Source: Vicugna vicugna (lineage: Eukaryota). From it: a stretch of 42,873 nt of DNA. A program made the translations under genes and the position numbers. This document shows positions 1 to 42,873 of this stretch, piece by piece. How positions within the stretch are numbered: position 1 is the first letter of the stretch; each line of letters opens with the position of its first letter. The notes beneath the pieces were generated by a model that worked only from the letters and a program-made list of their open reading frames with translations, ran no database searches and had not been told where the DNA came from. The stretch covers positions 4,714,001-4,756,873 of the forward strand of contig MU058221.1 in NCBI GenBank assembly GCA_013265495.1, in the 5' to 3' direction.

Positions 1-559
1 CGGGGAAGGGAGACAACTATGCGAGGGCAACCGGCCCCAACCTGAGCAAAGGGCGGTGGAAACCTATCTGCCACCACCCCCCACCCCGTCTCTACATCTC
101 TAGGACCCTCTGCTCTGATCCTTTTGGTGCAGGACCCCGCAGGGGTTCACCTCCTCAAGGGGCGGACAAGCGGGGGTGGGGGAGCAGGGGCAAGGCATGG
201 GGACTGCACAGGGGTGTGGCGTCCCCCGCGAACGGGGACTCCTGTAGAGCGCGCGTGCACGCCCGCACATCCACACCCACAACGACACACTACACACTCA
301 CACCAAACCGTACACCCCTCCCTCGCCGGTTTCCCGCGCCCCTTCTGCGCGTGAGCAGATTTCCGGAGAGGGGAGTGCAGCCCCCTAAGAAAAACGAAGG
401 CTTGGCTCCCACCTTGGCGGCGCCTGAGGTCTCCACGGCGGGGACTCGGCGAGCTGGGGGAACTGGGCGCAGGGGCCCCGCGCGCGGGAAGAGCCGCGCC
501 CAGCCTAGCGGGTAGCCGGGCGGAGGGCGCGGGAGGGAAGCGGGCGGCCCACGCCGGCC

Positions 560-651
560 CCGCCCCCCGGCCGTCGGGCCCGCCCCCTTTGCGGCGGGCG
601 AGGGGCGGGGCGGGGTGCGGCGTATATAAGACGAGGGGCGGGCGCCACTCT
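560..651 (+). promoter_or_regulatory. TMSB10: TMSB10 core promoter: GC boxes, TATA box, initiator-like element
   Basis: Tandem GGGGCGGGGC Sp1/KLF boxes (602-615), TATATAA at 623-629, CCACTCT (YYANWYY) at 645-651 followed by a pyrimidine tract. Confidence 0.85.
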
Positions 652-716
652 TTTGTCTCTTGCTGCAGCGGAGCGAGCGGGAGCATCCGGACCTCGGCTC
701 GGAGCGGAACTCCTCG
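650..716 (+). other. TMSB10: TMSB10 exon 1 (non-coding 5' UTR)
   Basis: Starts ~25-30 nt after the TATA box; ends at donor CTCG|GTGAGC (intron from 717); resembles the recalled mammalian TMSB10 5' UTR. Exact TSS uncertain. Confidence 0.75.
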
Positions 717-1000
717 GTGAGCGGCGCGCTGGGGCGGGGGCCCCATCAGGGTGGGGTCGGAGCGGGTTTCCCCAGCGGGCGCGGCGCGGCGCGGCTGCAT
801 CCGGGCGCGCTTCCCCGACGGGGCGCCCGGGCCGGCCACACCCTGGGGCTGCGGAGGGGGTGCGGGACGCGCACAGATCCTCGACCTCGCGGCTGCCGGG
901 AACGCCCTGATCGGAATGCCACGTCGAGAGGCGGCGGCGGGGAGCGTGGAGGGGGCCGCTGGCCCTGGCCCTGGGCCAACCGCCTTGGTTTGCCCGCTAG

Positions 1001-1177
<177 letters not shown>

Positions 1178-1392
1178 TAACCCAGCCCCCCACTCCCATC
1201 CGGCCGGTGCCTCCCATCGAGCGGCCCCAGTCCCCCTTTCTGTTACACAAAGCGCTGTTTCTCCACAGCCCCAAACCCCTTTCTGAATCCCCAGACCGCG
1301 TGGGTGCCTCGCCCACACCAGGTTTTAAGCGCCTCGGTGGGGGGGTTGCAAGGGGTCCCCATCCCCCAGTGCCCGCTTCCTGCTCTCTACAG

Positions 1393-1421
1393 CCATTGAG
1401 CAGGAGAAGCAAGCGAAGTGA
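1393..1421 (+). CDS. TMSB10: Thymosin beta-10 (beta-9 type), coding part of exon 3: (T)IEQEKQAK*; full product 42 aa including Met
   Basis: Acceptor ctctctacAG|CC at 1392/1393 completes ACC (Thr); ATT GAG CAG GAG AAG CAA GCG AAG TGA (stop 1419-1421). Confidence 0.95.
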
Positions 1422-1655
1422 AATTTCCTAAGCACCTGGAGGATTCTCCACCCCCATCATCCTGGAGACCCTAGTCGTGATGTGGGTGAAGAGCCACCTG
1501 CAAGATGGACACGAGCGACAAGCTGCACTGTGAACCCGGGCGCTCCGTGCCGGCGCCACCGGCCCGCGGGTCTCTGAGGGGACCCTCCAATCGGACTGCC
1601 AAATTCTCCGGTTTGCCCTGGGATATTATAGAAAATTATTTGTATGATTAATGAA

Positions 1656-1661
1656 AATAAA
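1656..1661 (+). terminator. TMSB10: TMSB10 polyadenylation signal AATAAA
   Basis: AATAAA after an AT-rich 3' UTR segment, followed by ACACACCTTGTGGCA and a GT-rich downstream element; cleavage expected ~1675-1685. Confidence 0.9.
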
Positions 1662-2781
1662 ACACACCTTGTGGCATGGCTGGCGTGGTCTGAGTCTCTT
1701 AGTTGAGTATGCGTGGGAAGTGTCGCTGCAGCAAAGCCCCACGCGCCGGACTTCCTGCCGCAGAGCGGGGGAGGGGGTCTCGGGGTGGGCGGGCTGGGAG
1801 GGCCCACCTTTTAATTTTGTCTTTATCTGCTTCTCCGTAGGATTTCATGGGTTATTAGCCGCTTACTCTTGCTTGCAATGCAATTTATACAAAATATAAC
1901 CCCACTTTTCGTTCCTGGAAACTGTTTTGGAAAATACTTTTTCAGAAAAGCAGGATTTGTTTCTGATAAGCTTTTACAGCCCTACTATTTTCCGGCCTCG
2001 TAGTTCTGATCCACACGGGGAGAGAACAGCGATTTAAAGCCTTGAGAAGAAAGGGGTGGGGAAAACGGAATTTGGAATGCTGAAAATTGGGCGAGGTCAC
2101 AAAGTCTCCAGGAGGCTTTCTCTCGAGGAGGCACCGGAACAAGAACAAAGGCGGGGTCCAGGCAAAGAACACCAAGACCATCGGGACGGGAGGAACCGAC
2201 ACCAGAACTAGCGTTGCTGGGGAGGGGACAGCCCAGGTTTTTGTCTTTTAACCCTGGCTCAGAACCTTCCACAAAAGCGTTAGCCATTAGAGGGAGTGTG
2301 GGCTGTGATCGGCAGGAAGGGTGGGAACATGGAGGGAGGGCTGGCGCCGGCGGAGGCAGCAGCAGAGCGCTGCTGGGTCACACCCTCTGGATCCACGGGG
2401 AAGTGGGGACTAACCCAGAGGGGGGCCTGGGGCTGCCAGGCTTTCTCTAGCACCAAAAAGAGGCTTGTGATTTCCGGGGATGGAATTTCCTTTTAAGGAG
2501 GGAGGAGCGGGCACATTGTGTTGTGATTTGTCCCATATCTGCCTGCCTGCCAGGGGCTAGACACTGAGGGCAGGTACTTTGAATGCATTGTGATCCCTGT
2601 CCACAGGGACTTCAAGTCCACTGGGTGAGACTGTGACCACAGCAGACTACAGTTGGGGACATTTAGGCTGAAAAAGCCACTGCCCGTTTGGCATGAAGGA
2701 GTGGCTTAACAGACCTGTGCTGTGGCGGGTAATTGGGCCTGAGGAGGAGAATAAGGAAGAGAGACATCAGGAGACCACAGC

Positions 2782-2930
2782 GGCCAGGCACTGTGCTCGG
2801 AGCTTTAATTCTCAGAAACTATGAAAGCAGTGTGACTATCATCCCAATTTACAGATGGGAAAACTAAGGTTCAAAGAGACTAGGGATTTGCTAGTCACAT
2901 AGCCAGTGAGTAGTGGAGCTGGAATTGGGC
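2782..2930 (-). mobile_element. MIR SINE fragment
   Basis: MIR core 'atcatcccaatttacagatgggaaaactaaggttcaaagaga...gtcacatagccagtgagtagtggagctgg'. Confidence 0.8.
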
Positions 2931-3099
2931 CAAGGGTGTGCTTTGGGGGAATCCTATAGCCTGATGTTCAGGACATCTGTTGTGTGCAACGTTCCATGAG
3001 CATCCACTAATTGAGGCATATTTATAATTGTCTCTGTTGGGTCTACCTTCAAATAGCAGCGTAGTATATCTGCTGGTGAGAGGGCTTTGGAAAGAAAGA

Positions 3100-3420
3100 A
3101 AGCTGGTGAGGGTAAGTGTCCTGGGGTGAGAGATGGGAGCACTGTCTTCAATGGGATGATCAAGAAGGGCTCCTGGGAGAAGGAGCCTTGGAGCAAAGAC
3201 TTAAGGGCTGAGAGGAGGAGAGTGGAGGGATAAGGTGAGCCTGTTTCTGGGGGAGGAACAGCAAGTGCATTCTTACTGCAAGATCGGAAAGAGCTGGGGC
3301 CTCTGAGGGACAACAAAAAGCTGGCCTGGAGTGAGCACGGTGAAGGGAGCTGAGGTGGGAGCGGCCAGGAGGTGCAGGAGGCAGATGGTGAGGTCCTAGG
3401 TCTGTTGCAAGGTTGGCTGC
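3100..3420 (-). mobile_element. L2 LINE fragment
   Basis: Purine-rich L2 antisense signature 'atcaagaagggctcctgggagaaggagccttggagcaaagacttaagg...ggaggaacagcaagtgca'. Confidence 0.65.
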
Positions 3421-4502
3421 TGAGGGGTTCCCCCTCCCCTATCCCAAGGCGCCCCCAGGCACCCCTCCTGGGGATAAAGTACCTGTCTGGACACAACCAC
3501 ACCTACGGCCTCTTCTGGACCAAGCTGCTCTCCAGGTCATCTGGGAAGTGAAGACCAGGTCTTCTCCCTTCAGGTCCCACAGACCCCTCGTGGCCAGTGG
3601 GCGCGCCCAGGACAAAAGCCCCAGAGTCCCGCTTCGCTTCCGGGGTCCTCTCCCTCTCAGAAGATGCCCATGACTTTCTCGCCCCTTCCCCAGGAAATCC
3701 TTTGTATTCTGAGGTGGTAGGGCGCCCATGTGAGCCTTGCTCTTCCTAGGAATTTAAGGACAAAACTCAGGAGGAGACTGAAGGGCACTTTTGCTCTTCC
3801 ACTCTGAGACAATGAGCTATTGGATGGGGCCCGGCCAAGGTGGGGAAAGGAGGGGTGGAGAGGCGAGGGGACTGAGTTATCACATCAGAAATCTTACCAC
3901 ACCACATGGTTTACAAGGTAAGGCTGGTCTTCCTCAAACCGTCCCGGCTCCTGAGCTGCTTAAGGGCACACACATGTGGACACCCCTCAGCCTGAATGGT
4001 AAAACCCCCAGAAGACAGGCCCGAAAGGCCAAGCACTGGCCAAGAGGCCCACCTTCCTAGGCCCCACCTCTCCCCATGGTTGATCCCAGCGGATTTCGCG
4101 GGCATCACAGTGGAGTCAGCACGAGAACCCGGAGCTGGAGGGTCAGAGAGCATGGAAGCATCTCAGGCCCCCCCTTTCCCTCCCTCCTCCCTCCCTTACC
4201 CCTCCCCCCACCGCTATCTCTACGCTGTGCCACCGGGGAACGCTGACACCCTCAGGAGAATTATCCTGAATTTCTGGTTTCTGCCCTTTTCCTCCTAAGA
4301 ACTCAGGAAACAATGATAAGCCCAGCCACCAAATGAGGCTTGCGCTGAAGCTGAAATAGAATGGTCATGTTTCTTTTTAAACACACCTGAATTTCTAGTT
4401 TCACTTTCTTATTTCATTCCTAAGACAAGCTTTAAAAATCAGGCCTCCAGGTTATGAAGAGGGCTCAGGGCTTGGGACTTTTCACTGACTTTCCTTCTTT
4501 CT

Positions 4503-5024
4503 TTTTTAAATTTTTTATTGGTGTGTAGTTGATTTACCATGTTAGTTTCAGGTGTACAGCAAAGCGATTCAGTTACACATATCATACCTAGTTATTTTTT
4601 TCAGATTCTTTTCCATTACTCATTACAAGAAATGGAATCTAGTTCCCTGGGCTGTGCAGTAGCTCCTCGTTGTTACCTAGTTTATATACAGTCATGTGTG
4701 TCTTTTAATCCCCAACCCCTAATTTATCCCTCCCCACCCTTTCCCTTTGGTAACTATAGTTTGTTTTTTACATTGTGAGTCTGTTTTTTGATTTGTTAAT
4801 AGAATTTGTGTCATTTTTTTAGATTCCACAGATGAGTGATATATGATATTTGTCTTTCTCTGTCTGATTTACTTCATTCAATATGATAATCTCTAGGTCC
4901 GTCCTACAGATTGCTGCAAATGGCAGTATTTCATTCATTTCTTGTGGCTGAGTAATATTCCATTATACATATGGAATATATATGTATGTGTATGTGTGTG
5001 TATATATATGTGTGTGTATATGTG

Positions 5025-5057
<33 letters not shown>

Positions 5058-5267
5058 CACATCTTCTTTATCCAGTCAACTGTTGATGGACATTTAGGTT
5101 GTTTCCTTGTCCCAGCTATTGTAAATAGTGCTGCTATGAACATCGGGGTGCAGGTGTCTTTTCGAATTAGAGTTTTCTCTAGATATATGCCCAGGAGTGG
5201 GATTGCTAGACCATATGTTAAGTCTATTTTTAGTTTTTTAAGGAACCTCCAGACTGTCCTCCATCAT
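4503..5267 (-). mobile_element. L1 3' end (ORF2 C-terminus + 3' UTR), cetartiodactyl type, with internal (TA)n/(CA)n microsatellite
   Basis: Minus-strand ORF 4931-5143 MFIAALFTIAGTRKQPKCPSTVDWIKKMW matches the L1 ORF2 C-terminus; poly(T) at left; 3' UTR shared with other copies in the window. Confidence 0.92.
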
Positions 5268-5984
5268 GGCTCCTTCGCTGTCTTTCTTAGGGTGCACCCG
5301 GGGCTCAGGACGACAGAAGAACCCCATTTCCACACTCCACCCCCGAATCAAGAAGCAGGTGTGCCGAGTGCCTGGTGTGTACCCCGTGCTGCTCAAGGTG
5401 CCGGCAAAACAGAGGGAGGCCACCCCAGGGAGCAGCTGGGCTAGATCAGAAGGAAGACCCAACCTGTCTTCCCAACAATTCCCAACCCCCCAGGTCGCTC
5501 TCCCACCCTCTTCTCTGACCCTCAGGCGAACCCTTCCCCTCCTCGGGCAGTATCATGTGCCTGGGTTCCCACCTTCTCCTGTCATTTCCCTTGAACGGGG
5601 AACACCCTCCCGTGTTGCTCCTGTCTGTTCTCCCTGCAGTCCCCAACCAGACGTGCAGGGGAAACTCCTCTGTTTCTCCTGTCTCCAGCTGGGTGTCCTC
5701 TGGTTCCATTCGGTTCTGACACTGTCCGCCTGGAGTTAGCATCAGAGCCCACAGGTTAAGGGCTCGGTTCCACAAAAGCGCCCCCTCCCCACACCTCAGA
5801 CGCCAGGGGCCCGTCCATCCTGACAGAGGGCAGAAGTGGAGCCCGGCCGCCCTCTGACCCAGCGACCACAGGCCTCGCGGTCCATTCCAGAGAAACGAGG
5901 GCATGCGTGTATTTGATGTATTCACATGCTTAACCACTGAGTTACTCCACAGCAGCCACAAAGGAGCCCAGCGCTGGTGTCCGA

Positions 5985-6205
5985 TGTTGTGTGATTCCAT
6001 TCAGATGACGTTCTAGAAAAGGCAAAAGTAATTTTTGATGATAAAAGTCAACAAAACCTCGTGGGGGGAGAAAAACATATACCTTGTTCAGAGCGGTAGT
6101 TACAGGAGTGTGTACATGTGTAAAAATTATCGAGTTGTACACTTACGATCAGCATTCATCTGCACACCACTGTATGTATGTTTTACATCAACTACAAGAT
6201 TTTTT
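5985..6205 (+). mobile_element. Old L1 (L1ME-like) 3' UTR fragment
   Basis: 'tgtgtgattccatt...ctagaaaaggcaaaa...gtaaaaattatcgagttgtacactta...tgtatgttttacatcaa'. Confidence 0.65.
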
Positions 6206-6369
6206 AATCCTGTGAAGAGCTAAGGATTGCCAGCTTTTAAGGCTGCTTACTGTCAACTCAGAGGAAAGCGCAGAAGCTGATAAAAGCAGAGCCTCTAACT
6301 GGTCCCACAGGGCAGCAGGAAGCCACGTTTTCCCTCCTTCTTCCCTGCCCTTGAGCATTTTCTCCACTT

Positions 6370-6655
6370 TGAATGACTCTCCTTCTCTTTTCTAGTTAGT
6401 CAAGCCTCAGCCATCCTTCAAGGCCTTACCAAGCACCACCTTCTCCGTAATGGGCTAGTGCCCGCCTGGATTTCCCAACCAGAGACATTCTCTCTGTCCT
6501 CTCAGCGTCTACCTGTCCCTCTCAGCTGGTACCTGGCCACATCCATCACCTTCTAGGGTAGACTGAACAGAGAAGGATTCATATTAATTGATACTGGTGA
6601 CTCCCACAGTAGCCAGTCTATGATAGACACTCGGTAAACACTCACTGAATTAAAG
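6370..6655 (+). mobile_element. L2 3' fragment
   Basis: 'ccatccttcaaggcct...caccttctcc' and terminal 'atagacactcggtaaacactcactgaat'. Confidence 0.5.
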
Positions 6656-6999
6656 CTGAAGTACCAGCAGCCTCACCTGCTCCATTTTGGCCACACTAAA
6701 GCCAACACACTACAGTCTTATTGCTGGTTTTCTTGTGCTTTGACGGGGCCCAAGCATGATGGACATGATGGATTTGCCAGGGTTCAGGGAGGCCAAACAG
6801 CAGCGTCATTTCCCTCCCAGAACCGGGACAGGATGCAGTCCTATTACAATGAGGGGAAGTACAGGTAATTCACAGTTGAGGCTACTGATGGAAAGCTATT
6901 TACTGCCCAGATGGGAACTGTGAATCTCAGCCAGTTAGAAGATTTTAGATATTGGGGTGCTGTTTTCTGTGACATTCAGAGGCTGTGCTCTTGTTCAGT

Positions 7000-7260
7000 T
7001 TCATTCAACCTGCATTTTTTGAGCACTCAGTGAGTGTCTATCACTGTACGAGGCCCATGGAAGCCATAAAAGACACGAGCCAAGCAGCTATACAAAAGGC
7101 AGAACCAAACCAATGCTAGAGAGGGCTCTAAGCAAAGCTCCGAGGGAAGGTACGTGAAGGAGCTGTTAACTCTGGGCAAGAGGCTGCTTTGTGGGAGCAA
7201 GGAGCATTTGGATAAAGACCCAGAGGAGTGAGAAAGGAGCAGGGGTTTCTTAACAGAGGA
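7000..7260 (-). mobile_element. L2 3' end fragment
   Basis: 'ttcattcaac...ttttgagcac...ctatc' antisense L2 tail pattern. Confidence 0.45.
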
Positions 7261-7359
7261 GCAATTCGTAGTGATACCATAGCATGTTTGTACTTTCAGG
7301 ACATAAGGAATTGTTCCATGTGCCATTGGGGGAGGATGTGACATGTGAACCAACACAGT

Positions 7360-7560
7360 CACCCTGAAGCCACGAAGAGCCACGCCAACATGCTGAAAGA
7401 GTGGAGAAATGAAAAGAAACTGGGTGGAGCTCTTGAGCTGCTGAGGGTTTCCTGAAAATGCCTCACCTTTGAACTTTTTATGTGAAATAATAGGTTCTTC
7501 TTCTATTTAAGGAATCTGTAGTGGCAGTTTCTGTTTCCGGTCGTCAAAGATATTCTCCCA
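7360..7560 (+). mobile_element. MaLR LTR fragment (MLT1J/K-like)
   Basis: 3' MLT1 features 'gaaaagaaactgggt...ttgagctgctga...gaactttttatgtgaaataata...tatttaag'. Confidence 0.55.
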
Positions 7561-7665
7561 GTGATCACCTGGAATGGAAGTCTCTGGAGATGGAGATACT
7601 GGTTTGTAGGATATTGTAACAGTCCAGGCAAGAGGCAACAAAGGCTTAAATGAAAAACCTGCACG

Positions 7666-7874
7666 TCGTGATGTGCTGGTGAGTGTTCAACAACCAGCTC
7701 TCAGTTCAGGGTGGAGGTGGGTAGGTGCTGAATTCGTAGCATTTGCAAATTTCTATGGTGTGTTATCACCAATTTCAAACTGCCAACGCTTTAAGCACCA
7801 ACTTGCCCGCTTTCTGAAAAGTTTAACAATTGGATCTTCACCAGCTGGTGCCGGTTGGCTTCAGCACACCCCTG
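7666..7874 (-). mobile_element. MER63-like hAT (Blackjack) DNA transposon fossil
   Basis: Terminal inverted repeats 'gtgatgtgctgg' ... 'tcagcacacccctg'; internal 'tttaacaattgg' matches the recalled consensus. Confidence 0.75.
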
Positions 7875-7991
7875 GCTGCAGGGACAGGAAATCAGGGCAG
7901 ATACAAAAGACTTTGCACAGGAAGAATTAGTAAGACTTCAGATCATGTGAGCAGTTACAGAAGTTGTAATCTGACAAACTGAAACAAACTT

Positions 7992-8395
7992 ATTTTTTAA
8001 CATAGTTCAGAGAATATTTATTGACCCGGAGAGATGTTCTTTTTTTTGTTTCCTTATTGTGAAGATTTCTTATTTTTATTGAATTATAGTGGGTTTACAG
8101 TGTTGTGGTAATTTCTGGTGTACAGCATAGTGATTCAGTAATACATATTTCATATTCTTTTTCATTCCAGGCCATTACAAAGTATTGAATACAGTTCCCT
8201 GTGCTATACAGTAGGACCTTGTTGTTTATCCAGTTTCGTGGAGATTTTTCTTGTAGCTCCAATTGTACAAGATTTTCTGCCAAAGTTCCGTAGGTATTAT
8301 GTGAGAGCTGGTCCACGTGCAGATGTGTTTTTGATGTATTCTGAGGAGAGGATGAGCTCCACACCCTTCTCTTTACCATCTTGAAGCCCCTCTTA
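7992..8395 (-). mobile_element. Mini-L1: L1 5' end fused to L1 3' UTR plus 3'-transduced tail, flanked by 11-bp TSD
   Basis: TSD GAAACAAACTT at 7981-7991 and 8396-8406; 8230-8395 reads (minus) GGGGCTTCAAGATGG...GTGGAGCTCATC..., an L1 5' terminus with YY1-type motif; 8071-8229 is L1 3' UTR; 7992-8070 is extra sequence with its own AATAAA. Confidence 0.8.
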
Positions 8396-9559
8396 GAAAC
8401 AAACTTTTGCTTACTTCTGTGGTTTCATTTCTGCGCTTCAAGAGTGGAAGACCAAAGCGCCCAGTAACCAGGACATTTCCCAGAAAATGCATTGGGAGAC
8501 ACAGTACTGCTTTGGGGAAAGATTTTACAGTCCCCAAATAAGTATCATACATTAATTGCATGGCCAAACTATTGTACAGATACAGAATAAAACAAGGCCT
8601 TGAGAAAGTGGGTGCCTCTGGCACTGAGCCCTGGGAAGGGCCAGGTGAACTTGTAAGACATCACAGCATCCTAGGACCTTCATCAGGCAGAACCCTGGAA
8701 GTTGACGTCAGTGGGAGTCTGGCTGGAAGCACATGGTGGGGAAAAAGCAGGCCAGGTGGCCAGGATCAACAGGCTAGTTAGGGCAGCCAAAGTGGAGATG
8801 CTATAGTTTGTTAATCCGTTGCTTTCTCCGTCTGTTCAATCACAATTTATTAAGCTCCCGTGAAGTACTGGGTCCTAGGCTACGTGCGCTCAGGATAAAC
8901 ACAACGGGTGCTCCTGGACGTCATTCTCTTACAGGTAAGATGAACAGGTAACCTAGATTAATGACAAAATATGGGATCACGGAATTCTGTATTCTGATTT
9001 GAAACTAAAAGGGCATTAATATTTTTTACCTCCCCAGTGAAATTCGAAAGACTGAGCCCTTAACACTGAGACACAGGCCTGTTGGCTCAACCCCGGAGTT
9101 TTTCAGCATTTACTCTGAATTTCTATAGCACTCATTTCTATCTCTGTAATGTTAAATCGATGTTCGCTAGAAATCAGCAAGATTAGGAGGGTTAGAAGAT
9201 ACAAGTCGTTGGCCCCATGAATGCAGGTTATCAAGCACCTCAATCATAGCAGAGGCTTTGTTCCACATTATGGAGAAATCCTGTTCTCTGCAAAAGCCAT
9301 TCTGCCCAGGAAACTTCTCACTCTTGTATCATTGCAGCTCCCAAGACCTTCATCTGAGGCATCTGTGGCTAAAAAGAACCTATTCTTTGACTCAACCTTT
9401 TTTGTCCAAATATTATCTCCTGCAAGGCTGTCCCTCATTTTGTTTCCTGCTACTCAGATGCCAGGTTATTTGAGATGGCTTGTTGTTAGGGGAAAAAAAA
9501 TCAGTACAGTGTATAATCATATCACGGGGGTTCTTTCGGTTTTGCTTAAAAAAAAAAAA

Positions 9560-10100
9560 ATGCCGTCCAGCCTGGCTTAGGCAAAAAGGATTTATTTACT
9601 CATATAAATGAGAAATCCAGGGAGTAGGTTTTGTTTCAGGTGGGCTGATGTGAAGATACAGTCAAATGATGTCTCAGGGACTTGGCTTCTCTTTCCACCT
9701 CTCACCTCAAACTTCCGCATTCTCAGGCTGACCCTCCCCCCTCACAGTGACAATACAGCTGCTGGAGCACAAAGACGACCTTCCTCCCAGGGGTAAGGAC
9801 AGCAGAGAAGAGGGAACTTCTCTTTAACCAGTTTCAGCAAAAGCCCTAGACCTAACTTTCAACAGTCTGAGTTGGGTCAAGGGTCCATCCCTGACCCAGT
9901 CACCCTGGCTGGGATAAGTGAAGACAGAGCCTGGTTTCAAACTAGCTCATATGCTACCCCTGGAATGAGGGGATGGATCAGCTTCACTGGAATCACAGGG
10001 ACATCACGTGGAGAAGGAGTACATTTCTGAAAATCGGGGAATATTAATAAGTACAGGGTACATGGATATTAAGCATGAAAACCCATCAATGTCCACAACA
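9560..10100 (-). mobile_element. MaLR LTR (MLT1K/L-like)
   Basis: 'ggcttaggcaaaaaggatttatttactcatataaatgagaaatccaggg...gttgggtcaagggtccatccctgacccagtcaccctggct'. Confidence 0.7.
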
Positions 10101-10289
10101 GTCATGTGCTGAGCTGGAGTTTAAAGGTCCCATTCCAACCTTTTAACCCCTCGGGACTAGAAGGGCTATGCTGAGTCCAAACCTGGGGTAGACAGCTGTG
10201 AGCTGGCAGAGAAAATCTAACTTCTCTGTCATCCCAGCTCTATTCCCAGTGTCCCTGACAAAAACCAGGGCTGGGACAAAGGCCCTGAG

Positions 10290-10735
10290 ATTAAATACAG
10301 ACAGAGAGACACACACACACACATCGCCTGTGTACGTACATACATATATATATATATAAATGTGTGCATGTGTGTGTGCATATATATAAAGAGAGAGACT
10401 TTTAAGGAATTGGTTCACATGATTATGGGGGCTGGTAAATCCAAAATCCATACAGCAGGTCAGCAGACTGGAAACTCAAGCATTTCTTTCATGTTACAGT
10501 CTTAAAGCACAATTCCTTCCTCTCCAGGAAGCCTCAACTTTTGCTCTTCAGGCCTTCAACTGATTGAGCGAGGCCCACCCATATTAGAGCAGATAATCTC
10601 CTGTATTTCAAGTCAAGTGATTATAAATGTTAATCACATCCACAAAATACCTCCACAGCAACATCTAGACTGCATTTGACCAAATAACTGGGCACTATAG
10701 TCTAGTCAAGTGGATACAAGAAATGAACCATCACA
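10290..10735 (-). mobile_element. MLT2 (ERVL) LTR with TA/CA microsatellite
   Basis: Ends '...gaccaaataactgggcactatagtctagtcaagtggatacaagaaatgaaccatcaca', the reverse complement of the MLT2 5' terminus TGTGATGGTT. Confidence 0.85.
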
Positions 10736-10889
10736 GCACCTCGGGTTGGTTGCCCATTTCATCCCCAGAAGTACCTGGCTTCCACCAGGCATTGACTGCC
10801 TGGAACTGGGCACCAGTCTATGCCGTGCCAAGCCTGCCCAGCAGCAAGGAACACCCAGTGCAGAAGTTGGGGTCCCACCCCTACCCAGG

Positions 10890-11107
10890 GCCAGGAGATG
10901 AACAATAAGCTGACTGATGGAGCAGAAATCTGGGCAAAACCTCAGGATGAGCTTGGGACCTCCAAGCCACTACCACAGGTTTGGGTTGCCTACTTCCTGT
11001 CTTCTTTGGAGGGAGGGGAAAAAGCCTCCATGGTATTTCAGTCATTGGGTTTAGGGGGCTTTTCTGTCATATGCAGCTGTTACATGAACCCAATTCTACG
11101 TAATACA
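10890..11107 (+). mobile_element. MaLR LTR 3' part (MLT1J-like)
   Basis: Terminal '...ttttctgtcatatgcagctg...aacccaattctacgtaataca'. Confidence 0.55.
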
Positions 11108-11199
11108 AAAACCAAAGGGAATGCAACTCATTGAAGAAAAGATGATAAACAACTAAAGAAGAAAGCATTTTAAAAAAATAAAGCGTAATTCAAGATGAC

Positions 11200-12400
11200 G
11201 GAATGGAGATTAGAGAGATTTTTTTTTTACCATCAATCAATATAAATTTTTTTTTTTAATCTTTTAAAAAGACTCTCAGATTGGGTCAAAACCATTTTCA
11301 GTCATAATTTTTTCAGGAAAGGCATATTAGCAAAGGTTTTCAGAAAGGTCAGGGTGTTAATAACAACATAAAATTCAAGCCAGAAAACAGTTAACAGCTA
11401 AAGAGTGTTATGTAATATTGCCACTCTCTTAAAAACATTCATAAACTTATGCACTGAATAACATCGCGCGCACACACACACACACACACACACGTGTTGT
11501 TACCACTTAGAAGGGTGCCAGGCCCAGATGGTTTCACAGATGATTTCTTTCAAAGCTGCAAGAAAGCAGTAACTTTATTACCTCAAAATTTGTTTCAGTA
11601 GCCAGAAAAAGACATATGCCCACCAAAACATTTCACAGAGCCAAAATGATCCTGCAAGCAAAATCTACCATGGATATTGCTGCAAAATTCTAAATGAAAA
11701 AGTAGCAAAATTAATCAGGATTAAAATATCTAAAATATCAAAGTATTTAAATAATACTACTACAATGCTGCTAATTAAAGTTTATTATAAGAATACAAGG
11801 ATATTTCAATATCAGGAAATAGATTGTCATAATTCAGCACATTAATTGGTAAAAGGAAAAAATATCTATGTTTATCTTGATATGAGCCCAAAGGTTTTGG
11901 AGGTGTTTTTATTTCAACAGTTATATCTGATATTTTTTAAAGTTCTTGGTAAACTAATAGTAGATGAGTTCTTTCTTGATAGAACTAAAAATATCTGGTT
12001 CATACTACCAGCCAACATACTATTTAATGGTGAAACATTAGAGTAATTCCATTTAAAATCAGGAGAGAGCTGAGGCTGTGAATTAGCCCCACTGTGTCTT
12101 CACATTGTTCTGGAAGTCATCACTATGACCACAGGGCAAGAAAAAGAAATGAGAGGCATTACTACTGGAAAGGAAAAGAGGAAAATGTCATTATTACAAT
12201 AACATAATTCTCCAAATTAAGATTCAGCAAATAAATGCTAGAATCATGGACAGAGGTTAATTAGGTTTTTTAGATCACAAAATAAACATAAATCAATTGT
12301 AGCAATATTCAGCTAGAATACATAATTTAAAAATACCAATCATAAAGTAAAAAAAAAAAACTAAAAAACATAGCAGATTATATTTTCAATAAATTCTGGC
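11200..12400 (+). mobile_element. Highly decayed ancient L1 ORF2 (L1ME/L1M5-like)
   Basis: A-rich; recognisable blocks 'ccaggcccagatggtttcacagatgatttct', 'gccaacatactatttaatggtgaaa', 'cattgttctggaagtc', 'ggcaagaaaaagaaatgagaggcat'. Confidence 0.8.
11466..11493. repeat. (CG)n(CA)n microsatellite
   Basis: cgcgcgcacacacacacacacacacacacg. Confidence 0.95.
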
Positions 12401-12424
12401 AGTCTGTTTTTTTAAATTCTCAGC

Positions 12425-13582
12425 AACGGTAAACCCCATTCCCCATGCTCTTCCGCAGTGTGTCCTGGCCACTCCCCCATAAGAGACAGAGTCCAGGTCC
12501 CTGACCCAGGAATCCAGACTGGCCTTGTGACTTGCTTTGAACCAATAGAATTCAGCTGATTTCTGAGGCTAGACCAGAAAAGGTCATGTCTGGTCCCCTG
12601 GGATGCCTGCTCCCATCCACATGCCAGGCAAGATGTCCAATGCCCTGAGGCCACCAGGTTGGAGAGAACACTCTTAGCATTCCATCCCATGGTCCCCCAC
12701 AGCCCCAGTTGAGCCCAGTCTTCCAGCATCCCCACCAAGGGGTCAGATATGTGATGACACCACCCTGGAACTTCTAGACCACCCCATTCACTAGTGGAGC
12801 AGCACAAAGTGACCTCAGTTGATGTCACAAAGCACTTGATCAAAGTTCTGACCCCCAGAATGCAAAATGGTGCAGCCACTGTGGAAAACAGCTGGGGGAT
12901 TTCTCAAAAAGTTAAACATAGGACCACCACATGACCCAGCAATGCCACTGCTAGGTACATACCCAGAAGAACTGAACAGATGTTTGCACGCTCATAATCA
13001 CAGCAGCACTATTCACAATGGCCAAAAGGTGGGCACAACCCTAGTGTCCACCAACAGATGAACAGATAAATAAAACATGGTACGTACATATTTCAGAATA
13101 TTATTCAGCCATAAAAAGGAATGCATTTTTGATATATGCTTCAGCCTGGATGGACTTTGAAAACATTATGCTCAGCGAAATAAGCCAGACAGGACAAATC
13201 ATGTATTGCACTTACATGAGCTCCCTAGAATAGGCAGATTCACAGAAAGGGAAAGTAGAGTGGAGACTACAGGGTGGGGGGGGAGCTGGAGGGAGGGCTA
13301 GGGGGAGGGAGAAGTGGGGTTGTTCTTAATGGGTACAGAGTTTTGTTGGGGATGATGGAGAAGTTTTAGGTATAGAGAGTGGTGATGGTTACAAAATACT
13401 TTGAATGTATTTACTGTCACTCGACTGTACACTTAAAAGTGGTTAAAATGGTAAACCCTACGCTGCATACATTTCACCACAACAAGGAGATTTCCCTGAC
13501 CCACAGAATACGTGATACAGCAAAAGAGCTGTTTAAGCCACTAATTTTGGCGTCATTTGTTAAGGAACAGTAATCCAGAACA
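12425..13582 (+). mobile_element. MaLR LTR (MLT1G/H-like) split by an L1 insertion at ~12863-13483
   Basis: 'ctggccttgtgacttgctttgaaccaatagaa' ... resumes at ~13490 'cctgacccacagaat...tgtttaagccactaattttgg...ccagaaca'. Confidence 0.75.
12863..13483 (+). mobile_element. L1 (L1MA/MB-like) 3' end
   Basis: ORF MVQPLWKT...PHDPAMPLLGTYP (ORF2 C-terminus) followed by a typical 3' UTR with G-rich tract. Confidence 0.9.
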
Positions 13583-13751
13583 AAGTATGCTTAGGAATAA
13601 ATTTAGCGAGAAATGTACAGAACAGTATCAAAACACTACCGGTGGAAGCTGAGTAAGCTGTTTTCGAGAAACAGAAGGTCCCTCCACTTCCTCCCTACTC
13701 TCTTCCTTTGGGGTCAGCCCACATCATCTCTCCCTCATTGGTCTTTAGACT

Positions 13752-13752
<1 letters not shown>

Positions 13753-13782
<30 letters not shown>
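13753..13782. repeat. (CA)n microsatellite
   Basis: About 15 CA units. Confidence 0.95.
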
Positions 13783-13784
<2 letters not shown>

Positions 13785-14694
13785 ACCATTCCCTCCCCGG
13801 GTGGCCTAATGATGCTAAAATCCATCTGAATTTGCTTGCAGCCAGCACTGCTCACCAACACACCTGTCACTCAGGACCCAATTTGTACCAGGGGGCGTTT
13901 GCCCCACTATAATCTTGATCGAACTCGTAAATAAACACGTACATGTAATAAAGACATCTCTAGAAAATGTTGCTTTTTAAAATTAAACTGCAAAAGCAGT
14001 GTCCTTCTTGGACACAAAGCAAATCCGTAGGTGCCTCCCTCATCCCCACGCTGCAGACCACCCTCTTGCAAAGGGATTGCTCCCCCCAGCCCCTTCTTTC
14101 TAGAAATTCTGGAAGCCTTACAGACTATAGACACGAAGTAGGTGGAGAGCCCTTTAGCCAAGGCTGTTCCATCTCCTGCGTCCAGCACCCGCCCCCCGGG
14201 GGTGCTGGGCTGCTGAGAGCCCTCCCACAGCTGCGTCCCCTCTTCTGCCCACAGGCTCAGGGTGCTGAGGGGGTCTTTCCAGGACCTCTCGGTAATGGTC
14301 TGGGGTGGGCTGTCTGCCTGGACCGCCCAGACGCCAGGCCTAGTCCACAGCCTCCCCAAGCCTGAACGCCACAGGCAGACCCAGGGCAGGTCTAAGCCAG
14401 CGAGACGCGCAGGGCTGTTATTTAACAGCTCAAGCATCATGAGAGGGTTTGATGACTCAAGTAGCAATTTCTTGAGTCAACATCGTTCATGTGGGAAGGA
14501 ATTGCACCTGAGGGTGTTCAGGATCAGCAGTGGGGCTGGAGTGGAATGCACCCCAAGGCGGGCCTCTACTGGGCTCAAGGCTGCAGGGCCGTGCGGAGCA
14601 AAGAGCAGCCTGCGATCCAAGCCACAGGCACACGCGTAAACCTGGACCCTGGTCCTCACCCGCAGGTGAACGCGGAGACCCCGCGGGGCGGACA

Positions 14695-14711
14695 AGCGCC
14701 CTCTGGCGGCC
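14695..14711 (-). promoter_or_regulatory. CTCF consensus site
   Basis: Minus strand GGCCGCCAGAGGGCGCT matches CCRSYAGRKGGCRS at all positions; in a local CpG-rich patch. Confidence 0.7.
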
Positions 14712-15776
14712 GGTCGTGGAGGTGTCCACAGAGAGCGTGACCCCAGTAACTCGTCATATGGAGTGCCTGCTCCGTGCCTGGCGGGGACGTTGCACAACTT
14801 GCAGGACACCCGGAGGCGCCATTCTCCCAGAACCCAAAGTGAAGTGGCTCCTTGGAGTTAAGAATATGTGGTCTTTTCTCAGGCTCTGAGGGACCCACAA
14901 GCCAACGGAGGAGAGGGCACACGCTAGCTGGACCTTGAATAAGGTGAGGAGAGGGAGAAAGGGACTTCTGGACAAAGGGCACGTGCCTGGACAGTGGTTG
15001 TAGGGGAGCTTGCCATGTTCTGTCTGGCTAGAGCCTACACGCGTGGGATGCAGATGGAAAAGGCTTGGGGAAAAAGCTTGGGATGGGTCCCCAGAGCCAT
15101 GCTGGGGAGGTCGGGCTTTATCTTGTGCCAGACATCTCACATGTAAGTAGCTTGCAGACATGCGTTGTTAAGCCAGCACAGTGTGGGCATGCCTTCGAGA
15201 GGAGCCTGTGTTCTCAGCAGACGGTTACCCGCAGCTTCACCCACTTGCATCACTGCCCCAGCCCTGAAGCGTGTGACCCCTGCAAGGTCATGGGGTGCTG
15301 GTTCTGGAGAGCACACCTAGGAACTGGCGGAAGAGAGAGGCAAGCCTGCCAGCGGCAGGAAGGGTATGCCGTCAGCCTCCATTCCTTATCAGAGGTGCCC
15401 ATCATTATCAGTAGATAATGACATGAGGCGCCCAGCATCCCAAGGGAAGGCTGTGCCCTGGCCCCTCCCGGACCCCGGACACAGAGGACTCATTGCAGGG
15501 TCAGCTTTCCTGTCCTTGCTTAGACCAACCCTGTCTGGGCTGCCCCTATGTCCAGGATTGCCCCTTCCTCCCTGGCCCTGGACTCCCCGTTCTCTGTGAC
15601 TCTGTCCTCTCTCAGGGAAGCACTGGATTGTCCGACGGAGAGCAGGCTTCTCTCGTGCAAGGTTGGAGGGACCCAAAGGAACTCAAACCGCCAGCCTGCA
15701 GGCAACCACAAGCAGGCTCCAGGTACCCGGGGCACAGGTGGTGGCTATTGGGCCAAAGACTTTAGAAGGGGAGACA

Positions 15777-15794
15777 AGCGCCATCTGGTGGCCA
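15777..15794 (-). promoter_or_regulatory. CTCF consensus site
   Basis: Minus strand TGGCCACCAGATGGCGCT, full core match. Confidence 0.75.
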
Positions 15795-15882
15795 CTTCTG
15801 GAGTGGCAGCAGAGAACTGGCACACATATTCATATTTTGCTACGACTCTATTCCAGGTCTTGAGCAAAGCAGAAAAAAATCC

Positions 15883-16063
15883 AGCACAGGGAACTACATT
15901 CAATATCTTGTAATAATCTACCATGAAAAAGAATATATATGTGTATAACTGAATCACTGTGCTGTACACCAGAAACTAACACAACATTGTAAATCCACTA
16001 TATTTCAATTAAAATAAATAAATAAATAAAATGCATTTTTACAAAGTCAAAAAAAAAAAAAAA
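15883..16063 (+). mobile_element. 5'-truncated L1 3' UTR with short 3' extension and poly(A)
   Basis: 'agcacagggaactacattcaatatcttg...gctgtacaccagaaactaacacaac'; TSD-like aaaaaaatccag / aaaaaaacccag. Confidence 0.88.
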
Positions 16064-16515
16064 CCCAGAAAGCGGTGTCGTCTCTAAAAGTCACACTAGA
16101 CCAGATACAACAAGTTTAATACTTTCTCTCTTCTCTGGCCACAGTTGACCTTCTCCATGGTCCCCAAACAGGTCACACATCCCCCTCTAATGTTACTCTT
16201 CTGTCCGAATTAAGGGCCCCTCCCTCCCTTCTGGCAAGAACCTGCTCATCCTCGGAGATGCTTCTGTGGTCCCCGGTGGCTAATGCCTTCCTCCTGTGCA
16301 CTCCCAAACCTTGGCCAACCCGGTCCTGCACTCAGGGCTGTTTGGGGGTCACACCTTGGCCCTGCTACTGTCTCGCACATCAGGTGTGTGGCCCCTGAGG
16401 AGCTACTGAGCAGCCCTTCGTTCCTTCCTCTGGGATCGGAGTGACTGCTGTGGGTCAGGTGCCATGAGAGGCACCAGGAGGAAAGAGATGCCATGGTAAC
16501 ATTGGTGTCCCCTTC

Positions 16516-16640
16516 TCTTTTTTTGGCAGGGGGTAGATAATTAGGTTTATTTATTTGGTTTTTCAGTGGAGGTACTGGGGACTGAATCCAGGACCTTGTG
16601 CATGCTAAGCACACGCTCTACCACTGAGCTAGACCCTTTC
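16516..16640 (-). mobile_element. tRNA-Ala-derived SINE (camelid Vic-1-like)
   Basis: Minus strand TAGCTCAGTGGTAGAGCG (A box) ... GTCCTGGATTCAGTCCCCAGTACCTCC (B box) ... AATAAATAAACCTAATTA tail. Confidence 0.88.
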
Positions 16641-17959
16641 TCCAGCTTGTTTACCTTTCAGCTTGAGAGGCGTTGAGGAGAAGTAAAAGAAGATGTAACT
16701 TTCATAAAAGAGGCTTTCAGGGGACCCTTAAAAGAGAGTATTAGTGGAGCCTCAGTGAAGTCTTCTGTGGATCTGCTTTCTTCCTTTCCAAAGCTGCCTT
16801 TCCATCCACACGCACACACTTATATTGAGCGCCTCTCAACACAAGCCCGATCTGAGTGCGTAGAGACCCAAACCCAGACAGGAGGGTCCTTTTTATTACC
16901 TTTACTGATGAGCACCGCTCGGAGACAGACAGGAGGGCAGGTCTGAAGGCATTCTGAGGAAAGCAGGTCTGGGGCCAGTGACCTCTCCCCAAACTGTCTG
17001 TAAGAGGAGAAGATGCCACAGAGCTTAGGTATTTTCTTAAGGATTATAAGCTTGCATGGAGTGTTTGCATTTGATGATCCTTGCAGTTCTCTCTCTGGCC
17101 AATGTTTTTCCTTCTTCTTCCTCTTTGTCTTCTTCTTTTTTATTTTGTTACATTGTAAATATTTTCTTAAGTCACCTTCAATCTATTCTGGCATAGGTGG
17201 GGTGTACACATATGGACGTGTAGTCAGAGACTGGGAAGTAAGAGGGCTTCTGAATTCGTGAGTGACTAGCGAGGGGGTGAAATACCCAGGCTGGAACAGG
17301 AGGGGGCGCAGGTGAGTATGAGTTGCGTTCTGGTCACATAAGGAGACACAGGGGATGACCTAACGTTTCTCGCTCCAGCCTCTGGTGAAGACGCTTGGGC
17401 TCACTAACTGCTCTTCAGCACTCTTTCCTCTTCAAAAACATCCATCCTAACTTTCAAAAAATGCCTTAGAGAAAACAAGAAAAAACTTTTTTTTATTCTA
17501 TATGAATGCTTTCTCCCTTAAGACAGGGTGTGTAGCAACATGCTCAGAGATGCATGTTAAACCAGCATCTGAAGTGCCTCCCTGGGTCACACAGTCTACC
17601 CAGGAGCAGCAGATCTTCCAAACGACATTTCCGGTATGCAAATAGAGCGGAGCAGAAAAACTAGTGACAGATCTTTGGCGTCTTTGGTAATAAGAATGAT
17701 CTGAACAGATTGCTACTCTGCACAGAAGCTTCTCGAGGTGGGCAGGTCTGCCCACCCTCCAACCCGCCCCATCCCACGCCCACCCCAAGCCTCTTCTTCA
17801 CAGCTGGTACTTGAAATGTGACTTAATTATCAGGTTTTTCTCACCCTGTAGACAGCCCTGATTGGATGATTAGGGAAATCCTTACTGTCTTTCTTGAGGA
17901 TGGAAAGACCGAGAAACAGGAAATGCAGGATTAACTATTCAATGGAATGGAGGACAGTT

Positions 17960-18350
17960 ACCTTGTATTGGGTGCTTACTATGTGCTAGTCTTCCCATTT
18001 AGTGACCATTTCAGTCCTCACAACCCAAGAGAGAGTTGCCATTATTATCCTAATGTTGCAAATTAAGGCCATTGAGGCACAGAGAGGTTAAGCGACTTGT
18101 TAAGCAAGGCTACACACACAGGAATCAAACACCAGAGGCCATGCTCTTAAGGACCGCGATACATTGCTTCCCATCGTGTGGGTCCCGTTTTATGACATGG
18201 ACATATATTATGTTATTTACTCTCAATATAGTACCATGAGTTAGATGCTAGCCCCAATTTTCTGATGAGAAAACTGTGGCCAGAAAGGTTAAGTGACTTC
18301 TCCCCCAAACACCCAGCTATTAATAGAGGTGGAATTCCATTCTCAGGAAA
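17960..18350 (-). mobile_element. Two adjacent MIR fragments
   Basis: 'tattgggtgcttactatgtgcta...gaggcacagagaggttaagcgacttg' and 'gatgagaaaactgtggccagaaaggttaagtgactt'. Confidence 0.8.
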
Positions 18351-18364
18351 TTTCCCATCACACC

Positions 18365-18486
18365 ACTGGAATGCAAGGTCAATGAGGGCAGAGATTTTTC
18401 ACTTTGGCTCATTGCTGTTTCCCCAGCACTGAGAAGAGAGCTTAGCATGCAGCAGGTACTCAGTATATATGTGTTGAATAAATGGA
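18365..18486 (+). mobile_element. L2 3' end
   Basis: 'gaatgcaaggtcaatgagggcagagattt...ccccagcac...caggtactcagtatatatgtgttgaataaatg'. Confidence 0.85.
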
Positions 18487-18649
18487 GGCTTCCACTGCTA
18501 TAAATCCAGAGATAAGCAATTAGATTAGAATCACGTATCCATTCAGACAGCCTTGGCTTCACTGTACAGTCTCCAGACGTCTCCCAGACTGCATGCAGCC
18601 CAGACTCTCCAACTTACATGTAAGGGGAAGTTGCACAATACACATCTAC

Positions 18650-19000
18650 TCATCTCACCTCCGTCTTATTCCAGAAAGGGTTTAAGACAGTGCACGGGCC
18701 GAAGAGAAATGAAAACCGAGGCAAAAACAAGATGGAAACAACGCAGAGCCAGAATGGGGCTCAGCAATTCACAGCTTAAAGAACTCAGCGCTTGCTAGGA
18801 GAGTCTTGTATCCTGCTCCAGGCTTCCTAGCAGCCTGCGCGGAAAGGAATCTGATTGGCTACACGATTCACAATGTCTATGAGATAAAGGCAAGCTCGTG
18901 GCTTCAAAGCAGGATGACTGTTCTAAGTCCTAAGACCAGAAAAACGTCTCTCCTGGAGTTTCTCATGAAGGTGACTGAGTGCGTGATTTATTAGAAACTT
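18650..19000 (-). mobile_element. Ancient LINE fragment, probably L4 (RTE-X)
   Basis: 'cttattccagaaagggtttaag' and 'ggcttcctagcagcc...gattcacaatgtc' resemble the recalled L4 3' region. Confidence 0.5.
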
Positions 19001-19374
19001 CCAAACTGAAGCCAAAGAGGGAAGCTCCCAGGGTAAGAATGTAACTGAGCCTTTGCGGAGTCTAGCAGAGCTTATAGCTCACCCCACTGGACTACACCCT
19101 GGGAAGCAAGTTCCCACGTGTTGTCAGAGTGTGTTCATGCCATTGCGTGAAGTCGGACCAGTTTTCTAGGTTCATTAGCTGAGGACGCACCAGTAAGCCT
19201 GCAGAGAAGGGATGTTCCTCCTGGAATTCCTTCGGCCCCTCTCAGGTGCCTGGGGTGCACTGGCAGCTTCTCTGAGCTGCACTGAGACACGACCAACATT
19301 AATTCTCATCAGTCATTTAGTTACTCCAATCCTTCCGTTAAGTCTCTTCCAGATATATGGCCTTACAAAGGGAT

Positions 19375-19597
19375 CATGGTGGTGACGGAGGTGGGGGTGA
19401 TTATGGCAGTGGTCACGGTGGTAGCGAAGGAGATGAGAGTGGAGCTGGTGTCAATGGTGGTAGTGGAGGTGGCGGTGTAGAAAATCATGGCGGTGGTGGT
19501 GCTGATGGTGGTGACGGTGGTGGTGGTAATGATGGTGGTGTTGCAGGTGATGGCGGAGGGGGTGATGGCGGGGGTGATGGTGATGGAGCTGGTGGTT
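19375..19597. repeat. Degenerate (GGT/GAT)n trinucleotide low-complexity repeat
   Basis: Runs of ggt, gat, ggc triplets; produces spurious Gly-, Val-, Thr- and Pro-rich ORFs. Confidence 0.9.
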
Positions 19598-20034
19598 TGG
19601 AGAACACAGAGAATGGGCAGGACAAAGCCTCTGGCCACCTTTCAGCTTCTACTTTGCTTCCTATCAAAGTATATACATTGGGAGATTCTCCCCAAACAGG
19701 ACGGGACACAACTAAAAATGACACTTTGCTGAATTAATTACATTGTAGAAGCATTGGAGAATAATCCTTATGGACATAGGAAAAAATACCATTTATTGGT
19801 AAGTTAAATAAAAAAAGATTGCAAAAGGAATACATACAGTATAATTATATAAATTATACTAGTAATGAAAAAAATTAAGACCAAAAAAATTAAAAGTGGG
19901 TACCTTGGGCAGGATGGCAGGCTTATGGGTGGCTTTTATTTTCTCATTTGTGCCTTTCTATTTATCCCAAATGCTTACAAAAGTAAACAGAATGCCATTA
20001 AAAAAAAAAAGTAAAAAGAAAAAGAAACAGAATA

Positions 20035-21325
20035 TCCACTAGGCTGACTATCAACAAAAAACAGATAATAACCAGTGCTGGCACAGATGTGGAGAAATTG
20101 GAGCCCACATACTCCATTAATGGGAATATAAAATGGTGCAGACACTTTGGAAAATAGTCTAGCATTTCCTTAAGTGGTTAAATATAGAGTTAGCATAACA
20201 CCCCGAAATTCCTCTCCCACGTGTATTCTCAAGAGAAATGAAAACATAGGTCCACATGAAAACTTGTCCGTAACAAATGGATAAGCAAAATGTGGCATGC
20301 ACAGACAATGGAATATTGTTCAACCTTAAAAAGGAATGAAATTCTGAAACACGCTACATGAGTGAAACTCGAAGACATTGTGCTAAACAAAATGTCCGAT
20401 GCAAAAGGGTGAATTTTGTATAGTTCTACTTTTGTGAGGCACTAAGAGGCAAGTTCATAGAGACAGAAAGTAGAATGGTGGTTGCCGGGGGCTGGGGGGA
20501 GGGAAGAATGGGGAGTAATTGTTTAATGGGTGGAGTCTCAGTTGGGGGAGATAAAAAAAGTTCTGGCAACGGTGGTGGTGACGGTTGCATGACAATGTGA
20601 ATATACTTAATGTTCCTGAACTGTACACTTCAAGAATTATTAAAATGGCAAATTTTATCTTTAGGTATATTTATCATAATTTTTAAGATAATTACCAAAA
20701 CTTTAAAAAAGAAGTGGAACTAAAACAAATACAGTTTAATCAATGTAAGCATTTTATACGATTAATTAACTATTCTATGACAATTAAAAAGTGGTTAAAG
20801 GGGTAACTTTTATGTCTATTTTACCACAATAAAAACATTTGTACTTGAATGTTCACAGCCGCACTCTTCACAATGGTCGAAAAGTGGAAACAACCCAAAA
20901 GTCCATCAACTGATGAACAGATAAACAAAATGCAGTATATCCGCTCAATGAAGCCTTATTCAGCAATAAAAAGGAACGAGGTTCTGATGCGTGCTACAAC
21001 GCTGATGAACCTTGAAAACAATCTGCTACGTGAAAGGACACAAAGCACGAAGGTCATATGGTTGCATAATGCCGTTTATATGAAATGACCAGAATGGACA
21101 AGTCCATGGACAGTGGAAGTGGTGGCTGGAGCTGGAAACATTTGTCCTGAGGAGTAAACGTGGAGTTGCTGCCGGCTGGGTTTCTTCTGGGGGTGATGGT
21201 AACATTCTGATTGTGGTGGCGGTTGCACAACTCTGTGAATATATCGAAAGCTACAAATTGTACAATCTAAATGAGCAACTTGTAGGGTATGTGAATTCTG
21301 TCTCAATGCAACTGTTCCCAAAAAC
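20035..21325 (+). mobile_element. L1MB-like 3' end interrupted by another L1 3' UTR (~20270-20835)
   Basis: ORF2 C-terminal DNA to 'ccacatgaaaacttgt' (~20268) resumes at 'aaaacatttgtacttgaatgttcacagc' (~20832; MFTAALFTMVEKWKQPK); the interval holds separate L1 3' UTR sequence. Confidence 0.85.
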
Positions 21326-21532
21326 AGTAAATGGGGAAAAAAGGCAATCTGTAAAGGCATAAGCAATTTTAAATAATTTTGAAATGCTAGATGGTCGAGA
21401 CACAGATTCAACATTAAAAGAACCAAATCAAATAAAACCATTTAAATCCAGGGCTGACCTCTCCGTGAGATGCCACGTTGATCAAACAGCTTTTGGTTCC
21501 CCAGGGCAAGGGGAACTTGTGTGGTTCAAGGC

Positions 21533-22440
21533 TGCTAAGTTCTGAATGTTTGTGTCCCGACCTCACCCCCGACCCCCGCAATTCATATGCCGAAATCCTA
21601 GTCCCCAAGGTGATGGCATTAGCAGGTGGGAGCCCTTGGGTGTGATGAGGGTGTCGCCCTCATGAATGGGGTTAGTGCCTCCTAAAAGAGGCTGCTCAGA
21701 GCTCCCAGCCCCTTCCTCCTGTGAGGACAAAGCCAGAAGACAGCTGTCTATGAACCAGGAAACAAGCCTTCGAAATGTTAGGTAGTTAGGTAAGTGGGGG
21801 CACGGGGCAGGCAGGTGGAGGAGAGGGAGGAGGGTCCGGAAGACGGAGTTGTCCCCGCCACCAGCATAAAGGGCTTTCCTTCTTCTAAACACGCGCCAGC
21901 GAGAAACCGGTTAGAAAACCCAACAGCCACGACTGCACGGTAGCAGAAAGGACTTAGCCGGACGTGAACCAGTGCTCATTGTATTATAATTAGCCTTGCA
22001 GTTCAGGCCCCCCCATGGGTTCTTCTGTGTGCATCCTGGGTAGGACATGCACAAAGGGGCCAACATGACTCTGCTCCAGGGACAAGAGCCGCCAATCAAT
22101 CAAGAGACCACGTCTAAGCGAGGGTGTGAGAGGAAGGGAGACAAAACCCACTGCTTTTCGCCTTGGCTCAGCCCGCCTCCTGCTCTTGGACGTGTACTTT
22201 TTCCTTTTCTAAATAAAACTTCCAAAGTCGTTCGCTACACAACTCACCATCTCCCGACTGTAAACCTATGTTGTATGACAAGAATCGGGGTCTTTACCTT
22301 TTGGGGTAACGGACACTGAATCCGCCAGCTTCTTGAACTTGCACTTCCCAGCGTCCAGGATGGTGGGAGATAAATTTCCATGGTTTATAAGCTACCCAGT
22401 CCGTGGTATTTTGTTCTGGCAGCTTCAAAGGACCCAGACA
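21533..22440 (+). mobile_element. MLT1A-like MaLR solo LTR interrupted by another LTR
   Basis: Starts TGCTAAGTTCTGAATGTTTGTGTCC, ends ...GGACCCAGACA; 5-bp flanks aaggc / aaggt. Confidence 0.85.
21776..22311 (+). mobile_element. ERV1-like solo LTR (536 bp) nested in MLT1A
   Basis: Termini TGTTA...TAACG (CA mutated), 4-bp flanks gaaa / gaca, CCAAT (~22092), AATAAA (~22212); host LTR is continuous across it. Confidence 0.75.
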
Positions 22441-22618
22441 AAGGTCAAGCATCGCTCAGACATCCTCAGGCAGTCCCAGCGGACTGAAGGCTTCTGGCCG
22501 AGGGGCACCCGGAGAAAATGGGGGGTGGGGGGTGGAGAGTATGTGCCCAGGGCGTCTACCCTGGATGGGTACACTCACAATGGTTTACAAATGCATGAAA
22601 TGTCATATCAAAATCTCG

Positions 22619-22852
22619 TGGGTGGGAAGGGGTAAATTGGGAATCCGAGATTTGCAGACACTAACTACTATATATAAAATAGATAAACAACAAGTTTCTG
22701 CTGTGTAGCACAGGGAACTATATTCAGTATTTCATAGTAACCTATAATGGAGAAGAATATGAAAAGAAATATATGTATGTATGTGGATGACTGAATCATT
22801 AGGCTGTACACCAGAAATTGACACAATGTTGTAAACTGAGTACACTTCAGTT
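22619..22852 (+). mobile_element. 5'-truncated cetartiodactyl L1 3' UTR
   Basis: 'gggtgggaaggggtaaattggga...tatataaaatagataaacaacaag...gctgtacaccagaaattgacacaa'. Confidence 0.9.
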
Positions 22853-23580
22853 TTTTTTAAAAAGGGGTTAAAAAAATTTTTGCATGTGCCTCTGCCACTC
22901 AGGAAAAAAAAATCCTGGGTACCAGTACGGAGTGACTGCCTCCGGTATAAGAGCGTGGTTCTCGCATCTTCTCCACCGTCCCCATCTCCGCCCTTCCCTG
23001 ACTCCTGGGTGGCTACTCTCACTTGCTTTCTCTGCCTGGCCCCTCAGGTACACCCAACCCCCTACTGAGGGTTTCTAAGGGAAATAGAGGAGTTGGCTCC
23101 TCAACCCTCCTCTTTGGTTTGAGGGAGAAAGAGATGGGGGGGGCACCCTGTGGCTTCTTTTCACCTTTAAAAAATGTTTTGCAATTCTTGGCTAAATTTA
23201 AAATGTGAACCAGCAAAGAAAAGGCACGGTGGGGAGAGAGGCAGGGGACAAAGCCCCTCCCTGGAGGGAAAACAAGTCTAGATTTAGAAACTGCCAGGAG
23301 CTGTTTCCTCCCACGGCCGTGGCCTTGAACGTGCCGTGGAAGGAGGACTTCAGCCAGGACTTAGGAGGCACTGGAGGTCCCGCCTTTGTGGTGGCCATGT
23401 GGCCGTTACACTTTGGTTTCAGTTTTAAGCACGTGGCTTTAAAGGGGACTTCCCCCTTCAGAGCAGGAAGAGTTGACAACTGGAACAGCCCCAGAGCAAG
23501 GAGCAAACCGAGCTGAACTCAAACAGCTACAGCTGGTGAGCCGTAAAGCCCGAGATGCTGGAGTTACCCGCACAGCTGCA

Positions 23581-23690
23581 GCCAGCAGCTGGGGCCAGCC
23601 AGGCGCCCGTCAGGCCGGAGCCTCGGGACCTGACACGGTCCAAACCCCGAGGCTTGTGAAGGCACAAAGCCTTTCGCAGGGAGTTGGAAA
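23581..23690 (+). repeat. Copy 1 of a 110-bp diverged local duplication
   Basis: Aligns without gaps to 26363-26472 at 87/110 identity (manual alignment). Confidence 0.9.
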
Positions 23691-23929
23691 AGGAAATGAA
23701 AGTTAACATTAGGTTGAGCAGCTACTGGTAACACTGAAAATTCAAGTCTAGTCGGTGTGAAGAAAGACGGCTTTCTGGTGGAGGATACAGGATCATTGCA
23801 ACCGAATCAGCCAGGCACACCCTTCCAGAGACACAATATGCGATCCCCCTCCTTATCCTCAGTGAAGGAAAGTAGGGAGAGGAGTGCTATTAAAAAAAAA
23901 AAAAGACATCACATTTAATAAGATACTAC

Positions 23930-24415
23930 ATTAAAATTTCAAATGGTAAAAAGTACACAGTGACATTTCCCTCTCCTCATTCCTTGGGAACCCAGTTCCT
24001 CTCCCCAAAGGAGTTCTAAGGCTTTTTTGTTTCCATCCAGAGCTAGTTTGTACATATACAAGATACATATATAATTTTTCCTCCTTTTTTCTTAAAAGGG
24101 CAGCATATTGTAACACAGTTCAGACACTTGCTTTTTCACTTCTCAGTGTATCATGGAGAATGTTCCAGAGCAGCACATACAGAGCTTCCTCTCTGATTTT
24201 ATAGTTGCATAGTATTCCTTTGTGTTATCTGTGTTATCACATCATCTTTTTTTTTAATTAACGTTGAACATTAAGATTATTCCCAGTCTTTGTTACTACC
24301 ATCAGTGCTACAGTGAAAAAACCTTGTATATATATAATTTCTTATATATACAAGGAAAGATACAGTCCCTGAAGAGAAGATGCTGGAAAACATTTGCTAG
24401 TTATTGCCAAATTTT
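23930..24415 (-). mobile_element. Ancient L1 (L1ME-like) 3' fragment
   Basis: 'acttgctttttcactt...atagttgcatagtattcc...gaacattaagattattcccagtc...ttattgccaaatt'. Confidence 0.65.
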
Positions 24416-24434
24416 CCTAAATAAAATCCGTGCC

Positions 24435-24728
24435 CAGACTCACAGACACAGAGAACAAACTGATGGTTACCAGGGTTAGGGGAGGGAGTGGGAAGAGACA
24501 AATTGGGAGTTTGAAATTTGTAGACACTCACTGCTGTATATGAAATAGATAAACAACAAGTTTCTACTGTACAGCACAGGGGACTATGTTCAATATCTTG
24601 TAGTGACCTATAATGAAAAAGAATATGAAAACGAATAAATGTATGTATGTGTATGACTGAACGATGATGCTGTACACCAGAAATTGACACGACGTCGTAA
24701 ACTGACTATACTTCAATTAAAAAAAAAA
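24435..24728 (+). mobile_element. 5'-truncated L1 3' UTR with TSD
   Basis: L1 3' UTR; flanks aaataaaatccgtgcc (24419-24434) / aaaaaaaatccatgcc (24721-24736). Confidence 0.92.
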
Positions 24729-25659
24729 TCCATGCCAACTTTACCCTCCCCTTTGCAATATGGGGCCCGTGTTCCAGGCACAAATTGAGATGATTGCAGC
24801 CCCCTGGTGCTGAGAAACGGCACAGATGGCTCAGCCGCAGGGGAAAAGGCTGCTCCTTCCTTCCAAAGCTTTTCCTTTGTACCTTTATTCTTTGCAGTCA
24901 TCAGATTCAAGACGGTCATTTGTTAAGGCGATCTCCCCAACTCTGGCTTGTGAACCCCCCAAAAAACTAACTTTAGGCCTTATCTACCCTCATACTTCCA
25001 GTACCCGGTCCAGAGTAGGAGATCAGTAAATGTTTATTAGATGCGTGAGCAAATGAATAAACTGGGCTGCTAGCTCCCATCTAGGAAAAAGAATTGGAAA
25101 CCTGTAGAATAAGGGCTAAGGCTGGAATAACCTTAAGAGATTTCTTGATTCCCTGAACTAGCCTGTGTTTCGGGTTTTGTCTCCTCATCTGTCTATCCCT
25201 GGAGAGATTAGCAGCTAAATATCAAAGACCAAAACTTTGCAGGCAGCTGGAGGATCCTGGCTCAGCCAGCAGGCATCTTCACCCTTTGGGCCCCCCTGGA
25301 CTGTACAGCCGGGATGCAGCTTCCACCCAAGTCCCAGGCCGTGACTCAGCGGTGCCGTGTTTCCATCCTGCATGGAAGGATTTCCCAAAAGCTGCCAACT
25401 ACCAGGCACTTGGCTGTCTGAGCTCTGCCTGGGTGGGGTTTCAGAGCTTTGCCCTCCCACCCAAAGTGAACATTTGTTGCTTCCCCAAACACCCCAAGGA
25501 TTCATTCCTCCTTATCCAGCACGAGAGCCTGCTGCTGGCCCTCGACATCAGAGGTGGGTTCAGGGGCCAACAAACAATCAGACTGGCCGCATGGGAGGGA
25601 CCCTCAGGGCCTTGCTGAAGGCTCTTCTAGATAAGAGGCTCACTCCTTCCGCCTAGAAC

Positions 25660-25916
25660 TGGGCCAGAAAGGAATGGGCTGGAGCTACTGCAGCCATTTT
25701 TTGCCACTGCGAGCTTGCCGAGAATAGAGCCTAAAGACAGGAGGTGAGATTAAATCACCAAGGAATGAACTCGAGGTCCTGATATTTCTATCCCGCCAGG
25801 GCTAAAGTTAGATTTACCCTCCTGGAGTTTTGAGTTATGTTAGCCAATAAACTCCCTTTCTGCTTAAACCTGTGCATGCCAGGCTTTTGGTTTTAGGCAA
25901 GAAACAGCCCTAACAC
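25660..25916 (+). mobile_element. MaLR LTR 3' part (MLT1J/K-like)
   Basis: 'ctggagctactgcagccatt...gccaataaactccctttctgcttaaacc...ccctaaca'. Confidence 0.7.
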
Positions 25917-26362
25917 GTGACCCCCCGAGCATGGATCACATGAGACACTATTTTGCAAGCTGCCAGAGGCCAGAGCTGGAGGCTTGGCTGTAGGTAAGAG
26001 GTTCCTTGTGAAGATTAATGAAAAGAAAAGGTTCCTGGAATACACTGGTGAAGCAAAGACACTAAGCCAGAAAGAGGTATTCTGCCCTGCACTGAGACAC
26101 AACAGACGCATTAGTCATGGAAGAGAACGGGAAGTGGGTGAGTCAAAAGCCAAGCCTGCGGGTTGTTAGCTCAGCCCAGGAGTGGCGACGGGGCTGTCAG
26201 TCAACCTCTTTGACCGAGAAAGACAATAATAAATGATTTTCATTGTTTGGTGCCACTACACACTGAATGACTGGAACAACCCTCTTTCCCACGTCTGCTT
26301 TCCTTTCACATCTCCTGCCTTGGTTAGTGCCACTATCACCAAGCTGGAGGGTCCACACACCT

Positions 26363-26472
26363 GCCAGCAGCTGGACCCAGCCAGGTGACCTGCAGGTCGG
26401 AGACCCAGGACCTGGCACAGACCGAACCCTGGGGTTTGTGAAAGCACAAAGCCTTTCACAGCAGGTGGGAAA
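26363..26472 (+). repeat. Copy 2 of the 110-bp diverged local duplication
   Basis: See 23581-23690; right end abuts the MER21-like LTR. Confidence 0.9.
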
Positions 26473-26476
26473 TCTA

Positions 26477-27400
26477 TGTGTATCTTTGGGTTTTGATACG
26501 TAATACATTTGGGTTTTGTCCCTTGGAATCTCCAGGGAAATGAGAGCGTCTTTTGTATGTTAATGAAATGACTGGCAGATGGGGACCCTTAGACAGACCT
26601 AGATGGGATGGATGCTGGTCACCTGAAAGACCAAGAAATAATTAGGGACTTGTAACTTTCAGTCTTAACCCCCGACATCTGGGAAGGGAAAAGGGGCTGG
26701 AGATTACCAACAGCCAATGATTTAATCATCCAGGCCTCTGTAATAAAACCACCATGAAAATCCTTAAATGATGCAGCTCAAAGACCTTCTGGGTTGGTAG
26801 ACATGTTGAGGTGTCAGGAGGTGGCACACCCAGAGGGCACAGCCATACCACCTCTCCCCAACACCTTGCTTGCCCTACGCATCTCTTCTGTTTTTTGTCT
26901 TAAAAAAAATGGGGGGAGGTAGTAATTCAGTTTAATTTTTAATTTTTTTTCAATAGAGGTACCGGGGATTGAACCCAGGACCTCGTGCACGCTAAGCACG
27001 CCCCCTACCACTGAGCTATGCCCTTCCCGCATCTCTTCTGTCTGGCTCTCCTTGAGTTGTGTGCTTTATAATACACTGGTGAATGTGAGTAAAGTATTTC
27101 CCTGAGTTCTGTGAGCCATTCTAGCAAATTACTGGCCCTGTAGAGGGGGTTGCAGAAGCCCCCCACTGACAGCTGGTGGGTCAGCCGTGCAGGTGGGAAC
27201 CTGGGACTTGCTTCTGGCGTGTGAAGTAGAGGCAGTCTTGTGGGGCTGAGCCCTTAACCTGCGGAGTCTGACACTAACGCCGGGAGATATTGCCAGAATC
27301 GAATAGAATTGTTGGACACCCCTCTGGGGTCTGGAGAGTTGGAGAACTGGCTGGTGTGAGGGAAAAGCCCTCACGCTGGTTGTCAGAGTACTGTAAGTAA
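26477..27400 (+). mobile_element. MER21-like LTR, interrupted by a SINE
   Basis: Colinear recalled MER21 blocks 'cttttgtatgttaatgaaatgactgg', 'gccaatgatttaatca', 'cctgagttctgtgagccattctagcaaatta', 'gcagtcttgtggggctgagcccttaacctg'. Strand is relative to the recalled consensus. Confidence 0.85.
26892..27027 (-). mobile_element. tRNA-Ala-derived SINE (Vic-1-like) with 14-bp TSD
   Basis: Perfect TSD CGCATCTCTTCTGT at 26878-26891 and 27028-27041; A and B boxes on the minus strand. Confidence 0.93.
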
Positions 27401-27699
27401 GAACGGCTCAGACCTCCCCTACTTCCAAACCGGAGAACCTGGCGTCGTCTTAGATGCCACCTGCTCACTGCCCGCCCTCAGCACCGCCCCGCCCAGTCAC
27501 TTGACAGGTTATCCTGAGTCAACCTCCCAAACAGCCCTCATTTCCCCCCTAAGCCTTTTGTTCATCTGTTTACTCATCCAGCCCGGTATTTACTCATCAC
27601 CTTTCCCGTGCCATGTTTTTTATACCAAGTGTTGGAAACCAAAGACTAGGGAGATCTGGCCCCTGCCTTAGGAAAACCACAGTCCAGAGGTAATTTAGA

Positions 27700-27856
27700 A
27701 GGAAGGTACGGCTCAAGCGATAGAGGGCGTGCTTAGCATGCAGAAGGCCGGTTCAATCCCTGGTACCTCTTCTAAAAAAAAAAAAAAAACAAACCTATTA
27801 TCTCTCCACAAAATTTTTAAAAATTAAATTAAAAAGAGCAAAATAAATAAATAAAA
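27700..27856 (+). mobile_element. tRNA-Ala-derived SINE (Vic-1-like), long-tail variant
   Basis: 'ggaaggtacggctcaagcgatagagggcgtgcttagcatgcagaaggccggttcaatccctggtacctc' plus A-rich tail. Confidence 0.85.
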
Positions 27857-28595
27857 GTTTAAAGGCTGAAGGAGAGCTGGCCATGCCAAGAAGGGAGAAG
27901 GGAACATAAGCAGAGCGGGCAGCTTGGAGAACAACCCAGAGGTAAGGGCAGCATGGACAAGAGATCGTTAACTGCTCTCGCCACCCATTCTCCTCCGCCA
28001 GAAAGTCTCTCTAAAGCTCAAATTTGACTTCCTGGCTGTAACCCTCCACTAGTTCCCCTTCCTGATCTGTGGCCTCTCAGCCTCACCTCTCAGCTTCTTA
28101 GGGTGCCCCTGGCAGTATTTCCCGTCTCTGGACCGTCATCTCTGCTCCTCCGTCTGCCTGGAATGTCCCGCCTACCTTGCTTGATGTGGCGAACTCCTAT
28201 TCACACTTCAGAGTGACTCAGCTGTGACTCAGACGTGACTTGTTGCACAAGGATCCCCTCTCACCGGCACTCACCTCTGTGGCGCACGTATTCCAGGGCC
28301 GGGAACTCCACTTGCTTGCAAGTCTCCCTCCTGCTCCGGCTGTGAGGGGCACGGGCACCAGGACTGGCCTGCAATGGTTCTCCAGCAAGGCTCTGACTTC
28401 TCAGCTGACCTACCTCCTCTTTCTCCGTGAATCTGTGTCGACTCCCACTTAGAACCATGTGATGCTGTGGCTTAGAGGCACTGGGTAACAGTGACTGTGA
28501 TTATGAGATTGTCCTACTTTATGGAACATACAAATTTATGTACATTATGACTAAGACTAGTAAAACGCGTTTGTATTTAAAAAAATCACAATGAA

Positions 28596-28698
28596 GGGTA
28601 GAGTATGCGCTTAGCATGCATGAGGGTCTGGGTTCAATCCCCAGTAACTCCATTAAAAATAAATAAGACTAATTACCTCCCTCCCCACCCAAAAAAAA
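28596..28698 (+). mobile_element. 5'-truncated tRNA-Ala-derived SINE (Vic-1-like)
   Basis: 'ggtagagtatgcgcttagcatgcatgagggtctgggttcaatccccagtaactccatt...aattacctccc'. Confidence 0.85.
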
Positions 28699-29017
28699 TC
28701 CCAAATGCAGCTGAATTGTATTTAATTACAAAAGCAAAGCTCTTTCTGTGGACAGCATTCAAGCAACAAGCTAAGAAAGACAGCCCATCTGTACCAGCCT
28801 CCCACTTCCTGAATCCTAATCACAGATACGACAATTATTAAGTTCTGGGTGTGTGTCCTTTAAGACTTTTTCAGGCCGATACAAATGTGTCTGCAATTTT
28901 GCACACACCACCCCCAAAGTACACGTATGTATTTAAACAACTTGATGGATCTCTTTGTCAAGACATGTAATCCTATTTGGTTCTCTTTAATAGCCGCACA
29001 GTAAGAGTTCATCGTAT

Positions 29018-29226
29018 CAGAGGTCAGCAAACCACGGCCTCCAGGCCAGAGACGGCCGGCCCAGCATCCAAATCAAGTTTCACTGGCTCACAGCCGAGCC
29101 CATTCATTTCCGCATTGTCTGGGGCTGCTTTTGCAGGACAGCAGTTGAGATGAATAGTTGCATCCGAGACACAAAGCCTGAAACATCACTCTCTGGCCCT
29201 TTACAGAAAGCGTGTGCCAAACCCCG
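29018..29226 (+). mobile_element. MER58A-like hAT-Charlie MITE
   Basis: 'cagaggtcagcaaac' ... 'tctggccctttacagaaagcgtgtgccaaaccccg' termini. Confidence 0.85.
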
Positions 29227-30382
29227 CACTGCATGGCTGTCCGAGCTCTATTTAATTAGCCCCTTATTAAACACATTTACATTGTTTCCATGTGTTCGCC
29301 ATTACAAACAATTCCACCATCGACACTTTTTTTCCTCCAGCGTTAACACCAGTTGATTAACTACCACTGTGGGGATCCAGGAGTGAGAACACGACCCAGT
29401 GTGAACCCAGTGTGTCCACACAGAAAGATTTCCTTTCAAGAGGAGTCATCACTGGAGTCCAGTGGCTCATGGAGGGAATTCTGGGATGATGAGCAATTGC
29501 CAAAAGTCACTGAGATCTTGTTTTCATGAAAACAGGACACTCATTCACCAAAAAACATCAGAGCACCCTCCAGGGTCCAGGATTAGGTGAAAATTCAGGG
29601 ATGTAAGACAATGAAAAATAGACACTAGCAACCAATGGCTTGTTCTCCATGGTGGTGGGACATAAAGGAGCCCAAAAAGGGAGAAAAGAAAAGGAAAGGA
29701 AATTACTGATTACCCACCTTGTGTGCCAAGCATGTGAGCTGGATGCTGTATATACAGGCATGGTCTTCCAAGTGTTAGCTGACCATTATCGCCTGTGCAT
29801 CAGCCAGTCAGAACAGACGCAGGCCTTAAATAACTGGTATCACTGAACCGGTGCGAATCGCTGAATATTGTGCTGCCCACATTTAAGCCTTGATTTAATC
29901 CCACTGTGATACACCACAGCATCTCATGGTTATGAGTGGGAGTCTACACAGATTCATGGAGAAAGAGGAGGCAGGTCAGCTGAGAAGTCAGAGCCTTGGC
30001 TGGGAAGGAGGGCTGTGTCTTTTACCCCACTGTAAAGCACCCGACAGCCGAGAAGAATGGCCCTGGGGGAAAACTTGAACCTGCACAGCATTTATCCTCC
30101 TTCAAGGAAGCCTTGGGAATGATCCCCTCCGCTCCAATTGCCAAAAGCAACCAAAGAAGCAATTACTGTGCACAGTCTCAGCCTGTACTGGGGAACGTGG
30201 ATAGTGCGTGGAGAGTCGAAGTTATCCATTGTTACAGATATTTCCCCAAAGAACATCTACTAATGGTCAATAATGTATGAAAAGATGCTCAGCATCATTA
30301 GCAATTAGAGAACAGATCAAAGCCACAGTGAGGTAGAGCTTCACTCCCCCTAGGACGGCTCTAGTAAAAGGTGTACAGTGAT

Positions 30383-30471
30383 GGGGTGGGGGGCACAGCT
30401 CAGTGGTGCAGCGCTGCTTAGCATGCACCAGGTCCTGGGTTCAAGCCCCAGCCTCTCCATTAAAAAAAAAA
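30383..30471 (+). mobile_element. tRNA-Ala-derived SINE, short form
   Basis: 'cagctcagtggtgcagcgctgcttagcatgcaccaggtcctgggttcaagcccca' + poly(A); degenerate TSD aaaaggtgtacagtgat / aaaagatggacaacgat. Confidence 0.85.
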
Positions 30472-30815
30472 GATGGACAACGATAAGTGTTGGCAAGGAC
30501 GTGTGGATGCTGGGGAGCCTTCATATATTGCAGATGGGAATGTGAAATAGTGCAGCCACTGTGGGAAAACAGTTCGGTGGTTCCCCAAAAACATAAACTG
30601 AGAGTTCCCTACCCGGCAACTCTACTCCTGAGCATATACTCAAGAGAAACAGAAGCACGTCCACACAAAAACTTGTACGCAAACATCCACAGCAGTATTA
30701 TTCAATTAGCCAAAAAGTGTAAAAAAACACAAATATCTATCGATGGATGAATGGGTAAACAGAAGGTGGTGTATCCACATGAGAGTATCATTCACCCATA
30801 AAAAGAAATGAATGC

Positions 30816-31103
30816 GGGTGGGAAGGGATAAATTGGGAGTTTGAGATTTGCAGACACTAACTACTACATATAAAATAGATAAACAACAAGGTCCTACTGT
30901 ACAGCACAGGTGACTATATTCAATATCTTGTAATAAGCTATAATGAAGAAGAATATGAAAGAGAATATATGCAATATCTTGGAGTAACCTAGAATTAAAA
31001 AGAATATATGTATGTATGTGTATGAGTGAAATATTACGCTGTACACTAGACACTGACACAACATTGCAAACTGACTAGACTGCAATTAGTAAATTAAAAA
31101 AAA
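30816..31103 (+). mobile_element. 5'-truncated L1 3' UTR with perfect 16-bp TSD and an internal ~40-bp duplication
   Basis: TSD AAAAAGAAATGAATGC at 30800-30815 and 31104-31119; 'caatatcttg...agaatat' occurs twice. Confidence 0.92.
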
Positions 31104-31749
31104 AAAAAGAAATGAATGCTACGTGTTACAACACAGGGAAGTCTTGAAAACACCGTGCTAAGTGAGAGAAGAGATACAAAGAGCCACACACATGTTGTAT
31201 GACTCCATTTATGTGAAATGTCCAGAATAAGCAGCTCCAGGGACTGGAAGTGAATTATTGGTAGCCGGGGCTGGGGGGAGGGAGAAAGGGAGTGACGGCT
31301 AACAGACTCGGAGATGAACTAGTCGCCCATAGTGGGCTGGTGGCACAGCTCTGTGAATATCCTAAAATCTGCCCAGTTCACCCTTTAAAGGGGTGAATTC
31401 TACGGGAGGTGACTAGCACTCACAGGTACACACTGCTATACTGATGAGCTTCATTGCTGATGTAACAGTTCACACCCAAAGTTCTCTCTCTTCCGTTTTG
31501 GTACCCACTCCTGAGGTCTCCTTCCAGCGAATCCTGCGGGTTCCTTCTGCAAACCCAGTGCCCTGCTCAGCCCTGCCACTGACGGGACCCACTTCATGCT
31601 GTGCTTCCCCGCTGGTCCTGCGGGCCCCACGCCACACTTCAGCCCAGCCCGCCGGATTGCTTCCAGCACTCAGGGCCCTGCTCAGCCAGACTGCCACCCC
31701 GCTGGGGACGAAAGTCAGCGCCGCTCCAGGATGGGAAATGGCCTCATTA

Positions 31750-31815
31750 AAGAGAGAGAGAGAGAGAGAGATGGGGGGAAGGGAAGGAGGGAAGGAGGGA
31801 GACAGGGAAGGAAGG
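31750..31815. repeat. (GA)n plus GGAA/GGGA polypurine tract
   Basis: agagagagagagagagagagatgggggaagggaaggagggaaggaggga. Confidence 0.9.
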
Positions 31816-33039
31816 TTCCAGGTTCCTGGAAGCCAAATCTTGCTCTTGACTCATTTATTTATTTGATCTGCCAGAATTTTTCTTGTTTATTTTCTTTCTC
31901 TTTCCTTCCCTCCTGGAACCCGCTCATCCACCCATCCCACATTGTTCTTACAGACCAGGCTCAGGACCAGGCCCCGAGAAGGCCTCAGGTCTTCTCTCTC
32001 AGGCTTGTTCTTCCCTTCGGTGAAGCTTCTCCGCCTTCTCGATTATTCCCCGACGACCACCTGCCTGGCTTCTCCCAGCGGCCACAAGGCCTTGACGGCG
32101 GATGTCCTCTCTGTCCCCAGAGTCTGTCGGCAACACCTCAACAACTGGGACAACCCAAAACCCATTCTTTGTATCTTCCTATTTCAAGGCCCACGCTCAC
32201 TGGTGTCCAGTTCCCTGCCTAAGAGATGCCTGCTGCCCGCAGTCTATTCACAGTGAAGGAAACCAGTAGGTACCAGACACTCTCCGAGGTACCAGCTCCT
32301 CAGACTTCCCCGGGTCATTAGAGGAGTGAACAACCCTCAGTCTTCAGGAGGAGGGTCACTTGTAGCTAGCGAGCAGCAGGAGAGCCGACTTCACGGGGGC
32401 ATGGAACTGGATGAAAGGACTGTTGGTCACAAGCCAAGGGCAAAGCCAAAGGCACAGACCAGGAGGGAGTCCTGGCTCAGGAAAGGTCTGGGTGAGCCTC
32501 AGCAACCAGATACGTGGAACACAGTTTGGGGCCACATGGCAGGGGTCAGGGAGTGTCCAGCAAGCTTTGAAATAGGCTTACTGTTTTTAACTGCTCTGCC
32601 TGCCTCCTTCTTTGGGACCTAAACCTTACCTACTTTGGTTCCACAGTGACGATGACAACAGTAAGTAACCGTTAAACAGGCTCCCTCTGGGCCAGACATC
32701 ACGCTTGGTGTTCTACGTGAGGGAGTACACGCTCCTGGGTGGGCAGAGTGACGGTTGGTACTTCTAGGCCAGTGGTCCCTGAGGCCTCCCCATGAGGGTT
32801 CTGAAGAGTTGGCCTTAGTGGGATGGGGGACAGCAGAGACTCAGAGAGCAAGCACAGGGCACTGGGTTCCAAAGAGTCTAACAAACCCAGAACCGTGGTC
32901 GAGGTAGCCTGAGACAGAGGCCAGCAACAGAGGGACACGGCGAAGCTCAGCGTCAGGAACCAGGCAGCAGACAAGGATTAGAAAAGGCTTCGGAGCGAGG
33001 GCGTGGAGCTACAACACTTAGTCCCAATAAAGCGTGGTC

Positions 33040-33265
33040 TTTTTTTTTTTTTATTGAAGTATAGTTGGTTTACAATGCTGCATTGATTCCTGGTGTACAG
33101 CATAGTGATTCAGTTATACATACATACATATATTTCTTTTCACTTTCTTTTCTCATTATAGGCTATTACAAGGTACTGAATATAGTTCCCAGTGCTATAC
33201 AGTAGGAACCTTGCGGCGTATCTATTTGACACATAGTAGTCAGTATCTGCAAATCCTGAACTCCT
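33040..33265 (-). mobile_element. 5'-truncated L1 3' UTR
   Basis: Poly(T), then 'attgaagtatagttggtttacaa...tggtgtacagcatagtgattcag...tgctatacagtagg'. Confidence 0.9.
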
Positions 33266-33317
33266 CTGATCCTTTGGGATCACAGACATCCAATATTTTC
33301 ACCCTCCAGCATGAATG

Positions 33318-33440
33318 CATTGGTGGTTTATCATGAAGCTGTTGAAGCTTAAGCTTCAAGGTCTCTTGCTTCCTAAGGCCCTGTGTCTAATTTTGTGTTT
33401 CTTTCTTAAGAAATGTAAGCCTCAGGCTCCATCTGCCCTT
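33318..33440 (+). mobile_element. MER53-like hAT MITE, internally deleted
   Basis: 'tttatcatgaagctgttgaagcttaagcttcaagg...aaggccctgtgtctaattttgtg...taagcctcaggc...atctgccct'. Confidence 0.65.
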
Positions 33441-34777
33441 GAGTGAATGGTTTTCAGAGCCAGGTCTGTGCAACACTGTTTTTAGGAATTACCCGGGGCT
33501 AAGCATCCTGGTTTGGGCTCTCAAGTTTTCTTTCAGGGAAACTAGGAACCGGGGCGGGGCAGGGCGGGGTGACGCCCTCAAAGCCACAGGTGTGGCCAGT
33601 CCAAAGTTGTTCCCATTACGTCCACCCTCTGCTTAACATCAGCCGGTCCTGCTTCCATTTCCTTTCAAATCAATCCAGGGCCGGTGGTTTCTGCTGACTC
33701 AAGTCCTTGGAATGTGAGACACCCAGGAATTCAAGCATCCCCCCCACAACGTCTCAGGGGCCTTTAGGGCAGGACAGGACCCCGGCCATCCTAATGGATG
33801 TGCAGAAACCCAGAGCTGCTGAAGGCAGGCTGCTGGCCATGCAGGGTTTCCCCGGGGCCAGGATGTCTGTCGAGCTCACCAGTAGGTCCAGTTTTGTATC
33901 TGTTTGTCCCGAGGAGATCAGACTCCGCGGAACTGGCTGTTTCACACTCATCCAAGTCATAAGTGACTCAAAACTAGAAGGTTATTAGTACGAGAACAGG
34001 ACGTCTAACTGGCCAAATAATTGGCTCTGGCCATTTGCTCAGCGGCCTACACTTGGCAGGCAAATCCACAAAGCATCCCAGATTACAGGCTGGGAACTGA
34101 GCGACTGAGAGAGACCAGCTCCGAGAGACCAATGCCAACTCCTTCAGGGCAGGTCCTGCGCCTGTGTTGCCCACCTTCACGTCTCCAGCAGCTGGTGCAG
34201 CCCCTGACCCATGGGAGGTGCCTAACAAAGACTCAACAAGATGTAAAGAAAGGGGATTAGCTATTCTTGGGAGACATACTCGTTTCCCCTAAAACCAACT
34301 GGCCATCCTACGGACAATTCTCTCTAAATGAACAGCAGTGGCCAATCGTCTCAGAGCATCTTTGTCCTTGGACACAGTGGGAGACACACCATTATTTCTA
34401 ACCTTGCGGCCTCCCCTTTTCGGGATTCCATGCAAGCCACACACACACACACATACAAGCCTTTTGTTATTATGACTTATTGCCTGCCGAGCACCCACCT
34501 TATTAACTTACATTTCGAGGCTCTTTTCCAGAGCTCTTTAATGGATGTTGGGGAGACAGGTGATAAGCTGAGAAGCCACGCCCGCCGGCTGCAGGGGATG
34601 GCTCACCCATTTAGCATGGATTCCATTCACTTCGCTTTCAAAGGGCCTCATTTGCTGACTTCCCTTAGAGCAACCCATCCTCCTCAAGTCCCATTCTTCC
34701 AGGGCCTTCCTCTGTGAGTTTGTGAGGTTTTCAGTTAGCATGTGATATTTTTTCCCCCGAGGTTTCTTCCTCCCTAC

Positions 34778-34823
34778 TTCCCTCCCTTCCTTCCTTCCTT
34801 CCTTCCTTCCTTCCTTCCTTCCT
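34778..34823. repeat. (CCTT)n microsatellite at the tail of a SINE
   Basis: About 10 CCTT units adjoining the SINE 3' end. Confidence 0.92.
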
Positions 34824-34825
34824 TT

Positions 34826-34899
34826 GCAGGTACTGGGGACTGAACCCAGGGCCTCGTGCATGTTAAGCACGTGCTCCATCACTGAGCTATTCCCACCCC
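34826..34899 (-). mobile_element. tRNA-Ala-derived SINE (Vic-1-like)
   Basis: 'ggtactggggactgaacccagggcctcgtgcatgttaagcacgtgctccatcactgagcta'. Confidence 0.88.
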
Positions 34900-35107
34900 T
34901 CTCCTCTGAGGATCAGGCCCCCCGGGCTCTTTTTGGACAAGTCATTCACTTCACAAATCAGCACCCAGAGCCCTCTGCAGCAGCCAGGTGCACAGCGGTC
35001 TCCGAGCCTGTAAGTGGAGGACACTCCCTCCCAAGGGCTGCCCTCTGGGAGAGGAAGACGTTTAACTGCGGTCGTGGAGAACTGTAAAGTGAATCGGGAG
35101 CACTTCA

Positions 35108-35320
35108 CTGGGCGATTCTGCAACTTGGCATGCATACTCAGGACCCTCTTGGGTGTTCTTACAAATGCAGATCCTTGGGCCCCACCCCTCAGAAATTCTG
35201 ACCCAGTAAATCCCAGCGAGTGTTCAAGGGCTGGGAAGGTTTTAACAGGCAAGCGCTCCCCGCCTCAACCCCCCAGGAAGGCGATTTTACTGGAAGTGGC
35301 CCAAGCACACTTGAAGGAAG
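35108..35320 (+). mobile_element. MER5-like hAT-Charlie MITE
   Basis: 'caacttggc...aaatgcagatccttgggccccacccctcagaaattctgacccagta...ttttaaca...cacacttga'. Confidence 0.7.
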
Positions 35321-35624
35321 GGACCAGGAAATGGTTCACAAAGGCAGGGGTCTCCAGCTGATTTTTTTAAAGGCGGAAGGAGTAGAAACTTTCTAGGCAC
35401 AGAGGTGCAAAATGGCACGACCTTATCTTCCATTTTGAGAAAACAGAAGGCCCCGAGACACAACTGTCACAGCTCCACCCCTTTAAACCGCCCACTTTGT
35501 GTCCGTTGATGGCTGTCAGCAGAGAATGAAGTGTCCTACCTCCTGGGGAGAAGTTAACTTCACCTGGGCTCTTCCTCACTCCTCCAACCTCCCCGCTGCC
35601 CCACTTGGTCACAGGCACAAATAA

Positions 35625-35676
35625 ACACACGCGAGCGCACACACGCTGGCGCGCAAACACACACACACACACACAC
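35625..35676. repeat. Mixed (CA)n/(CG)n tract
   Basis: acacacgcgagcgcacacacgctggcgcgcaaacacacacacacacacacac. Confidence 0.9.
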
Positions 35677-36519
35677 CCTCCCCTAAGCCTATAAACACAC
35701 TGGAGCCTCTCCCATTCCCAAAATCATCAGAAGCAGCCTCTTCACTCTGCACCCCTCCACTTACCAACTTCTAGTTCCATTTATTTCAATAAGCTTCTTC
35801 CAACATAAAAGAAAGGGGGGAAAAAAAAAGAAACAAAAGGGCTATGGAACCCGTACATGTTCACTACAGAAAATCTCAAAACTAAGGGAGGAAAAAAGTC
35901 CTTTACAATCCACATCATAAGCTTTCATGACACTCAAAATGTATCAGAAAGGCAATTCAATTAATTTTGTCACCAGAATGTAAACGTCTCGCAGATAAGG
36001 ACGTGGTTTTTTTATCCTTGTTTCCTCGGTGGACAAAGAAGACTCTCAATAAATATGTATAAATTGAACAAATAACATAAATCATTCATATTACACACTA
36101 AAGAGTCTGCTGTCCATTCAGACTTTATTTTATGTGTTTGCTTTATTAGCAAACAAAAAAGGCGCCATGTACACACATCATTTAGAGAAGGATCACTATG
36201 TGTTTGAAGCCTGATTTTCTTACTGAAAACATACCACAAATATATTTCTAGCTGCTTTGGGTTTGAATAAACCATCATTTATTTAGGTTGTCTTCAATCT
36301 TAAAGATTAAAAAAAAAACCATTGTGATAAACATCCTTGTATCTAAAATCTTTGCATGTATCAATCATGATTTAAATGAGTTGAAGTGGGATTGCCATAT
36401 CCAAGACTGGGTAAGACTCTGTGGCTCTTTGAAGTCCTGTTTTGGAATAGTTGTACCAATTCATGTGAATTGCTAGTAATGAAATAAACAAGATTGAAAA
36501 AAAAATTAGTGGTGGAAGA

Positions 36520-36830
36520 GAACTTTATATTAGATGAAGTGGTCAGGAAAAGCTTCTCTAAGGAGGTGACTTTAGGTTAAGGCTGTTACAGGAAGAATCG
36601 GGTACAGACGTGCCAGAGACAGGAAAGGAGACCACTCTGCATCCACGTAACACGGATCACACAGTCGGGGCAGAAGACAAGCTGAAGTAAGCAGAGGCAG
36701 ACCCCGCCAGGACTTCAGGCCTCGGTAGGAATTTGAGAGACAGTCTGTAGAAGATGGCGAGCACTGAAGGTGAGCCACTGAAGGGCTCTAAGCAGTGGAC
36801 TACATGATCCATTGGTGACTCTGAACAATG
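36520..36830 (-). mobile_element. L2 fragment
   Basis: 'gtggtcaggaaaagcttctctaaggaggtgac' and 'gagccactgaagggctctaagcag'. Confidence 0.75.
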
Positions 36831-36861
36831 GCTCTAGGAAGGAAACACATCAAAATAAAAC

Positions 36862-37280
36862 ATGGCAGCAACATAGATGGACCTGGAGATCGTCATACGA
36901 AGTGAAGTAAGTTAGAGAAAGAAAAATACCGTATGATATCACTTATATGTGGGATCTTAAAAAATGACACAAATGAATTTATTTACAAAAAAGAAAGACT
37001 CACAGACTTAGAAAACAAACTCACGGTGACCAAAGGGGAAAGGGGGTGGGGGTGGGATAATTTAGGAATCTGGGATTAGCAGATACAAACTACTATATAA
37101 AAAGTAGATAAACAACAAGGTCCTAATGTATAGCACGGAGAACTACATTCAATATCTGGTAATAATCTGTAATGAAAAAGAATATGAAAAAGCATATATA
37201 TATGTAAAACTGTATATGTAAGACATCACTATGATGTATACCAGAAACTAACACAACATTGGAAATCAAATATAAAAAAC
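36862..37280 (+). mobile_element. L1 ORF2 end + 3' UTR (cetartiodactyl type)
   Basis: 'gcagcaacatagatggacctggagatcgtcata...gtatgatatcacttatatgtgg...gactcacagacttagaaaacaaact'. Confidence 0.9.
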
Positions 37281-37439
37281 ATATACAACAATGTTTACCT
37301 CTGTGTGGTAAGTTCATACGTGATTTTTATTTTTTCTTTAAAATTTTCTATATTTTTCAAAATTTCTCCAGTGAGCATGTATTATTTTTTACAGTTTTGA
37401 AAATTTAGTCAAAAAAGGGAAAAAAAAAAGCTAACCAGA

Positions 37440-38600
37440 AGTGGAACAAAGGACAACCGAAGGGAGTATGATTGGTGGTGAGGGGACAAAATTCACTGTG
37501 AGTCTCGAGGAGGGAGGGTAGCAACCTGGGATGGTTTGGTTGCCATGGGAATGGAGTGAAAGGGGCGAACCTGACCAACGTTTAATGGATAAAATCCACT
37601 GGTGACTGACTGGCCACGGGAAATAAATGGGAGCGAAGTCTAGATGACTGTTGGGTTTCATGTTGGGTAACTGACTGGGTCGATGGTGACTCTGCTCAAA
37701 CCAGCAGAGGATACAGGAAGAGCACAGGGATGGGAGGGAAGATGAGAGTGGTGTCACTGAAGATGAGTGGCCCACAGCATCAAAAGCCAAGCAATCAGAT
37801 GAATCAGGTTACAAAGCTGAGGAAGAGGAGTGAGTTACTTTAAGAATTTTGACTATGAAGAGGAGAAAAAACCAGAGGACTTTAACCAGAGGGAGGGTAG
37901 GATTGGAGTGTTTCTCAGCCAAGGGAAACAAACCAGCAGAGGCTGAGGAGACGTCAAAGAGGTGGTGAAGGGCAGGATCCAAGACGGGATGAAGTGGGAT
38001 AAGCAGAGGTGGGACTGAACTGGAAAAAGGACATCTCGGCTCTGCTGGGGTGGGAGCGAGGGCACAGGACAGCAGGACGCACACGTACAGACTCCTCTGG
38101 AGGTTCACGGTGGGAAGGGGAAGACGTTTTTGCTGCTTGAACTTTACTCCCTCCATGTACTGGGTGAGGTTATCTGTTGAGGACGTGGTTGGGAAGCAGT
38201 TGAGGCCAGGTGGTGAAGGGCTATAATAATCTGAGAAAGGCAGAGCATGCTGATAGGACAAGAACTGCTCAGTGGGGCTAAGGCCCAACTGCAGGTGCAT
38301 CCACTAGGTTTTATAATAGCTCTTCCCTCACCACCCCGGAATCTGCGTATTTCCACCATTTCTTTACATTGTGTTCTGTACCTCAAGCAGACATATGTGG
38401 GAGGGGGGTGAATTGTGATGCAATTTACTCAGGATTGGGAGTTTGCAGAGGTACAGCTTGAGAATGAGGGGTCTAAAGAGGTGAAGGTCATGAATGAGAA
38501 TAGTTTTAGTTGACCCAAAGGGTACCCATTGGATCAGGAAGAGAATTCAGTCCAAAAAAAAGGTCAAGTGGAAAGATCACGGGGCGGAGGTTCTGAAGTA
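37440..38600 (-). mobile_element. Decayed L2 ORF2 region
   Basis: Minus-strand remnant LAFDAVGH (~37765-37790) matches the L2/CR1 RT motif AFDTVDH; purine-rich plus strand typical of antisense L2. Confidence 0.6.
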
Positions 38601-38616
38601 AAAGAGTAGATTTAAG

Positions 38617-38785
38617 AGGGGAGGGTATAGCTCAGTGGTCGAGTGCCTGCCTAGCATTCAAAAAGTCCTGGGTGCAATCCTTAGTAGCTCCATTAAAACT
38701 AAATAAATAAAAACCTATTTACCTCCTCAAAAGTAATATAAAAGTAAATAAATAAAAAAGTAATAAGTAAATAAAATTTTAAAAT
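38617..38785 (+). mobile_element. tRNA-Ala-derived SINE (Vic-1-like), long-tail variant
   Basis: GGGGAGGGTATAGCTCAGTGGTCGAG...GTCCTGGGTGCAATCC; flanks aagagtagatttaa / aagagagatttaa. Confidence 0.9.
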
Positions 38786-39149
38786 AAGAGAGATTTAATG
38801 GCAGAGCGAGAAAGCTAGAAAAGCAAGCAGTCACAATAAAACAGGAAATTGTGCATCAGAGCTCCGGGTGTGGTCAGGAGGGGAGCTGGTGGCTGAAGTG
38901 CAGGTGCACGTGGTTAGATTTTGAGAAATTGAGGCATTGCAAGGCTGTGCTTGAAAATCCTCAGGGTGGCAGAATTCTGAAATGAAAACTGTAGAGTTGG
39001 AGGCCTCAGCGGCTCTGAGGCCCTAGTGACTATGAGATTGGCGGAGAGCAGAACTGTGAGACACGAGACAGCAGACTTTCTGACCCTCCCAAGCCCCCAG
39101 GTAGGCGGCAGAAAACTGTGGTTAGCAGCAGGGCCCCTGAAACACAAGG

Positions 39150-39330
39150 GGACTCAAATCTTGGCTCTACTAGTTTGACCAGGTATGAGGCCAAGTCTAT
39201 TGACTTTTCTGTGCCTCACCTGCCTTACGAGTTAAATGAAGATATACGAGTTAAATGAAGATATACGAGCACCCACAAGTAAAGTGCTTATCGCCAAGGC
39301 TGCTACACGTAACTCAATTTGCCGCCATCA
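39150..39330 (+). mobile_element. MIR fragment containing a 19-bp tandem duplication
   Basis: 'tcaaatcttggctctacta...tgtgcctca...ttaaatgaagata...gtaaagtgctta'. Confidence 0.7.
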
Positions 39331-39371
39331 TTTCTCATTTGAACGACGAAGGGGATGAAACAGATTCTAAG

Positions 39372-39885
39372 GCTGAGATTCTCAACTTTTCTGGTCTCAG
39401 AATCCCTTTACACTCTTCAGAATTATTGAAGACCCCAAAGAGCTTTTAAAAAAAATCTGTATTATGATTTTTATCATATCAATAATGTGTATTATTGATT
39501 TTTAAACTAAAATTAAAACTGAGAACGTCTTTTAAAATAACCCATTTCCTAGTAACACAAATATTTTTAAAAATAATTTCTCAAAAAAAATGGAAGTATG
39601 ACATTGTTTTACACTTTTGTAAACAGTATCTTTTATGTTTAGTTTAACTGAAGACAATTGGATTCTTTTTTTATGTAGTCCAAAAAAATTTTTTTTAATA
39701 TATTTTTTCATTGAAGTACAGTCAGTTTACAAGGTTGTGTCAATTTCTGGTGTACTAGATTCTCTTAGCTGCTCCTACAGTGCATCTATTGAGATGTGCT
39801 GTTTCAAGTACATAAAAAAAACCAAGCAACTCGCTGATCCTCTGAAAGGATCTTGAGGACTCTGGACCAGTCTTTGAGAATGGTT
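39372..39885 (+). mobile_element. Charlie1-like hAT fossil with a short antisense L1 3' end (~39688-39756) inside
   Basis: Start 'ttctcaacttttctggtctcagaatccctttacactctt...ttattgaagaccccaaagagctttt'; end 'ggaccagtctttgagaa'. Confidence 0.75.
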
Positions 39886-39909
39886 CCTTTAAACTTTCTT
39901 CCAGCTTTA

Positions 39910-40300
39910 AATCATTCATTCATTCACCCATTCAACACTATTGGATCCCAGAGACAGAAAGGGATTATGTGGTTGCCTGTCTTGGAGGATTTTAGCTGAG
40001 AAAAGAGATGAAAATTAATTAAAAATTATGTACAGTGTAAGTGAGCACAGAGGAGGAAATTACTGGTGTGCCTGAGAGGCAAGGAAGGCTTAACAGAGTG
40101 CAGGGAATTAGAATTTAGGCTTAAATAGCCTGTGTTCCCTGTAAGCAGAGGGAAGAGCACATGCAAAGGCCCAGAGGCAGAATTAAGAGTACAAGAAAGC
40201 ACAGGGTACATGGGCAGAGGAAGGAAAAGTCATTAGGCTGGAAAAGATTGCTGGGCCTTATATGAGAAGTTAAAGTTCACCTTCTAGATCACAGGAGGCT
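39910..40300 (-). mobile_element. L2 3' fragment
   Basis: (CATT)n tail 'tcattcattcattcacccattcaac' and 'cagagggaagagcacatgcaaaggcccagaggc'. Confidence 0.8.
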
Positions 40301-40324
40301 GGGGTAATAAGAGCTTGCTTTTCT

Positions 40325-40740
40325 TTTTTTAAGTCAGGTTTATTGAGGTATAATTTGTACAGAAATAAAGTGTAATCTTTTAGGTTTACAGATCTGTAAG
40401 TTGTGACAAAGGTGTACAGTAAACACTAACACAATCAAGACAGAATATTCTCATCACCTCAAAAGGTTCTCTGCAGTCCATCTCCATCCCCCACCCCCTC
40501 AGCTGCAGGAAACTACTGATCTGATTTCTGTCCCTACAGTTTAAGTTTTTACTTCATAAAAATAATTACACACTCACAAGTAGTTGCAGAGCAAGCCCTT
40601 GCACACTTCCCCCAGCCCCTTCCAATGGTAACATCTTATGAAACTATAGAAAAATAGCTAAGCCAGGAAGCTGACATTCGTGCAATGCAATTAACTAGAC
40701 TACAGACCTTATTCTGATTTCACCAATATTTACATGCATT
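40325..40740 (-). mobile_element. Two old L1 3' UTR fragments (L1MB-like then L1MC-like)
   Basis: 'tttattgaggtataatt...actactgatctgatttctgtccct' then 'ccaatggtaacatcttatgaaactata...actagactacagaccttatt'. Confidence 0.75.
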
Positions 40741-41859
40741 AGCTCGTTTTAAGGAACACAACTGGGCCACAGCATGGAATTTGGGTCGGCAAGGCAAGAG
40801 AAGGAAGGAGAACTCCAGGAAGTGCAGGGAAAGGAAAGGACTGGAGGGAGCGTTTCTGAAGAACAGAAATCATTTGATGAACAATTTGGTATGAGTGGTT
40901 AAATTACTCCTTTTTTGGGAAATGCAATCTCCTATTTGGCAGGAGAGCAAGAAGAGGGTTGTTTTAACCGAAGGGCCTGACCTCTAGTTGAATTGAGGAA
41001 ATGTTTCCCCCAGGCATGAAAACCCCAAATAACCGTAATATTCCTGCTTACTCTTATTCAGACAGGAAAAAAGCCTTTTTTTTCAGATTCTTCATTTTCT
41101 TATTTTTGCCTGATTAAAAACAATAAAATAACTGTCAAAGATCTGATATTCCCTTCAGGTTTAGCCAGCCACCTGTACACTCTCCTTAGCAGGATTAGTT
41201 AACCATTCCCCAAACCAAAGCAAACTAAACTTCTAGACTCATTTTTATGGAGCTCAGCAGTATTCTTCAGCTCTCCCACCTGCTCCAGCATTTTATCTGA
41301 CTATAGCCATATATTTACCTGATAATGCCTTAATCTCTATAACTAATTTATTGCTAGACATCATTTATTCGTCACAAAACTATAGGGGTGGTGGTGTCTT
41401 CACTTTTACAGCCCAATTGCGAGTCCTAAGAGTTTGGTATCCTGATCACACACGCCAATACTGTAAAACGTTACAAAGGCACCAGCGCAGGGAAGCATTC
41501 AGTCGGTGTTAACCAGCCTTGTTTAAAGCCCTATTCTCCCTGTTCCCCAAAACCCCAATTACAGCCCAGGTGAAACACTTTCTTCGATAGCTGTGCTGGG
41601 CTGAATTTAGGCAAAAGCTTCGTAGAGGCATTGGAAATAACTCTGGTGACAAAAGTCCTCATTTAAATCCCAGTTTGTTTAAACCTTCGTTAGGCCGATA
41701 CCTAGTTCATCATTAGTTACTACCAAATACAGCCCTTGGGTGGAGCTGAGTGACTTAATAGCTACTTCCTTGACTTTAAAACCAGTTTTTAATATCTTTG
41801 AAATCAAGAAGTTTCTTAAAATCAGACTTAATGAAGTATGGTAACACACTGTGCTTTTG

Positions 41860-42260
41860 CTGTGTCCTGTGCTAGATATTTTATATATATTTTAGCACTT
41901 AATCCTCCAAATGCCTGTTGTTATTTTTGTTATTATTATCATCTGGAATCGCGCTCATTTTGAAGATGGGACACCCAAGGCCCAAGGAGGCGGAGTCATT
42001 TGCAGCAGATCACACTAGTAACGGTGAGTAATCCCAAAGCAAGTAGTATTTTAGAGTCCAATTTCAGTAGACTTAGTTTAGGAGTACAGTTCTAGTTTAT
42101 GCAAAAAAAAAAAATTTCAAAAATAAAAGCAAATTAAAACAAGAGCCAAAAAAAGAGACAAAAGAAAAGGAAGCTCAGCAAGGTTAAATAACTTGTCCAA
42201 GGTTACAGATTAGAACCAGAATCCCTGGCAGATCTGTCTTGACTCCCAAGTGCGACTTCT
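41860..42260 (-). mobile_element. MIR fragments
   Basis: 'tgtgctagatatt...ttaatcctc...cattttgaagatgggacaccca' and 'aggttaaataacttgtccaaggttacag...tctgtcttgactcccaag'. Confidence 0.7.
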
Positions 42261-42399
42261 TTCCACCAGCCATGCTACCAACCAACACGTGGTAAGGAGC
42301 AGTATAAATATTTGATGAACTAATAATGCCTGAAAACAAAGTTGACAAGGAAGAGGGTAGAAATGTAAAAGAAACGGAAAAGCAGTTCACGGGTAGGAA

Positions 42400-42873
42400 A
42401 AAAAGGTCGCGCGCGCTCACACACACACGGACACACACCCCGACAGTGTGCAGAGCGGCGCACGCAGGGTGGGCCGAGGGGCTGTAACACACTTTGCGCG
42501 GGTCCCGCCAGACACCCGGCGGGCGGGAGCGGAGTCTCGGAAGGAGCCGGTTCCCGAGCACAGCAGCCCAGCCCCGCCGCCTCCCGGCTGGCCTCCCGCG
42601 CCCACGCCCTGCCGACCGCGAGTCGCTCGGCCGGGCAACACCGACGACGCCCGGAGGCCAGCCGCCGCTCCCTTCGGGGCCGCTGGCTTAAAAAGAAAGA
42701 CGAACACGTGTCCCCGGCCGGTCCGCAACCTCTCCTCGGGGTCGGGGCCCGCACGGCGCGGCCCGCGCTCGGCCCGGCAGCCATGCGCCCGAGGGCGGGA
42801 GCCTCTCGGGATCGCAGCGCGCCGCCGGGAAGCCGCCGCCGCCGCGGGCTGCCGGGCCCAGAGGGGGGCGCCG
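42400..42873. promoter_or_regulatory. Start of a CpG-island promoter running off the window
   Basis: Abrupt switch to very high GC/CpG. In human, KCMF1 follows TMSB10, so this is plausibly its promoter, but no coding sequence is visible to confirm. Confidence 0.85.

Follow-up and report, generated by a model that had tools for sequence, protein, structure and literature searches.

A short L1 derivative in Vicugna vicugna that joins the two ends of L1, probably through RNA splicing

The closest described counterparts of the element analysed here are the human SpIREs. Like it, they keep the L1 5' end, have lost an internal segment at GT..AG, and are bounded by a target-site duplication (TSD), with an A tail; independent loci share one junction, the donor lies near the 5' end and the acceptor beside a putative branch point (PMC5860796, available in part). 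The classes described in that portion of the text are intra-5'UTR or 5'UTR/ORF1, and one SpIRE is presented as revived by a host promoter (bioRxiv 10.1101/2025.02.02.635956, partial text). Splicing is also documented in L1 mRNAs: in tissues, SpORF2 and other spliced forms use donors in the 5'UTR and acceptors a long way downstream (97 to 1837; 290 to 1920), and those of the SpORF2 type keep ORF2 (PMC2896524, partial text).

A second group of relatives consists of non-autonomous families. Bov-A, RIME, NARTc and the Vingi derivatives contain only the 5' and 3' ends of a parent LINE and need the proteins of the parent. In the accessible part of the survey by Kojima in 2018, such ORF-less bipartite LINEs belong only to the RTE, Ingi, Vingi and R2 clades and arise by internal deletion, and the letters "splic" do not occur; HAL1 is also a non-autonomous derivative of L1, but one which keeps ORF1 (PMC5786205). 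SINEs transcribed by Pol III possess a head derived from tRNA, 7SL or 5S RNA.

The window, i.e. the whole stretch of 42,873 nucleotides that was analysed, holds a 426-base insert (7981..8406, minus strand) which is most likely one of several dispersed L1 copies whose coding interior was cut from the RNA like an intron. It would thus work as a SpIRE does; with respect to the classes in the accessible text of PMC5860796 it fits neither, because its acceptor lies in the 3'UTR, neither ORF is left, the product measures about 0.32 kb and the host is not a primate, and it would represent a further class, old and multi-copy. Unlike SpORF2-type mRNAs it lacks ORF2, unlike HAL1 it has neither ORF, and unlike Pol III SINEs its head is the L1 5'UTR; the Bov-A-like families propagate themselves, which these copies do only putatively. 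A search of the literature (papers only, with Repbase and Dfam outside it) returned no paper on an L1 spliced from 5'UTR to 3'UTR or on such a camelid family, and in the portions available of two camelid repeat surveys the words "spliced" (PMC8605555) and "non-autonomous" (PMC6675863) occur 0 times.

If splicing is the origin, spliced L1 retrocopies extend beyond primates to the limit case in which the whole coding interior is removed, so that every copy must have been mobilised in trans. They would document, as fossils, a route by which host splicing deprives L1 RNA of both ORFs, and would offer a testable link between this route and a single change in the 3'UTR, the gain of a branch point.

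Structure and recurrence of the element

Both ends of the window, which is mammalian DNA, have a CpG island, the second beginning at about 42,200. The CpG-island gene at ~600-1450 (plus strand) has an exon near 1017 which, from its translation, we take to be thymosin beta-10, and the element lies about 6.5 kb downstream of this gene on the opposite strand. Its parts, all on the minus strand and listed in the 5' to 3' direction of the element, are the following:

8396..8406, minus: 5' copy of the TSD, 11 bp, which may extend by two A's to 8408
8391..8395, minus: five extra bases, TAAGA, separating the TSD from the start of L1
8230..8390, minus: start of the L1 5'UTR, 161 nt, recognised through homologous ORFs; putative exon 1 of the spliced RNA
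8376..8383, minus: CAAGATGG motif, located within the 11-mer 8376-8386
8095..8379, minus: open frame of 94 codons over the junction
8229..8230, minus: 5'UTR/3'UTR junction, putative GT..AG splice scar
8075..8229, minus: L1 3' end, about 155 nt, closing in AATAAA (8080-8075); putative exon 2
7992..8074, minus: degenerate A tail, then about 75 nt of non-L1 sequence, a probable 3' transduction
7981..7991, minus: 3' copy of the TSD

The original prediction of a direct joint at 8230/8229, between an L1 5' end and the L1 3' UTR and inside a single TSD, is confirmed, with a 5' part of 161 nt. The TSD 11-mer has exactly two occurrences in the window (7981-7991 and 8396-8406) against 0.08 expected, a count reached in none of 100 shuffles. 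The TSD and the A runs are hallmarks of target-primed reverse transcription, and the target site on the cut strand, 5'-TTTT/G, is a variant of the EN-type site. Both arms derive from L1: the 3' arm, which begins with ATAAACAACAAGG from 8229, aligns with the L1 ends of the window, and the 5' arm with L1 homologues. The motif CAAGATGG is presumably the YY1-type motif of L1 promoters, and its ATG opens the frame that spans the junction.

This frame opens at the first AUG and stays open until some 15 nt ahead of the poly(A) signal. The junction makes it from two frames, either of which is frequently open among family members; the join could be due to chance, which preserves the frame one time in three. 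The frame has no Pfam match, its exact sequence is absent from the protein collection searched, and it consists of UTR sequence, so the idea of a gene, for which no support was found, was dropped. It served instead as a query to pick out ORFs that had been called spuriously in the host DNA of public assemblies. No ORF crosses the junction among the matches listed (265; 120 of 214 and 150 of 418) or among the 71 homologues of the 5' part; as the search sees only open frames, this is weak evidence that the junction form is not abundant in the hosts of those ORFs.

The junction was then followed in sequencing runs. Of the words that make up the locus, 94-97% are present in fourteen DNA-type runs from organisms A and B, and up to 36% in RNA-type runs (organism C or host-derived metagenomes). 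Recurrence was surveyed in 4 of 24 runs (X5, X10, X15 and X16) at 80% likeness, with 32 of 66,475 pieces listed. The junction was found to be crossed by these contigs from other loci:

8174-8293, X5 and X10: 85% identity, no gap
8182-8356, X5 and X10: 80% identity, no gap, followed by more than 1 kb of unlike sequence
8193-8391, X5 and X10: 82-83% identity, three gaps
8148-8316, X15: may be the orthologue of one of the X5/X10 contigs

At least three other contigs, 80-85% identical to the present copy, cross the junction in both X5 and X10, as would be expected if, in line with the prediction, the joint exists elsewhere in the genome. They cover 37-56 nt of the 3' arm and 64-162 nt of the 5' arm at about single-copy depth. 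A fourth further locus is implied by the distance-to-piece-end value at 8238 in X5 and X10; the reading of these end distances explains six of the seven positions in the two runs, and the seventh is the one that implies the additional piece. The number of loci is a floor, since at 80% an old copy matches its closest relatives only, and these loci are known from contigs.

The insertion itself is old. In X5 and X10 the orthologous contig shows no difference from the present copy; in X15 and X16 it differs by 3.3-3.6%, keeping the junction, the 5' TSD and 22-23 nt of the 3' arm. In these RNA-type runs it measures 1.4 and 3.0 kb and covers 8207-8600 of the window; its presence there could come from transcription running on past the upstream gene or equally from carried-over DNA, and contigs cannot show transcription. 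At 15 of 152 sites the present copy departs from the majority letter among seven window copies. This is several times what each lineage has accumulated since the two separated, so the copy is much older than that separation. DNA scans for relatives among viral contigs, JGI metagenomes, GTDB, plasmids and phages gave nothing usable; a viral-contig match (L001) proved to be chance, and a GTDB match in a bacterial MAG (L002) was taken as such.

Donor and acceptor sides of the junction

Among the phmmer matches listed, four ORFs correspond to the 5' half. A profile built from them gave 69 matches, or 71 homologues with the inclusion of two seeds that were not returned. One homologue, P0309, continues from the sequence of the 5' arm into L1 ORF2p residues 245-287 (E 1.5e-5). 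Moreover, a contig of run X16 (record 23) aligns with 8230-8360 and then presents 337 unlike letters past 8230; stopping exactly at 8230, it behaves as an unspliced 5'UTR should. These homologues support the assignment of the 5' part to the L1 5' end, as had been proposed. The window contains no other homologue of this part, a word-based protein search with the 5' part alone gave no candidate, and Rfam returned for the 5' head only a sub-threshold mir-9235 match (24 bits against a cut-off of 95, E 0.017), which lies at 8323-8390 on the plus strand, antisense to the L1 5' end, and is probably due to chance.

P0309 and P0288, which probably stem from a single locus sampled in two species, carry this L1 5' end in frame with ORF2p (residues 245-287), joined just downstream of the endonuclease domain. 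The fusion point is apparently a few bases upstream of the present donor, and the two ORFs represent a second kind of internally deleted L1.

Of the 71 homologues, 32 end short of the junction, 9 are frame-shifted, 2 are misaligned and 28 are in register. In the latter, which are unspliced, the residue after the donor is Val (GTN) in 19, Ile (AT) in 6 and another in 3, and the next residue is usually Gly; the dinucleotide is deduced here from protein codons, mostly of other hosts, and not from camelid donor-side DNA, and Ile is enriched because three of the six Ile rows are seeds retrieved with a query that itself carries Ile. GT is thus the usual dinucleotide after the donor position, as the prediction had anticipated. 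Five shifted-frame ORFs terminate at VPG, as expected from a stop codon at intron position +2 (GG|G TAG), and both reading frames combined spell GTAGG after the donor. The codon before the junction is Trp in 17, Gln in 6 and Arg in 3 of the unspliced homologues, which is the pattern of a decayed CGG. The ancestral donor was probably CGG|GTAGG, to judge from these codons, and the parent of the present copy may have carried the GT; at the level of the family the deletion starts at a GT donor.

The acceptor side can be read directly in the window, where eight other copies align with the L1 3' arm. The four L1 copies previously said to have TAG before ATAAACAAC all have it (22683, 24549, 30879 and 37108), and two further degenerate copies (33222 and 4677) likewise end in TAG, for a total of six out of six. 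The biggest loose end in all four runs sits behind 8230 and reads TAG|ATAAAC (1129, 1122, 261 and 331 contigs), supporting this as the dominant 3' form of the genome.

The absence of a polypyrimidine tract before the acceptor, noted in the original prediction, was confirmed; as an objection to splicing it is offset by a branch-point heptamer, C/TACT(A/C/G)AC, whose A lies at -19 in four of the six window copies (CACTAAC, CACTCAC, CACTAAC and TACTGAC), with no AG between it and the acceptor. Among the 6156 AGs of the window, 8 have such a heptamer by the strict pattern, which was defined post hoc, and 148 by a loose one. In the accessible parts of the literature, the yeast branch-point consensus is UACUAAC and the human one yUnAy, with 83% at a distance of 21-34 (PMC2367711), and a distance of 18-37 is given together with selection of the first AG (PMC8531310). 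The value of -19 is at the near edge of these distances, which counts against splicing.

Whether the parent of the present copy belonged to the branch-point group can be judged from its relatives. The majority loose-end consensus lacks the T of the branch point. The window copy nearest to the present element is a carrier of the heptamer (33222, 20 of 27 informative sites), and the second nearest is a non-carrier (37108, 16 of 27). Of seven diagnostic sites, two agree with the branch-point group, four with the other group and one with neither, and a tree of the eight 3' ends has support for none of its five branches. On sequence similarity, the parent likely had the branch point. The four carriers are relatives, so that they count as one event and not four. 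At its 3' limit the deletion meets an AG acceptor accompanied by a branch point, whose use in splicing we infer.

Splicing and the alternative readings

The most probable explanation is that an L1 RNA was spliced from 5'UTR to 3'UTR, lost both ORFs and was mobilised in trans, and that this recurred from full-length sources. A full-length L1 would be transcribed from its own 5' promoter, and the transcript would read past the weak L1 polyadenylation signal into about 75 nt of flank. The spliceosome would join a donor GG|GT located ~160 nt into the 5'UTR to the acceptor TAG|ATAAAC, which lies ~155 nt before the L1 poly(A) signal and would be set by the branch point at -19, not by a pyrimidine tract; this single splice would strip both ORFs. 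After polyadenylation at the AATAAA of the flank, the short RNA would be inserted by target-primed reverse transcription. Having no ORFs, this RNA would depend on the ORF1p/ORF2p of another L1, and the copies left dispersed by recurrent splicing would mostly be dead ends. In that case they form a tidy new class of SpIREs, mainly for retrotransposon specialists.

The structure of the DNA, the TSD, the recurrence, the presence in a second lineage, and the TAG and branch-point motif in unspliced 3' ends are the directly observed parts of this account; in its favour, a random cut would give GT..AG in only about 0.4-0.8% of cases. Six of the nine positions around the junction match between the two parents, which counts against it, and the cis preference of L1 is a hurdle for any RNA lacking ORFs.

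The tail agrees with a read-through transcript. The L1 3' end stops at AATAAA (8080-8075) and is followed by ~75 nt of non-L1 sequence, overlooked in the original prediction, with an A run at 8047-8040, a second AATAAA at 8022-8017 and a final A run at 7998-7993; we interpret it as probably a 3' transduction from the source locus. It has no homologue inside the window. None of the four runs has any depth at 8016-8042, and as the orthologous left flank is likewise missing this proves nothing about the source of the tail. The TAAGA of 8395-8391 recurs at 8072-8068, right after the first AATAAA; this is suggestive only of a remnant of the TSD of the source locus, a mutated A tail explaining it equally well.

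A one-off deletion is excluded by the recurrence, which is however compatible with repeated splicing, with a spliced master and with a template-switch product alike. Spliced copies that keep the promoter and re-mobilise from master copies would constitute a SINE-like family driven by Pol II, i.e. a splice-born, ORF-less and bipartite non-autonomous family of the L1 clade propagating from a truncated promoter, and we consider this unlikely but not negligible. Such a family could have originated when an L1 subfamily gained the branch point in its 3'UTR, and its open frame might bring the RNA onto ribosomes, close to nascent ORF2p. The junction is common to several loci: at least four of the listed pieces, the orthologue included, cross it out of about 42-47 contig-equivalents over 8237-8241, a ratio that is biased but above the ~2% of human SpIREs, and 161 nt of 5'UTR with the YY1-type start are kept here against 97 nt in human SpIREs (PMC5860796, available in part). 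The transduced tail could also mean that the source read through its 3' end; the tail and the nested 5-mer, however, suit a full-length source equally well. The other copies differ from the present one by 15-20%, and human SpIREs lose promoter activity and are dead ends (same source, partial text). A self-amplifying family of this kind would fill the L1-clade gap in the 2018 survey of ORF-less bipartite derivatives and would be a SINE-like parasite made without a Pol III head. Of the overall interpretation originally offered, the L1 5' end, the GT, the TAG and the recurrence are supported, whereas the self-amplifying SINE-like family lies outside that support.

A switch of template, by reverse transcriptase or in DNA repair, at a short imperfect similarity, with amplification of the product or recurrence of the jump, appears doubtful. 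The original prediction had allowed for a microhomology of 1 nt; a similarity does exist and is stronger than that, for besides the agreement of the parents at six of nine positions, the AT-type 5' variant (6 of 28) gives an exact overlap of 4 nt. A different 5'UTR/ORF2 fusion away from the donor also exists (P0309). INNK is natively preceded by a Trp codon in other cetartiodactyl subfamilies (TGG; 186 of 260 ORFs matching the 3' half, among the matches listed), and a TGG-type parent would have no AG, so that the junction would be an overlap of TGG on both sides; this tally is biased, however, because TAG is a stop codon and TAG-type ORFs are never called. In fact, the present copy has none of the Trp-type residues P17, N20, H21 and G23, and in X5 its letter at 8231 is shared by a depth amounting to 0.26% of that on the neighbouring 3' side. 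An A at 8231 (element strand) is read in one other X5/X10 copy and one X15 copy, as could suit a template switch; it also agrees with an ancestral CpG that has decayed, and A is apparently the letter of the X16 orthologue as well. Template switching also leaves the branch-point motif unexplained, unlike splicing.

That a full-length L1 inserted and later underwent a single genomic deletion, or that two unrelated fragments happen to adjoin, is very improbable and largely refuted: the same junction lies at three or more other loci with unlike flanks, it is present in the orthologue of a lineage 3.3-3.6% diverged (X15/X16), and a single TSD encloses both parts.

Other repeats of the window

One of the L1 3' ends (30879-31087, plus strand) has an internal duplication of ~40 nt, and its upstream part switches abruptly to sequence resembling a region further 5' in L1. 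The window also contains seven copies of a tRNA-like SINE of ~110 nt, presumably of the camelid Vic-1 type:

16518-16638: tRNA-like SINE
26915-27040: tRNA-like SINE
27711-27803: tRNA-like SINE
28597-28697: tRNA-like SINE
30363-30470: tRNA-like SINE
34825-34908: tRNA-like SINE
38597-38728: tRNA-like SINE

Finally, 28382-28470 and 29914-30003 form an inverted pair of 90 bp with 92% identity, about 1.45 kb apart, which are possibly the ends of a DNA transposon.
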